Assembly (NCBI GenBank): GCA_029861535.1
Contig: JAOTZC010000006.1
Location: 877-64,876 of the forward strand
Direction: 5' to 3'
Origin: Gammaproteobacteria bacterium
Lineage (GTDB): Bacteria > Pseudomonadota > Gammaproteobacteria > Steroidobacterales > Woeseiaceae
DNA: 64,000 nt
Positions 1 to 64,000 of this stretch are shown piece after piece; positions within the stretch are counted from its first letter, which is position 1, and each line of letters opens with the position of its first letter. The position numbers were made by a program, and so were the translations under genes. Below the pieces are notes generated by a model that searched no databases, had not been told where the DNA came from, and worked only from the letters and a program-made list of their open reading frames with translations.

Positions 1-420
1 CTCGTAAACGGAACTGGAAAGACATATGCCCCCCGGCACGGCCAACTCTTCAAGCCCAAGGGCGGTATCAATACCGTCTCCGTAAAGATCGCCGTTATCA
101 GAAGTAACATGACCGACGTGCAATCCGATACGCAGGAAGACGCGCTTTTCAAGTGGCAGCCGTTTGTTCTCGCCCAGCATGGCTTGCTGAACCTCAACTG
201 CGCAATGAATAGCCTCGACGGCATTGGCAAATTCTGCGATCGAATGATTGCCCTCCGAGTAGAAGCAGTGCCCGTCATGCTCGTCGATCAGGCGTAGAAA
301 AATCTCTTCTTTGATCCTCGATGCTTCCTCGACCTGGGGTTCACTCGATGCCCGCGACCCGCTGTGATCGCTTGCGCCCAGCGCCAGAAACGTCCCTATT
401 CTGCGGCTTCTTTCAGACAA
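1..420 (-). CDS. class III adenylate/guanylate cyclase-homology domain protein, N-terminal part (gene runs off the left edge)
   Basis: Own translation of the minus strand; the ORF is truncated, so it is absent from the ORF track. TTG at 420-418 with an in-frame stop at 432-430. Product: LSERSRRIGTFLALGASDHSGS...AVEAIHCAVEVQQAM...RVFLRIGLHVGHV..GDLYGDGIDTALGLEELAVPGGICLSSSVYE. This matches the cyclase-homology fold of cyclase/TolB-like/TPR proteins. Confidence 0.55.
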   Translation of the reverse strand, partial: MSERSRRIGTFLALGASDHSGSRASSEPQVEEASRIKEEIFLRLIDEHDGHCFYSEGNHSIAEFANAVEAIHCAVEVQQAMLGENKRLPLEKRVFLRIGLHVGHVTSDNGDLYGDGIDTALGLEELAVPGGICLSSSVYE

Positions 421-524
421 ACTAGACCTCTACAGTAAATATCGAAATTTCGACTAGGCGCAGTATAACGTAGTGGTGGTGACCGCTTTGTCTTGGCTTT
501 CAGCGCACTATGACAGTACGAGGA

Positions 525-815
525 TTAGCTTTGTCCAGCGTAGGACACGCGAAAGAACATTGAACAAAGCACCGGCACAACTAACAACGTCAGCCCTGTG
601 GCAAACATCAGGCCGAAGATGATCGTGATCGCCATCGGCTTAAACATCGCCGTGCCACCCAAATGTAATGGCGTCACGCCGAAAATCGTGAAAAACTCGA
701 ACGATGAATTTGTGATCTGAAGACCAAATGTGACACCGACAAGCCCGAGAGGAATTGTTGAAAGAACAATCGTTGGCTTGCACAACGAATTGGATTGTAC
801 GACAAGCATTAACAA
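525..815 (-). pseudogene. remnant of an RND (AcrB-family) transporter C-terminus (TM10-12 region with an internal deletion)
   Basis: The 96-aa ORF reads ...IVLSTIPLGLVGVTFG...MFKPMAITIIFGLMFATGLTLLVVPVLCSMFF. It aligns to the last TM helices of the intact RND pump immediately upstream (SVIPFGLIGAVIG...MIPMAISLSYGIIFATAITLFLIPSLY) but lacks about 60 aa in between and the whole N-terminal ~900 aa. Confidence 0.6.
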
Positions 816-844
816 GATGAGGATGACGGCTTTTCCCTGACGAA

Positions 845-3800
845 TCAGATTCTCTTGGTTCCCGGTGCGACGTTTTCTTTTACTGGCCGATCTAAAACCC
901 AGTCCACGATCTTACGCGTCCGCGCGAAGCCATCGGTTTGCAACATATAAAGCGATGGAATAAGGAAAAGCGTTATCGCGGTTGCAAAAATGATGCCGTA
1001 GCTCAGCGAGATGGCCATCGGAATCATATACTGGGCCTGGACACTGGTCTCCAACATAATCGGCATCAGACCCGCGGCTGTTGTGAACGACGTCAGAATT
1101 ATTGCGCGAAAGCGCTGCGTTCCCGAATCGATAATAGCTTGTTTCAGCGGTACGCCTTTCTCGCGAGCTTTATTAACAAAATCGACCATAATCAAGCTGT
1201 CGTTAACGACGACGCCGGCCAAAGCGACCAATCCAAACAATGAAAACATGCTGATGGCTTTGCCCATGACGACGTGCCCTATTACGGCACCGATCAACCC
1301 AAATGGAATTACCGACATGATCACCAGCGGTTGGCTGTAGGAGTGCAGCGGAATCGCGATTAACGCATAGATCAGAAATAGCGCCGCAATGGATGCAACG
1401 GTCAGATTGCCAATAAACTCCTGCTCCTCCTGACTTGCGCCCTCCAGGCCAAATCGAACGCCAGCATGCCGCGACAGCAGTCCGGGAACGAAGTCCTCCG
1501 AGATTTCTCGGACCACCTCTCCGGGCTCGACGATGTCGGGATCGATATCAGCCGACACCGTCACCGTGCGCGCGCGATCGAGCCGCCTAATACTGGAATA
1601 ACTCGTGCCGAATGAAATATCGGCGACCGATTCGAACGGTACTTCGTCACCAGCCGGTGTGCGGATCCGCATGTTTTCGAGATCTGCAATCGAACGCCGA
1701 TCTTTTTCTGGATAACGAACCATCACCTTCAGCTCGTCTTTACCACGTTGAATTCGTTGTGCTTCCTCGCCGTAAAACGCTTGTCGGACTTGGCGACCGA
1801 GCGATGTTTGCGTCAGACCTAATGCCTCAGCCTCCGGCTTGATCGACAATTTGATTTCTTGACCGCCAGTATTGGACGAATTAACGACCTCAAAAACGCC
1901 CTCATACTCCGTAAGCTTCTGCTCCAGTTCTGCCGCAGCTTGTTCGAGTGCTACGAAATTCTCGCCACTTAGCCGAAAACTCAATGGCGGCCCACCACCG
2001 AAATTGTCGCCATCGGAAAGCGTCAGCTCTCGAACACCCGGAATCTCGCCGATGCGTTCTCGCCAAAGCTCAGTTACATCATCGACTTGTAATGGCCGGT
2101 CATCGACCATCGGCAATTCGGTCCACGCAATCGCACGCGTATTGCTAGTCGTAAATGAACCAATGTGGCTAATCATCGGCGGCAAATCCGGATTTTCCTC
2201 GACATACTCCTTATTGAGTTCAAGTATGGCTTGCTCAATTCTGTCAAGTGCGGCATTGCGATATTTCGGCGCAGTGCCGTTTTCCATTTCCAGTTCCATC
2301 CGGATGAAATCGCCTGGCACCTCCGGAAACAGCACGATCCGAACAAATCCGCTCGAAATCAAACCGAACGTGAGAATCAATACGCCAGCGAATATAGATA
2401 CGGTCAGGCCACGGTGATCGATTACCTTCTCGAGTGCGGGACGATAATAGTCGTGGATCAACCGATGCAAACCGTGCTGCGTATAGCGCTGAATCTTCTG
2501 CAAGAAACGGGGAAATCTTGCAAGCAGCGAAATGTGACGCTGCGGATTAAACAGATCGTCCTCATCGATGGGCTGAATGTTGGCGTGAACCAGGTGTGCT
2601 GGAAGAATCAACTTGGATTCGACGAGTGAGAATATGAGGCACAGCACGACAACCATAGACAACGCCTCAAAGAACGGTCCAACGATGCCGCCAACAAATA
2701 ACATCGGCGCGAACGCTGCTATCGTCGTCAAGACACCAAACGTCGCTGGCACAGCTACCTTTTTGGCACCCTTCACGACATTGTCTATTGTGTGTCCGTC
2801 CTTACGGATCTTTGTGTAGACACTCTCGCCAATGATGATTGCATCATCGACGACGATACCTAGCACAATGATAAAGCCGAACAGACTGATCATGTTTACC
2901 GTCACCGGCCACGGTGCGTGCGGCATCAGAAACAGCGCGCCAAGAAAGGTGATCGGTATGCCTATGATGACCCAGCCGGCAACCTTCATGCGCAAGAACA
3001 ACGACAGCAGCAGGAACACAAGCAGCGCCCCCTGCCACATATTCTTGGTCATCGTCTTGAGCCGCCCCTCGAGATAGTGAGATCGGTCTACCCACAGATC
3101 CATCTCTACACCGGATGGCAAGCTCTCGCGTTTCTCTTCGACATAGCTCTTTACTGCAGCGGCCGTCTTGAGTTCGTTTTGCTGTCCGCTCGCGAGCACA
3201 TTTAATGTCATAGTGGGCTTGCCGTCGAAACGTCCGAAGCCCTCAGACTCTTCAAACCCGTCATCAATCGTTGCGATATCGCCCAGTGTCAGCCGCGTGC
3301 CATCAGGAAACGTGCGCAGGACGAGGTCGGCGTATTCGAGGCCGGTGTATACCTGGCCCTCCGTTCGCAGAAGAATATCGCCACCGTCAGTTTTAATCGT
3401 GCCGCCAGGCAAATCGACAGACGATGCCCGGATCGCCTCGGAGATCTCTGACATCGTGAGACCGTACTGGCGCAGGACATGTTCGGACACTTCGACGCTT
3501 ATCTCAAAGGCGCGGTCACCATAGAAGTCGACCTTACTGATCTCCGGCATCGCCAGGAGTTCGTTGCGAACGTCCTGAGCGATTAATTTGCGGGAGAAAT
3601 CGTCAATGTCGCCATGAATAGCGATGAAAATAACTGGCGTGTCCGGCTCGACTTTGTATATGACAGGTTTTTCGGTCAGCGCAGGGAAGGTTGAAATCGC
3701 GTCGACGCGTGTTTTTACTTCGGTAAGTACTTCATTGATATCCTCGTCTCGGGACACTTCGATCGTGACGCTGCCAAGCCCTTCCCTGGCGCGCGAGTCG

Positions 3801-4066
3801 ATTTCAACGATGCCTCCGATATCCTGAACGGCCTCTTCCACTTTGATTACGACACCTTCCTCCACCTCTTGTGGAGCGGCGCCAAGATACGGTACCTGTA
3901 CCTGTATCCAATTAAGTTCGAAGTCTGGCGTCGTCTGCTTACGAATCGTAAAGGCGGAGATAAGTCCGGCGACGATGATGAACCACATTAGAAGATTTGC
4001 AGCAACATGGTTGCCTGCGAACCAAGCGATCAGCCCCTTCTCGTTACTTGTGAGTCGCGCTTTCAT
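845..4066 (-). CDS. RND efflux transporter permease (AcrB/HAE-type)
   Basis: 1073-aa ORF with 12-TM/two-large-loop RND architecture. Conserved TM4/TM10 stretches are present (IVLGIVVDDAIIIGE, AGVVVNDSLIMVDF). The ATG lies 3 nt after the stop of the adaptor gene. Confidence 0.95.
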   Translation of the reverse strand: MKARLTSNEKGLIAWFAGNHVAANLLMWFIIVAGLISAFTIRKQTTPDFELNWIQVQVPYLGAAPQEVEEGVVIKVEEAVQDIGGIVEIDSRAREGLGSVTIEVSRDEDINEVLTEVKTRVDAISTFPALTEKPVIYKVEPDTPVIFIAIHGDIDDFSRKLIAQDVRNELLAMPEISKVDFYGDRAFEISVEVSEHVLRQYGLTMSEISEAIRASSVDLPGGTIKTDGGDILLRTEGQVYTGLEYADLVLRTFPDGTRLTLGDIATIDDGFEESEGFGRFDGKPTMTLNVLASGQQNELKTAAAVKSYVEEKRESLPSGVEMDLWVDRSHYLEGRLKTMTKNMWQGALLVFLLLSLFLRMKVAGWVIIGIPITFLGALFLMPHAPWPVTVNMISLFGFIIVLGIVVDDAIIIGESVYTKIRKDGHTIDNVVKGAKKVAVPATFGVLTTIAAFAPMLFVGGIVGPFFEALSMVVVLCLIFSLVESKLILPAHLVHANIQPIDEDDLFNPQRHISLLARFPRFLQKIQRYTQHGLHRLIHDYYRPALEKVIDHRGLTVSIFAGVLILTFGLISSGFVRIVLFPEVPGDFIRMELEMENGTAPKYRNAALDRIEQAILELNKEYVEENPDLPPMISHIGSFTTSNTRAIAWTELPMVDDRPLQVDDVTELWRERIGEIPGVRELTLSDGDNFGGGPPLSFRLSGENFVALEQAAAELEQKLTEYEGVFEVVNSSNTGGQEIKLSIKPEAEALGLTQTSLGRQVRQAFYGEEAQRIQRGKDELKVMVRYPEKDRRSIADLENMRIRTPAGDEVPFESVADISFGTSYSSIRRLDRARTVTVSADIDPDIVEPGEVVREISEDFVPGLLSRHAGVRFGLEGASQEEQEFIGNLTVASIAALFLIYALIAIPLHSYSQPLVIMSVIPFGLIGAVIGHVVMGKAISMFSLFGLVALAGVVVNDSLIMVDFVNKAREKGVPLKQAIIDSGTQRFRAIILTSFTTAAGLMPIMLETSVQAQYMIPMAISLSYGIIFATAITLFLIPSLYMLQTDGFARTRKIVDWVLDRPVKENVAPGTKRI

Positions 4067-4068
4067 GT

Positions 4069-5244
4069 CTAGTCCCCCTCATCGCGCAACACGACTTGCT
4101 CATCGCTGCTAGCTACCTCTGCCGCCACCGAGTCCGCCGTCCGGACAGACATACCATTCGTAGGCGCTTCGATCGACGTCGTCGTAATTTGCTCGCCCGC
4201 AACGATGCCGCCGCTAAGGTAGGCGTACTGGGAATCAGTTCTAACAACGTTAACGGTTCGAATCTCTAGCTTGTTTTCGGGATCGACAACCAAGACTTGG
4301 TCAGCACCCCGCATCGCCACACGCGGTACACGAATAACATCCAATAACGTGGAGCCTGCGATGTCGGCAGAGACAAACGTACCGATTGGCAATGGCGCGC
4401 CGTCGCCGTGGAGTTGATAGGGATCCTCTACTCGCGCGACCGCGTATGTCACACGACTTCTTTCGTCGACCACGCCCTCGGAACGAACAATTTGCGCGTC
4501 CCATTCGACCTGCATGCCCTTTTGTATTGCTGACAACGTGACTGTTGGCCCTTCAGAAACGCCAGATTGGGCAATATCGGCCGCTGCGGGCATATCAACG
4601 AATGCCAAGTCCTGATCGGTCAGCGGCAACCTGACCTCAGCTTGGTCCGTCGCGAACGTCACGCCGAGAGTTGTGCCGGGATTGACGAACTGACCAATAT
4701 CTGCGTCTTTGCTTAAGACCATGCCTTCATAAGGCAGGCGTATATACGTCCGTTCAAGGTCGCGTCTCGCCCTGACTGATTCAGCCTGCGCCGACGCCAA
4801 GGCCGCGGCAGACGACGCATATTCAGACTCAGCTCGATAACCCTGACTGCGTAACTGCTTGGCACCGTCGTATTCGATTTTTCGCTGTTTGACGAGCGCC
4901 TCGGCTCTATCGACCGCGACCGTATAGTTGGTCGGGTCGATTCGCATCAGCTCTTCACCTTTCTCGAAAACACCGCCAGCAATAAATTTGGGCGAAATGC
5001 TCACAATGGAACCGGAGACCTCGGCGCTGACGACCGTCTGCGTTCTTGGGCGAACGGTGCCCTGACTGCTAATTTGAAACCGTTCGGTGGCAATCTCGAG
5101 CGGCAACACCTCGACCAGCAAATCGAGCTTGTCGTCCTCCTTTTTTGGTGGTTCGGGCTTTAACTGCGCGAGTCCTACGGCAATCGCGATAGCGCCGACA
5201 ACGATGCCAGGAATGAGCACAAATTTTCGGTAAACGGGCTTCAC
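4069..5244 (-). CDS. RND efflux periplasmic adaptor (membrane fusion protein, HlyD/AcrA family)
   Basis: 391 aa with an N-terminal membrane anchor, a coiled-coil hairpin region (AEALVKQRKIEYDGAKQLRSQGY...AQAESVRARRDLERTYI) and beta-barrel segments. It abuts the RND gene in operon order. Confidence 0.9.
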   Translation of the reverse strand: MKPVYRKFVLIPGIVVGAIAIAVGLAQLKPEPPKKEDDKLDLLVEVLPLEIATERFQISSQGTVRPRTQTVVSAEVSGSIVSISPKFIAGGVFEKGEELMRIDPTNYTVAVDRAEALVKQRKIEYDGAKQLRSQGYRAESEYASSAAALASAQAESVRARRDLERTYIRLPYEGMVLSKDADIGQFVNPGTTLGVTFATDQAEVRLPLTDQDLAFVDMPAAADIAQSGVSEGPTVTLSAIQKGMQVEWDAQIVRSEGVVDERSRVTYAVARVEDPYQLHGDGAPLPIGTFVSADIAGSTLLDVIRVPRVAMRGADQVLVVDPENKLEIRTVNVVRTDSQYAYLSGGIVAGEQITTTSIEAPTNGMSVRTADSVAAEVASSDEQVVLRDEGD

Positions 5245-5417
5245 TCGAGAGTCCAGATTTCTAATCTACAGAAGATGCGTATTTTGAGGCCTTTCCGAGG
5301 AAAAAACACGCCTTTGTTCGCCATGGCTTTATCAGGAAAGAGGTTCCCCCATCGGAGCGGCACTGAGATTTGATATTAACGCGCCTAGATAGTTCGAATT
5401 TCCTGTCGCTCTTCTGC

Positions 5418-7016
5418 TTAGGCAACCTGAGATACGCGTGCCTCTTTCTTCTCGAGGCGAGCCAAAATATTCACGAAACGCGAATCCTCTCGCAGGCTCG
5501 CCAAGTCGCTGTCATTGCGCATCCACGGTGCGTTGATTACACCATGATCCATCGCCCGCTCAAGATAGTCGAGCGCCGCATCCGCCTCGCCCATTGTGGC
5601 CAGGCTACAGGCCACGTTGTACAGCAAGACAGAATCGTCTGGATCAATCTCGAGCGCACGATGCAACCAACGTTTCGCCCGATCGACATCGCCCATTGCG
5701 ACCAGTGATCCTGCGCCGCAATGATATGCGCACGCATCGTCCGGATTCCACTCAAGCCTTCTCTCAATGACCGCGATCGCCTCCTTCGCCTCTTTGCTGG
5801 CCTCCTCGATCCGACCCAAGCCGCGCAGAATTTGTATGCGCAGGCAGAGCGATTTGTAATCTTCGGGATCCACGTCCGCGGCTTGCCGAAACAGGTCTGC
5901 CGCCATCGGCAGGTCGCCCTGGTGAAATCGCGTGCGGCCATAGTAGTAGAACGCTTCGAAGAGTCTCGGATTCAGCTCAAGCGCTTTTTTGAATTCCGCC
6001 TCGGCTGATTCGTAGTCCGCGCTGACAAGTGACGAAAGCCCGGACGATGCATGCGCCTCGGCAAGATTCGGATTCAGCTCCAGTGCGCGCTTGCTGGCCT
6101 GCGCAGCCTTCTCGCGATAACTCGGCTTCGGATCCTCATACATGATCAGCAGCGAGTGGCAATCGGCATAGCCGGCCCAAGCGAGCGCGAATTCGTCATC
6201 TAAATTGATCGCTTGACTGAACATTTGCCGCGCGCTTTCGATGTCCGTCTTGCGAAATTGCCTAAGAAAGTACCGGCCGCGCAAGTAGTAGTCGTATGCA
6301 GTTACATCCTTGCTCCAGGCCGCCCTGACGGGTCGCTTCGCCGTAATTGTTTTCAACAGCGCAGCGACAATACTTGTCGCGATCTCGTCCTGAATCGCGA
6401 AGACATCTTTCAATTCCTCAGCAAAGCTCTTCGACCATAGGTGGTAGCCGTCGGATGTTTTTACGAGTTGCGCGGTTACGCGAAGGTGATTATTTGCCCT
6501 CCTTACGCTACCTTCCAGTATCGCTTTGACGCCGAGGGCCTTGCCAATTTCTTGCACGTCACCGGCACTTCCACGGAATTGAAACGACGACGATCGTGCT
6601 GCCACACGAAGATCGGGAATTCTGGTTAGCGCGTTGAGAATCTCCTCGGCGATCCCATCGCAGAAGTAACCCTGGTCTTTGTTGGGACTCAAGTCTACGA
6701 ACGGCAGTACAGCGATCGAGGGCATGTCGTCGGCAGCAATATTTTGGAATAATGGTTTGCGGTCGCGGCGGATACCGGTTGATGTGATATCAAATGTCCA
6801 AGCAAGAATTAAAACTACCGGAAAGCCAACGATTACCGTAACGATCAGCATCGTCATCGACCAGCCCGGCAGACCAAGAGGCTCAAATGTGACTTCGCCG
6901 ATTTGCAGTACTATCCAGCCGATGACTGCGTAAGCACCAATCACCGCATAGACTCTACGACGTTTCAATTCTGCCGATAACTCGAACCACGAAAATCGTC
7001 GGCGCCTAGTCATCAT
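5418..7016 (-). CDS. membrane-anchored TolB-N-like / TPR repeat protein
   Basis: 532 aa with N-terminal TM helices. The module IAVLPFVDLSPNKDQGYFCDGIAEEILNALTRIPDLRVAARSS is typical of cyclase-TPR family proteins. It is followed by multiple TPR repeats (AxxxxxxAxxLxP pattern). Confidence 0.8.
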   Translation of the reverse strand: MMTRRRRFSWFELSAELKRRRVYAVIGAYAVIGWIVLQIGEVTFEPLGLPGWSMTMLIVTVIVGFPVVLILAWTFDITSTGIRRDRKPLFQNIAADDMPSIAVLPFVDLSPNKDQGYFCDGIAEEILNALTRIPDLRVAARSSSFQFRGSAGDVQEIGKALGVKAILEGSVRRANNHLRVTAQLVKTSDGYHLWSKSFAEELKDVFAIQDEIATSIVAALLKTITAKRPVRAAWSKDVTAYDYYLRGRYFLRQFRKTDIESARQMFSQAINLDDEFALAWAGYADCHSLLIMYEDPKPSYREKAAQASKRALELNPNLAEAHASSGLSSLVSADYESAEAEFKKALELNPRLFEAFYYYGRTRFHQGDLPMAADLFRQAADVDPEDYKSLCLRIQILRGLGRIEEASKEAKEAIAVIERRLEWNPDDACAYHCGAGSLVAMGDVDRAKRWLHRALEIDPDDSVLLYNVACSLATMGEADAALDYLERAMDHGVINAPWMRNDSDLASLREDSRFVNILARLEKKEARVSQVA

Positions 7017-7169
7017 GGCTACGCAATGTCCTCCTTATCTATTGTATCGCAAGCATTTACATGGCTGGCGCCAAGGCCCCTATTCGAAACCATCGGATTG
7101 TACGTATGCGGATTTTTCAATGCGGTATTCTTTGTGCTGACATTCAAGGTTTCCAGGTAGTAGAAAACG

Positions 7170-8921
7170 ATGATTCGACCGCCACTGTTTGCGGCGTTGG
7201 TGCTAGTTAACATAATGCTTGCTTGCGCCGAGAAACCGGGCCAGCAGGCTGTGACGGACACCGCCAACCTGTTGTTGCTCAATGCCCGCGTTTATACGAT
7301 GAATTGGCAAGACGCGGCGCCGGACGGCAGCCTGACGCCTGGCGCGCCGCACGACGACAGCGGCTGGCACCCCGACGCCGAGGCAATTGTCGTCGACGGC
7401 AATACCATCGCCTTTGTTGGCAGTAGCGAAGATGCGCTGAACTACAAGAATGAGCAAAGCCGGGTCGTGGATCTGGCCGGCGCTACCGTCATCCCTGGAC
7501 TGGTGGACTCCCACACTCACGTGTTCGAGCTTGGCAAGCGAATTGATAGTGTCAGCCTGGTCGATGCGAAGACCGAAGCGGACGCGGTCGCACTGATCGT
7601 CGAGCGTGCAAAAACTATCCCGGACGGTGAGTGGATTATCGGTCTCGGCTGGGACGAAGGTGCATGGGCGGACGATTACCCGGACAAACTCTTGCTCAGC
7701 GAGGCCGTGCCAAATCATCCGGTGTTGATGCACGGACTGCATGGCTTCGCGGATTGGTGTAATCAGACGGCGCTCGACGTCACAGGCACTACGGCCGACA
7801 CGCCAGTACCCGTCGGCGGCGAATTGCGGTTGGGCGAGGACGGCCAACCCAGTGGACTATTTATCAATCGTGCAGTTGAAATCGTAAGGAACGCGATGCC
7901 GGAGCTCTCCGATGAGGAAATGCGTCGACAACTACAGCTGGGCCTCAAACGTATGGCGGAAGATGGTTATGTCGCTGTACACGACGCTGGGCTAGCAAGC
8001 CGAGAGATGGAAATCTTGCAACAACTCGAAGACGAAGGCGCGCTCCCCCTTCGAGTGTACGCAATGCTATCGCTGCGCGATGAAGACCTGATGCGCCATT
8101 GGATTGCGCGAGGGCCCGATGACGACGCCGACAGCATGCTCGTGACCCGCACGGTCAAGGCTTATTACGACGGCGCGCTGGGGTCACGCGGCGCACGGCT
8201 GTTGTACGACTACAGTGACATGCCCGGACACCGCGGCATTAGCGGTGACAGTTACGGATTCAACGAAACGCTAATGGCCGAGGCGATGCGCGCCGGCTTT
8301 CAGATTGCCATCCATGCCATTGGCGATGCCGGCAATCGAGAAGCATTGGATATTCTCGAGCGCATTATCGACGGGTCGCCGGCCACCGGAACTCTTCGCC
8401 ATCGAATCGAGCACGCCCAGGTGCTGCATCCGGACGATCTGCCACGCATCGGCGCCCTGGGATTCATCGCATCGATGGAACCGCCGCACGCGATGGAAGA
8501 CAAAGCTTGGGCCGAAAAACGCTTGGGACCGGAGCGCATTCTCGGTGCTTATGCCTGGCGCTCACTGCGTGAAACGAACGCCGCGTTAACGTTTAACTCC
8601 GATAATCCAGGCTCCGATCACAACATCTTCTACGGCCTTCATTCGGCGATCGCCCGGAAAGATAAGAATCAGCAGCCCGAAGGCGGCTGGTATGTTCATG
8701 AGGCTGTCAATGCCGAAGAAGCCATTCGTGCCTATACGCACTGGTCCGCCTACGCGAGCTTTCGCGAAGACGAGACGGGAATCATCGAATCAGGCCGCTG
8801 GGCAGATCTAACTGTGATGGACGTCGATCCATTCGTGCTGGCGGATGACAGCCCGGGTGACCTGCTGAGCGGGCGCATACTGATGACCATTGTCAACGGC
8901 GACATTGTCTACGAGCGCTGA
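7170..8921 (+). CDS. amidohydrolase family protein (Amidohydro_3 / YtcJ-like metal-dependent hydrolase), lipoprotein
   Basis: 583 aa. Signal/lipobox MLAC, HxH metal site (LVDSHTHV), and IAIHAIGD, RIEHAQ and FNSDNPGSD motifs. Confidence 0.85.
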   Translation: MIRPPLFAALVLVNIMLACAEKPGQQAVTDTANLLLLNARVYTMNWQDAAPDGSLTPGAPHDDSGWHPDAEAIVVDGNTIAFVGSSEDALNYKNEQSRVVDLAGATVIPGLVDSHTHVFELGKRIDSVSLVDAKTEADAVALIVERAKTIPDGEWIIGLGWDEGAWADDYPDKLLLSEAVPNHPVLMHGLHGFADWCNQTALDVTGTTADTPVPVGGELRLGEDGQPSGLFINRAVEIVRNAMPELSDEEMRRQLQLGLKRMAEDGYVAVHDAGLASREMEILQQLEDEGALPLRVYAMLSLRDEDLMRHWIARGPDDDADSMLVTRTVKAYYDGALGSRGARLLYDYSDMPGHRGISGDSYGFNETLMAEAMRAGFQIAIHAIGDAGNREALDILERIIDGSPATGTLRHRIEHAQVLHPDDLPRIGALGFIASMEPPHAMEDKAWAEKRLGPERILGAYAWRSLRETNAALTFNSDNPGSDHNIFYGLHSAIARKDKNQQPEGGWYVHEAVNAEEAIRAYTHWSAYASFREDETGIIESGRWADLTVMDVDPFVLADDSPGDLLSGRILMTIVNGDIVYER

Positions 8922-9001
8922 GAGGACGCGACCACCCAGACCGATGGTGTAGTGGCAAATACCCATGTGCTTCGGCCGCGATTTCGACGACCATCGAATC
9001 C

Positions 9002-10399
9002 ATGGGCACCCGGAATGCTGACAGAGTCGACTTCGACGAAGGGCTGATCCGCCGCTATGACGGGCGCGGGCCACGTTACACATCCTATCCAACCGCGCTG
9101 CAATTCAGCGCGAACCTCACTGCCGCTGAATATCGCAAGAACGCACTCGACAGCAATGCGAGCGACCTGCCGCTGTCGCTGTACGTCCACATCCCGTTTT
9201 GCCAGACACTTTGCTACTACTGCGGCTGCAATAAGATCGTAACGCGAAACCAGGTGCGCGTTGGCCGATATCTCGACGACCTGTATCGCGAAATTGACAT
9301 GCAGTCCGAACTCTTTTCGACAGACCGAAAAGTCGAGCAATTGCACTTTGGAGGCGGCACGCCAACCTACCTTAGCGATGAGCAACTGCGTGCGCTCATG
9401 GACAAACTGCGTGGCGCGTTCACGTTCGACGACAGCGATACGCACGAATTCTCAATAGAAGTCGATCCCCGCTCGGTGACCGATAAGTCGATCCATTCTC
9501 TCGCAGAACTTGGCTTCAATCGCCTAAGTTTGGGCATACAGGATTTCAACGCGGATGTGCAGAAGGCGGTCAACCGCATTCAGTCAGTCGACGAGGTGCA
9601 ACTGCTGGTTGAGACGTCCCGCCATACGGGCTTCAAATCCGTCTCATTCGACCTGATCTACGGCCTGCCGCATCAAACAGTTGCGAGCTTCGATACCACG
9701 CTGGACTCGGTCATCGAGATGCGGCCGGATCGGCTTGCGGTTTACAACTACGCACACCTGCCGGAGCGCTTCAAAGGGCAGCGCATGATTAATGCTGACG
9801 ACCTGCCGGCGCCCGAAACGAAACTCGACATTCTGCACCATACGATCGATCGACTCGATAGCGCAGGCTACGTCTACATCGGCATGGATCACTTCGCACT
9901 TCCCGAAGACGACTTGGTCAAGGCGCGACACGACCATACGCTGCATCGTAACTTCCAGGGTTACTCGACGCATCAACAGTGCGACTTAATCGGCCTTGGC
10001 GTCAGCTCGATCAGCAGCATCGGGCCGGTGTACGCGCAGAATGCAGTATCGACGATCGAATACGAGAAGATCATAGAAGGCGGCCAGCTACCGATTGCAA
10101 GAGGCATCGCCGTTGATGCCGATGACGCGCTTCGCGCTGCAACAATACAATCTCTGATGTGCTACGACGCGGTGTCTTTTGACGAATTCCGCGCGCAATA
10201 CGGTTTTGAGTTCGAAAGTTATTTCGCTGCGGAGCTTGGGCGACTCGAGCCGCTGGTCGTGGATGGCCTCGTCAGTGTTGACACAAGCGGCATTATGATC
10301 ACTGCTAAAGGCCGCCTGCTCCTGCGCAGCGTCGCGATGGTGTTCGATCGCTACATCAACGACGAACTGCACGACCAACGTTATTCGAAGGCGATCTGA
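9002..10399 (+). CDS. hemN: oxygen-independent coproporphyrinogen III oxidase (radical SAM)
   Basis: 465 aa. The N-terminus GRGPRYTSYPTA and the radical-SAM cluster motif HIPFCQTLCYYCGC match HemN, as does the length. Confidence 0.95.
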   Translation: MGTRNADRVDFDEGLIRRYDGRGPRYTSYPTALQFSANLTAAEYRKNALDSNASDLPLSLYVHIPFCQTLCYYCGCNKIVTRNQVRVGRYLDDLYREIDMQSELFSTDRKVEQLHFGGGTPTYLSDEQLRALMDKLRGAFTFDDSDTHEFSIEVDPRSVTDKSIHSLAELGFNRLSLGIQDFNADVQKAVNRIQSVDEVQLLVETSRHTGFKSVSFDLIYGLPHQTVASFDTTLDSVIEMRPDRLAVYNYAHLPERFKGQRMINADDLPAPETKLDILHHTIDRLDSAGYVYIGMDHFALPEDDLVKARHDHTLHRNFQGYSTHQQCDLIGLGVSSISSIGPVYAQNAVSTIEYEKIIEGGQLPIARGIAVDADDALRAATIQSLMCYDAVSFDEFRAQYGFEFESYFAAELGRLEPLVVDGLVSVDTSGIMITAKGRLLLRSVAMVFDRYINDELHDQRYSKAI

Positions 10400-10439
10400 C
10401 CGAGGTAGTACCGGCGCAAAAATTGATCCAGAATAGGCG

Positions 10440-12575
10440 ATGTTCCCGCCCGCGTTCGGAGCCCGCTTGAATTTCTTGGTCGAAAAGTTGCTGCTGCGAT
10501 TGTTTGCGAGTCCGCTGCTGGTCTTCTACGCCTTTTTGCCAACGGCATTGTTGGCGGCCGGCGACGTCACCGAAGACCGACTGAAAGCGAGTGTGGCCGA
10601 CGGCTCGGACTGGCTTGTCAAAGGAGGCAATGCCCGCGGCCAGCACTACAGTGTGTTGACGCAGGTAAACACGGCCAATGTTGCCGAGCTCGGGCTTGCC
10701 TGGGCGACCGATCTCCCTGCGCCAGACGGAATCGCAACAACGCCGATCATCGTAGATGGCGTTATTTATTTATCGGCAGCCTATTCGGTCGTGTACGCGA
10801 TTGACGCGAAGAGCGGCGACATCCTATGGAGCTTTGATCCGGACGTGCGGTCGCATTTCGCCGAGTCGCCAAGAACCTCGTGGACTGGCCGCGCGAGTCG
10901 GGGAATCGCCGTGTGGGGCGGTAAAGTCTTCGCAACGACAGCCGACTGCCGACTGCTCGCACTCAATGCGGAGACCGGCAAGTCAGTCTGGTCAAAAAAA
11001 ACCTGCGATCCCAACGTTGGCTACGCCATATCCGACTCGCCCTACGTCGGCGACAACAAGGTCTTTGTCGGCAACAACGGTTCTGAATCCGGCGAGAAAA
11101 ACCGCGGCTACGTATCCGCGTATGACGTCGTCAGCGGCAAATTGATCTGGCGCTTTTACACCGTCCCGAGCGACGACCCCGCCGAAAATACGACGCCCGC
11201 GATGAAAATGGCCGCCGCCACCTGGTCGGGTGACGCGCTCGCGAAATTCGGTGGTGGCGGAAACGCCTGGAACGAGATGACGTATGACCCGGAAACGGGC
11301 CTGTTGTTCTTCGGCACCGCCGGTGCGCTGCCGTACGTGCACGCATTGCGCAGCCCGAAAGGCGGCGACAATCTGTTTTTGTCATCGATACTGGCGCTCA
11401 AGGCAGAAACCGGCGAATACGTCTGGCACTACCAGACCGTCCCGAAGGACAACTGGGATTACAACGCGACGATGAACATCGCACTGGCCGAGTTTGAAAT
11501 CGGTGGCAACGTGCGCAAGACCCTGCTTATCGCACCGAAGAACGGCTTTCATTACGTTCTGGATCGATTGACCGGAGAGCTGCTGGCTGCCGACAAATTT
11601 GCACGCGTGAACTGGGCCTCGCACATCAATCTCGAGACCGGGCGGCCTGTATACACGCCGGAGGCCGAGTACTGGACGCGGGACGCGGATCCGGTTGTCG
11701 CGGTCTGGCCCAATTTGTGGGGTGCACATAACTGGCACCCGATGGCCTGGCATCCCGAGCACAAGCTTACCTACATACCCGTCATTGACGTGCCGAGCAT
11801 GGTTAGCCATTACGAAGACGGCGATTTTTCCGACACGCTCGAAGTCATCACCGTGGTGGACGATAGACCATTCAGTCCTGGCAAACTGGTCGCCTTCGAC
11901 CCGCTGGCCGGCGAGCCGCGCTGGACTGTTGAGCATGAGTTTCCGTTTAATGGCGGCGTCATGACTACGGCGGGCAACCTGGTATTTCAGGGCGATGCGA
12001 AAGGCCGATTCACAGCCTATGCCGCCGACTCTGGTGATGTGCTTTGGTCGGTAACGACCGGTTCATCGATTTCGGCTGCGCCCGCCACGTACTCGATCGA
12101 CGGCGAGCAGTTTATTGTGATCCCGATCGGCTCCGGCGGAGGGCTGCAGTTCGTGTACCCCGAAATGCATTCGGCCAACGATTCCAGAGGACCGACGCGC
12201 CTGCTTGCGTTTCGTCTTGAAGGCGATGCCGCGCTACCCATTGCAACAATCATCTCGCGGCAGTTGCCCGAACAGCCAGAGCTTGACGCGACGCCGGAAA
12301 CGATCAACTTAGGCAAGCGATTCTACGATTGGAAGTGCGGTAGCTGCCACGGCAAGGGGGCTGCGGTCCGTTTCGGCGGATCGGTACCTGATTTGCGCTA
12401 TGCGAACGCCGATACGCATGCGAGCTGGCACGCCATTGTCATTGGCGGTTCGAAACGCGGTAACGGCATGCCGGCGATCGAGATCAGCGTCGACGAATCG
12501 GAGGCCGTCCGCGCGTATGTCATATCACGCGCGATGGAAATTCGACAAGCTGGCGATGAGAAAAGCGTCGATTAG
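10440..12575 (+). CDS. PQQ-dependent quinohemoprotein dehydrogenase (alcohol dehydrogenase type II-like)
   Basis: 711 aa with a hydrophobic signal region and PQQ beta-propeller sequence pattern (AxDAKSGDILW, ALNAETGKSVW). The C-terminal cytochrome c domain has a CGSCHG heme site. The exact start is uncertain. Confidence 0.9.
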   Translation: MFPPAFGARLNFLVEKLLLRLFASPLLVFYAFLPTALLAAGDVTEDRLKASVADGSDWLVKGGNARGQHYSVLTQVNTANVAELGLAWATDLPAPDGIATTPIIVDGVIYLSAAYSVVYAIDAKSGDILWSFDPDVRSHFAESPRTSWTGRASRGIAVWGGKVFATTADCRLLALNAETGKSVWSKKTCDPNVGYAISDSPYVGDNKVFVGNNGSESGEKNRGYVSAYDVVSGKLIWRFYTVPSDDPAENTTPAMKMAAATWSGDALAKFGGGGNAWNEMTYDPETGLLFFGTAGALPYVHALRSPKGGDNLFLSSILALKAETGEYVWHYQTVPKDNWDYNATMNIALAEFEIGGNVRKTLLIAPKNGFHYVLDRLTGELLAADKFARVNWASHINLETGRPVYTPEAEYWTRDADPVVAVWPNLWGAHNWHPMAWHPEHKLTYIPVIDVPSMVSHYEDGDFSDTLEVITVVDDRPFSPGKLVAFDPLAGEPRWTVEHEFPFNGGVMTTAGNLVFQGDAKGRFTAYAADSGDVLWSVTTGSSISAAPATYSIDGEQFIVIPIGSGGGLQFVYPEMHSANDSRGPTRLLAFRLEGDAALPIATIISRQLPEQPELDATPETINLGKRFYDWKCGSCHGKGAAVRFGGSVPDLRYANADTHASWHAIVIGGSKRGNGMPAIEISVDESEAVRAYVISRAMEIRQAGDEKSVD

Positions 12576-12649
12576 GGCAATCTGCAAATCGCTTCGGTGG
12601 CCACCAAGAACAATGAGTTTCAAAACAGTTCATAAAAACGGTAATAACA

Positions 12650-13906
12650 ATGGCAAGAGTTTTCTTAGCAGTTTTGCAAGTATTCATCGTGTCGACAACG
12701 ATTGCAGATGATATGCCGATGACGGCGCGCGAACACGGGCTAATGCTCGGGTCGCCTCCGGCTGCCGGCAAACTGGTGACGATCGAGAACTTCCTGCAGC
12801 CGCCGTACAACCGCTGGTCACTGCGACATTTGCGTGAAGTCGTGCCAACTCGTAACGTCGCGGTCGGCGAATCCGTCGCAGCCCTCGGCAACCGACCGAT
12901 TGAGCTGTCCGCGCTGCAAGTTTCGTTCCCCGACGGACGCACTACTGCCGTTGGCGATTGGCTCGAAGCGGCATATACGGACGGCTTCATCGTGCTGCAC
13001 CAGGGCGACGTCGTTTACGAGCGATATTTAAACGATCACACCGCCACCACGCAGCATCTGATGTTCTCGGTTACGAAGTCATTCACCGGCACAATACTTC
13101 TGATGTTAATGGAACAAGGGCGCGTAGACGCGGACAAACTGGTCGCAGAATACATTCCCGAACTTGAAAAATCGGCGTTTGGCAATGCAACGGTGCAACA
13201 CATGCTCGATATGACCAACTCGATTCACTATATCGAGGACTACTACAATCCCGACGCGCATATCACCGGCTTCTTGGATTCCATGTTGCCTGGCGGCGAG
13301 GGCTTGTACGCAAACCTGCAAACATTGACCGAACACCATGAGAAATTTTCGCATGGCGACGCGTTTCACTACGTTACACCGGACCCGGAAGTGCTGGGTT
13401 GGATCATTCGACGGATAACCGGCGGTAATCTCGCAGATGCGTTACACGAAATGATCTGGGCGCCGCTCGGGGCCGAGCACGAAGGCTATTTCTGGCTCGA
13501 TTTTCACGGCGTAGAGATGGCAGGTGGCGGACTGGCGATCACGCTACGGGATGCGGCGCGTTTCGGCCAGATGATATTACAGGATGGTTATTACAACGAC
13601 CGGCAAGTGATCTCCGAGGAAATCGCGCAACGCATAAAAACCAAGCGTAATGCCGATAAGTTCAATCGCTATTACAACGATCCCTGGTTTGAACTGGTCG
13701 CCGACTCCTACCACGATCAATGGTGGGGTTACACAGGCGTAGACGCGGTCGCCGCACTGGGCATCCACGGCCAGTTCATTTATGTCAATTCGGACGCGGA
13801 CGTCGTCATTGCTAAGCATTCGTCCGATCCGGATGCGGAAAGCGAGCGCGTGGATTCGGAAACGGCTTTCATCATGCACGCGATAGCGGACTACGTTTCC
13901 AAATAA
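12650..13906 (+). CDS. serine hydrolase (beta-lactamase / esterase class C-related family)
   Basis: 418 aa with a signal peptide and the SxxK nucleophile motif in MFSVTKSFTG. Confidence 0.85.
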   Translation: MARVFLAVLQVFIVSTTIADDMPMTAREHGLMLGSPPAAGKLVTIENFLQPPYNRWSLRHLREVVPTRNVAVGESVAALGNRPIELSALQVSFPDGRTTAVGDWLEAAYTDGFIVLHQGDVVYERYLNDHTATTQHLMFSVTKSFTGTILLMLMEQGRVDADKLVAEYIPELEKSAFGNATVQHMLDMTNSIHYIEDYYNPDAHITGFLDSMLPGGEGLYANLQTLTEHHEKFSHGDAFHYVTPDPEVLGWIIRRITGGNLADALHEMIWAPLGAEHEGYFWLDFHGVEMAGGGLAITLRDAARFGQMILQDGYYNDRQVISEEIAQRIKTKRNADKFNRYYNDPWFELVADSYHDQWWGYTGVDAVAALGIHGQFIYVNSDADVVIAKHSSDPDAESERVDSETAFIMHAIADYVSK

Positions 13907-13913
13907 TCGAAAA

Positions 13914-13975
13914 GGGGACATTCTGCATTTATGGATTTAACGCGTTCACTAAATCGATAAATGCAGAATGTCCCC
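13914..13975. repeat. extragenic palindromic element, copy 1 (GGGGACATTCT...AGAATGTCCCC family); likely bidirectional terminator
   Basis: Perfect 19-bp arms: GGGGACATTCTGCATTTAT (13914-13932) and ATAAATGCAGAATGTCCCC (13957-13975). The 24-nt spacer contains a further GATTTA/TAAATC pairing. It lies between convergent genes, with TTTTCG on the minus-strand exit side. Confidence 0.85.
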
Positions 13976-13985
13976 ATTTCCCGAG

Positions 13986-14591
13986 TCAGGCGGACGCTGA
14001 TTGCCGACTCCGTTGACGATTTCCCAGCTTGGCGAGTTGCTCGGGCGGAATGTAATCAAAAATGAACGTTATCCGATCTTCCGCGCCCTTGTTCATGACG
14101 CTGTGATTCTTCTGATTGTTGATTTCATACGCCTTGCCCACCTTTAGCTGATGAGGCCGGCCATCGATCATAAAGCGCACTCTGGGATTCGTCGTTATTG
14201 GCACGTGAATGCGGTGACCACAATGAAACGATGGGTGCGTATCGATATGCGGCCTGATCTTGCCGCCTGCCAAAAGTTTTGCCGCCATCGCACGGACAAT
14301 GGTGCCGCCTTTCGGGTAATGCCGGTCGATGATGTCATGCATGACCGGAATGGCCACGTCGGCGAGTCGGTCCCAGCCCGGCTCTTTCATGATCTCTATT
14401 TCAGGCCAGGACTCGAGGTTAACGAATACCAGCACCATGGACTGCGTTTCCTTATGCACGTCGAAAACCTGCTGACGGTACTGGTCTTCGTGCCAGGCTT
14501 TGTCGTCCTGGGCGAGAATCGCATCGGTCAGCGCACCGATGTCGACGTTCCCAAGATCGCGTAAAAGGGTATCGATTTCCATCGCGGACAA
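13986..14591 (-). CDS. aspartyl/asparaginyl beta-hydroxylase family protein (2OG-Fe(II) oxygenase)
   Basis: 201 aa. The C-terminal core is IRPHIDTHPSFHCGHRIHVPITTNPRVRF...YEINNQKNHSVMN, the H-x-D...H pattern of the Asp/Asn beta-hydroxylase family. Confidence 0.85.
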   Translation of the reverse strand: MSAMEIDTLLRDLGNVDIGALTDAILAQDDKAWHEDQYRQQVFDVHKETQSMVLVFVNLESWPEIEIMKEPGWDRLADVAIPVMHDIIDRHYPKGGTIVRAMAAKLLAGGKIRPHIDTHPSFHCGHRIHVPITTNPRVRFMIDGRPHQLKVGKAYEINNQKNHSVMNKGAEDRITFIFDYIPPEQLAKLGNRQRSRQSASA

Positions 14592-14673
14592 GAGCCTTAC
14601 GAAAAAATTTTACCGGTGAGGATTGCTCACGTCCTCGGCGAGAATAGATGCCCCAAGTTCGAAATCAACGACT

Positions 14674-17250
14674 TTACTTGAAGAGTCGTCGATAGTTGAT
14701 GCCGAACGTACGTGGTCGATTGACGCTGAGTCTTGTTTGCGCCCATCGGTCGTTGTAGAACTGCTCCGCATATTCGTCAGTGGCGTTATTGACAAACAAG
14801 GTTGCGCTCCAGGTCTCAGCGTCCAAGCCGAAACGCAGATTGACGAGCGTATAGGCATCCTGATCTCGGACCGGCTGGTTGAACTCGACCGACTGTATGC
14901 CTGACAAAGAACTGACCGAGTCCCCGGTATGTTGAATGCCAAGGCTAACGGACGGCTCCGCGCCCCATATTCTGTTGTCGAAATATCGATCAACGTTGAG
15001 GCTGGCCTTCATATCAGGCGTCAGCGGCAGTCGCGTGCCTTTCTCCGCCGTTCTATCCACAGGCGCGCCTGCTACGGTCAAAGTACCGCTCTTGGAAAGC
15101 TCCGCATCATTGAAGCCCAGGTTTGCCGTGACGTTCCAGCCATCCGCGGGTATCCAGTTCAGGAATGCCTCCACGCCATCGATCTCGGCTTCGGGGAAAT
15201 TCAGGATGCCAAGCGTAAACAGGTTTGGCGTCGGGTCTTCGGCTTCGATCTGAATGTCATCCCAAATCATGCGATACGCCGTAACGTTGAACTGTACGCG
15301 TCCATCGGCTAATGTCGTCTTCATACCGATTTCGAAGTTCTGAACGAGATCGGAATCAAACTCGTTAAACGGCGCCCGTCCAAAAATTGACCTTGGCTTC
15401 GCCGCATTAGCCCCGCCACGACGAAATCCTTCCGAATAAGTGCCGTAGACCATCCGATTATCATCAAAAGCGTAGGTCAACGTTACTTTCGGCACAAAAC
15501 CGTCCTCACTCGACGATGACAGCGTGTCCTGATAGCAATGATCTGCGATAACGTAATCCGTCCCGTTGAGAAAAGTACCGGTCCCGCTTATAACTGAGCA
15601 ATTCGACTCGGGTCCCAATGTTCGGTAATCGGAAAGTCCACCGAGCAATGTCGACTGCTGCAGACGCCGGTCGATGTCGACATCAAACCAGCGACCACCG
15701 GCCGTGATGCTGAAATTATCCGTGATATCGAAAGTGGCCTCGCCGAACAGAGCGACCTGCTTCAGCGTGTTGTCGTAGACGCCGGTCCACCAGTTATTAG
15801 ACGGCGCCACCGGATAGGTGCAATCATTTGTATAGGTCGGCCCGGTGCCGCAATTGTAGTAAAAGGCGACGTAGTTCAGATAGCAATGGGCGCCGCACTC
15901 GTAGAGTATGCCGTTGGCATAATAAGCCCCCGCTTGATCCAGGTCTTCGACATTCGAGGCGAAATGCGCGTGGTTTTCTACCTTGTTATAAAACACACCA
16001 ATGATTCCTGACCAGCGACTATCGGAATCGCTCGGCGTTGCGACACGTAGTTCGACACTGGTGCGATCCGTATCACCAAGACTGAACACTTGTGCGCGCG
16101 GATCCTGATTGAAGAAGTCATAGATAGCATAGTATGGAACATTGCCGTCATTGAATTTGTTCGGGTAACGTTCCTGCCAACCGCCGAGATAGGTCGTCGC
16201 ATCGGCCCGGAAAAAATATTCGCGATTCATGAAAGAACTTGCGAGCACGACGTCTGCTCCGCCAAGGCTTCCTTCGAGTGTTAGCGCGAGCTGATACCAC
16301 TCGTCCTCGAAGTCTTCCTGCTCGTAGCGCATCTGTTCCCATTCGCCGAGACTGCGCCCGTCCAGGAAACTCTCGGGCAAATCTGTGTCGCCGAAGCCAT
16401 CTTCCTCGAGTTTCTGGTAAATGGCGCCAAAATCGACGGTCCACTCTTCGGTCGGGAGCCAGCGAAGATTGCCTCGGACGCCCTTGGTTGTTGATGAATT
16501 GACGTCGTCCTCAACAAACTCGGCGTTGTCGAAGGTACTAACGCCGCCAACAGGAAATAGCGGGCCCGTCGGACTCCCGCCGAGGACGTTGTCGATGTAG
16601 CCGGCCTCATCGGCATAGAATCCAACGAGACGTATCGCCGCTTTGTCGTCGGCGAGCGGGATGTTGACCATTGCACTGACGTCATAGCCAACGTCACCGT
16701 GCGCCACGCTGGACGCACCAAGGTCGACCCAGCCTTCGAACTCCGTCGTGTCCGGCTTGTTGGTGATGATACGCAGCGTCCCGCATTGCGAAGCGTCGCC
16801 GAATAACGAGCCCTGTGGTCCACTTAACGCTTCGACGCGTTCTATGTCGATCAAACGGGGATCGGGGTTAAATCCGGCAACCGTGATTGGCTGTTCGTCC
16901 AAATAAACGGCGGTCGTTGGGTTATCACTAAAGGCGATGCCAGACACCGCGCAGCCACGCATGATTACATTCGAGCCACCCGGATGCCGGGTGCCGAATG
17001 ATAGCGCGGGTATCCGTCCTGCATAATCATCAAGCTGCTTGAAACCTTCGCGGACGATATCGTCATCGCTGAAGGCCGCAATCGACATTGGTACATCTTG
17101 AATACTGGTCGCACGCTTCGTGGCCGTAACGACGATCTCTTCGATCCCCAATTCCTGTGCCTGTGCAACAGGAACGGCCGCGCAGGCGGCCGAAACGGCG
17201 ACGGCGAGTGAACTTTTGGAAAACTGCTGCGGTGCGTGCTCGTCAGACAT
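14674..17250 (-). CDS. TonB-dependent receptor
   Basis: 858 aa with a signal peptide, a plug-domain start EEIVVTATKRATSIQDVPMSIAAF and a long beta-barrel ending ...RTFGINYRRLFK. Confidence 0.95.
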   Translation of the reverse strand: MSDEHAPQQFSKSSLAVAVSAACAAVPVAQAQELGIEEIVVTATKRATSIQDVPMSIAAFSDDDIVREGFKQLDDYAGRIPALSFGTRHPGGSNVIMRGCAVSGIAFSDNPTTAVYLDEQPITVAGFNPDPRLIDIERVEALSGPQGSLFGDASQCGTLRIITNKPDTTEFEGWVDLGASSVAHGDVGYDVSAMVNIPLADDKAAIRLVGFYADEAGYIDNVLGGSPTGPLFPVGGVSTFDNAEFVEDDVNSSTTKGVRGNLRWLPTEEWTVDFGAIYQKLEEDGFGDTDLPESFLDGRSLGEWEQMRYEQEDFEDEWYQLALTLEGSLGGADVVLASSFMNREYFFRADATTYLGGWQERYPNKFNDGNVPYYAIYDFFNQDPRAQVFSLGDTDRTSVELRVATPSDSDSRWSGIIGVFYNKVENHAHFASNVEDLDQAGAYYANGILYECGAHCYLNYVAFYYNCGTGPTYTNDCTYPVAPSNNWWTGVYDNTLKQVALFGEATFDITDNFSITAGGRWFDVDIDRRLQQSTLLGGLSDYRTLGPESNCSVISGTGTFLNGTDYVIADHCYQDTLSSSSEDGFVPKVTLTYAFDDNRMVYGTYSEGFRRGGANAAKPRSIFGRAPFNEFDSDLVQNFEIGMKTTLADGRVQFNVTAYRMIWDDIQIEAEDPTPNLFTLGILNFPEAEIDGVEAFLNWIPADGWNVTANLGFNDAELSKSGTLTVAGAPVDRTAEKGTRLPLTPDMKASLNVDRYFDNRIWGAEPSVSLGIQHTGDSVSSLSGIQSVEFNQPVRDQDAYTLVNLRFGLDAETWSATLFVNNATDEYAEQFYNDRWAQTRLSVNRPRTFGINYRRLFK

Positions 17251-17535
17251 TCTTGTCCCCCATTAACAGAAATATCTCGTGCTGGCGAATCGGTTTTTGA
17301 CCCAGCCCCCGATACCGATTACGCCTGATCGTACCTCAGTGTGCAGCGCCGATCCACGCCATCGGCAAGTTATGTCGGCGACTCGCTACCTACGCCCGAC
17401 AGCATTGATGCATCAGCCGGGGGTAACGAAGGTAATGTATAGTATTCATAATGTTAGCTTTGTTCGTCTCGACCCTCGTCAATTAATGTTGATTTCACAA
17501 TATGAACCCTTCCGGCGCTCTGCGTCACGCGAACT

Positions 17536-18459
17536 GTGACCAAACTGGTCGCAACATCGGTTGTTCGCGGCAGTCGCCAGGGCGAGAGCCATGGCGGCAT
17601 CTATCTCATCGATCTCGACCGGCAGCGGGTAGCACAGCCCGTTGACTGGAATACGGCCAATATCGACTGGCAAGGGCGTGGCTGGGATCGCGGCTTGCGC
17701 GGTATCGCGATCGACACGGACAAAGTGTATATCGCCGCGAGTGACGAACTGTTCGTATACAGCCCGGAGTTTAAACAGATCGGGTCTTTTCGGTCGCCGT
17801 ACCTGAAGCACTGCCATGAAATTCACTGTTACAAGCGCCGGCTCTACGTTACCTCAACCGGTCACGATGCCGTACTAGGTTTTGACCTGGACGAACAGAG
17901 GTTTTCCTGGGGCCTGCACATCACTAAAACCGTCGACGGGTTTCAGGCGACACCGTTTTTGCCGAGTGGAACTGATGGACCGCCGCTACGCAATGACCTG
18001 CACATAAATAATGTCCATTGCACACGCCACGGCATGTTTATTAGCGGCCTCAGGACCGGCGGTCTCCTGCGTTACACGGGTAGTCAAATCAATATGGTCA
18101 GCCCGTTACCAGCCGGCGCGCATAATGCGCGACCATTTAGAGACGGCGTCCTGTTCAATGATACGGAGTCCGATATCGTGCGCTTCGTGTCTCCGGATAA
18201 ACAGCGCATGTTCCACGTGCCGCGCTACGAGGATAAGCTATTGACGCACACCGATCTCGACGATTCGCGCATTGCGCGGCAGGCGTTCGCTAGGGGACTA
18301 TGCACGATTGATGACAGCCTGGTGGCCGCAGGCTCGTCGCCATCTACCGTGACGTTGCATGACCTGGAATCGATGAAGACGACACTGAGTATTAACCTGA
18401 CACTGGATATCCGTAACGCAATACACGGGCTGGAAGTCTGGCCATTCGATACCACCTGA
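17536..18459 (+). CDS. hypothetical protein (possibly TIGR03032/DUF4915-like beta-propeller; unverified)
   Basis: 307-aa ORF with a GTG start and coherent coding frame, and no signal peptide. The segment AHNARPFRDGVLFNDTESD resembles, from memory only, a PHSPRW.DG.LW.LNSG motif of that family. Confidence 0.65.
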   Translation: MTKLVATSVVRGSRQGESHGGIYLIDLDRQRVAQPVDWNTANIDWQGRGWDRGLRGIAIDTDKVYIAASDELFVYSPEFKQIGSFRSPYLKHCHEIHCYKRRLYVTSTGHDAVLGFDLDEQRFSWGLHITKTVDGFQATPFLPSGTDGPPLRNDLHINNVHCTRHGMFISGLRTGGLLRYTGSQINMVSPLPAGAHNARPFRDGVLFNDTESDIVRFVSPDKQRMFHVPRYEDKLLTHTDLDDSRIARQAFARGLCTIDDSLVAAGSSPSTVTLHDLESMKTTLSINLTLDIRNAIHGLEVWPFDTT

Positions 18460-18509
18460 GGGGACATTCTACTTTTAGCGGATCAATCCGCTAAAAGTAG
18501 AATGTCCCC
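18460..18509. repeat. extragenic palindromic element, copy 2 (same family as 13914-13975)
   Basis: Perfect 23-24-bp arms: GGGGACATTCTACTTTTAGCGGA(T) and (A)TCCGCTAAAAGTAGAATGTCCCC, with a 2-4-nt loop. It starts 1 nt after the TGA of the 307-aa gene and ends 9 nt before the stop of the convergent sulfotransferase gene. 16 of its first 18 nt match copy 1. Confidence 0.85.
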
Positions 18510-18518
18510 TTTAACTTG

Positions 18519-20531
18519 CTAGGTCTTATTAATGTATTCGTATTGCTCGTAGCGACCCAGCACCGGCTGCAGCACTTCAACGAGTTCATCGAGACGCTTT
18601 TCGTGATTGCGCCAGAAATGAACCGACTTCGAGTAAATCGGCTGGCGAACTTGTTCTGAGCTGGCCGTGCGCACCGGCCGATCCGTGTCGTGAAACCGGA
18701 GACACGCGTTCTCCCAGGGCAATTCACAATAATCGAGCAGCCGACGTACTTGGGCCTCGAAATCCGTCACAACGTCTTCGTACTGAACCGTCAACACCCG
18801 GCCGGGCAATACCTCATGCCAATGGTCCATCAGACGTTGATATTGCAAGAAATATTCCCCAATGTCGGTGAGGTCGTAGGTAAACGGCTGACCTCTCCCG
18901 AACAGCTGTCGATAGCAGCTGAGACAGGAATCGAGCGGATAGCGTCGAGCGTCGATGATCTTTGCGTTCGGCAACATCAAATGGATAAAACCGACACTGG
19001 GATAATTGTTCGGCATCTTGTCGATGAAGTGCGGTGTTTGCTCGAGGCGATGCATCTGCGCACGATCCAGGTAGTCTTTGCCGAGCGCCTTGAAATGTTT
19101 TTCTTCGAGTTCGAGTAATGCCTCCGGATAGTTGATACCGTCGGCCCGATTGCGATCGAGCGTTCTGGCAACCTGCTGCACGTACGGCAGCTCCGAGGTC
19201 CCTTCGACTTTGCTATGACTCGCCAGGATCTGCTCGATTAACGTGGATCCGGAACGCGGCAGGCCGACAACAAAGATTGGCGATCTATCTCGATCACCGC
19301 GTCCGTCACTTTTTTCCATGACCTCTTTGCTGAACACCTCGATGATCCCGTCATTCTGCACCTCGGTGCCGACCGGATCGTATTGCTCGAGCATGCGACG
19401 CGTGGAATTACCCTTTTCGTAATAGTCCCACGCGCGATCGAAGTCCCCACTGTCCTCATGCGCCTTCGCTAGAGCAAACAAGAAATTGACGCGCGATTCG
19501 TCGCCAATGTCTTCGTTGTCCACCCAAGATTCCATTTCGCGGATGTCGTCGTCAGTCAACGAGTATGTCTTGAGATTCGCAAGGCTCCAGTATGTCTCTC
19601 CTTTGTTCGGCTTCAACTCGATGCAATCCCGGTAGGCCTGCACCGCCTCTTCTTGCCGGCCAACCGTTTTTAACATGTGGCCGAGTCCGAGCTTGGCGCC
19701 GGCATGTTTGGGTCTCAATTCCAGTACGCGCTCGTACGACTCTATCGCTTCATTGCTTAATGCGGCGGGGCTCAGTGTCGATGCCAGCAAAAAGTGCGCC
19801 TTAACACCGGTCGGCTCGAGATTGATGGCCTGACGGAAACAATCAATGGCCTCCTCAAAGCGATTCTGATCTTTCAGCGTATTACCGAGGTCGATGATCG
19901 CGTTGACAAAATCTGGAGCGAGTTTGACGGCACGCCGGAATAGTCGTTCCGCCTCATCAATGTCGGACACGCTGTACGCAATGATGCCCAACATGCGCAG
20001 CGCGTCGACGTTATTCGGATTGTCCCGTAGTACTTCTTTATAAAGTTCTGTTGCGTCCTCGATGCGACCGGCTTTGTGGTGTTCGGCTGCGTGCGCGAGC
20101 TTCTTGCGCTCCGGATTCAGTTTGAATGATTTCTCGAATGCCTCGTCAGCTTCCTTGCCTTTGCCCAGCATCGCCAGCCCTTTGCCGAGATTTAGCCATG
20201 CCAGCTCGAGCGACGGATCTAATCGGGTTGCCTTCTGCAGATACGACACGGCTTCTTCTGCCCGGTTCTGCTGCAGCACCGCAATCCCCATGTCTTCGTG
20301 CGGTTTGGCAAACGTCGGCGCCAAGTCTATCGCTTGTGCCAGCCATTGTTCCGCGTCCTTGAATCGCTTGCGCTTAATCTGGATTGCGCCGAGCAGTGCC
20401 AGCAGATTGACGTTTTGCGGATCTTTCTCGATCGCATTCCGACAAATATGCTCGGCGCGGTCGACCTGCCCTTTACCGACAAGTCCTATTGCCTCCTTGA
20501 ATTTGGCTCTATGTGCGGCCGCAATATTCAT
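18519..20531 (-). CDS. TPR-repeat sulfotransferase family protein
   Basis: 670 aa. The N-terminal ~330 aa are TPR repeats. The C-terminal sulfotransferase domain has the PAPS-binding loop VVGLPRSGSTLIEQILASH. Confidence 0.9.
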   Translation of the reverse strand: MNIAAAHRAKFKEAIGLVGKGQVDRAEHICRNAIEKDPQNVNLLALLGAIQIKRKRFKDAEQWLAQAIDLAPTFAKPHEDMGIAVLQQNRAEEAVSYLQKATRLDPSLELAWLNLGKGLAMLGKGKEADEAFEKSFKLNPERKKLAHAAEHHKAGRIEDATELYKEVLRDNPNNVDALRMLGIIAYSVSDIDEAERLFRRAVKLAPDFVNAIIDLGNTLKDQNRFEEAIDCFRQAINLEPTGVKAHFLLASTLSPAALSNEAIESYERVLELRPKHAGAKLGLGHMLKTVGRQEEAVQAYRDCIELKPNKGETYWSLANLKTYSLTDDDIREMESWVDNEDIGDESRVNFLFALAKAHEDSGDFDRAWDYYEKGNSTRRMLEQYDPVGTEVQNDGIIEVFSKEVMEKSDGRGDRDRSPIFVVGLPRSGSTLIEQILASHSKVEGTSELPYVQQVARTLDRNRADGINYPEALLELEEKHFKALGKDYLDRAQMHRLEQTPHFIDKMPNNYPSVGFIHLMLPNAKIIDARRYPLDSCLSCYRQLFGRGQPFTYDLTDIGEYFLQYQRLMDHWHEVLPGRVLTVQYEDVVTDFEAQVRRLLDYCELPWENACLRFHDTDRPVRTASSEQVRQPIYSKSVHFWRNHEKRLDELVEVLQPVLGRYEQYEYINKT

Positions 20532-20642
20532 TGTCGTTACCGGCGTCTCTTCTCAATATGATGGCCGTCGAATTCTACAACGGCTATCCACGGCATCACA
20601 TTGACATTCGCAGCCAATTGATCCAAGACTTGCTGCATCGTT

Positions 20643-21539
20643 GTGCCGGACTACGCCTTGAAGACTTTCCAAAAAGCTCTACGGACCCAAGACTTTACAC
20701 TCAGCGCCGAGCTGAAGCTGGATTCCCAATCATCCCCCACGTCCATCGTCGAACAGGCACAAGTCCTGGCCTCGACGGTCGATGCGATCCAGGTTACAGA
20801 CAACCCGGGCGGCCGCGTACACATGTCCCCGCTGGTTGCTGCCGGCATTCTGCTGGATCACGACGTCGATCCTGTGTTGCATGTGACCTGCCGGGACCGC
20901 AACCGCATTGCATTGCACAGTGATCTGCTAGGCGCGGCCGCACTTGGTGTGACGAGCTTGCTGCTGATGCGCGGCCAAAAGTTTCCGGTGGATTTTCCGT
21001 CGAAGGCCGCCACCGTGTTTGACTGGGGCGTAAGAAAACTCATCGCGGATGCGCAAGCATTGCAATCGGATCCGGAAAATGCGAATCCGCCGCAATTCTT
21101 TATCGGTTCAACCGCCACCGCGTTTAAACCAACTCGTGGTTGGCAACCTGAAAAGATCGCGGTCAAAGCGGATGCAGGCGTCAAGTTCATACAAACTCAG
21201 CTTTGCTTCGACATCGGCCTCATCAAACGCTATCTCGCCGGACTTGTGGGGGCGAAACTGATTGAACGTGTCAATGTCATCATCGGAATAGCCCCGATTC
21301 CATCAACCGACATCGGCGAATGGCTCGCGAGCAATTTGCGTGGCACCGTCGTTCCCGATGCCATCATGAAACGCTTGAAGCGAGCGTCGAACCCTGAGCG
21401 CGAAGGCATTGAGATCTGTGCGGAGATGCTGCAGGAACTCGCAGCCATCCCGGGAGTGTCGGGCGCAAACATAATGTCTTTTGGCGATGCGCAGGGGATT
21501 GCTAAGGCCATCGAAATATCCGGGTTGCGAACGAAATAA
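20643..21539 (+). CDS. methylenetetrahydrofolate reductase-like protein (MetF family)
   Basis: 298 aa. The segments VDAIQVTDNPGGRVHMS...LHVTCRDRN...LLLMRGQ and ...KADAGVKFIQTQLCFD are collinear with the MTHFR TIM-barrel motifs (compare E. coli MetF VSVTYGA..PHLTC..ALRGD..AGANRAITQFFFD). Confidence 0.75.
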   Translation: MPDYALKTFQKALRTQDFTLSAELKLDSQSSPTSIVEQAQVLASTVDAIQVTDNPGGRVHMSPLVAAGILLDHDVDPVLHVTCRDRNRIALHSDLLGAAALGVTSLLLMRGQKFPVDFPSKAATVFDWGVRKLIADAQALQSDPENANPPQFFIGSTATAFKPTRGWQPEKIAVKADAGVKFIQTQLCFDIGLIKRYLAGLVGAKLIERVNVIIGIAPIPSTDIGEWLASNLRGTVVPDAIMKRLKRASNPEREGIEICAEMLQELAAIPGVSGANIMSFGDAQGIAKAIEISGLRTK

Positions 21540-21624
21540 CAATAGGACATTTAAGAGCAATGACGCAGTACATACACCGCAAAGTAGTGCTTTCTTTCTC
21601 TTGAGGCTTCACGACAGTCGTCGT

Positions 21625-22035
21625 CTACTCTTCTCCTGCAGCCAAAGCAAAATTGTAAATACCGGCTTCTCGCGACGCATTCATTACCTGCACCAAGCTA
21701 TTGTTTGACGAGAGTTTATCGGCCTGAATGACGACTGTCGCATGTGGATTTTCAGCATGCAGTCTTTCGATATTGGCCCTCACCGCGCGCGGGTCGATCA
21801 GTCGTCTGTCCATCCAAATTTGGTTGTTTTCTGAAATAGCGATCAATATGTTCTGAATTTCCGGCGATAGAGGTTTGGATACGTCCGATCGATTCACGTC
21901 GATTCCAGCCTCTTTGACAAAGGAGGCGACCATTATGAAAAAGATCAGCATGATGAATACGACATCAAGCATCGGTGTCAGGTTAATTTCGTCGTCCGCC
22001 TCGTGCTCCGCATCAGCAACAATAACTCTGCGCAT
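21625..22035 (-). CDS. exbD: biopolymer transport protein ExbD/TolR
   Basis: Motif EINLTPMLDVVFIMLIFFIMV. The ORF track starts at GTG 22074. I prefer ATG 22035, which has GGAGG (22047-22043) 7 nt upstream. Confidence 0.9.
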   Translation of the reverse strand: MRRVIVADAEHEADDEINLTPMLDVVFIMLIFFIMVASFVKEAGIDVNRSDVSKPLSPEIQNILIAISENNQIWMDRRLIDPRAVRANIERLHAENPHATVVIQADKLSSNNSLVQVMNASREAGIYNFALAAGEE

Positions 22036-22083
22036 TGTATTACCTCCAGCAGCCCGCCTAGAGACCATTCTCACGGGGTAATT

Positions 22084-22112
22084 ATATATACCTTGAACTA
22101 ATAGGTATATAT
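22084..22112. promoter_or_regulatory. inverted repeat ATATATACC-N11-GGTATATAT, candidate operator upstream of exbD
   Basis: Perfect 9-bp arms (22084-22092 and 22104-22112), 49-77 nt upstream of the exbD ATG, in an AT-rich stretch. Confidence 0.3.
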
Positions 22113-22208
22113 CGAATACACGAAATTGTGTTGAAAAATTTCATCAACAACAGCCTACAACACGCGCTTAACCACCGTGATTGTTGTCAGTAACAAAATA
22201 GTGACAAA

Positions 22209-22273
22209 ACGCAAAACCCTAAATGCCAATCTCGAGCGTTGCCGTTGAAAAGAGTTGAGCTACCGAAGGTGGG
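22209..22273 (+). other. partial GEMM-like duplicate (ACGCAAAACC - hairpin - GCUACCGAAGGUGGG)
   Basis: The 13-nt string TACCGAAGGTGGG (22261-22273) is identical to 22615-22627 in the riboswitch. ACGCAAAACC (22209-22218) differs by 1 nt from the riboswitch ACGCAAAGCC. The 40 nt between them can form a hairpin (27-33 with 52-57, 35-38 with 43-46). The GGCAAA element and an adjacent first hairpin are missing. Confidence 0.25.
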
Positions 22274-22542
22274 GTGGCGCGCACCGGCTCTCCTTGCCCC
22301 GCGCAAGACTCGCAACTCGCCTGGTCAACCGGAATGTGTTCCGTGCGAAGAAATGTTCGCGTCGCATGGCCGAGCAACAGACCGTCGCTCGGCACTAAGG
22401 GTCCAGCCATCAGGTCGAGTCTTCTTATGTAAAAACGTTAGATATGTCAAAGAGTTACTTGCTGTCGCGTGGCTCAGTTATGTGACGCCCATCACACCGT
22501 GCCGGCACCGTGTAGCTAGACTTCGACTTACAAGATCCCGCT

Positions 22543-22619
22543 CGATAACGGCAAACCCCGAGTAATCGGGGGACGCAAAGCCACGGGTCCCTGGGCATAG
22601 AGGGACGGCCGGGTTACCG
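22543..22619 (+). promoter_or_regulatory. c-di-GMP-I (GEMM) riboswitch aptamer
   Basis: Reads CGAUAAC GGCAAA CCCCGA-GUAA-UCGGGG GACGCAAAGCC, then a hairpin (GUCCCU/AGGGAC, 22587-22592 and 22601-22606, with lower-stem extension), then CCGGGUUACCG. This matches the remembered V. cholerae Vc2 core element by element (GGGCAAACC-AUUC-GAAA-GAGUGG-GACGCAAAGCC...GGGGUUACCGA). P1 is CGAUAAC/GUUACCG with 6 of 7 pairs. G-U pairs favour the plus strand. Confidence 0.8.
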
Positions 22620-22660
22620 AAGGTGGGAACGCCTGAACGTACGGGTTCGGTGTCGGGATC

Positions 22661-22683
22661 TTTCCTTGTTCAGTAACAGGAAA
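22661..22683 (+). promoter_or_regulatory. hairpin abutting the Shine-Dalgarno of the 148-aa gene (candidate expression platform)
   Basis: UUUCC(U)UGUU-CAGU-AACAGGAAA. The 3' arm ends 1 nt before GGGAAG (22685-22690) and the ATG is at 22695. A second hairpin, CUGAAC-GUACGG-GUUCGG, lies at 22633-22650. No U-tract terminator follows. Confidence 0.4.
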
Positions 22684-22694
22684 AGGGAAGTCCT

Positions 22695-23141
22695 ATGAAG
22701 ATTCGATACCTTGTTGTACTAACCTGTCTCATTGGCGCAGGCGCCCAGGCGGACGACATGGTCGTCTATCGCTGGGATGACGTCTGCAATTACTCGACGT
22801 CCACCAATTGGTTCAGCGTGGCGCCGGGGCAAAGCGCGACGATTGAAGTCGATCTCACCGGCTGTACTGAGGAGCAGATCGGCAGCCTGCTATTCTTCGG
22901 CAATTACGCAGCCAGGAACAGCGGCAAGCAGCTGTCGTCCAGGCATAAAGTGCGACTGCATCTAACCGCGCTCTATAGCTCCGGCAACGTGGCAGGGCAA
23001 ATGACCTCCGATTCGGGCTCGATACTCGCCGACGTCGCGCACCTCGACGCCCCCACCTGCATTCTGACTGCCGAGAATACGAATCGTAACAAGACAGTCA
23101 CGATTCGTCTGCGCGCGCATCTATTCGAGGCTGCGCCTTAA
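22695..23141 (+). CDS. small secreted protein, function unknown
   Basis: 148 aa with signal peptide MKIRYLVVLTCLIGAGAQA, four Cys and a beta-rich sequence. The SD precedes the ATG. It is the first gene after the riboswitch. Confidence 0.7.
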   Translation: MKIRYLVVLTCLIGAGAQADDMVVYRWDDVCNYSTSTNWFSVAPGQSATIEVDLTGCTEEQIGSLLFFGNYAARNSGKQLSSRHKVRLHLTALYSSGNVAGQMTSDSGSILADVAHLDAPTCILTAENTNRNKTVTIRLRAHLFEAAP

Positions 23142-23154
23142 GAACGATCGATGG

Positions 23155-23174
23155 ACCCGGCCGCAAGGCCGGGT
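23155..23174 (+). terminator. GNRA-capped hairpin after the 148-aa gene (weak or leaky terminator candidate)
   Basis: ACCCGGCC-GCAA-GGCCGGGT, an 8-bp GC-rich stem 14 nt after the stop. No U-tract follows. Confidence 0.35.
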
Positions 23175-23589
23175 TGCACAAATCTGTGCGGACCATCTGA
23201 AGCCTGCCGCCGATGTGGGCGTGTAGTGTCACAAAAATTTGACACAATACAGCGGTTTATTTCTTTTAACATAAGCTGTTGTGCTTGACTGTGCGTTCGG
23301 ACACAAGGAAACTGTCAGCAATATCAGAGGGCAACTGTGATCACGTAAATCCGATCCGGTGACGCGCTTAGCTCTCGTGCTTGAACAACAACATACCGCA
23401 TGAAGCGGCAAGAATAAGACGAAGAACGACACACGATTGATGCAAGACCGCATTTTTTGTAATCCAGACTGTAACGCGAGTAGGTTCGCGTGCGGTTTCG
23501 TGCGGGCAGCACAAGCCGGTGTGATCGGGCAGAATTCAAACGAACGCAAACAACAATAAATTCAAAAAAAGCTGATTGAGGGGAACGGC

Positions 23590-25971
23590 ATGATCACTTT
23601 TAAACCTATAACAATTCAACAAACGGCACTGCGCGGTCTCAGGCAGGCGATGATTTTCGCGGTGCTTCTGCCCGCTATCATTCTTGTCGCAGTGCCGACC
23701 GCGAGTGCTCAGGATGGCACCGGAGAGACAATCATAAACCAATGTATGGATGACCTTTTTCCGGGTAATCTCGGTTGTACAGCCAACGATGTCCGCGTTT
23801 CCGGCGTCGCCGATGTGACGGGTGACGGTATCGTCAACGAGGATGACATCACATTCGAGCCTGTTTGCGATATCGGAGCAGATCTACCTGGGCTTTCCTG
23901 TGACGGCAATCCAGGTATTTGTACGGTTAATAACGTCGCGACGCCAGGGCTCTGCGGCGACCGGTGTGCATTTCCCGGCGACACGACCAGCTTCGCGGCC
24001 ACGTTTGAGGTGGAGCTGAGTGCCCAGGAGCGTTTCGACATCGGCCTGTACTTCGACATCAATGCGGATCCGGAGGGTGATGGCGCCTTGACCGGCACCT
24101 GTTCCATCAGCACGCTGCCCGAAGTGGGGTCGTTCACCCGACCCGATGGCAGCACCGGCAACTTTGTCGACCTCGACACCAACTGTAACGGCGGCAGGTG
24201 CCCTCAGCCCGAAGATCTGTGTGGTGATATTGACAACGCCAACAACCCGATCTTCTATGATCTGAGCCAGACAGGAAATTTCATCGCGGCAGTATGTGTC
24301 GATCCCGACGGTGACGGCCAGCTGAATCTGCCCAACTGTACCAGCTGGCGCCAGTCCGGTGCGAATGAGGTCTGTACAGACCCCGACGATGCCTTCCCGG
24401 GCTCGCCATCCAAGTGTAACTGCGATCCCGAATTCCAGGTGCCGATCAACGTACCGCCCGCTGAGCTGCTAGTTGTAAAAACGGCGAACCCGACTACAGT
24501 AGATGAGCCGGGCGGGGTAGTGACATTTACTGTCGAGGTTACGAACACCGGCATTGATCCTAACAACGACGTAACCCTGAATGCGATGGTGGATGACGTC
24601 TACGGTGACCTCGACGCAGACGATCTCAATAGCCACACCTGGTTAACCAGTGACTGCCTGGATGACAATGATCCACCAGTGGTCCTTACTCCTAATGGTG
24701 GTACATACACTTGTATGTTTACCGGTACGGTCAGTGGCAACGGAGGTGAATCACAACGGGATATAGTGATAGCGTCGGGCGTCGACGACAACGGCAACCC
24801 AATCAGCGGAGATGATTTCGCCGATGTGGATATCGTGGACGTGCTGCCGGCTATCTCCGTGACCAAAACGGCTAATCCGGACTCCGTGACTGAGCCGGGC
24901 GCTAATGTGGAGTTCACGGTTGTGGTGAGTAACGATAGCACGGCCGACCCGCTGACCATCACCTTGCTGACGGATGAACGACCGCTCGGTGGTACCGTTA
25001 CTGACATTGGCAACCTGTGTCTCGATGGGAGTGACAACTCACTCATCGGTCAGACAATCCCGCAGGGCGGTCCGCCCCTCACCTGCACGTTTACGGTATT
25101 CGTGGATGGCAATGCGGGCGAGCCTGCCGAGGTCGACAAGGTCACTGTAACAGGTGAGGATGACGAGCCGCAGCCGAACTCGGTGAGTGCCTACGACACA
25201 GCCTCCGTCTCCATCAGCGATGACGAGGCCATGATCAAGCTAACCAAAACCGCGAACCCGACCTCGGTGCCCGAACCAGGTGGTGACGTGATGTTTACTT
25301 TGGTGGTCGACAACCTGTCATTGGTTGACCCATTAACTATTACGTCGCTGACGGATGAACGTCCGCTCGGTGGTGCCGTTACTGACATAGGCAACCTGTG
25401 TCTCGATGCGAGTAACAACTCACTCATTGGTCAGACAATAACGGCCGGGGGCTCGCTCACTTGCACGTTTGTGATTCCTGTCACAGGTGACGCCTCGGAT
25501 GTCCCGCCCGGTGAGACCGACCTGGCGACGGTCGAGGCCACTGACGATGACTTGCCTCCCAACACCGTCAGTGACGATGACGATGCGACGGTTACATTTC
25601 TCGACGTGCCGCCATCTGCGTCGCTCACCAAAACCGCGACCATGGTCGTGGCGACCTTCGACGTGGTAGTGACGAACACTTCGTCAGCGGAAGCGATTAG
25701 TCTCGATGCGCTGGTTGATGATCAATTCCCCGGAGGTATTCTAATCGGGGATATTGATGGCGTGACGATTTTGAATTCAACTTGCAGTGTACCGCAGACA
25801 CTTGAGCCCAATGATGGCCAACCAGGTGGCTTGGACGAATACACCTGTTCGTATGACGCCAAGATCAACACGTCACCGCACGTAGATACCGTGACTGGAA
25901 CTGTATCGGATAACGACGGTGGGTCTGTTATGCCATCCGACAGTGCCGAGGTGACGTTCGGCGATCCCTGA
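23590..25971 (+). CDS. large secreted Cys-rich protein with four Ig-like (DUF11/CARDB-style) repeats, adhesin-like
   Basis: 793 aa with a signal peptide ending ASAQ. The N-terminal ~290 aa carry more than 20 Cys and D-rich loops. Four repeats follow, starting (V/T)KTANP..V.EPGG.V.FT..V.N. Confidence 0.85.
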   Translation: MITFKPITIQQTALRGLRQAMIFAVLLPAIILVAVPTASAQDGTGETIINQCMDDLFPGNLGCTANDVRVSGVADVTGDGIVNEDDITFEPVCDIGADLPGLSCDGNPGICTVNNVATPGLCGDRCAFPGDTTSFAATFEVELSAQERFDIGLYFDINADPEGDGALTGTCSISTLPEVGSFTRPDGSTGNFVDLDTNCNGGRCPQPEDLCGDIDNANNPIFYDLSQTGNFIAAVCVDPDGDGQLNLPNCTSWRQSGANEVCTDPDDAFPGSPSKCNCDPEFQVPINVPPAELLVVKTANPTTVDEPGGVVTFTVEVTNTGIDPNNDVTLNAMVDDVYGDLDADDLNSHTWLTSDCLDDNDPPVVLTPNGGTYTCMFTGTVSGNGGESQRDIVIASGVDDNGNPISGDDFADVDIVDVLPAISVTKTANPDSVTEPGANVEFTVVVSNDSTADPLTITLLTDERPLGGTVTDIGNLCLDGSDNSLIGQTIPQGGPPLTCTFTVFVDGNAGEPAEVDKVTVTGEDDEPQPNSVSAYDTASVSISDDEAMIKLTKTANPTSVPEPGGDVMFTLVVDNLSLVDPLTITSLTDERPLGGAVTDIGNLCLDASNNSLIGQTITAGGSLTCTFVIPVTGDASDVPPGETDLATVEATDDDLPPNTVSDDDDATVTFLDVPPSASLTKTATMVVATFDVVVTNTSSAEAISLDALVDDQFPGGILIGDIDGVTILNSTCSVPQTLEPNDGQPGGLDEYTCSYDAKINTSPHVDTVTGTVSDNDGGSVMPSDSAEVTFGDP
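24853..25092 (+). repeat. intragenic repeat copy A (80 codons)
   Basis: ISVTKTANPDSVTEPGANVEF...DPLTITLLTDERPLGGTVTDIGNLCLDGSDNSLIGQTI...LTCTF. The nucleotide core 24967-25060 is near-identical to 25348-25441. Confidence 0.9.
25234..25470 (+). repeat. intragenic repeat copy B (79 codons, offset 381 nt = 127 codons)
   Basis: IKLTKTANPTSVPEPGGDVMF...DPLTITSLTDERPLGGAVTDIGNLCLDASNNSLIGQTI...LTCTF. Confidence 0.9.
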
Positions 25972-26044
25972 TCGGGTAAGTCTGACGCGGCAGCTTTCGC
26001 TTGCAAGGAGGCATGAGTAGCAAGCTGCCGGATTAGCAACAACA

Positions 26045-26076
26045 GGGGCCGGAAGGATTTCCGGCCCCTTTTCTTT
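26045..26076 (+). terminator. rho-independent terminator
   Basis: GGGGCCGGAA-GGAT-TTCCGGCCCC followed by TTTTCTTT, 74 nt after the stop of the 793-aa gene. Confidence 0.85.
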
Positions 26077-26124
26077 GTCGCTTGCACACCGTATTGTCCT
26101 TGCAAGTTGTGATGGCGTAAGTTT

Positions 26125-27456
26125 ATGAAGATCTATCGATTAAAAGAAAATGCGTTATCGTCACTGTCGCTGATTGCACTGGTCGCGTATGCGCATGTCG
26201 TAGTCGCACAAGGCGCAACGGCACAGTCGGCAACGCACGACGGCATGCCCGTGGGTTTCACGGACGAGGGGCATCCCTACATCGGCAATGCCGATGCGCC
26301 GGTCACGCTCGAGGAATGGAGCGATTACCTGTGCCCGTTCTGCGGCCGGCATTTCCGGCAGACGTACCCGCAACTACTCGATCAGTATGTGCGTACCGGG
26401 CAGCTCAAGCTCGTGTTCCGGGACCTGCCGCTGGCAAGTCTGCATCCGACTGCCGCGCTGGGACATGTGGCTGCGAACTGTGTCGGCAAGCAAGGCGCCG
26501 CGGCCTACTGGGCCATGCACGATGACTTGTTCGCGCGCCAGGGCGAGTGGAACCGACTGCCAGACCCGAGCGAATTTCTGGCCGGCGTGGCCGAGGAGCT
26601 CGGCGCGGATATGGAGGCCTATGCAACCTGCGTCGCCGATGGCGCGACGGCGGCACGAGTCGCGGCTAGCGTCGAAGAGGGCCGCGGGCTCGGATACAAC
26701 GGCACGCCGAGCTTTCGCTTCAGCTCGGCCGGTAGCGACAAAACCTACCCACTGAGCGGCGCGCATCCGCTAGCGCGATTCGCGCGTTATGCTGATCCGC
26801 TAATCGCCGGCGAAGAGCCGCCCGAGGAGCCGAAACCCAAGCCGCCCGAGCTGCCGCTCTGGGCGAAAGCTGAAGGATTGGCGCCCGATCCCGAGCGGCC
26901 CGGGTTCACCGTGGCCGGCGACGCCTACAAAGGCAACCCCGAGGCGCAGCTCGTGGTCGTGGAATTTAACGACTTCCAATGCCCGGCCTGTCAAAAGCAC
27001 GCACTCGAAGCGCAGCCGATTATCGACAAGGAACTGGTCGACACGGGCAAGCTGCTGTGGGTTGATAAACAAATGCCGCTCAGGGTGCACGAGCATGCGA
27101 TCGTTGCGGCTGTTGCCGCTGAATGTGCCGGCGACCAGCAGCAATATTGGCAGATGCACGGTTTGCTGCACGCCGAGTCTGAGCGCTGGGTAAACGACGA
27201 CGCCGAGAACGCGTTGCTTTCGCTCGCTGAAGAACTCGGACTCAATATGCAAGAGTTTCGCAGTTGTTTCGACAGCCGCAACGGCCTCGAGCGTGTAGTC
27301 AACGATCTTTACGATGCGCAAGGCCTGATAACTCGAGCGCCGACCTTCGTCATTCTGCAAGACGGCCGCGGCGCTATGACCGGACCACTCCCCGGCGATC
27401 AATTCGTGACGCTTCTATCAGAGCGGCTTGAGTCCATCGAAAATTCCAGCGATTAA
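26125..27456 (+). CDS. tandem DsbA-like thiol:disulfide oxidoreductase (two thioredoxin-fold domains)
   Basis: 443 aa with a signal peptide and two CxxC active sites (WSDYLCPFCGRH and FNDFQCPACQKH), each in a DsbA-family context. Confidence 0.85.
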   Translation: MKIYRLKENALSSLSLIALVAYAHVVVAQGATAQSATHDGMPVGFTDEGHPYIGNADAPVTLEEWSDYLCPFCGRHFRQTYPQLLDQYVRTGQLKLVFRDLPLASLHPTAALGHVAANCVGKQGAAAYWAMHDDLFARQGEWNRLPDPSEFLAGVAEELGADMEAYATCVADGATAARVAASVEEGRGLGYNGTPSFRFSSAGSDKTYPLSGAHPLARFARYADPLIAGEEPPEEPKPKPPELPLWAKAEGLAPDPERPGFTVAGDAYKGNPEAQLVVVEFNDFQCPACQKHALEAQPIIDKELVDTGKLLWVDKQMPLRVHEHAIVAAVAAECAGDQQQYWQMHGLLHAESERWVNDDAENALLSLAEELGLNMQEFRSCFDSRNGLERVVNDLYDAQGLITRAPTFVILQDGRGAMTGPLPGDQFVTLLSERLESIENSSD

Positions 27457-27612
27457 GCCGAGTCAGCTCCGACTGAATCGCGAACTGTATCGCATGGTCC
27501 TCGGTTTAACGCTTCGTAATCGAACGCGTTGTTGAGTCAATCCGTAATTCTCTGTATACGCAGGCAATTCTGATCGCCCCACAACCCGGTGTGGCGCTGG
27601 TATAGTTTCACG

Positions 27613-29844
27613 ATGTTCAGAACGCGGCGTAGGAAAGTCGCGGTGTCGATTCTGGCACTGTTGCTGGTGGCAATCGGCGCCGCCTATTGGTGGCTAATCA
27701 ACGTAACGTCCGATCACTATCTCGGCGAGCCGCAGGTTGTCGGACTGCCCGCCGGCTATGATCCCAGGGCGCCAGCAAGGCCGTACTCCGGTGAGCACCC
27801 GTCACAGAAAGTACGGCCGCCGGATCCGTACCAATACCCGATTCCGATTGGTGAGCCCGGCCCAGTCGAGCCGACCTACACCGCCGACCTCGACTATCCG
27901 CATGCCTGCCGTAGTGAGGGGTCCTCCCTTGGACAACCGCTGGTCGATAACCAGGAAGGCGCGGGTATCGCTGTCTATGCCGTTAACGAGGCCGGTGAGA
28001 AAACGGATCAGATCATCGGCTACAGCAAGGACTGCAGCGTTAAGACGGCCGTTTTCTACTACTACCGGAGTGACGACAGCGGGGGTTTTCGGCCGTACAC
28101 AACAGCATCGCGCGACGTCGAGATGCTCTCCATCGACGGCCAGTCCGTACCGTTCGTGGTTCGCCTCGAAATGGGCACGATTAATCGGCACATCTACGTT
28201 ATCGCGATGTTACGGGGCCCGAACGATCACTCGAACGCGCCCGACCTGGCGTACTGGAATCGCAAGTTGATTTACCAACTTCGCGGCGGCGTCGGCATTG
28301 GTCGCCGACAGGGCCGCATACCGATGGATTACATACCCAAACGAAATCAAGAACAGCTGCGATCCGGTTACGCGATCGCGTTTTCGACTGCAAATCAAAC
28401 GTCGAATGGTTACGACATCGAGCTGGCCGAAGATACGCTGGCCCGAGTTAAACGGCAGTTCGTTGCGCGTTATGGCGAGCCACGCTACACGATCGGTATC
28501 GGCAAGTCCGGCGGCGCGTTGCAACAGTACCTGATCGACCAGAACAGACCCGGTCTATTGGACGCCGGCATCGCGATGTACTCGTACCCGGACATGGTCA
28601 CGCAGGTGACGCGCGTTATGGATTGCGAGTTGCTCGAGTATTACTTTGATGTTGTCGACGCGGATAATGACAAGTGGCAAACCTGGTCGCAGCGAAGTTG
28701 GATCGAGGGATTCAATGCGCGTGATGATCTGCCAAATGAATTCAATCAACTCAGGGCATTGCAGGCACTCAGCCGCGGGGAATGGCCGACCTGGGCCGAC
28801 GGGCACACCGAATGCAGTCGCAGCTGGCGCAATCTGACGCCACAGATCGCGAATCCGAATTACACCTACTTCGCGTCATTGTTTGCGCCGGACGTTGCAG
28901 AGCAAGTGCCGTGGACGTACTGGGACAATTTGAAGCGCGTCTATGGCACAGACACCGATGGTCTAGGGCTGCGCACCTACGACAATGTCGGCGTGCAGTA
29001 CGGACTTCAAGCGCTTAAACAGCGCCAGATCACCATCGCCGAGTTTCTGAAGCTGAACGACAACATTGGCGGGTGGAAGCCGGCCAACGAAATGACGCCG
29101 GAACGATTCTGGCGTTCGGGCGGCGCCCAATCGAGCCTGGCAGACATCTCTGTCTGGAGTAATCACAACATGACTGCCAAGCCGTCCGCGGACCGACCGG
29201 CGCCTCGCAACGAAGGCAATGCCGACGCGATAGCGGCGGCGTATCGATCCGGCCAAGTATTTTTGGGCCAGCCGTCCATGCCGATCATCGATTTTCGCCA
29301 CTACCTCGAGTCGGAGCTCGACATGCATCACAGCCTGCAGTCGTTTTCCGCGCGCTTGCGGATGTTGCGCCAGCAAGGACATGCGGACACGCAGATCATC
29401 TGGTCTGCGAATGATCCGTACACGCCCCTGGAGGACGCGTTTGACCTGTTGGATCGTTGGCTCGAAAACATACGTGCCGATGCGTCATTAAGTGCCGCCG
29501 ACGCGAAGCCTGTGGATGCGACCGATCGATGCTACACCGACACCGGACAACTCATTGCCAGCGGCGACGGTGTTTGGGATGGAATCTGGAACAAAAAGAA
29601 AGATGGCGAGTGCATGAAGACTTATCCCATATTCAGTAACCCGCGAATCGTGGCCGGCGACGATTATGCCGGCGACATCTTCAAGTGCCACTTGCAATCC
29701 GTTGATGAGGCCATCGCCCGTGGCGTTTATGCACCCATCGACGTTAGCGCACAACGCGACGAGCTACAGCGTGTGTTCCCGACAGGCGTCTGTGATTACT
29801 CGCTCGGCGACGCCGCGCGACCACCGGACGTGATGCTGAATTGA
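27613..29844 (+). CDS. membrane-anchored hypothetical protein (possible alpha/beta-hydrolase-like; GKSGG)
   Basis: Large ORF. The track starts at GTG 27589; ATG 27613 gives MFRTRRRKVAVSILALLLVAIGAAYWW, a TM anchor. It has the GxSxG-like GIGKSGGALQ motif. No family is confidently recognised. Confidence 0.7.
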   Translation: MFRTRRRKVAVSILALLLVAIGAAYWWLINVTSDHYLGEPQVVGLPAGYDPRAPARPYSGEHPSQKVRPPDPYQYPIPIGEPGPVEPTYTADLDYPHACRSEGSSLGQPLVDNQEGAGIAVYAVNEAGEKTDQIIGYSKDCSVKTAVFYYYRSDDSGGFRPYTTASRDVEMLSIDGQSVPFVVRLEMGTINRHIYVIAMLRGPNDHSNAPDLAYWNRKLIYQLRGGVGIGRRQGRIPMDYIPKRNQEQLRSGYAIAFSTANQTSNGYDIELAEDTLARVKRQFVARYGEPRYTIGIGKSGGALQQYLIDQNRPGLLDAGIAMYSYPDMVTQVTRVMDCELLEYYFDVVDADNDKWQTWSQRSWIEGFNARDDLPNEFNQLRALQALSRGEWPTWADGHTECSRSWRNLTPQIANPNYTYFASLFAPDVAEQVPWTYWDNLKRVYGTDTDGLGLRTYDNVGVQYGLQALKQRQITIAEFLKLNDNIGGWKPANEMTPERFWRSGGAQSSLADISVWSNHNMTAKPSADRPAPRNEGNADAIAAAYRSGQVFLGQPSMPIIDFRHYLESELDMHHSLQSFSARLRMLRQQGHADTQIIWSANDPYTPLEDAFDLLDRWLENIRADASLSAADAKPVDATDRCYTDTGQLIASGDGVWDGIWNKKKDGECMKTYPIFSNPRIVAGDDYAGDIFKCHLQSVDEAIARGVYAPIDVSAQRDELQRVFPTGVCDYSLGDAARPPDVMLN

Positions 29845-30512
29845 CTGCAAAAGCCGTGGCGTTGCCATACGCGACCGACGACGATGTAGTAAGCGCACAT
29901 AAACGCCGACGCATTCCATGCCACGATGTTGTTCGCCGCATGACGTGGCGCACCTACCCACTTTGCCACCTCGGCCGCGAACCCAAGCGCGGGTAGCGCG
30001 ACGCTGAACGCTACTAGCCAGCGAAACAACCTGCGCGTGTCATCGACGCGCATGGGCCGGTAAGCAATGACGAACAATACCTGAGCAGCCAAGCTGCTCA
30101 GCGCGAATCCATCGATAGCCTTGCGTCGCAAAGCTGGATATGGCTCATCGCTGAGACCTAATGTCACGGCATGCAGGACGAGTGACAAACCGACCAGTAT
30201 CGCGATCACGCGCAATGCGATAGCCCGGGACCCCGCCTGACCACCGAGCTGCAGGAACGTGGAGCAGCGAAACCAGAACAGTACGAATATCACAGCAGAC
30301 GGCAGTGCGCCTGCTTTGAATATTAGACTTTCAGGCGCGATGCGTCCGGTCGAGCTGATGCTGGTACAACCTGCAAGATACGGTATGCACGCAGACACAT
30401 GTTCTAGGCTGACCGCGACCAGGTAACAAACATTGAACGTTATGAACGGCAGAAGCGCCGCCCAAAGCGGCAAGGCGCGTAAGCCGAATTGAGACATAAG
30501 GCTGCTCGTCAA
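29796..30512 (-). CDS. hypothetical multi-pass membrane protein
   Basis: 238 aa with about 6 hydrophobic helices. Its 3' end overlaps the convergent 743-aa gene by 49 nt. Confidence 0.55.
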   Translation of the reverse strand: MTSSLMSQFGLRALPLWAALLPFITFNVCYLVAVSLEHVSACIPYLAGCTSISSTGRIAPESLIFKAGALPSAVIFVLFWFRCSTFLQLGGQAGSRAIALRVIAILVGLSLVLHAVTLGLSDEPYPALRRKAIDGFALSSLAAQVLFVIAYRPMRVDDTRRLFRWLVAFSVALPALGFAAEVAKWVGAPRHAANNIVAWNASAFMCAYYIVVGRVWQRHGFCSQFSITSGGRAASPSE

Positions 30513-30523
30513 TTACACATTAA

Positions 30524-31888
30524 CTAAGAGATAATCTTTTGGATGAAGATGGTTAGAATGGCCGCCGGACATACGTACCGAATATACGCTGGCCAAATCT
30601 TCCAAAACCATCCGTGCTCTGCGTTTTCAAAGCCATTCTTTAGCTCCTGCAAAACGCTGTTACGCTGCCATATCCAGCCGGCGAAAATACACAGCATAAG
30701 GCCCAGCATTGGTTGGCTATAGCGTGTCGCTACCGCGACTGCCAAGCCGAACAACGTACCGAAATTAAGTACGAGTATCACGCTAACTAGGGTGATGATG
30801 CCGCCTATAAGATAAGTCGCACGTTTGCGCTCCATTTGATGATTCTCTACCGCATAGGCCACCGGCACTTCCAACATAGAAATGGATGAGGTCAAAGCGG
30901 CGATCGTCATCAAGATAAAAAACGCGAAAGAAGCGATCAATCCAGCGCCACCCATAGTGTCAAACAGCGCCGGCAACACGGCAAAAATTAACGTGTCCTC
31001 GGCAATCAGATTGCCGGCGGCGTCATAGATCTGCACCCCATTCGCTTGCGCCACGTACATTGCTGGAATAATCAAAAGGCCCGCCATGACGGCGATACCG
31101 ATATCCACAAGCGTCACCGAACGCCCTAAAGAGACTAGGTTTCCTCGATCACTGACGTACGAACCATAAATCAGCATGGTGCCGACGCCTAAGGACATGG
31201 AAAAGAACGCCTGGCCCATTGCGCTGACGATGAGATTTGGATCTGTAACACGCTTGAAATCAGGCACCAAATACGCCTTGACGCCTTCGCCGGCGCCATC
31301 CAATGTCAGCACATAAACGACCAGCAGCAAAAGGATGACCAGTAGCGAAGGCATTAGCCGCGCAGACCACTTCTCGATACCGTCTTTTACGCCACCGCAA
31401 ATTATCGCCACTGTAAGAATCATGAAGAAGCCAACGAACAATAGATTGCGTGTCACGCCAAAATCAGTCAGCCAGGCAGTGGCTTTTGTCATGCCAGCCA
31501 ATTCAGTCGCAGGCGCCAGAGAATAGGCGACCATCCAACCAGCAACGATCGCATAGAAGCTAAGAATCAAACTCGCTGTCGCGATACCGGTAAAACCGGT
31601 TGCGGCCCCGATATGTCGGGTCACGTTGTTTCTCGAAATCATGCGCAACGCGTTGACGGAATTAGCCTTTGCATGACGACCGATAATGAGTTCTGCCATC
31701 AACGCCGGATAGGCCAGACAGAAGGCCATGATCAGGTAGATAAGCAGAAACGCCGCCCCACCATTGCTGGCTGCCTGTGTCGGGAACCCCCAAATATTTC
31801 CGAGACCCACCGCTGAACCTGCGGCCGCCATGATAAATCCAAATTTGGAGCTAAATTCGCCTCGTGGGGCACTCATCGATGGTCGCAC
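30524..31888 (-). CDS. sodium-dependent transporter (neurotransmitter:sodium symporter / SNF family)
   Basis: 454 aa with the motif AAGSAVGLGNIWGFP and 11-12 TM helices. Confidence 0.95.
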   Translation of the reverse strand: MRPSMSAPRGEFSSKFGFIMAAAGSAVGLGNIWGFPTQAASNGGAAFLLIYLIMAFCLAYPALMAELIIGRHAKANSVNALRMISRNNVTRHIGAATGFTGIATASLILSFYAIVAGWMVAYSLAPATELAGMTKATAWLTDFGVTRNLLFVGFFMILTVAIICGGVKDGIEKWSARLMPSLLVILLLLVVYVLTLDGAGEGVKAYLVPDFKRVTDPNLIVSAMGQAFFSMSLGVGTMLIYGSYVSDRGNLVSLGRSVTLVDIGIAVMAGLLIIPAMYVAQANGVQIYDAAGNLIAEDTLIFAVLPALFDTMGGAGLIASFAFFILMTIAALTSSISMLEVPVAYAVENHQMERKRATYLIGGIITLVSVILVLNFGTLFGLAVAVATRYSQPMLGLMLCIFAGWIWQRNSVLQELKNGFENAEHGWFWKIWPAYIRYVCPAAILTIFIQKIIS

Positions 31889-31986
31889 CTCTTGTCAATG
31901 CGGAAACCGCAGTCAATCTCATTGGCGGACACATCATAGATTCTTCTTATAATGCCGTCGAGGAAGTCTTAAACAAATCACTCTAG

Positions 31987-32793
31987 CTATTCCTCAGTCG
32001 GGTCATTTTCCGGGCACTTTTCCATAAGCGTGCTGACCAGATAAGTGTCTGTGCGATATTGCGGTACGTACGGATAATTATTGGGTGGGTCGGGTACAAG
32101 CCAGAAGCGCCCGCCACTGGCATCGGGACCGGGCGGATAAACATCGCCGCTTTCAATGTGATGCCATTCAACATCGACCAGTAGCGCCTCCACGGCGGCG
32201 CCATCATGATGCAAAGTTTCGCGATCTGCGATCGTCGCAATCGTTCGATATGTGCCGTCGAAAGCAATCATCGAACTGGCAAACTCGACCGGGTAACGGG
32301 CGGCATCGACCGTCACCAGCGGAAGACCGAGAGCTCCACCATGCCACATCGTGGAATTGATGCTGCCACCAATTTCGGTCACCTGATCGCTCTGTCGGGT
32401 CTCTCCGCTATAGCCCTCCTCACTTAGGGCGCGAGTAATCATCCGCAAAACCTCGCCGTCGGGTCCTGTCGCCTGCTGCTCCATGCGAAGCGGTGCCAAG
32501 GAACTGCGATCCAAATAGGTGGTTGAACGACTCTCTATGCCGTTGGCTTGCGTTGCCCGCTGCGTGAGACGCAAGACCTTGCCTATCGATACCAGCGATT
32601 CGGTCATCGGACCTGCGCTGACCCAGCCGTCCTCTTGCTTCAAACACTGCAACCAGGTGAATTGGTAATCATTGAGGCTTTCGCCCTGAACAGTGCCATC
32701 GCCCATTCGCATCGGCGCCGCTTCCGTCGCCAACGCGCTGGACATCAACAACAAACCGAGCAGAATACCGCCGAGAGTCATTTCTCTGTTCAT
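31987..32793 (-). CDS. secreted hypothetical protein
   Basis: 268 aa with signal peptide MTLGGILLGLLLMSSALATEA. No family recognised. Confidence 0.65.
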   Translation of the reverse strand: MNREMTLGGILLGLLLMSSALATEAAPMRMGDGTVQGESLNDYQFTWLQCLKQEDGWVSAGPMTESLVSIGKVLRLTQRATQANGIESRSTTYLDRSSLAPLRMEQQATGPDGEVLRMITRALSEEGYSGETRQSDQVTEIGGSINSTMWHGGALGLPLVTVDAARYPVEFASSMIAFDGTYRTIATIADRETLHHDGAAVEALLVDVEWHHIESGDVYPPGPDASGGRFWLVPDPPNNYPYVPQYRTDTYLVSTLMEKCPENDPTEE

Positions 32794-32892
32794 TACGCAA
32801 CACCCCCCTGAATCGCATGCAAATGTCGACAGATAAAGGTATCAGACCGCTGCGCGGGTCCAATCGTTCTGTCTTTTTTTGGAATTGACACA

Positions 32893-32917
32893 CCAAAAAC
32901 CCCGCCGATGCGGGGTT
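32893..32917 (-). terminator. rho-independent terminator (minus strand)
   Basis: The minus-strand RNA reads AACCCCGC-AUCG-GCGGGGUU followed by UUUGGUG, 44 nt downstream of the stop of the 155-aa gene. Confidence 0.7.
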
Positions 32918-32960
32918 CGGTGTATATGTTACTGACTAACCGTCAATCATTTTCGTCGTA

Positions 32961-33428
32961 CTAGTTGTCAACCGTAATTCTGTCAAAATCAACCGTGCCG
33001 GAAAACCTAAAGACCTCACCAATCGCCGGATTCACAAATACCGTCTCGAAAGGACCGGAGGCAGTAGCACCATCATTACTCACGGTAATTGTACCGCTGA
33101 CCGTCAGCTCTGTGCCCGGCGGAAAGTCTGGATTATCCGGAGGAACAAGCCCTAAGAATTTGATGGCAAACCTGCCACCGCTAACTCGTTTCCAAGCGCC
33201 GTGTCCCGATCCAAAAACTGGGTCCGAGTTGATCACGGCACCATCTCGAGTAATAGTGCCGAGATTGGTAAATTCTGGAAATGCATCAGAGCTTATTGTG
33301 ATGACCCAGGATCCAACAAGGGTTCTTCCGTGCCTGTCACTAGCAACAGCATCCTTGGAAATTATGGCTGCAACAGAAAAAATCAAAATTCCTGAAACTG
33401 CGATTAGTGGAAGCAGTCGTTTAAACAT
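32961..33428 (-). CDS. small secreted protein, unknown family (paralog of 60383-60922)
   Basis: 155 aa with a signal peptide and beta-rich sequence. Motifs shared with the 179-aa protein at 60383: GSW/GSY, T.DG.VI..D..FG, GAWK and (V/T)F/DFxRI at the C-terminus. Confidence 0.7.
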   Translation of the reverse strand: MFKRLLPLIAVSGILIFSVAAIISKDAVASDRHGRTLVGSWVITISSDAFPEFTNLGTITRDGAVINSDPVFGSGHGAWKRVSGGRFAIKFLGLVPPDNPDFPPGTELTVSGTITVSNDGATASGPFETVFVNPAIGEVFRFSGTVDFDRITVDN

Positions 33429-33743
33429 AATTATTCTCCTTTTTTATCCCTAGGCGGGTTCGTTTTGTTATTGGTACTCGTCAAATATAGTTCAGAATTT
33501 GCGTTCTTGCGAATCGTCGTCGACAAACCGCCAAATCAGTCTAGGTTGTTCTGCATAGGCTTATCAGCGACACACCCGGGGGGATCCTCCAAACGGATGC
33601 GGCAACATGCGTAGAGCAAGACGCCATCGGTCAGGGCATACTACCCCCTAATATAGTTGCGAAATTTCGTTGCTCGAAAAGGCAACTGGACCTCAGTTGT
33701 CGAAATACAGGTGTGTCATGTCTCATCGTAATCCTTCTTACGC

Positions 33744-34685
33744 ATGCTAGGCTTTGCAATACGCCGTCTTTTGGCAACGATTCCCGTGATGGGGATCGTC
33801 GCGATTATCGTTTTCTCGCTTCTGTACCTGACCCCAGGCGATCCCGCGGCTGTTCTTGCCGGTGAACAAGCAACGGCTGAAGACATTGAGCGACTGCGTA
33901 TAACGCTCGGTCTGGATCAACCGTACCTGGTTCGATTCGGTCAATGGATTGGTGGTGTACTGCAAGGAGACCTGGGCACGTCGATATTTTCGAGGCGGCC
34001 TGTCATGGAGCTGATCGTGCAAAGGCTCGAGCCAACCGTTGCGCTCACGTTGGCATCGCTAATCATTGCAGTGGCTATTGCCATTCCGCTCGGCGTCGTC
34101 GCCGCCTGGCGATCCGGCGGGATAATTGACCGGATGGCGATGAGCTTGGCCGTGTTGGGCTTTTCGGTACCTGTCTTCGTCTTGTCGTACCTGTTGATCG
34201 CCCTCGTGTCCGTCAAACTGCAACTCCTACCCGTGCAAGGCTATGTGCCGATCGCATACGGCATTGGACCATTCGCGCGGCACCTCATCCTGCCAGCCGT
34301 GTCACTCGGCATTATTAATGCCGCATTGATCGCCCGTATAACACGCACAACAATGTTGGAAGTCCTAAACCAGGATTACATACGAGCAGCTCGCGCCAAG
34401 GGCCTGTCGGTCCGCAGAGTTTTGATAAGGCATGCTCTTAAGAATGCTGCCGTACCCATCGTTACCGTGATCGGAATTAGTTTTGCACTATTGATTAGTG
34501 GTGTGGTCGTGACCGAGACAGTTTTTAACATACCTGGGCTCGGTCGCTTAACGGTCGACGCAATCCTGCGCAGAGACTATCCGGTCATTCAGGGCGTGAT
34601 CCTTGTTTTCTCGGCAACGTACGTCGTCGTCAATCTGCTTGTCGATCTCAGTTACGGTCTGTTTGACCCGAGGATCAAGTATTGA
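33744..34685 (+). CDS. ABC transporter permease (peptide/nickel Dpp/Opp type, B-like)
   Basis: 313 aa, 6 TM. N-terminus MLGFAIRRLLATIPVMGIV..LTPGDP and the motif DYIRAARAKGLS, both typical of DppB/OppB. Confidence 0.95.
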   Translation: MLGFAIRRLLATIPVMGIVAIIVFSLLYLTPGDPAAVLAGEQATAEDIERLRITLGLDQPYLVRFGQWIGGVLQGDLGTSIFSRRPVMELIVQRLEPTVALTLASLIIAVAIAIPLGVVAAWRSGGIIDRMAMSLAVLGFSVPVFVLSYLLIALVSVKLQLLPVQGYVPIAYGIGPFARHLILPAVSLGIINAALIARITRTTMLEVLNQDYIRAARAKGLSVRRVLIRHALKNAAVPIVTVIGISFALLISGVVVTETVFNIPGLGRLTVDAILRRDYPVIQGVILVFSATYVVVNLLVDLSYGLFDPRIKY

Positions 34686-35551
34686 GCGCCGTAGCGACAA
34701 CGATACCGATACCAGAGGTGCGCGGCGTGCTGCGACTGTGGCGACGTCATCCGAATGTCATCATCGGTGCCGCCATGTTGGCGATTGCGGTGATTGCCGC
34801 TGTTGCTGCGCCCTGGCTTGGCACCGTCGATCCGCAAATGATTGCGCCATTCAATCGCCTTGAGACACCCGGCGCGGAATTCTGGTTCGGTGGTGACTTG
34901 GTGGGCCGCGATGTTTACAGCCGCACCGTCTATGGTGCGCGCGTGTCCTTGGCGGTCGGGCTTGGTGTCGCGATTGGCGGAATCCTTTTTGGCCTGATCG
35001 TTGGTTTGCTGAGTGGCTTCGTGCGCTGGGTAGATCAGGTGCTGATGCGCGTAATGGATGGATTGATGGCGATCCCATCGATTCTGCTCGCTGTTGCGTT
35101 GATATCACTGACGGGTGCAAGCCTGCAAAACGTGATCATCGCCATTTCGATCGCCGAAGTACCGAGGGTTGCGCGGTTGGTTCGAAGCGTCGTCCTGTCG
35201 TTAAAGGAACAACCCTATGTTGAGGCGGCGATAACCTCCGGGACGCCCTTTGTGCTGATCCTGTTGCGTCATGTGTTGCCCAATACGCTCGCGCCGTTGC
35301 TTGTCCAGGGTACCTACATCTTTGCTTCCGCGGTATTGACCGAAGCCATACTCAGTTTTATCGGCGCCGGCACGCCACCTTCCACACCGAGTTGGGGCAA
35401 CATCATCGCCGAGGGCCGCACAGTGTTTTCGATTGCGCCGCACATCGTGCTCTTCCCCGGACTGGCATTGTCGTTCACCGTGCTGGGTGTCAACTTATTG
35501 GGCGACGGCCTGCGCGACATTTTCGATCCGCGCTATGTGAGTCGAACATGA
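34682..35551 (+). CDS. ABC transporter permease (Dpp/Opp type, C-like)
   Basis: 289 aa with DppC/OppC-like motifs (HLLGTD-like FWFGGDLVGRDVYSR; PYVEAA). There is a 4-nt overlap with the upstream gene. Confidence 0.95.
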   Translation: MSAVATTIPIPEVRGVLRLWRRHPNVIIGAAMLAIAVIAAVAAPWLGTVDPQMIAPFNRLETPGAEFWFGGDLVGRDVYSRTVYGARVSLAVGLGVAIGGILFGLIVGLLSGFVRWVDQVLMRVMDGLMAIPSILLAVALISLTGASLQNVIIAISIAEVPRVARLVRSVVLSLKEQPYVEAAITSGTPFVLILLRHVLPNTLAPLLVQGTYIFASAVLTEAILSFIGAGTPPSTPSWGNIIAEGRTVFSIAPHIVLFPGLALSFTVLGVNLLGDGLRDIFDPRYVSRT

Positions 35552-36549
35552 ACGACAAGCAAGCGTTATTGTCTGTCGATAATCTTACTGTCACGTTCCG
35601 CACCGATCATGGCGTCGTTCCCGCGGTCTGCGAATTTTCGTACGCGCTCGATGCGGGTGAGACCCTGGCCATTGTCGGCGAGTCCGGCTCCGGAAAGAGC
35701 GTCGGTGCGCTAGCGCTTATGCGACTCATCCATGATCCGCCCGGTCGCATCAGTGAAGGCAGCATTCAATTTGATGGCCGCAGTTTACTTAGCTTGCCGG
35801 AAGGCGAGATGCAGAAGATTCGTGGCAATGAGATTGCGATGATCTTTCAGGAACCGATGACCAGCCTAAATCCGGTGCTCACTATTGCCGAGCAAATTGT
35901 CGAGGCTGTTCAACTGCACCAGAACCTGACGAAAAAGAGCGCCCGGGCTCGAGCGCTGGAAATGCTGCAACTGGTACAGATTTCAGAGCCCGAGCAGCGC
36001 TTGGACCAGTATCCGCATGAACTTTCTGGCGGAATGTGCCAACGCGTCATGATCGCAATGGCTATGGCGTGCACGCCGTCGATATTGATTGCGGACGAGC
36101 CGACTACTGCGCTCGATGTCACGATTCAGGCTCAGATACTGGACCTGATGCGAGATCTGAAGGCTCGCCTCGGTACCGCAATCCTGCTTATCACCCACGA
36201 CCTTGGCGTGGTTGCAGAGATGGCCGATCGGGTTCTCGTCATTTACGCCGGCAGGAAAGTCGAAGAAGCACCGGTTCGCGAGTTGCTGCGTTCGCCGCGG
36301 CATCCCTACACGCTTGGGCTACTTGGCGCCATGCCGCGCCTCGGCGACACAAGTACCGATAAACGACTCACGGAAATTCCTGGTTCGGTGCCATCACTGC
36401 TCGAACCCATCACCGGATGCGCGTTTGCACCACGCTGCACGATGGCCGTGGAGCGCTGTCATGTTGAGGCGCCGCCGCTGGAGCGTCATGGCGACGCCGA
36501 GCATGTTGCCGCTTGTTGGCGCAGCGACGAAGTCGGTACGGTTCGATGA
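35548..36549 (+). CDS. ABC transporter ATP-binding protein (DppD/OppD-like)
   Basis: Start chosen at ATG 35548 ([15 protein letters not shown]), an ATGA overlap with the permease stop. Walker A GESGSGKS, signature LSGGMCQR and the C-terminal oligopeptide-type extension are present. The track ORF from 35392 is an upstream extension. Confidence 0.95.
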
Positions 36550-37574
36550 CCGCGGTGCTGACAGTCGAGGACCTCGCCAAGCATTTCATTGTCGGTGGCG
36601 GTGTCGTGGATCGTGTCTTTGGCAAGAAAGCGCAGGTCGTTAGGGCGGTAGATGGTGTCAGCTTTGGCATCGCCGAAGGCGAGACCTTGGGTCTGGTCGG
36701 TGAGAGTGGTTGCGGAAAATCCACCGTTGGCCGGTCGATACTGCGGCTGCTCGATCCGACTCGAGGCAAAGTCGAGTTGGATGGTCAAGATATATCACGC
36801 ACCTCCAGGCGTGCCTTGCGGCCGTTACGCCAATACCTGCAGGTTGTGTTCCAGGATCCATTTTCGTCGCTTAACCCGCGGCGCACCGTTGGACAGTCGG
36901 TCGCAGAACCGATCGCAAATTATGGTCTTGCAAAGGACGCCGCATTACGTACTCAGCTGGAGGACCTGTTCAAGCGCGTCGGTTTGCGCGCCGATCAGAT
37001 CGATCGTTATCCGCATGAGTTTTCCGGTGGGCAGCGCCAGCGAATCGGAATCGCTCGAGCTTTGGGAACGCGACCGAAATTGATCGTGCTCGACGAACCG
37101 GTATCCGCACTCGATGTCTCGGTGCAAGCGCAGGTAATCAACCTGCTCGTCGATTTACAGCAGGAATTCGGCGTCGCCTACCTGTTCATTGCTCACGACC
37201 TCGCCGTGGTCGAACACATTTCAGCGCGCGTGGCGGTTATGTACCTGGGCAAGATTGTCGAGATCGCCGACAAGAAGAGTCTCTTCGAGAGTCCGCGTCA
37301 CCCGTATACAAAGGCATTGCTGTCGGCCGTTCCCAGCGCTGACCCCGATGCCGCAAGCCAGCGCATCGTCCTGCAGGGTGACATTCCGAGCCCGACCAAT
37401 CCGCCCTCCGGTTGCCGGTTTCGCTCGCGCTGCCCTATCGCGCAGGCCATTTGTGCCAGCGAGGAGCCGCCACTCACGACTCAGGCGACCGGCCACAAGA
37501 CGGCGTGTCATTTTGCACAGTCAGGGCCATTGGTGACTTCGCCACCCACGGCAGCGGATCAGATCGGGCGGTAA
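36546..37574 (+). CDS. ABC transporter ATP-binding protein (DppF/OppF-like)
   Basis: Start at ATG 36546 ([10 protein letters not shown]), an ATGA overlap. Walker A GESGCGKS and signature FSGGQRQR are present. Confidence 0.95.
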
Positions 37575-39151
37575 GGCCCTTTGTCGACGTTCCACAATAC
37601 CGTGCTACCGGGGACGGCCAATACGCCGGAAATGCGCGGGCTGTAGGCGACCGGGGCAAACCACTGGCCGATAGGAACATACGGCACCAATTTATACGCG
37701 CTTGCCTGGATGCGGTCGGCCAATTCGCGGCGTGAGCGGTCGTCCGGCGCGAACGGATAAGCGTCGATCATCGCCTGATGCTCAGCATCGCAGGGCCAGC
37801 CCGGCCAGGCCTGATCGCAATTCGCCTGCATCGGCACATTGCCGACGGGATCTGAGACGTTGCCACCGGGCCAATAGGTCAGACCGATGTGCCAGCCCCC
37901 AGCCTCGGGCGCAGAGCGGTTGACGCGGCGTGAGCCCATGGCACCGAAATCCATCGCCTGCAGGTCGACGTTGACACCGATCGATTTGAGATCCTCGGCT
38001 AAAACAAGGGTGGCGAGATTCATGAACTGAATGTCTGTGGGATGCAGTATCACGAGTGGCCGACCGTCGTAACCCGCCTCCTTCATCAGTTGTCGCGCTT
38101 TGTCGCGGTTCTTGCCGATGCCGTCCGGCAAACCGACTTCGCTTTCGAGCGGCGAACCGCAAACAAAAAACGCGGTGCAGGCTTGCGTTACTTCCGGATC
38201 GCCGAACATCGCCTGCAAGTAACGTTCCTGATCGATGAGATAAAGCAACGCTTGCCGTGCACGTTCGTCGTCGAACGGTGGATGAAGGTGGTTCATCCGC
38301 AGCATTCCCTGAAAACCGAGCGTGTCCGTACGCTGAATGACGACGCCGGCATCGCGTAGCAACGGCAGAAATTCCGGCGACGGATTTTCGACGAAATCGA
38401 TCTCACCGTTCGCGAGCGCCAGCACCGCCGACTGCGGGTCACGGATATTGATCCACTCGACGGTGTCGACGTACACGTTCTTGCCGCCGGCGGTGCCATT
38501 CGGCGTTTCGTCACGCGGCACATACGCCGCATTCCGTCGATACACGACCTTTGCCCCGGGCACCCAGGCATCATGATCGAAGACGAATGGGCCGGACCCG
38601 ATGCTCTCTTCGATCGGTGTTGTCGGGCCGGTCGCCGCGATTCGCGCCGGCATAATGGCCGCCACCGGTCCACCGGTTTTGGACAACGCATGCAGCAACA
38701 ATCCGTACGGCTGGTTGAGCTGCCAAACGAATCGCTGGTCGTCAACGGCGCTGAGCCTCTCGGTTACCGCGAAAATCTGGCGGCCGTAAGCGTCGCGCGC
38801 AGCCCAGCGGCGCAGCGACACCACCACGTCTTCCGCGGTCACCGACGCGCCGTCATGGAATTGCAAGCCTTTACGTAGCGAAAACTCCCATGTGAGCCGA
38901 TCTTCGCTCATTGACCATCGATCGACCATTTGCGGCTTCGGCGTACCAGCCGCATCGCGACCGAACAGAAAGTCGTAAGTCATCAGTGCGTGGCGTTGCA
39001 CGATACCAATCGTCGTTACGATTGGATCTAGCGATTGCAAATCTGCATGCAGAACAGCGCGCAACACATTCGTGTCGTCCGGCGGTGTGCAACCCGCGAC
39101 GATGACTCCCGTTAACGACGCAGCTCCCGCCAGGAATTCTCGTCTTTTCAT
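37559..39151 (-). CDS. ABC transporter substrate-binding protein, family 5 (peptide/nickel type)
   Basis: Start chosen at ATG 39151 ([21 protein letters not shown], a Tat/lipoprotein-like signal), an ATGA overlap with the upstream methyltransferase stop. The body is typical of SBP family 5. The 3' end overlaps the convergent ATPase gene by 16 nt. Confidence 0.9.
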
Positions 39152-40152
39152 GCCGACACTCGGCTTTTCTCCGGCGACTTGTCGCCATACAACCAATAGC
39201 CGATACAGTGTCGCTGCGTACCGGCTGTTGCGTGTTCGAGAGTGACGTTTTCCGCGTTTAGTTTTTTCAATTGATCGGCCATTGCATTCGCTGCTGTGTC
39301 ATCCAGCGCCGCGTGCTGCATTGCTTGAAGGCGTTTCGACTGCGCAACAAGCAAGTCGCGAATATCGTCCGTCATTGCGAGCAGCGTCTCGAGGTTTTGT
39401 GACTTTCTCATTCCTGGGACACTCCGGACCGCGGCGAATAAGTTGTCGACGAGGCTGCGATTCTCGCTATTGGCAAACTGTCGTTCGAGATCGTCGAAGA
39501 CGACCTTCAGTGCCACGATGGCTTGTTCAGCAGCCGCATGCGTCTCCGCTGTATTCTGCGACTCCGCCGTGACAAATTTCTCGAGCAAATCGGCAAGGGC
39601 TGGAAACAGATTGCTTTCGAGTATGCTTTCGGCCTGCTGCCACTGCAGCCGGCAGCGATCTTTAAGCACGCCATCGTCCGCGTGTAGCAAGAAACGAAAA
39701 CGTCCGCCGGGCTTAAGAACCCGCAGTGCTTCCGGCAGACTTAGTTCTGTTTGCGAATACTCGATCGCGTACTGGCTGGCAACGGCATCAAAGTGATCAT
39801 CAGCGAATGGCAACTTCTCGATCGGCGTTTGCGGATGAAAAGTAATCTCCTCCAGCAGGTTTGCGGCGGACGTAACGAATCGCGACGGTTGTATATCCGC
39901 GAGATCGACACCATGAATTGAAAACCGCTTTCGTTTTGTTCGTGAGACCGAGACCGCCTGGGTCGCCAAGCTGCCGTTGCCGGTACCGAGGTCCAGGATG
40001 CGCGCACCCGCCGGTAGAGCATCGAAAAACTCCCGCCAGCATGAAAATAGCTGATCCGATGCTTCGGGTTCGTTGACGGGCATGCAGGACTGCAGCTGAT
40101 CCGATTGCCAGAACACGCTCCATTCCCAGAGTGCGTCATCCCGTTTCTGCAT
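39148..40152 (-). CDS. class I SAM-dependent methyltransferase with long helical C-terminal domain
   Basis: 334 aa. SAM motif I is ARILDLGTGNGSLA, with post-I/II acidic residues (IHGVDLA, FDAVASQYAIEY). The C-terminal ~140 aa are helical and Ala/Leu/Gln-rich. Confidence 0.8.
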   Translation of the reverse strand: MQKRDDALWEWSVFWQSDQLQSCMPVNEPEASDQLFSCWREFFDALPAGARILDLGTGNGSLATQAVSVSRTKRKRFSIHGVDLADIQPSRFVTSAANLLEEITFHPQTPIEKLPFADDHFDAVASQYAIEYSQTELSLPEALRVLKPGGRFRFLLHADDGVLKDRCRLQWQQAESILESNLFPALADLLEKFVTAESQNTAETHAAAEQAIVALKVVFDDLERQFANSENRSLVDNLFAAVRSVPGMRKSQNLETLLAMTDDIRDLLVAQSKRLQAMQHAALDDTAANAMADQLKKLNAENVTLEHATAGTQRHCIGYWLYGDKSPEKSRVSA

Positions 40153-40236
40153 TGCAGACTCTAGTTGTCGAACGGGGCAAGACTACGCGGGGCAAGCGAG
40201 CGGAAGACCATAATGGCCTGCCGCCGCACAGTGACA

Positions 40237-43125
40237 TCAGAATGTGTACGAACCACCGATGAAGAATTCTGTTCCCGTCGGAGTAAATGTGTCCGGACTG
40301 GTGTTAGCGCGAACCTGCCGCGATCCCAGCAACGGCGGGTCCTCATCAAAGACGTTGATGATTCCACCCCAGATCTCGAAATTTTCGTTGACGTTATAGT
40401 TGGCTGAAAGGTCAACATAGTTCGCACCGTCGAGTTCCGGAACAGCCTTGGTGCTGGGGTCGTCTCCGAATCGCACTTCATCAAGCGTGGTGTCGTCCAG
40501 CCACCGATGCCGCAGGCCCAGGGTCAGATCGCCCGTGGTCCAATTGATCGCCGTATTCGTTCTTGTTTCCGATTTGGGTTCGCCGCATGTTCGACCGAAG
40601 GCACCAGAACAATCGTTGACGGTGTCTAGATCAGCGATCGGAATCAGATCGTAATCATTGAGAAACGTTGCGTTGAACAGAATGCTGAGCTCGCTACCAC
40701 CGGCAATATCGAGGTCCATGCTGTAGCCGACCTGCAAATCGATACCCGACGTTTCCAGTCCGCCGACATTCACATTCGTCGCCAAAACCGGATTCGGTAC
40801 ATCGATGGCCCCGGACGTAGTGTTACGGCCAACGGCCTGACAGGCCGTACTATTGATGTCCTGAACTTGCTCATAGCAAACGCTCAGTATGTTATCCACC
40901 GAGCCGCCGAATACGCCGATGGCGTCCTCGACGTCAATATCGAAGTAATCGATCGATACGCGCAAGTTCGGAATCGCCTCCGGCGTGATAATCGCGCTCA
41001 GTGTAAACGTGTCGGATTCCTCCTCGCCCAAATTCGGGTTACCGCCGAACAATCCCGGAATTTCATTGTTGGGCTGAATGGTTGGATCACCCACAAGTGC
41101 TGTCGGGACGCCGGTTGCCTCACAAAGGGCACGAATGGTCGCATCCGTCGCGGCAGACGGGTCGGCGCAGGGATCCGATGCGCTAACCGGGAACAAGCGC
41201 TGCCCACCGAACGCTTCGCCGACACTCGGAGCACGAATTGCACGCTGGAATTGTGCACCAAAGGCCAAACTCTGGTTAACCTTCCAGTCCAATCCAAGCA
41301 GGAACGTATTTACGCCGCCGGTTTGATCGAGGTCGTAATCCGAGTACCGATACGCGGCCGTTCCGTCTAAGGCCTCAATACCTGATACGTCAGTCAACAG
41401 CGGCACGCGAAACTCCGCGAACAACTCCCAGACATCGATTTCACCAGACGCCGGGTCGATGGCGTTGAAGCCAGCCACGTCTCCAGTTAGCAAAGCCTCA
41501 TCCGGAGTGAAGTCAACAGAGCTGGAACGCCACTCGGTCCCGACTAAGGCGGCAAACTGACCTGCCGGCATTTCGAAAACATCGCCACTTATTGTCCCAC
41601 CAAATACGTCAAGCTCTGTCGCCTCGACATTGGTAGCCGCGATATCAATAAAGTCGACACCCGCCGCAGAAATATTCGGACCGAACGGATTCACGATTGG
41701 GTCTGCGCCGCCGCTGGATAATATGCCTGAGGCAAATGCCGCTCTCGACACATTACCTTGTTGGATCTGCGTGTTGTCCGACCGCGCGTACGAATAATAC
41801 GCGTTGTAGTCATAGTTGTTAAAACTGCCTTCAAGGCCCACCAATGCTCTAAAGGCGTTGCGGGTATCTTGATTGCGACGTGCCCCCGTTTCGACTAGGC
41901 GGCGGCGGACGCCGAGACCAACCAGTCCGTCATTGGCAGCCGCACCAGCTTCGCTGCCATCAATGAGCTGCAACACATCGCTAAGTTCTGTACTGATGTA
42001 CGGGTTGGCCACTTCGATTGGCAACACCTCATTGATGAATGCGGGTGCGAAACCTGTGGTTGTTCGGTTATGCGAGTACGCTCCCTCGAAGAAGACTGTC
42101 GCAGTGTCGCTGACTTCGATGTCTGCGAGCATCGTCAACGTATAACGTTCCTGTGGAATGCGCAGGAAGTTGTCGAGAGTGTAGTTATAAAGATCGTCAG
42201 GACGAACAAATGGTCGTTGGGTCATGCCACTGCTGTCCGGAATAAATCCATTGCCGTCGATGCCCGTGAGTCCGGCCGCGGCGTACGCGGCGTCCAGCCC
42301 AGGGATAGCCGCAATGTCTGCAGGGTCAGTCGGAAGACCGGTGAAGCGTCCGTTCGGCACAAAGCTGCTACCGCCGGGACCTAGGACCCGATTGCCACTC
42401 GTGTCGGTCACATCGGTCAGCACGCTTTCTGAGAAACTGCGATCGGTCGTCATGATCGGATCGCGGTCGAGATAATTGAATGCGACTACCGCGTTGCCCC
42501 TGTCGCCGGCAAAATTGCCGCCGAGCGTCAAGGAAACATCGAAAACGTCGCCGTCGCCTTCACTCGTCTGATTGAGCTGCGAGCGTATCTCAACGCCTTC
42601 AAAGTCATCGCGCAGAATGAAGTTGACGACGCCGCCCACAGCATCGGATCCATAAACCGCGGATGCACCGCCCGTGACAACTTCCACGCGCTCAATGAGC
42701 GAGGCTGGAATGTTGTTGATATCGGTTCTCTGACTGGAATCAAAGAACATGTAGCGTCGACCATTGACCAATACAAGGGTGCGCTGCCCCCCGAGGCCCC
42801 GAAGGTCTAGAGTGGCTGCGCCGGTCGCATTCGGATCCGCCGTGGAGTTTGTGGACGCGGTTCGCGAAGGCACGAACTGCGGCATGTTGTTCAGCACTTC
42901 CTCGACATTCTGATAACCGGAGAGTTTTATGTCGTCCGCACTTACCGTATCGATCGGTATTGACGGAGCCTGTCGACCTGTTCGAATGCGAGATCCCGTT
43001 ATAACAATCTCTTCTAGTGTGCCCTCGTCATTGCTGTCCTGTGCATAGCCTTGCGGCGAGCACGCCAGCGCAACCGCGATAGCGACTGCGGAGGTGCCTT
43101 GCTTATTCTTTAACATAGGAATCAT
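40237..43125 (-). CDS. TonB-dependent receptor
   Basis: The ORF track runs to GTG 43179. I prefer ATG 43125 (MIPMLKNKQGTSAVAIAVALACSPQGYAQ signal). The plug starts LEEIVITGSRIR and the barrel ends ...EFFIGGSYTF. Confidence 0.95.
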   Translation of the reverse strand: MIPMLKNKQGTSAVAIAVALACSPQGYAQDSNDEGTLEEIVITGSRIRTGRQAPSIPIDTVSADDIKLSGYQNVEEVLNNMPQFVPSRTASTNSTADPNATGAATLDLRGLGGQRTLVLVNGRRYMFFDSSQRTDINNIPASLIERVEVVTGGASAVYGSDAVGGVVNFILRDDFEGVEIRSQLNQTSEGDGDVFDVSLTLGGNFAGDRGNAVVAFNYLDRDPIMTTDRSFSESVLTDVTDTSGNRVLGPGGSSFVPNGRFTGLPTDPADIAAIPGLDAAYAAAGLTGIDGNGFIPDSSGMTQRPFVRPDDLYNYTLDNFLRIPQERYTLTMLADIEVSDTATVFFEGAYSHNRTTTGFAPAFINEVLPIEVANPYISTELSDVLQLIDGSEAGAAANDGLVGLGVRRRLVETGARRNQDTRNAFRALVGLEGSFNNYDYNAYYSYARSDNTQIQQGNVSRAAFASGILSSGGADPIVNPFGPNISAAGVDFIDIAATNVEATELDVFGGTISGDVFEMPAGQFAALVGTEWRSSSVDFTPDEALLTGDVAGFNAIDPASGEIDVWELFAEFRVPLLTDVSGIEALDGTAAYRYSDYDLDQTGGVNTFLLGLDWKVNQSLAFGAQFQRAIRAPSVGEAFGGQRLFPVSASDPCADPSAATDATIRALCEATGVPTALVGDPTIQPNNEIPGLFGGNPNLGEEESDTFTLSAIITPEAIPNLRVSIDYFDIDVEDAIGVFGGSVDNILSVCYEQVQDINSTACQAVGRNTTSGAIDVPNPVLATNVNVGGLETSGIDLQVGYSMDLDIAGGSELSILFNATFLNDYDLIPIADLDTVNDCSGAFGRTCGEPKSETRTNTAINWTTGDLTLGLRHRWLDDTTLDEVRFGDDPSTKAVPELDGANYVDLSANYNVNENFEIWGGIINVFDEDPPLLGSRQVRANTSPDTFTPTGTEFFIGGSYTF

Positions 43126-43315
43126 GCTAACTGCCCCGCTCTTCGAATTATTAATTCCAGTTGAAACTTTCGGCCCCACAATCCGGATGGGAATAATGGA
43201 AACTACCCAATTAAAGTCACATTAACCAGAGAATAGTTCAATCTGATCGAGTTAATGCGCTTTACCGAGTGACACGATATCCCGGCACCCTAATTCAATC
43301 GTGATTTAGTCAATG

Positions 43316-43921
43316 TCAGGCATGCGACCAGTTGTCAGCATCCGTCGAATCTCCGGGCGACAAACCAATAATGTCCCCCTTCTTGTCGATGCCAAGCCCT
43401 AGCACGGTCCTATTGGCATAGCAGAAATAAGCGGTCACCTGATTGATTTCGAGAATCTTACCGTCGTCAAGGCCTGCCTGTCGCAACGTCTCGATATCGA
43501 ACGCAGTCACCTGATCTGCGGTCAGCGTCAGCTTGCTTGCGTAATTGAGGCCGGCCAATTCGGCTCCGTCAAAAGCATCTTCCGGGCGCTGCTTTTCCAA
43601 GGCTTGTCGCATGGCATCAGCACGCGCCGCGTCATCAAGTAGACGCGCCATACCAGCGAAGTGGTGTTCAACACAATAGTCGCAGTTGTTCAGTGAACTC
43701 ACGTACACACCGATCGCCTCGAGATACGCTTTCGGTAGAGTATTGCGCGGATGATGTAAGACATATTTGTACAGGGTCATGTGACCTTGCATCGAATGCG
43801 GGCGCAAACTGTGCGCGAGCATTATGTTGTCGACGTTGTTGTTTGGGCCCTTTATGCGATCGTACAGTTGCCTGAGCTCGCCCGCGGAGTCGTCATACGT
43901 AATAGTGTGGATCCAGGTCAT
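43316..43921 (-). CDS. carboxymuconolactone decarboxylase (AhpD-like) family peroxidase-related protein
   Basis: 201 aa with the motif NNCDYCVEHH and an overall CMD-fold pattern. Confidence 0.8.
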   Translation of the reverse strand: MTWIHTITYDDSAGELRQLYDRIKGPNNNVDNIMLAHSLRPHSMQGHMTLYKYVLHHPRNTLPKAYLEAIGVYVSSLNNCDYCVEHHFAGMARLLDDAARADAMRQALEKQRPEDAFDGAELAGLNYASKLTLTADQVTAFDIETLRQAGLDDGKILEINQVTAYFCYANRTVLGLGIDKKGDIIGLSPGDSTDADNWSHA

Positions 43922-43990
43922 TGATACATTGCCGTCGTTTTTACTATGGGGAAAGTCTACCGAATTGCTGGCCTTCAGACCCGGCCGGTT

Positions 43991-44338
43991 TCAGCGCATC
44001 ATTCGTCGATAAAGATACTGTAATCCCAAGAGCAACATGCCGATCAGGCCTGCAACACTGTTAAGCGGTGCAAAGATCAGCGCCAGCCACTCGTTCTCAA
44101 CCTCGATCAGCGATGTACTCAAAACCTGAGTAATAATACCGACGGAATTCTGCAGCGGAGCAGACAATAGCAACTCGAGGGCAACAAAAAGTGCAACGAT
44201 AGCAAGCCGTCCAATCAACACATTTCGGCGACGTTTTTCAACTTGCGCCATCACCTGCGCCGTGAAATCGTCCTCCACCAATTCGCGCTCCACCTGCGCA
44301 AACAATGTTTCCAGCAGGGGATCCCGTTCGTCATTCAT
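43991..44338 (-). CDS. small membrane protein, putative anti-sigma factor
   Basis: 115 aa. ATGA overlap with the ECF sigma gene stop. It has an acidic N-terminal cytoplasmic segment followed by 2 TM helices. Confidence 0.55.
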   Translation of the reverse strand: MNDERDPLLETLFAQVERELVEDDFTAQVMAQVEKRRRNVLIGRLAIVALFVALELLLSAPLQNSVGIITQVLSTSLIEVENEWLALIFAPLNSVAGLIGMLLLGLQYLYRRMMR

Positions 44339-44904
44339 ACCACGTCCTCCGCATTGGCAGATTCGTTATAAGCGGACAGCAACTCGCGCAGGCGCTCGCT
44401 ACCGCGTCGAATATGTGATTTGACTGTGCCCAGTTGAAGATCGGTTAACTGCGCAATCTCGGCGTGGGACATGCGCGCGTAATAGGACAGAACGATGCAA
44501 AGACTCACGGGCCTAGGCAGAACCGCCATTGCTTGGTCCAGGTCGATGGCAACGGACGTTGCGTCGTGCCGCGACATTTTGATGTCCTCCTCGCCCTCAG
44601 CACCTCGCAAGGCATCGTTTTTCCGTCGGTGCTGTAGCCATTCGTTGATGGCAAGTTGCTTTAACCAACTACCGAACTTGTCCGCCTCTCTGAGTTGCCG
44701 AATCTTGCGCCACGCTTGCAGGAATACCTGCTGTGACAAATCGTCTGCCAGGCTTGCGTCGCCGGAACATCGATGCATCAGGTTGCGAATCCAGGATTGA
44801 CGTCGCCGTACCAGTTCCGCAAATGCATCGCGATCGCCTTTCAATGCAAGGCTCACCACAAGCGCTTCCGGACCTTCGGCGTAATGACCGGGTGCTACCG
44901 GCAT
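44335..44904 (-). CDS. RNA polymerase ECF-type sigma-70 factor
   Basis: 189-190 aa (ATG 44904 or TTG 44907). Region 2 reads FAELVRRRQSWIRNLMHRC...DLSQQVFLQAW and the region 4 HTH reads MSHAEIAQLTDLQLGTVKSHIRRG. Confidence 0.9.
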   Translation of the reverse strand: MPVAPGHYAEGPEALVVSLALKGDRDAFAELVRRRQSWIRNLMHRCSGDASLADDLSQQVFLQAWRKIRQLREADKFGSWLKQLAINEWLQHRRKNDALRGAEGEEDIKMSRHDATSVAIDLDQAMAVLPRPVSLCIVLSYYARMSHAEIAQLTDLQLGTVKSHIRRGSERLRELLSAYNESANAEDVV

Positions 44905-44907
44905 CAA

Positions 44908-45306
44908 TCAGCCTTGGTCTTCGCGGTACCAACGTTCGGAAACCTTGCCAGCCACTAACAACCCGGCCCCGACAAAGCCTACCAGCAGGGCAACGCCCAG
45001 CATCACCCCCAGGAGCTCCTCCCGCAACGCGGACAGGAACCACCCCAAAAGCGCAAGGCCTGGTGCAACGAAGATGACAATCAGGCCGGCTACCTTTAAT
45101 TCCCGATCAATGCGGTCCCGCCCTGCGCCGGCAGCCAATAACTTGTCGACCATTGCCGGATCAATGTCCTGGCCACTTTCTACGACTCGGCGCAGGGTTT
45201 CTTGCTGAGATTCGCGTTTTCGCGAATCAAACCAAATTCCTGCAACCACGACGGCCGCAAGAAACAGCCAAAATCCCAAGGCGGCGAGGCCCGCTGCTTC
45301 ACCCAT
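44908..45306 (-). CDS. small 4-TM membrane protein encoded directly upstream of the ECF sigma gene
   Basis: 132 aa. Its stop TGA (44910-44908) directly abuts the sigma start. It has hydrophobic helices at both ends. Confidence 0.6.
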   Translation of the reverse strand: MGEAAGLAALGFWLFLAAVVVAGIWFDSRKRESQQETLRRVVESGQDIDPAMVDKLLAAGAGRDRIDRELKVAGLIVIFVAPGLALLGWFLSALREELLGVMLGVALLVGFVGAGLLVAGKVSERWYREDQG

Positions 45307-45440
45307 TTTTCTGCTCCAATTTTCGACGTTGATACTACTAGAGATGCGAAGAGGCCGTGTTCAGATGCACTGGATAACAAAATTGCGAAAATGAAAAGGC
45401 GCTGCGCAGCGTAGATTACGCGTCTCGATAGGTCGTTGGC

Positions 45441-47822
45441 TTAGAGCGTAATCTCTACTCGCGGTCCTTCCTCGCCATCACTCTCGACAGTTGGCCGACA
45501 GCGAAATAGGCGCTCGCCGTCCACTGCGTGCTCAACCGTAAGATAATCATGAATTGCCGCGCCGCGTGCCTGGGCAAGCTCAAAGCGTTCGGCCTCGAAT
45601 GTCGGCAAATCGGCAATCTCTTCGGTCCCAGCCTCTGCAACCGGCGGCATTTGAGCCCTGAGATAGTCCAAGTCTTCCGCCGTAGATATGCCGCAGAAGG
45701 TGATGCTCAGACTCGGACGTTCCGACAACAGCTGTGCGATTTTCTCGAGATATTCGCGCGCTTGCGCCGTAAGTTGCTCGTCTCCTGCGTCAAATAGCAC
45801 CGGTTCGAATCTGGGACGTGACGCTCGCCCAGCTATTTTTGCAACGAATAAGATCGTCCCAAGTGGCTGCAGCGTTTTTGTTACATAGCTTAATGCAGCC
45901 TGCTGCACCGCTTTTTGCGTGGCGGCACGGAGAATGTCGCCAGTCCCAAACTTGGGATCTTTGATGCTTCCGGAGATCGGTAGCTCGAGCTGAATGCGAT
46001 CATCGCTGTCTCGCAATAAGTCAAGCGCGACATCCAGCGGCATCGCCATACCTTCGCCCAGCAAGTCTTTGTCACCGGCGGACTTATCCGACAGCTTGAG
46101 CTTCTCCAACAGCACTGAATTTTCGACATCCAGTGCATCGCCGGCCATTTTGGCGTGAGATTCGAGTGACAGCCGGCCGCGCTGGACATGGTAGCGAGGC
46201 AAGTAGGGGGACAGCTGAGTAAGATCGAAGCGCTTCAAGGACATCGTTAAGTCCCCGCTGCGCTGTTTGTCAAACCAGCGGAAATCGCCCTCACCGATGA
46301 AGGACGCCGAGTCGTCCTGCTCCACATCAAACACGATGTGCGCGGATTGCTGCGGGTCAACGTTGCCGAAGCCCATCAGCCGCAAATTCTTCACCACGAA
46401 CTGGCTCGAATGAGGCGGTGCGACCGCCGTATCGCGAAAATGAACGCGGCTATCACCGCCGATATCAAGTTGATCGATAAGAAATCGAAAGTCCGTCGTA
46501 TCCGCCGTACTGACTTCCCCCCGTGGTGCTGCAGATTCGTCTGTGCCCTCCTTCGGTACCTGCGCGAAATCACTGAGAATTTCGGAGACCAGCTTGATTT
46601 TCCCGCCTTGTTCGCGTTCCACCTGTACTACGGCGGCGTCAAAGTTCGCTCGCTCGATCGTAACTCTGGCCTGACTCGCGAACTCGATATTGTCCAGAGT
46701 GCTATGACGGATATCGATCGTGGCATTGTCCGCGTCGTCGCTTTGCAGAAGCTGCAACGACTTCATTGTGATGTTTTGAACGTTGATTTGGTCCAAGCCA
46801 TTGATGACGGCATCGTCAATAGTGAGTTCCTGGGCGGACACGAGACGAATCGGTTTGTCGCGATGCCGAATCGTCAGGCCTTCCACAACAACGCCATATG
46901 TACCGGCATAAACCGGCTCGATGTCCGGGTCGCCTGATATTGTCGCAGATACATTACCGGTCCAGACATACCGATCGTTCTGAACGTTCGCCATCGGCAA
47001 GGTGACTGCAACATCGTTGAGGTCTACCGTGCCCGCGGTCTCAATATGAACGGCGCCATCCTGTCCGCGGCGAACCGTCGTTGACAGATCCAGAGACAGT
47101 GCACCGTGTGCATCATTGATCTCGACGGTATCAAGGACTGCTGCGTACGCATCGAAGAGAATTCGGTCAACCGTTACTTTAGAGCTAAGGCTCGATTCCA
47201 GCGCAAACGGCAATGCGTCGGCCGAGATGGTGATGTCGGCGCCGTCCAACTGGAAGTCCGCCACAAGTTCCGACGTGCGCTCGGTTTCCCATGTCGCCAG
47301 ACTATCGAGTGCAATCCGGCGCAATGTCAGTTGGCTGTTTAGAAGCTCATCGCGATAACTGATCTCGACATCTTCAATGGTGGCATTCCTCAATCCGAGG
47401 CCCCAATCTCCGCCCTCATCATTCGGTTCCGAAATCGTTTCCTGTTCCGGTGTCTCGGTTAGCGGAAGACGCAGCCCACCGAACGCGTATCTATCGTCCG
47501 TTAGTTTGCGGATATCGATCTGGCCCCCATTGATCGCCACGTCCAAAAGTAAAAGCCGACGAGCCAGCAGCTTCGTCCATTCAACGTTCGCCACCACAGA
47601 TCCGATTTCGCCGGGCGCACCTGCCGGATCCGAGAATGAAAGTGATTCGATCCGCAACACACCAGTGAACGGGTTGAAGTCTACGTCTTCGATAGCGGGC
47701 TCGGGAACACCCTGAGAACGTAACCAGGCCTCAGCGTATCGCTCGATGCCCATTGGGGCAGTAATGATTAGAGCCGCCACAAATGCGACGACGCAAAGCG
47801 TAATCCACAGTGTCTTATTCAC
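45441..47822 (-). CDS. large membrane-anchored periplasmic protein (DUF748/AsmA-like, tentative)
   Basis: 793 aa with an N-terminal TM anchor (LWITLCVVAFVAALIITAP) and a long beta-rich repetitive body. The family assignment is from memory only. Confidence 0.7.
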   Translation of the reverse strand: MNKTLWITLCVVAFVAALIITAPMGIERYAEAWLRSQGVPEPAIEDVDFNPFTGVLRIESLSFSDPAGAPGEIGSVVANVEWTKLLARRLLLLDVAINGGQIDIRKLTDDRYAFGGLRLPLTETPEQETISEPNDEGGDWGLGLRNATIEDVEISYRDELLNSQLTLRRIALDSLATWETERTSELVADFQLDGADITISADALPFALESSLSSKVTVDRILFDAYAAVLDTVEINDAHGALSLDLSTTVRRGQDGAVHIETAGTVDLNDVAVTLPMANVQNDRYVWTGNVSATISGDPDIEPVYAGTYGVVVEGLTIRHRDKPIRLVSAQELTIDDAVINGLDQINVQNITMKSLQLLQSDDADNATIDIRHSTLDNIEFASQARVTIERANFDAAVVQVEREQGGKIKLVSEILSDFAQVPKEGTDESAAPRGEVSTADTTDFRFLIDQLDIGGDSRVHFRDTAVAPPHSSQFVVKNLRLMGFGNVDPQQSAHIVFDVEQDDSASFIGEGDFRWFDKQRSGDLTMSLKRFDLTQLSPYLPRYHVQRGRLSLESHAKMAGDALDVENSVLLEKLKLSDKSAGDKDLLGEGMAMPLDVALDLLRDSDDRIQLELPISGSIKDPKFGTGDILRAATQKAVQQAALSYVTKTLQPLGTILFVAKIAGRASRPRFEPVLFDAGDEQLTAQAREYLEKIAQLLSERPSLSITFCGISTAEDLDYLRAQMPPVAEAGTEEIADLPTFEAERFELAQARGAAIHDYLTVEHAVDGERLFRCRPTVESDGEEGPRVEITL

Positions 47823-47941
47823 TGAGTGAAAGTCTTCGGCGTTGACGACGGGCGGTCATATCGCTGGCCTGCTCGTTATCCATGACGGACCATCGTATTG
47901 TGAGATGGCCCTACGAGCAATGCCCTCGTTCGTCCCGTTAA

Positions 47942-48901
47942 TCAGTCGATATCGAGGTCGGTCCAAGACACAACAATCGTTTCGTCGATCATGCCGTCCA
48001 GGTCGAGATCGATATCAAGCTGGATATTGATGTTGTCGAGCACAGTAACCAGAACACTGGAGCTACTGTCACTGATCAGCATCTGACCTGAGGACGGATT
48101 ATCGTCACCAATCACGACGAAGTCCTGCAATGTGTCAAATGTGACAGTGCCTTCCAACAAGGAACTGGTCAATGTACCGGCGGTGTTAATGACTTGGGTC
48201 AAAGCGTTCTGATCAAATGTCTCCGTCAGCACATAATCGCTTAGCGTTGCGGTGATGCCGGATTCTTGTACGCTTAGTGAGGCAGTGTCAATAGCGAGAT
48301 TAACGATCACATTGTCATCGCTGCTCAAGTCAAGATCTAGGCTACCGTCTATCGCTGCCGGGCCCGAGATGTCCGTAGCGGACAGATTGTCGAAGCCGAA
48401 AGTTATCGCCAGTCCCCAAGGCGCGATCTGGTTGAATGGATCGCCAGTAACAACCAAGTTGGTGAGCGACGATGCACCGTCGAGCGTCGCACCTGCATCG
48501 GCAAAGAAACACATGCTGAACGCGACATCGAATGTGTCCCCGGTGGATATCGTTAGGTTGTTATCAGCATCATTCCAAGTAACCGTGGCCTCACCGGTAT
48601 CGCAAGGCACGATTTCCGTGAATATGTCGCTGGGCAGCGTCTTTGCGAGGCCGGAATCCGTACCGGCGATAACAGGAAGTCCAATGACATCGACAATTTC
48701 GATTAGATCTATGGTCGCTGTAATCGCTTGCAGAACGTCTGCGGTGATGTCTTGAGCGTTATCGGCTGTGATCGGTAGTGTTACCGCAGGCTGGGGTGGT
48801 GGTGGTGGTGGAGGCGTTCCGCCGCCGCTGCTGCCACCACAGGAAGCCAATTGAACGAAAGCCGCGCTGGCAATGAGCACGGCAACCTGTCGGGTAAACA
48901 T
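47942..48901 (-). CDS. lipoprotein with poly-proline linker, function unknown
   Basis: Start moved to ATG 48901 (MFTRQVAVLIASAAFVQLASCGG, lipobox LASC), with AGGAG 7 nt upstream. GGGTPPPPPPPQP linker and a D/T/S-rich body. Confidence 0.7.
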   Translation of the reverse strand: MFTRQVAVLIASAAFVQLASCGGSSGGGTPPPPPPPQPAVTLPITADNAQDITADVLQAITATIDLIEIVDVIGLPVIAGTDSGLAKTLPSDIFTEIVPCDTGEATVTWNDADNNLTISTGDTFDVAFSMCFFADAGATLDGASSLTNLVVTGDPFNQIAPWGLAITFGFDNLSATDISGPAAIDGSLDLDLSSDDNVIVNLAIDTASLSVQESGITATLSDYVLTETFDQNALTQVINTAGTLTSSLLEGTVTFDTLQDFVVIGDDNPSSGQMLISDSSSSVLVTVLDNINIQLDIDLDLDGMIDETIVVSWTDLDID

Positions 48902-49145
48902 GAGTTTTCTCCTTTGCGGCAATACGTCACTGACTGCAGTCAGGTTTGCCAATTTCGGACGTAAAAAAAGCGTAAGCCCCAAGACGGATCGCGTCAATTC
49001 GGGGATTTACCTAGCACTCGGATCGATTTCCCGACCCACTCAATCGATGAGTTTTTGTCAGCCGATGACATCATCTCAAGTAGTACCAGGTTCGAAGCCA
49101 AGTACTCTGATTCGTCACGTTATAGGGCTCCAACTGACATTCGTC

Positions 49146-50267
49146 CTAGTCGCTCCCCACCACGGTCTGCCAAGCTCGGAAGAAATTACCGCCCATGATC
49201 TTGCCGACGGCCTCGTCGCTATGATCACGCTCAAGTAATTCCATAGCAATCGCACGGAAATTAGCTTCATTACCGAATCCCTTACTCAGCGCCGACGTGC
49301 CACGCAAGTCCGAACCTATGCCAACGTGATCGATACCGCCGATGTCGATCACATATTCGATGAAGTCGACCAGCGCTGCGACGTCTTCGATGTAGCGACC
49401 GTGTGGCCAGATACCAATAACACCGCCGCGGGCCGCAATCGCACGTATCTCATCGTCGCTGACCGCGCGATCCTGTTCGAACATACCGCGGGCACCGCCG
49501 TGGCTGAATATGACTGGGTGCCTGGAGAGCTCCAGTACGTCCATGATCGTCTCAGTATTCGAATGCGCAAGATCAATGACGATGCCGAGCGTGTTCGCCT
49601 CGCGAATGACCTCACGCCCGAATTCTGTAAGGCCACCGGGTGAATACGGATACGTCTGTATGTGTCCCAACTCGTTGGCGCGGAAATGCACAATCTGCAA
49701 CAGTCGCAGTCCTTGCGCATGCATCGCGCGAAAATTATCGATGCTCCCTTCCAGTGCATCCGCACCTTCGAGCGCCGGTAAGACGGCGACATGTCCAGCC
49801 TGTCTTGCCTCAATAACTTGAGTCGGACTGGCCGCATGCACGGCATAACCCAGCTCAATCGTTTTATTGAGTCGCCCCAACCGGTCCATTGCCAGGCTGA
49901 ACGCTTCGCCGGGTTCGGGCTTGTATTCCCCTTTGTCAATCCGGCTGCCGTCGCGATTCGTGTAGCCGCCACTAAACGCCATATCGCTGCTGATATTGGC
50001 CACCACCAAATCCATGTGGTTGCGACGGTAGATATCGATTTCCTCCGCCGTGATGGTCTCGATATTCTCGCGATGAAAACGGCTTGGGTGGGCGTGCATA
50101 TCGGCAAATACGTAGCGCGCATTAATCGCTGCGATGCGAGTATCGACATCGTCGGGAATTTCGATTTTGCCGGTGGCGCAGCCACACAGCACGACGAGCG
50201 CCAAAACCAGTAATGTGTCTCTTGTTATTGTCATTTTTTCGATCACACGTTTCGACGCGTCGAACAT
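49146..50267 (-). CDS. membrane dipeptidase (peptidase family M19)
   Basis: 373 aa with motifs FADMHAHP, ALEGADAL, VIDLAHSN, IFSHGGAR and IDHVGIGSDLRG. The alternative start ATG 50234 gives a lipoprotein signal (LVVLCGC). Confidence 0.9.
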   Translation of the reverse strand: MFDASKRVIEKMTITRDTLLVLALVVLCGCATGKIEIPDDVDTRIAAINARYVFADMHAHPSRFHRENIETITAEEIDIYRRNHMDLVVANISSDMAFSGGYTNRDGSRIDKGEYKPEPGEAFSLAMDRLGRLNKTIELGYAVHAASPTQVIEARQAGHVAVLPALEGADALEGSIDNFRAMHAQGLRLLQIVHFRANELGHIQTYPYSPGGLTEFGREVIREANTLGIVIDLAHSNTETIMDVLELSRHPVIFSHGGARGMFEQDRAVSDDEIRAIAARGGVIGIWPHGRYIEDVAALVDFIEYVIDIGGIDHVGIGSDLRGTSALSKGFGNEANFRAIAMELLERDHSDEAVGKIMGGNFFRAWQTVVGSD

Positions 50268-50367
50268 TACACAAGATCGTGACCATAATTAACGTCAAAG
50301 CAAAGTGCTTTTAAACGATTTCCCATTACAATGCAGTTTGTTGCGCCCACAACAGCAGGTCAGTAAA

Positions 50368-52029
50368 TTGAAAAATAAAACTAAATCAGTGCTTTGTACC
50401 GTATTCCTCATGTTACTTCCGGCCCTTGCTGGCGCCGAAACGGCAATCCACAACGTCGTCGGCTACACCTCAACGAACGATGGCATCCGCGAATTCTCAG
50501 TCCTCGTGTTTGACGATGCAGGCCGAGTTGTTGTGACCGGCGACAGCGCGTTGCTTTCAAATTACCCAAAGGCCAGTCGGATCGATGGCTGGGGCAAGAC
50601 CTTGCTGCCGGGGCTCATCGATGCACACGCGCATCTTTATTGGCAGGGCTTTCTAACCGTTAGCCTAGATATAACGGGCACGCCGAATTTAGACGACGCG
50701 GTTTCACGAATCGCGGCCTACGCCGCGGCGAATCCGCGTAAAGCTTGGATACAGGGCCGCGGTTGGAACCAGGTGCTGTGGCCGGTTAAGGAATTTCCGA
50801 CAGCGTCTGATATCGACGCTGTCGTTGACGACAGACCGGTATGGTTGGGGCGCATTGATGGTCATGCCGGCTGGGCGAACAGCAAGGCACTTGAAATTGC
50901 CGGCATTAATGACGATACGCCCGATCCCATCGGCGGCAAGATCATTCGCGACAGCAGCGGGCACGCAACCGGTGTGCTCGTCGACAAAGCAATGGACAGT
51001 CTCGAGCGGCACCTGCCGACACCGACGAAAGATAACATTCGCGACGCGTATTTAAACGCGATCCAGCTGCTCACGTCGCTCGGCATGACCGGCATGCATG
51101 ATGCCGGCATCAATATTAGCGAGGCGGAAGTGTTGATATCGATGGCTGACGACGCCGAACTCGATATGCGCATCTACGCGATGATCAGTGATGCCGGTAG
51201 CAATCTCGACGCGATTGGTAAACCGCTCCAAGGCTACGGTAATGATCGACTCGACATTCAGGCCGTCAAAATTTACTCGGACGGCGCGCTCGGCAGCCGT
51301 GGTGCTGCAATGATCGAGCCTTACTCCGATGACGTCGAGAATCGCGGCTTGCCGTTTCACACGCAGGACGAACTCGATCGCTACGTCGAAAAATCGAATG
51401 CAATGGGTTTTCAGGTAGGCATTCACGCGATCGGCGACCTCGGCAACCGCATGGCGCTCGATGCGTTTGAGAAAGCTCAGAACGGCACGCCCTCGCCGCT
51501 CAGAAATCGCATTGAACATGCGCAAATTATTTCACTCGAAGACATTCCGCGATTTGCCGAACTTGGCGTCATTGCCTCAATGCAACCGATCCATGCGACC
51601 AGCGACATGAACATGGCCGAAGATCGTATCGGACCGGAACGTATCAAAGGCGGCTATGCGTGGCGGCGCTTACTCGAATCCGGCGCCGTTATCGCGAGTG
51701 GCTCGGACTTTCCGGTCGAGCTGCCGAATCCATTCTTAGGATTGCATGCCGCCGTGACACGCCAAGATCGAGATCGGTTGCCGGAATTCGGCTGGTACGC
51801 CGATCAAGCGCTGACACGCGCCGAGGCATTGCATTCATTCACGCTGGCGGCGGCGTACTCCGCGCATCAGGAAGACCGTATGGGCAGCCTCGAAGACGGC
51901 AAATGGGCCGATTTTATTATTGTCGATCGCGATTACTTCAATATACCGGCGTCCCAAATCGACGACATCAAAGTGCTGCAGACCTGGGTCGGCGGCCAGC
52001 GTGTTTACGAAAGGCTCGTGGAGGACTAA
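50368..52029 (+). CDS. amidohydrolase family protein (Amidohydro_3 / YtcJ-like), paralog of 7170-8921
   Basis: LIDAHAHLY, GIHAIGD, RIEHAQ and SGSDFPVE motifs. The start is uncertain: in-frame TTG 50368 gives the signal peptide KNKTKSVLCTVFLMLLPALAGA, while the track starts at 50305. Confidence 0.85.
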   Translation: MKNKTKSVLCTVFLMLLPALAGAETAIHNVVGYTSTNDGIREFSVLVFDDAGRVVVTGDSALLSNYPKASRIDGWGKTLLPGLIDAHAHLYWQGFLTVSLDITGTPNLDDAVSRIAAYAAANPRKAWIQGRGWNQVLWPVKEFPTASDIDAVVDDRPVWLGRIDGHAGWANSKALEIAGINDDTPDPIGGKIIRDSSGHATGVLVDKAMDSLERHLPTPTKDNIRDAYLNAIQLLTSLGMTGMHDAGINISEAEVLISMADDAELDMRIYAMISDAGSNLDAIGKPLQGYGNDRLDIQAVKIYSDGALGSRGAAMIEPYSDDVENRGLPFHTQDELDRYVEKSNAMGFQVGIHAIGDLGNRMALDAFEKAQNGTPSPLRNRIEHAQIISLEDIPRFAELGVIASMQPIHATSDMNMAEDRIGPERIKGGYAWRRLLESGAVIASGSDFPVELPNPFLGLHAAVTRQDRDRLPEFGWYADQALTRAEALHSFTLAAAYSAHQEDRMGSLEDGKWADFIIVDRDYFNIPASQIDDIKVLQTWVGGQRVYERLVED

Positions 52030-52032
52030 GCC

Positions 52033-52824
52033 GTGCTCGTTGAACAGGTCTGGACCGGCAACGCGTATCGTAACTTCAATTACCTGATCGCCTGTCCCGA
52101 GACCGGCGATGCGCTGGCGATTGACCCGCTCGATTACTCGAAATGCCTTGCGGTTGCCAAGGACAAGGGCTGGACGATCACGCAAATCTTAAACACACAC
52201 GAGCATGGCGACCATACCGGCGGCAACTCAGGCATGGTCAAAGCAACCGGCGCAAAGATTATTGCTCACAAGAACGCCGGCAAGCGTATTCCTAACATGA
52301 GCCGCGGCGTTGGTGCTGGTGACGTCATTCGGGTCGGCAAATCGGTGGACCTTGAGTGCCTGGATACGCCCGGCCACACGATGAGCCATATCTGTCTGTT
52401 GTCGAAAACGGACCAGCCAGCGCTATTCTGCGGCGACACGATGTTCAACGCCGGCGCCGGTAATTGTCACAACGGCGGACATCCGGAAGAGTTGTATGAG
52501 ACCTTCGACCGGCAGCTGCAAACGCTCGATGACAACACGCTGATTTATCCCGGCCACGACTACCTGATCAACAATCTGAAATTTACGCTGGACCGCGAGC
52601 CTGATAACGCGACGGCAAAACAGATGATCACGGATTACGAGGATCAGGATCCAAACGATGCGCTGGTCACGACCATCGGCAAGGAACGCGAGATAAATAC
52701 GTTTTTTCGTCTCGACAGCCCGACCGTTATCGAACGCCTGCAGCAGCAGTTTCCGGAGATCGGCGACACGCCGGATCAGCGTAGCGTGTTTCTAAAACTG
52801 CGCGAGCTTAGAAATAGTTGGTAA
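52033..52824 (+). CDS. gloB: hydroxyacylglutathione hydrolase (glyoxalase II)
   Basis: 263 aa with the metallo-beta-lactamase motif THEHGDHTGG, plus TPGHTMSHI, CGDTMFNAGAGNC and YPGHDY. Length and order match GloB. Confidence 0.9.
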   Translation: MLVEQVWTGNAYRNFNYLIACPETGDALAIDPLDYSKCLAVAKDKGWTITQILNTHEHGDHTGGNSGMVKATGAKIIAHKNAGKRIPNMSRGVGAGDVIRVGKSVDLECLDTPGHTMSHICLLSKTDQPALFCGDTMFNAGAGNCHNGGHPEELYETFDRQLQTLDDNTLIYPGHDYLINNLKFTLDREPDNATAKQMITDYEDQDPNDALVTTIGKEREINTFFRLDSPTVIERLQQQFPEIGDTPDQRSVFLKLRELRNSW

Positions 52825-52877
52825 CACGCCGTGTAATAGGTGGTACGGTCTCTGAATTCAGCCACTAGTGGCCAAAA

Positions 52878-52905
52878 GAAACCGCGCTATTGGAGCCGCG
52901 GTTTC
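52878..52905. terminator. hairpin between convergent genes (bidirectional terminator candidate)
   Basis: GAAACCGCG-(10 nt)-CGCGGTTTC, with 9-bp perfect arms. A 12-bp palindrome GCCACTAGTGGC lies at 52861-52872 just upstream. Confidence 0.5.
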
Positions 52906-52943
52906 CAGATTTGCTGACATCGCGTGTAAATCAGCCGTCATTA

Positions 52944-53846
52944 TCATCCATCGTCGAACTTCGCAGCAAACGTTGCCGCTATGACACCATAGCCGGTCGG
53001 ATTAGCGTGGATGTTCGGGCCGACAGGCGGTGGGACGCACATGTACGTCAGTTGACAAATGATCGCAACGTTAAGCGGTATCATGAACGGACTATCCGGA
53101 GTCGGAAAAGGAACCAGCGTCGCAAACTCATTCGACTGGTACGCCCCAGCTACGTCCGCCACAGGAATACCGAAGGCCCCGTAAACACCGAGGCCGGTGT
53201 CAGCCGAACCGAGCACGAGGTCATTCAGAATGCTCGCCAGGCCCGCTGACTGCATGGCCAAATCCATGCCATCCGGTCCGGTTAACCAGGCGGCCAGAAA
53301 CGTATTGTAGTAATTCATGCCAATGATGGGTGTTTCGGGATCCGCGGCCTCGCGTAATGCTGCCAGGATCACAGGCATGTTGTTGGAGATTTGAGCAAGC
53401 GCGTCGAATATGCAGTTGAGATTCACTTCGGTGCCATCAATGCAGTCGGCTGAAATGACATCATTAATGCCCATATCAATCGTGATGAGCTCCACCTTGT
53501 CCTTGTGGGCGTGTAAGAAATTGACGGCTTCTGCAAGCTGAGCTCCCTTCGGATAGGTGCAGATCCCACCTGCCATCATGGTCACGGTCGTCTCTCCGGG
53601 GCAGCCGAGCTTAACGAGCCGAATCTTGCGAAATTGTGGCTCAATGATGTCAAATAGCTGGTCCGGATAGCCGTCATTGGTGCGCTGATTGTCGCCTTCG
53701 GCATCGGGTTGAATCCCGACGGAGAGCGACGTGCCTACTGACACATAGTAACGAACTCCTTCGTTTTCAGCCGCAGCGATGGCTGGTATTGCCAGGAGCA
53801 ATACTGCCAGCCAACTAAATCGAAAATTTTTCGTCTTGATAGTCAT
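52944..53846 (-). CDS. SGNH/GDSL-type hydrolase (lipase/esterase), secreted
   Basis: Start moved to ATG 53846 (MTIKTKNFRFSWLAVLLLAIPAIAAA), with GGGGAGA upstream. Block I-like VGTSLSVG and block III GINDV are present. Confidence 0.8.
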   Translation of the reverse strand: MTIKTKNFRFSWLAVLLLAIPAIAAAENEGVRYYVSVGTSLSVGIQPDAEGDNQRTNDGYPDQLFDIIEPQFRKIRLVKLGCPGETTVTMMAGGICTYPKGAQLAEAVNFLHAHKDKVELITIDMGINDVISADCIDGTEVNLNCIFDALAQISNNMPVILAALREAADPETPIIGMNYYNTFLAAWLTGPDGMDLAMQSAGLASILNDLVLGSADTGLGVYGAFGIPVADVAGAYQSNEFATLVPFPTPDSPFMIPLNVAIICQLTYMCVPPPVGPNIHANPTGYGVIAATFAAKFDDG

Positions 53847-54123
53847 GATGCTATCTCCCCTTGGTTGAGCGCCGATTGGATTTCGGCGAGGCTCAAACTT
53901 ATGAAATCCAAGCGCAATATTGATGATCCTAGGTTGATTAATTCCTAATGAATCTATGCCGGAATTATGATCGTCGCTAAGACGTGGCGAGGATCGCCGT
54001 TCTTGTCGTACGAAGTGGTATTCCCACACGCGCGGAGAAGACCGTCAATCAGAGGAATATCTGATTGTTGTAGGGACTTTTATAAGTGTCCGCGTCAGGT
54101 CGACAGCGGACGCGCCTAACGCA

Positions 54124-54495
54124 CTATCGATGCTGATCGATAAGAATCTGATTACCGTCGGGGTCGGCAAGCATTAAACTCGCTGGACCGGATGTCGATT
54201 CGTCAGCTTCACTACCGAGCGCAATGCCTCGATGCTTCAACTCGCGTTGTAGCTCGCGCACGTCGGTGAACGAGTCGAGTTCGTTGCCGCCTTGGTCCCA
54301 ACCGGGATTGAACGTCAGTATGTTTTCTTCAAACATACCCTGGAAAAGGCCAAGTACGTGATCGCCATTTTTGAGAATCAAATAATTTTGTTCTTGATCG
54401 CCGCCAAATGATTCGAACCCAAGTTTCTCATAGAAATCCTTTGATGCGGCCAGGTCTTTGACGGCAAGACTCACCGAAAACGCTCCCAAATTCAT
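54124..54495 (-). CDS. VOC (glyoxalase/bleomycin-resistance) family protein
   Basis: 123 aa reading [27 protein letters not shown]...DPDGNQILI. Confidence 0.85.
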
Positions 54496-54710
54496 GTTTC
54501 ACCCTCTGGTTCTAAGGAATTAGCCCGTATCTTAGCAGGTCGGATTCTTGAAGGACGACTCCTTAAGCTAACGTACCCAATGGTAAGTTCAAGGATCAAT
54601 TTGGGGCTTACGCCGCCATTGGAATAAGACTAGATCACGCCGAGTGGAATGGCCGTTTTGGGTTGCAAACAGACATGAGATCCAGTCCAGACGATAGCCG
54701 CAACGTGTCC

Positions 54711-54727
54711 GCTAACGGCCAGAAGCG
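54711..54727. repeat. 17-bp direct repeat GCTAACGGCCAGAAGCG, copy 1
   Basis: Identical to 56781-56797. It overlaps the last codons and the TAG stop (54714-54712) of the 605-aa gene. Confidence 0.9.
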
Positions 54728-56529
54728 ATCATTGTGTGGCTCTCAAATTGCGCAGCCTCCGCAAGACGCCGCTGCCGGCGAGCAATAGCAACTGCGATCA
54801 GGCCAAGAATCAACAGTGCCGCCAAACCCGGATATTTGATCGTGTATACGATCGGTATCAGCATTCCTCGTACGATGGCACGCAACCAGTCACGGTCCGC
54901 CATAAGATCCGCCAATGGTGGTGAATGAAGGTAATAAAAGCGCACTAGGGCACGGCCGGGGCGGTTGGTCACCATGAAGCGGTCGCGAAAATCCCGTAGG
55001 CTGTCGAGATGTGGATGCAGAGGAGAGCCATAGGCTGCTGTAGCAACAAAGCAGCCACCACCACCGGAGAACGGGGTAGGAATATCCGGGAAGTCAGGTT
55101 CCACGCAACTGGAGAAGCCTCCTGCCGAGCCGCTAGCGCTTGGATTGTTGTTCGACGGATAGTATTCCGAATCGCTCGTTATTGCGCCCACAGAAATAGT
55201 CTGTGTCAAGGAGTTGTGACTTTGATAAAGATCCGACGTCACATCTATCGTTACCGTTTCTCCTACTGCGATCCCGGTGATGTTGCATTGGGCGGCAGGA
55301 GCGTTGCTGCAGTCGGCATCATCGAAGCGTAAATTTGGGCCGACGACTGGATTTTGCGTAATCGTCACGACGACGTTTCGGGCCGCGTCGGGTCCATGGT
55401 TGGTAATTTCAGCGTCACCTTGATATCGATCCTCTGAATTACAGGACGGGAAAATCGGATGCGAATCACTAGAGATTCCGAAATTCACCTCAAGATCTAC
55501 ACAGTGGACGATGTCGTTCTGGTGGATGACAGCGAGTGCCACATCGTTGGCATTATTGAGATCTCTTGGATGGCTTGCCACTGCGGAATTTACAACACAG
55601 GCAGCCGCTTGAAGATCGGTCACAACCGCCGGCACAACGAGAACCGCTTCGACGCCCACGTCCAAATCGCCGATAGCCCATTCTCCAGTGGCTGGGTCGT
55701 AGCTGCCAACACTTGTAAATGGGGCCGTGCCGGACGGGATACTCATCTCCACCGGCAGTTGATCGACAACTATTAAGTCTGAAGCCGTACCAATTCCAAC
55801 ATTGCTTACCTCTACGGTAAACTCGACGGGCTCATTCGCCATCGGATAAAGGTTATTAACTGATTTTTGAACATTGACATCAGGAACAGCGCCAGATACC
55901 ACGGAGAAGGAAAATGCCGTGATTTCAACATCTGCGTTCTCATTCGACGTCCTGTCACCGAAGGAGATGAAATTCTCTCCACTTTGGATAAAGCTATTTC
56001 CGGATGTCAATAAAAGTCCGTCCACAAAAAATTCGTAATCGCCGCCAGGAAGATATTCCCATACAAAGTCATGGAAAACCGTCGTATCCAAATTGAAGCT
56101 TTGGCCATTGACGATTACAGCGTTGTCGGTCATTCCGAGTCGAAGAATCGCCGCAAGGTCATAGATTTGAAAGTAAAAGCTCCAACCAAGGTTCCCCCCG
56201 GTTAGTATCTCGTGGCTAAGAACTCGCGAAGTAAAAGACAGCGTCATTGGTTCGCTGGAATTTACGATATTGTCCATTCGGTAACTCGCAGTAGCGCTAC
56301 CCGAACCGACGGTTGTTTGTAACAGGCTGGAACCATCCACGATATACGTTTCTTGTTCCATCAAGGGGCTTCCGCGATACGTCCAACCCTGATTGCTTGG
56401 AAGTGAGTTGAAGTCAAGCGTGAACGTTTCTGCCCGTACTTCCGTTACTAATCCCAGAAAGACAACTGAGAACGCAAGGATAGAGATCCAAATTACTTTC
56501 AGGGAAATGCGTCCAGTGATCATATTCAT
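54712..56529 (-). CDS. secreted repeat protein with DUF11-like Ig domain and C-terminal CFVATAAYGS...TM anchor domain
   Basis: Start moved to ATG 56529 (MNMITGRISLKVIWISILAFSVVFLGLVTEVRA), with AGGAG upstream. The mid-region reads VQKSVNNLYPMANEPVEFTVEVSNVG. The C-terminus reads GGGGCFVATAAYGSPLHPHLDSLRDFRDRF...TM...RRQRR. Confidence 0.85.
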   Translation of the reverse strand: MNMITGRISLKVIWISILAFSVVFLGLVTEVRAETFTLDFNSLPSNQGWTYRGSPLMEQETYIVDGSSLLQTTVGSGSATASYRMDNIVNSSEPMTLSFTSRVLSHEILTGGNLGWSFYFQIYDLAAILRLGMTDNAVIVNGQSFNLDTTVFHDFVWEYLPGGDYEFFVDGLLLTSGNSFIQSGENFISFGDRTSNENADVEITAFSFSVVSGAVPDVNVQKSVNNLYPMANEPVEFTVEVSNVGIGTASDLIVVDQLPVEMSIPSGTAPFTSVGSYDPATGEWAIGDLDVGVEAVLVVPAVVTDLQAAACVVNSAVASHPRDLNNANDVALAVIHQNDIVHCVDLEVNFGISSDSHPIFPSCNSEDRYQGDAEITNHGPDAARNVVVTITQNPVVGPNLRFDDADCSNAPAAQCNITGIAVGETVTIDVTSDLYQSHNSLTQTISVGAITSDSEYYPSNNNPSASGSAGGFSSCVEPDFPDIPTPFSGGGGCFVATAAYGSPLHPHLDSLRDFRDRFMVTNRPGRALVRFYYLHSPPLADLMADRDWLRAIVRGMLIPIVYTIKYPGLAALLILGLIAVAIARRQRRLAEAAQFESHTMIASGR

Positions 56530-56780
56530 GGTTAATCTCCTGCATCGCCAAATAGTGGCAGCCCTGCGATCTCGGAGACTTTCGTGGCATAGGAATGTCG
56601 CTGAGGAAGCGAGGATCCGTTGCTTTGGCATCCCTGACTATTGCCAAGTTTGCCTTTGTCATCCTCCAGATATTCCCATGCGGGAAGATGTGGTCAATCC
56701 TGGGATGTACTTAGCAGCAATGTCCGCTTTCACCCGAAGCGGTCATTCAGACACCATTGAAATCACGAAATTGACAGCCG

Positions 56781-56797
56781 GCTAACGGCCAGAAGCG
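56781..56797. repeat. 17-bp direct repeat GCTAACGGCCAGAAGCG, copy 2
   Basis: Identical to 54711-54727, 17-33 nt downstream of the stop of the acyltransferase gene (56816-56814). Confidence 0.9.
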
Positions 56798-56813
56798 GCC
56801 TGTCACCTAGCCA

Positions 56814-57596
56814 TTACGCCGCGACCTCGTGAAAGATCTGATGAACTCTTTCTTGAACGGCGCCAATAAGGGCGTCATCACTATTAAAGTCTTTGCGATA
56901 AAGTGGCTTACTAACAATCATCGTAAAATGGCCGCCTGACTTAAACATCACCGCATCACGAGGAAGATATTCGTGCGTGCCGGTGATGGTGACTGGTACG
57001 ATCGGCCAGTCGTATTTGCAAAAGAGCGCTAGGCCACCCCGCTTGAACTTCCTGGGCTGACCGTCCGCAGAGCGCGTACCCTCCGGAAATATCAAAATGG
57101 GGGTTGGATCACTGTCGGTAATGCCCTGCTCGATCTTGGCGAACGCCGCTTTGCTGCCACCGCGATCGATTAGGATGCCTCGTTTTGCCGCATAGGATCC
57201 GAGCGCCGGAATGTGGGTCAGCTCCTTTTTGGCAATGAAGCGCAGGTGTGTGGGAAAGTACGCGAGTAACAGCGGCCAGTCGAGGTAGCTGGCGTGGTTG
57301 GCTGCCACAACGTAGTTGCCTTCCAGCCCGTCAAGGTGTTCGAGCCCTTTCACCTCGACTTCGTGCCCCATGTAAGCGAGCAAGGCGCGACCATAGAGAC
57401 TTGAGGTGCGGTACTCCAACCAGCCCTCTTTATCAATCCAACCACCAACCAAAGCGCAAAACCGGTACTTGTAGCTGATAAGCAACATTCGGAACACGTG
57501 CCACGGCAACTTGAGCAGATTGCCGAGACTTTTCTTTCGCAATTGTTCCACCGACACGTCCGCCAAATCTATCTCCGTGTGCGAGGTGTCTGCCAA
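56814..57596 (-). CDS. 1-acyl-sn-glycerol-3-phosphate acyltransferase family protein (PlsC-like)
   Basis: 260 aa with the acyltransferase motifs NHASYLD (HxxxxD) and FPEGTRS. Confidence 0.9.
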   Translation of the reverse strand: MADTSHTEIDLADVSVEQLRKKSLGNLLKLPWHVFRMLLISYKYRFCALVGGWIDKEGWLEYRTSSLYGRALLAYMGHEVEVKGLEHLDGLEGNYVVAANHASYLDWPLLLAYFPTHLRFIAKKELTHIPALGSYAAKRGILIDRGGSKAAFAKIEQGITDSDPTPILIFPEGTRSADGQPRKFKRGGLALFCKYDWPIVPVTITGTHEYLPRDAVMFKSGGHFTMIVSKPLYRKDFNSDDALIGAVQERVHQIFHEVAA

Positions 57597-57789
57597 TATA
57601 GGTAGAGCATTGAACCGGGCTCACTCTGTTGATGCGCAATATAATAGCGTATGGAGGAAACGGTCCTTAAGAGTAGTACTGAGGAATGATTTTCATTGCA
57701 TTTTCGGCGGTGGTCATATTCAGAATCTCAAAAAGATCGATTGGCGGTAACAACCGTAATAAAACGCCAGATATTCGACACTGCCAACC

Positions 57790-58602
57790 TCAGACCGGTG
57801 CCGAAATCTCCCACACACGCGCCTCCCAGAAATACCGTGAACCTTTTGGCGATATTGATATGGTGCCGGCGCCGACAAGATTGGCAACCACCTCGCTTTC
57901 AGCAAGATTGGTGGGTAATGGGATGCGCCGTTCATTGAGGATGCGAACTCGTTTGTAAAGTGAACGTGCAGTATCCAGAATTGCAGCCTCATCCTGCAGA
58001 GTACCGGTTGGCAGAAGAAGCCGACCTCGCCTGGATAGGCGACTGGCAGCATTCTGCAACATTCGGATCGGAAGTTCACTTCCGCTTACGCCACCACCCC
58101 TACCTAAGGGAAACCATCCACTGCTGTCGGCAAGGGCATCCGGTATGCCAGACACGTCACCGATAATAACGTCGAATTGGATATCATCCGAAAACGGGCC
58201 AAACAAATCGCCGTTGTAGAACATGATTTGATCAGCGACTCTATTCAATTGGGCGTTGTGGGTCCCAACCTCGACCACGTCAGGACTCTTGTCAACTGCA
58301 GCGATGGATTTGGCGCCGAGTTTGGCAGCAATGATAGATAGGATCCCCGCACCGCACCCGACGTCGATAATCGAGTCGCCTTTCTGTATGTCCAACTCGT
58401 TCGCTATAAGGGCCGAGACCGTCGACGGTGTAAATGTCGCATTAGAGATCGAAAGCATGATTGGCCCGAGACGGCCATTCCAAATGAAATATTTCTCGTC
58501 CATATATCGCCCCATGATGCCGGGCCAGTGATAGTCCACCGTCAAGGATTTTGAAACCAGCGCGCACTGGCCCTCTATAGTCCAGCTCGACAAGAGCGGC
58601 AA
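57790..58602 (-). CDS. class I SAM-dependent methyltransferase
   Basis: 270 aa with a TTG start. SAM motif I is IIDVGCGAGILSIIAAKLGA, followed by acidic AAVDKS. Confidence 0.7.
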   Translation of the reverse strand: MPLLSSWTIEGQCALVSKSLTVDYHWPGIMGRYMDEKYFIWNGRLGPIMLSISNATFTPSTVSALIANELDIQKGDSIIDVGCGAGILSIIAAKLGAKSIAAVDKSPDVVEVGTHNAQLNRVADQIMFYNGDLFGPFSDDIQFDVIIGDVSGIPDALADSSGWFPLGRGGGVSGSELPIRMLQNAASRLSRRGRLLLPTGTLQDEAAILDTARSLYKRVRILNERRIPLPTNLAESEVVANLVGAGTISISPKGSRYFWEARVWEISAPV

Positions 58603-58788
58603 TAGCGGTTAACCGCAGGAACAACGAAAGTCTGTTTTGGGTCATTTCCGACCCTTCAATATCCTATCAGCTGAACGACCGCTATCGGGAGTAATGGAGA
58701 CGTTCGATCAATCAGAAAAATGCCTTCGCGACGGGCAGCTTTCGGACAAGAGCCGGCGCTCTCTGTAGGATTGTCCCAATCTGGTGAT

Positions 58789-59436
58789 TTAGCGAACGAT
58801 CAATCTATCTTTCGACAATTGAGTGACGATCGCCGCTGCCTCATCCTCATAGATTGAATAGTCCCTTAGGTGATCATAGTCCCGACCGAACTTGGACTTT
58901 GACTCGATCGCCCAAACGACGTCTTTGGAGAGCGCCGAGTAAACTTGCGTCGCCAACACCAACGAAAATTCGTAATTCGTAGCCTGTGGTTCTACATACT
59001 CCTCCAATTCGACACTCCAAACATTGTAGTAATAGGTCGGCCTGAAATTGTAGGTGGCCTGGGGCCTCCTATCCTTTTTCTTGGCTTCAATGTCGAGATT
59101 CACCAACTGCGTAACCAACACTGCGTCGGCACCAGTCGCCTCCACCATTGCCAAAAAGGTCTCTCGCGTTGCCGGTGTCTTGCTATCCATCATGGACGTA
59201 CTGGCGACTGCCTGAGCGCCACGTTCGGATATCCTCTTCACTACTTCTTTCTCGAGGTAACGACGCGAGTCAAACGACGAGGCCAGACATATCACCAAAA
59301 CATTTTTGTACGGCGCATCAGTAGGCTCCGATAGTGTCGGAGTTCTAGATACCTGTGGCGGTGCGGAGCAGGCTCCGAAAAAAACGGCAATGCAGACAAT
59401 CGGCACAGCCTTTCGATAGAAAGTCTTAAACCTCAT
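58789..59436 (-). CDS. lipoprotein, function unknown
   Basis: Start moved to ATG 59436 (MRFKTFYRKAVPIVCIAVFFGACS, lipobox FGAC), with AAGGGA upstream. Confidence 0.65.
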   Translation of the reverse strand: MRFKTFYRKAVPIVCIAVFFGACSAPPQVSRTPTLSEPTDAPYKNVLVICLASSFDSRRYLEKEVVKRISERGAQAVASTSMMDSKTPATRETFLAMVEATGADAVLVTQLVNLDIEAKKKDRRPQATYNFRPTYYYNVWSVELEEYVEPQATNYEFSLVLATQVYSALSKDVVWAIESKSKFGRDYDHLRDYSIYEDEAAAIVTQLSKDRLIVR

Positions 59437-59473
59437 CACGAATCCCTTTGTTTTGACCAATTCTGCGACAAAA

Positions 59474-59490
59474 TGTAACGGCCATGAGCG
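59474..59490. repeat. degenerate third copy of the 17-bp motif (TGTAACGGCCATGAGCG, 13/17)
   Basis: It sits 18-34 nt downstream of the stop of the cytochrome-like gene. That is the same placement relative to a minus-strand stop as copy 2. Confidence 0.4.
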
Positions 59491-59507
59491 AACACCTCAA
59501 TTATCGA

Positions 59508-60005
59508 CTAGTGGTGGTGAATCTCCAGCTCATTTGATAAAAACCCAGGAAAACGAGTTTTCGCGAACGCCGCATGGCACACGGTACAGCTTTCTACTAA
59601 TCGGTAGTACTGAAAAGCGACGATCTCAGGGTCGCGTGCGGCAGCCGCCAAGCCGAGCTTTTCTGCTCGTGCATGGAATTCCATGTCGAGTTTCTTGAAG
59701 TGTTCGGGCAATTGCTCTTCCAATTCTCGTCGCTGAGAGGCCGAGAGCTTTCTTTCCATCACGTAGCTGGCACGAATTTTCTCGCTAATATGCTCTATAG
59801 ACTTCCAGTCTCCCGTCGCCAGAGACAGAACCACAGCTTGACTCGCAGTCGCGATTTCCTGCATTTCTTCACGAAGCAGAGCACGAAGATCTTCGGACAA
59901 ATGAAGTTCTTCGGACAGAACCGCTGGCTCTTGCGCATATGTCGATATCCAGCCGATAGACAAAATTGCCATTACAACTATTATTATCTTTTTGCTATTG
60001 AACAT
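59508..60005 (-). CDS. periplasmic class II cytochrome c (cytochrome c'-like) candidate
   Basis: Start moved to ATG 60005 (MFNSKKIIIVVMAILSIGWISTYAQ). The body is helical, with a single C-terminal CxxCH (ESCTVCHAAF). The protein ends ...ELEIHHH. Confidence 0.6.
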   Translation of the reverse strand: MFNSKKIIIVVMAILSIGWISTYAQEPAVLSEELHLSEDLRALLREEMQEIATASQAVVLSLATGDWKSIEHISEKIRASYVMERKLSASQRRELEEQLPEHFKKLDMEFHARAEKLGLAAAARDPEIVAFQYYRLVESCTVCHAAFAKTRFPGFLSNELEIHHH

Positions 60006-60382
60006 AATTCCAAATCTCCAATTAATGAGCGATGCAAGCTTGGAAATTATTAGACAGATATGTTTCATGATTAGAGTGAGATCCTTGGGTATCGAGAAAT
60101 CCGATTTTGGTCGAAATCGGACACGAGTTATAGAGTAAGTCGGGACCATCCCGTTGTCCGAGTCCGGCAATAAGCAGACAAGTCGGCGCGGTTTCCCATC
60201 CTCTGGCCGCAAACGTGCTTCGCGACAATCACTGCCCCTAAGTACCAATGCCTATATCGGATCGCTGAATTGCTCCTAAAATTAAGCCGCACGGGACTTT
60301 TCGGGGCGGCGTGATCGTCAACCCCTCGCGTCGCCTCTCTGTAGGAAAGCCATCCTGCGTTTCACAGACAGGAGGTGACACC

Positions 60383-60922
60383 ATGAAACTTAACTCAATT
60401 GGCAGACTGTTCATATTCGGAGTCTGTCTGCTCTTCGCATCCTTTACCCACGCTCAGACGCCGAACGACGATGGATTTGCGTTCGGCTTTGGCCACAGAG
60501 TAGCTGGCAGCTACTTGATCGAAAACCTGGCCATTCCAGAGGCCGGGTTGGACTCGTTGCAAGCGCTCGCAAGCATGACGTCAGACGGCGTCGTGATCGT
60601 GACAGATACTGACGACTTCGGTCTCGCGGCAACGGCACCCCACAGCCCGAAGCTCGGCGCGTGGAAGCCGACCGGCCATCGTGACATCGCAATCACGATC
60701 ATCGAATTTGCGTACGAACCCATAATGGGCGAGCATATCTTTACGTGGAGGCTCGAAATGGCGGGTCAATTCGCGGATCGCAGTTTCAATGCCGGCACTG
60801 GAACGCTGGTGGCGAAGCTCTTCCCTCCGGTGACATTTGGCGGGTTTGATCCCTTGGATCCAAACTCGGCTCCACTGCTGGAGATAGGAGGTACGTTCGA
60901 CTTCCGACGCATCAAGCCCTAG
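60383..60922 (+). CDS. small secreted protein, unknown family (paralog of 32961-33428)
   Basis: ATG 60383 is preceded by GGAGGTG. Signal peptide MKLNSIGRLFIFGVCLLFASFTHAQ. Confidence 0.7.
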   Translation: MKLNSIGRLFIFGVCLLFASFTHAQTPNDDGFAFGFGHRVAGSYLIENLAIPEAGLDSLQALASMTSDGVVIVTDTDDFGLAATAPHSPKLGAWKPTGHRDIAITIIEFAYEPIMGEHIFTWRLEMAGQFADRSFNAGTGTLVAKLFPPVTFGGFDPLDPNSAPLLEIGGTFDFRRIKP

Positions 60923-61146
60923 CGTGCCAATAATCGCGTGGCTTCTGGGCTACTTGATCCGTTTGGTGAAGAGCATGAAGAAATGGGGCGCCGACAATGC
61001 GCGCGCCTAGGTAATCTATACGACGCTGTTACCGTAGATCAGAAAATATCTTACTTCAAGAGTTGGCATTCACGTCCGCTTCCGGGAGAAAACGGACATT
61101 TTTTGCAGTCATTCTACTTTCTCGCGATCGAATGCGTGGTTTGTAA

Positions 61147-63177
61147 TCACTCGCGGTAGCGTTCGAACCACGCAAGAATATTCGCCGCTTTTGCAATGAG
61201 ATGCGACGGCCGACCCACCAAGTTGTGCGAGCGCTCCGGCACTCGCACCAATGCCGTATCGATGCCACGCAACTTCAATGCCTGGTAGAACTGCTCAGAT
61301 TCGGCAATCGGCGTTCGAAAATCCTGCTCACCCGTCATTAACATAGTCGGTGTTGCGACGTTGCCAACCAGTGACAGCGGCGAACGCGCCCAGTACGCAT
61401 CGGGATCCTCCCACGGCGGTTCCGCAAACCAGTAACGCGTAAAGAACGCGGAACCGTCCGATGTCAGCACGAAGCTGCCCCAGTTAATAACCGGCTTTTG
61501 CACCACGGCCGCGCGGAAGCGGTCCGTTTTGCCAACGATCCACGACGACAACACACCGCCGCCGGAACCGCCGGTGACGAACAGCGCGTCTTCGTCAACA
61601 AAGTCTTTCGCAACAACAGCGTCGACGCCCGCCATCAGGTCATCGTAATCCTGGCTTGGGTAGTTGTGATGAATTTCGTTCGCAAATTCCTTGCCATAGC
61701 TCGACGATCCGCGTGGATTGCTATACAGCACGACATAGCCTGCGGCCGCGTATAACTGAATCTCCGGTGAAAAATGCGGTCCATAGGCTGCGAATGGTCC
61801 GCCATGAATTTCCAATATAAACGGATACTTTTTGTCGGCGTCGAAATTCGGTGGCTTCACTAGCCAGCCTTGGATATCGTAATCGCCAATCGAGCTCTGC
61901 CACACGATCTCCTCGACCGATGCCGCTGTGCGCTTCGCGAACAAGTCACCGTTAAGGTCTGTCAGCGTTCTCGCTTTGGAGCCCCGACGTACGACACCGA
62001 CATCAGCCGGGCGCAGTGCACTGCCTCTTGTATAGGCCAAGGTGCCGTTCGTCGACGTTGAAAACGCGCCGGTCGTGTACGGACGGCCATGATTGGCGCT
62101 GCCAACGTCATCGACAATGTCGTCAAGCGCTCCATTCACGGACAGCTGTGAAATTTTTGTGGCGCCACGATCATCATAGGCAATGAATAGCCGGCTCGAT
62201 CCTCCGGCCCACGCCAGCTGGTCAATCGAACGATCGAGTTCGTCCGTCAGACTACGGCTGACGCCCGATGCAATATCCAGCAGATAAACACGGGCATTGT
62301 GATAACTCAATGATTCATCATCGAAGCCCAGGTAGGCAATGCGTTTGCCGTCCGGTGAATATTGCGGCGAGAAATCCGGACCGTTGCGGTCGGTCAGTTG
62401 CGTCAAATCGCCCGACTCGACGTCGACGCTCCAAAGCTCTGCTTCGAGGGGATCGTCGATTGGATTGTCGACGCGGTTGGCCGCGAACACGATATTCGCG
62501 CCATCAGGCGACCAACTCAGTGGGCCATTGTGGTTGTAGTCACCGTCCGTCAAACGCCGCGGCGTTCCGCCGTCGGCCGGAATGACGAAAACATGCGAAT
62601 AACCTGTATCGAGGTAACCGGCTCCGTCGGCACGATACGGCAACTGATCGATAATGATGACGGGCGCAGCCCATTCGGCACCTTCCGGTTTCGACGGTGG
62701 CGTAGCAAGTTCGAGGCCGGCGCTATCAACGAACATTTCAAACGCGATAGTGTTGCCATCGGGCGACCAGGTGATTGAGCTCGGATTGTTCGGCAAGTTG
62801 GTTAACAACGCGGTCTGGCCCGTGTCCATCCAACGAACGTGCAGCTCAGCGCCCCGGTCCCCCGCTCCACTGACGTACAGCAGTCGATCGCCGGACGGTG
62901 ACCATCGCGGGCTCGAAAAGCTCGACGTACCCGACAACACCGGCCGATGATTACGCCCGTTGGCATCGACGATCCAAAGATTTTGCACCGCCTGGTCCGA
63001 CATGATGTCCATTGACTGACGCACGTACACGATCTGCGAGCCATCGGGGGACATTTGCGGGTCGAGCGCATACTCGAGCTCAAAAATGTCGAGCTCCTGC
63101 AATACACGGTCGTTATCCTCTGCCACCACGCTCGTGCTGATCACCAGCAGCGCCATTGTCCACAGTTTCTTATTCAC
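61147..63177 (-). CDS. S9 family serine peptidase (prolyl oligopeptidase / acylaminoacyl-peptidase type) with TolB-like propeller
   Basis: N-terminal propeller repeats (SPDGS.., WSPSGD.., WSPDGN..). The C-terminal hydrolase domain has the GGSGGG nucleophile elbow. Start chosen at GTG 63177 (VNKKLWTMALLVISTSVVA signal); the track extends to 63246 and would overlap the upstream gene. Confidence 0.9.
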   Translation of the reverse strand: MNKKLWTMALLVISTSVVAEDNDRVLQELDIFELEYALDPQMSPDGSQIVYVRQSMDIMSDQAVQNLWIVDANGRNHRPVLSGTSSFSSPRWSPSGDRLLYVSGAGDRGAELHVRWMDTGQTALLTNLPNNPSSITWSPDGNTIAFEMFVDSAGLELATPPSKPEGAEWAAPVIIIDQLPYRADGAGYLDTGYSHVFVIPADGGTPRRLTDGDYNHNGPLSWSPDGANIVFAANRVDNPIDDPLEAELWSVDVESGDLTQLTDRNGPDFSPQYSPDGKRIAYLGFDDESLSYHNARVYLLDIASGVSRSLTDELDRSIDQLAWAGGSSRLFIAYDDRGATKISQLSVNGALDDIVDDVGSANHGRPYTTGAFSTSTNGTLAYTRGSALRPADVGVVRRGSKARTLTDLNGDLFAKRTAASVEEIVWQSSIGDYDIQGWLVKPPNFDADKKYPFILEIHGGPFAAYGPHFSPEIQLYAAAGYVVLYSNPRGSSSYGKEFANEIHHNYPSQDYDDLMAGVDAVVAKDFVDEDALFVTGGSGGGVLSSWIVGKTDRFRAAVVQKPVINWGSFVLTSDGSAFFTRYWFAEPPWEDPDAYWARSPLSLVGNVATPTMLMTGEQDFRTPIAESEQFYQALKLRGIDTALVRVPERSHNLVGRPSHLIAKAANILAWFERYRE

Positions 63178-63218
63178 GATGTATTTCCCAATCTTGTTAT
63201 TCTTTCTGATACCGCCAA

Positions 63219-63974
63219 TTATGAGCGCGATGCGCGCCATAGCCAATAGAGCGCTTCGTATAGATGTACCTGTTCGACGAGCTGCGCCTGCCAGCGGGCG
63301 CCGTCGCCGTTAAAATACGCATCTAGCAGCGTGTTCGTCTGTTTCCGGGATAGTCCATAATGCGAAACGATCGTCGCGAGGTCGAATAGCGGATCGTTGT
63401 CACAGGCGTATTCCCAATCCAGAAGACGCAAGCCGTCAACATCGAGAATATTCTCGACAACGAGGTCATTGTGGCAAAACGTCAAGTCCCTAGGCAGCTG
63501 CACCGACTCGATGATCCCGAGACATCGATCCGCGATCACCGGATCGGCATCGCCGATGTTTTTTATATATTGCCTGGCCGCTCCCGGCGCGTCGAATTGC
63601 CGCCCGGTCAACGGTAATGAATGAACTCGCTGGAGTAAACGCGCAAGCTCGATCAGTCTGCGTTCGTCGGCGACCTGTCGCATATTCCAGATATCGCCGT
63701 CGACGTATTCCGTCAAATAGACCGTTTCGTTGGCGAACAAAACATGATTGGCGAGATTCTGCTCGGCCGCTATTCGTTGGATTCGGGCCTCTTCGTGGCG
63801 ATCGTTAAAAGGCGTGCCACGGGGCTGCGCATCGACTTTCAAAACGGCGCGCCGACCATCGGCTTCGACGAGCCAGGTCCAATTCGTCTGGCCGCCATCA
63901 AGCCTCGACCAAGTTGCGTGTTCCCAGCCTGGAATCTGTTGCAGCGCCGCCTGTGGCGAATTCTCGTCGGTCAT
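63219..63974 (-). CDS. phosphotransferase family protein (choline/ethanolamine/thiamine kinase-like, APH fold)
   Basis: 251 aa with the catalytic loop FCHNDLVVENIL and the metal-binding segment LLDWEYA. Confidence 0.8.
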   Translation of the reverse strand: MTDENSPQAALQQIPGWEHATWSRLDGGQTNWTWLVEADGRRAVLKVDAQPRGTPFNDRHEEARIQRIAAEQNLANHVLFANETVYLTEYVDGDIWNMRQVADERRLIELARLLQRVHSLPLTGRQFDAPGAARQYIKNIGDADPVIADRCLGIIESVQLPRDLTFCHNDLVVENILDVDGLRLLDWEYACDNDPLFDLATIVSHYGLSRKQTNTLLDAYFNGDGARWQAQLVEQVHLYEALYWLWRASRS

Positions 63975-64000
63975 TACGTTATCTGCGTCATCGAGCGTCG

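Follow-up and report, generated by a model that had tools for sequence, protein, structure and literature searches.

A 64,000-nucleotide stretch of DNA (hereafter the window) from an uncultured marine gammaproteobacterium carries a gene for a 148-residue secreted protein, and a preliminary description, made from the sequence alone, placed a c-di-GMP-I (GEMM-I) riboswitch in its leader. This raises the question of what the leader RNA would sense, in which direction it would switch expression, and which of the neighbouring genes it controls.

An Infernal search of the entire window against 4227 Rfam families returned a single match at the gathering thresholds, an aptamer of the c-di-GMP-I clan (CL00126) on the plus strand, confirming both the class and the strand proposed earlier. 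Its score of 71.0 bits (E 8.3e-15) exceeds the gathering score of 59 of the top-scoring model, RF03167 (c-di-GMP-I-GGC), and orthologous leaders pass the RF01051 model. A sequence check located each of the conserved GEMM-I blocks named in the preliminary description where it had been placed. The P1 helix given there, CGAUAAC with GUUACCG, holds for its CG/CG part only; in the family model AUAAC belongs to a junction strand, and GGUU (22612–22615) pairs with AGCC (22579–22582) as the base of P3, not of P1. The aptamer ends 73 nt before the ATG of the gene. The stretch GCUCGAUAA, a candidate sigma-28 −10 box, is part of the aptamer junction, and its likeness to a promoter element was judged coincidental. 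The coordinates of all features are collected in Table 1.

Table 1. Features of the control region and of the adjoining genes, in window coordinates.
Feature	Position	Strand	Basis or remark
CRP/FNR-family palindrome TGTGACGCCCATCACA (TGTGA-N6-TCACA), perfect	22481–22496	+	Sequence and conservation
−10-like hexamer TAGACT	22517–22522	+	Conserved in all leaders
Inferred transcription start	~A22530	+	Sequence
Segment alpha AAGAUCCCGCUCGA	22532–22545	+	5′ end of leader; holds 5′ strand of P1; partners beta and gamma mutually exclusive
c-di-GMP-I aptamer	22541–22622	+	Rfam, covariation, invariant columns
P1 core	C22543-G22619, G22544-C22618	+	Family model
GGCAAA block	22550–22555	+	Sequence
P2 hairpin CCCCGA-GUAA-UCGGGG	22556–22571	+	Sequence
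P2 pairs	22551–22552/22575–22576 plus 22556–22561/22566–22571	+	Family model
GNRA loop GUAA on P2	22562–22565	+	Sequence
Junction strand GACGCAAAGCC	22572–22582	+	Sequence
P3 consensus pairs	22579–22592/22601–22615	+	Family model
Ligand-contact equivalents	G20 = G22550, A47 = A22577, C92 = C22617	+	Rfam alignment
Interhelical pair equivalents	C44 = C22574, G83 = G22608	+	Rfam alignment
Segment beta CGAAGGUGGGA	22618–22628	+	3′ strand of P1 plus extension (P1ext)
P1ext, 9 bp	22536–22544/22618–22628	+	Minimum-free-energy fold of window
Small GGAA-capped hairpin	22622–22633	+	Alternative fold of beta region; RNAalifold consensus
Segment gamma UCGGUGUCGGGAUCUU	22647–22662	+	Pairs with alpha; overlaps anti-SD
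P0+P1*, 14 bp	22532–22545/22647–22662	+	RNAalifold consensus
Anti-SD arm GGGAUCUUUCCUU	22655–22667	+	Overlaps gamma
SD arm AAGGGAAGUCCU	22683–22694	+	Contains SD GGGAAG, 22685–22690
Sequestor helix	22655–22667/22683–22694	+	Covers SD up to position −1 of AUG
Regulated gene, 148-aa secreted protein	22695–23141	+	ATG start, signal peptide, Cys31 and Cys57 conserved
GC-rich hairpin ACCCGGCC-GCAA-GGCCGGGU	23155–23174	+	13 nt past small-gene stop codon; no U-tract
CLIPPER/DUF11 surface protein (Ig-repeat), Cys-rich N-terminal region	23590–25971		Downstream of small gene
Double DsbA-like thioredoxin protein, Rcas_1661 family	26125–27456		After CLIPPER/DUF11 gene

Nineteen distinct leaders of the same gene family were recovered from metagenomic loci and aligned (alignment A2). 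All 19 possess the aptamer upstream of the gene, and conservation spans the entire leader, not the aptamer alone. Within P2 and P3, the two hairpins on the three-way junction, 97% of the cells are paired and eight pairs show compensatory changes, values reached by none of 500 shuffles, and the P2 loop varies in sequence yet stays GNRA throughout (GUAA, GUGA, GCAA or GCGA). In the bound aptamer the base of A47 sits between both guanines of the c-di-GMP ligand. Together with G20 and C92 (Vc2 numbering) it makes up the contact residues for this ligand in the c-di-GMP-I class (PMC4744006). Every one of the 19 leaders has the A47 and C92 equivalents, and that of G20 is kept in 18, the exception being the A of the leader shared by loci L005 and L023; the C44 and G83 equivalents do not vary. 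Given the covariance-model score, the covariation and the retention of these contact and interhelical residues, the element is, as far as its sequence tells, a genuine and canonical c-di-GMP-I (GEMM-I) riboswitch aptamer, and would bind c-di-GMP. One homologue with 50% identity, found in a Woeseiaceae MAG (CBDCZL010000018.1; locus L008, 5878–6003), has a 100-nt leader without a GEMM aptamer, and the riboswitch has therefore been gained or lost within the gene family.

The aptamer resembles Vc2, from the tfoY leader of V. cholerae (PDB 3IRW), in its class, in the G20/A47/C92 and C44-G83 equivalents and in the GNRA loop on P2. It differs from Vc2 in its P3, which is short and has no 11-nt tetraloop receptor (the orthologue L005, aligned to RF01051, shows deletions at the CUAA and UAU columns). 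Of the "type 1" GNRA/receptor sub-architecture, which is optional for the class, the loop is thus kept and the P3 receptor is missing.

The family labels given by Rfam vary across this set. Most leaders, the window included, are called RF03167 (GGC), two are called RF03168 (UAU; L018 204–284 and L019 4851–4931), and RF01051 is assigned to L005 380–460 (identical to L023 602–682; 62.4 bits) and to L027 1–74 (67.3 bits), against a gathering score of 35. The names GGC and UAU reportedly encode the bases at positions 20, 47 and 92. A true GGC (or UAU) class, with a ligand other than c-di-GMP, would account for the best score going to RF03167 (71 bits against 59) and for the two RF03168 labels. However, in the printed alignments a single conserved junction base separates the RF03167 consensus (GACGC-G-AAg) from the RF01051 one (GACGC-A-AAg), and the window (A22577; GACGC-A-AAG) and all 19 orthologous leaders have A there, not G. 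The window triad is G/A/C, without the U of the UAU type at positions 20 and 92 (G22550 and C22617), and the two leaders labelled RF03168 likewise have G and C at these positions. Near-identical orthologues moreover flip between RF03167, RF03168 and RF01051. What decides the label is therefore the shared short P3 together with the modelled P1, and not the binding site. I accordingly give almost no credence to an altered ligand class, and since the variant-defining G is absent, the aptamer is assigned to the canonical c-di-GMP-I type. With RF03167 and RF03168 it shares the highest scores, the modelled P1 and the short P3, but not their defining binding-site substitutions.

In gathering mode, two lower-scoring overlapping matches are reported beneath RF03167 in the window. 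The RF01051 scores quoted above come from orthologues, the window's own RF01051 match being hidden by clan competition; when P1 was removed in an attempt to expose it, by cutting the window to 22545–22618, RF03167 still won with 53.3 bits. Judged by the binding-site bases, which are canonical G/A/C, the GGC label on the window is an artefact of clan competition, and in this short-P3 lineage the variant-family labels cannot be relied on.

The leader shared by L005 and L023 (GAUAGAGCAAACC) has A in place of G at the position-20 equivalent. An A at this position is the main selectivity change of GEMM-Ib, and this c-AMP-GMP signature is seen in that leader only and is absent from the window (G22550). 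G20 is a selectivity factor among cyclic dinucleotides (PMC9262584). From its sequence, the L005/L023 aptamer may be an example, outside Geobacter, of a variant that is promiscuous or responds to cGAMP. The GEMM-Ib riboswitches of Geobacter share their fold with the window element, and A20 with this one leader, but the window has G20, and the Geobacter examples mostly use terminators.

No intrinsic terminator turned up when the plus strand was scanned from the aptamer to the start codon, as had been noted before, and this absence supports a translational reading. The idea of control over ribosome access also survives, the SD being buried in conserved pairing, but the geometry had to be redrawn: the second hairpin, which was described as ending 1 nt before the SD, in fact has the SD within its 3′ arm. 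Two strands are shared between competing helices. The alpha strand is common to P1ext and P0+P1*, and GGGAUCUU is common to P0+P1* and the sequestor; P0+P1* is incompatible with P1 and also with the full SD-sequestering helix. Pairing is kept in 94% of cells for P1ext, with one compensatory U-A (in L002), in 96% for P0+P1*, against 36–60% in slid registers and with no compensatory changes, and in 90% for the sequestor, against at most 73% in slid registers. Covariation in the three platform helices is not significant (shuffles match the observed values in 381 of 500 cases for P0+P1*, 79 of 500 for P1ext and 428 of 500 for the sequestor), because the strands are nearly invariant. Such near-invariance is expected for strands with two partners, yet is no proof of those partners. 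Two further candidates were discarded: P0 acting as a terminator, as L003 and L019 do not conserve the U-rich stretch that follows 22662, and a pairing of GUUCAG (22668–22673) with CUGAAC (22634–22639), which is specific to the window.

The two conformers of the window leader have almost equal ensemble energies (−69.0 versus −68.3 kcal/mol), with unconstrained probabilities of 0.42 for P1ext and 0.48 for P0. Forcing the aptamer core served as a proxy for bound ligand when the 19 leaders were folded with nearest-neighbour energy models, which leave out ligand energy, tertiary contacts, coaxial stacking and co-transcriptional kinetics; on forcing, the mean probability of P1ext rose from 0.26 to 0.84 and that of the sequestor from 0.40 to 0.68, while that of P0 fell from 0.53 to 0.06 and that of an unpaired SD from 0.28 to 0.13. 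In 18 of the 19 leaders the SD is less exposed with the core forced than with P1 forbidden (mean SD unpaired 0.30). In the P0 fold of the window, the leftover UUUCCUU pairs with an upstream purine tract, freeing GGGAAG, and the SD stretch is about 50% unpaired even in this "ON" fold. Some leaders depart from the common scheme: in L009 the SD-side arm GAUCCC is the same as the alpha sequence, both competing for the same GGGAUC, and L001 and a few others adopt alternative registers.

Because the forced aptamer fold moves 18 of 19 leaders toward SD sequestration, the switch is predicted most likely to be an OFF switch, with the SD hidden when the ligand is bound; the prediction draws on conserved complementarity and energy models, not on covariation. 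The platform is modelled as a three-partner switch, in which the very 5′ end of the RNA takes part. With c-di-GMP bound, P1 would be locked and lengthened by alpha/beta pairing, leaving the anti-SD arm free to pair with the SD arm, and the SD would be buried up to position −1 of the AUG, turning translation off. In the ligand-free RNA, the alpha/gamma helix would remove the 5′ strand of P1 together with the GGGAUC part of the anti-SD, and the leftover UUUCCUU would slip onto the purine tract AGGAAAA, exposing the SD and allowing translation. P1 length is known to matter for a stable ligand-bound state (PMC11705072), which fits a switch built on P1 extension. For Vc2 itself, translation is reported to be repressed through the masking of a distant RBS (Inuzuka 2018, as cited in PMC11705072), and both ON and OFF c-di-GMP switches have been described (PMC6366702; PMC9262584), so the type of mechanism is not new. 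Unlike in Vc2, the window platform is predicted to use the transcript 5′ end as anti-sequestor, and the cargo is unrelated.

The opposite sign would follow if ligand-stabilised P1 coexisted with an outer helix (22532–22540/22654–22662) in a four-way junction, the remaining arms being the hairpins 22622–22633 and 22634–22649, so that c-di-GMP would keep the anti-SD off the SD. Such an arrangement is sterically compatible, as the outer helix shares no nucleotides with the P1 core, and the RNAalifold consensus includes both the outer helix and the 22622–22633 hairpin; adhesion-related genes are also usually induced by c-di-GMP, and Vc1 is a positive element (PMC4744006). However, the P1 core alone comprises just 2–3 bp, in the consensus the P1 5′ strand is joined to 22647–22650 and not to the P1 3′ strand, and forcing the aptamer core leaves the outer helix at a mean probability of 0.06 (0.00 in the window) against 0.84 for P1ext. 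An ON switch is therefore considered unlikely.

The main output could also lie in Rho-dependent termination or mRNA decay, secondary to a ribosome-free or refolded leader/start region. The missing intrinsic terminator and the leader length of ~165 nt would suit this, and Vc2/tfoY shows both transcriptional and post-transcriptional effects, according to the account of Pursley 2018 cited in PMC6366702. Conserved and extensive pairing of the SD nevertheless offers the simplest read-out, and inspection of the G-rich leader gave no evident rut-like C-rich, G-poor tract, making this a rather improbable main output.

Upstream of the aptamer, the orthologues share a −10-like box of the form TAsACT, preceded by the palindrome at a fixed distance of 20 nt in each of the 17 leaders whose upstream DNA reaches far enough; the riboswitch-less L008 keeps the CRP-type site and the TAGACT box at the same spacing, despite lacking the aptamer. 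The centre of the palindrome lies ~41.5 nt upstream of the inferred start (A22530), from which segment alpha would begin 2 nt from the RNA 5′ end. A position of −41.5 is that of class II sites for CRP-family activators. A simple sigma-70 scan did not call the TAGACT promoter, because a −35 element is absent, and this absence fits a class II promoter. Taken together, TGTGA-N6-TCACA and TAsACT look like a class II CRP/Clp-type promoter. The regulator at this site could, I presume, equally be a c-di-GMP-binding Clp-type homologue of CRP. In the window alone, TGTGA-N6-TCACA with up to one mismatch occurs three times against 1.7 expected, no excess over chance. A second perfect copy at 25470–25485 lies within the CLIPPER coding sequence, possibly by chance. 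A mechanically called 108-aa ORF with a TTG start (22239–22565, plus strand) runs through the CRP-type site and the promoter into the beginning of the aptamer, and is almost certainly no gene.

This arrangement recalls gbpA of V. cholerae, where the Vc1 riboswitch lies in the leader of a secreted colonisation-type protein behind a CRP-dependent promoter (PMC4545359; PMC4744006). The two loci are alike in combining a c-di-GMP-I riboswitch with a secreted-protein gene, and in the window a perfect, conserved CRP-type site makes the promoter a putative CRP-type one as well. They differ in sign, Vc1 acting positively and the window element being predicted to act negatively.

The product of the gene matches a protein annotated as hypothetical in a "Gammaproteobacteria bacterium" MAG, with one relative in a Woeseiaceae MAG. 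Pfam and NCBIfam searches gave no family for the 148-aa protein, and its description as an uncharacterised small Cys-containing secreted protein stands. Its AlphaFold2 model is a 10-strand beta-sandwich (pLDDT 82, pTM 0.73), for which Foldseek returned only generic jelly-roll/beta-sandwich matches with TM ~0.45–0.5 (C-CPE, YPM, GOLD). Just 26 close relatives were found among 5.8 billion clusters, and a full profile search yielded 69 representatives among 1.84 billion proteins. All members are stand-alone proteins of ~140–180 aa.

The downstream Ig-repeat gene is probably not part of the cargo. In nearly all loci the small gene is followed, past its stop codon, by a strong hairpin of differing sequence (in L028 with a canonical U-tract), so that the CLIPPER/DUF11 gene probably forms a transcription unit of its own. 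In the window, this hairpin is probably the 3′ end (terminator) or a stabiliser of the small-gene transcript, and the riboswitch probably controls the small gene alone. The order small gene, CLIPPER/DUF11 gene, double DsbA gene is common to the window and L010, and in L013 the DsbA gene lies directly 3′ of the small gene, the double DsbA being suggested as a dedicated disulfide-forming partner. CLIPPER is an isopeptide-bonded stalk domain of fibrillar adhesins (PMC12617251). The 448-nt spacer before the CLIPPER/DUF11 gene contains an operator-like inverted repeat, GTGTCA-N8-TGACAC, at 23226–23245, and a simple pattern search of the other loci found none. A second DUF11/CLIPPER-domain protein (639 aa) is encoded at 54712–56631 on the minus strand, with no riboswitch match nearby.

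I consider it reasonably probable that a monocistronic small-protein gene has its complete control region at 22481–22697, composed of a putative CRP-type promoter, a canonical aptamer and a translational OFF switch. A wider and distinctly more tentative reading is that two second-messenger inputs converge on one small gene. A CRP-family activator at −41.5 and a receptor-less short-P3 c-di-GMP-I aptamer, in which P1 extension competes with a 5′-terminal anti-sequestor, would jointly shut off a lineage-restricted secreted protein of beta-sandwich fold, whose companions are an isopeptide-bonded CLIPPER adhesin and a dedicated double DsbA. The activator may be cAMP-CRP or a c-di-GMP-inhibited Clp-type homologue; among window ORFs of at least 230 aa there are no genes for c-di-GMP synthases, phosphodiesterases or CRP.

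A literature search found no paper combining "Woeseia" and "c-di-GMP". The interest of the locus is modest, and lies in the Rfam mislabelling, in a bistable platform that depends on the 5′ end and is predicted to be OFF, in the conserved CRP-type promoter and in the unannotated cargo family. For variant calls, it follows that binding-site positions should be checked before an altered ligand specificity is inferred; if the reading of the labels is true, Rfam would systematically be assigning canonical short-P3 c-di-GMP-I aptamers of environmental Gammaproteobacteria too often to its GGC and UAU "altered-specificity" families. The platform is compact and bistable, acts on translation as modelled, and is directly testable. 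For the Woeseiaceae-like sediment Gammaproteobacteria, which have almost no experimental genetics, the locus adds a well-supported member of the c-di-GMP regulon, and links an unannotated family of secreted proteins to c-di-GMP signalling.
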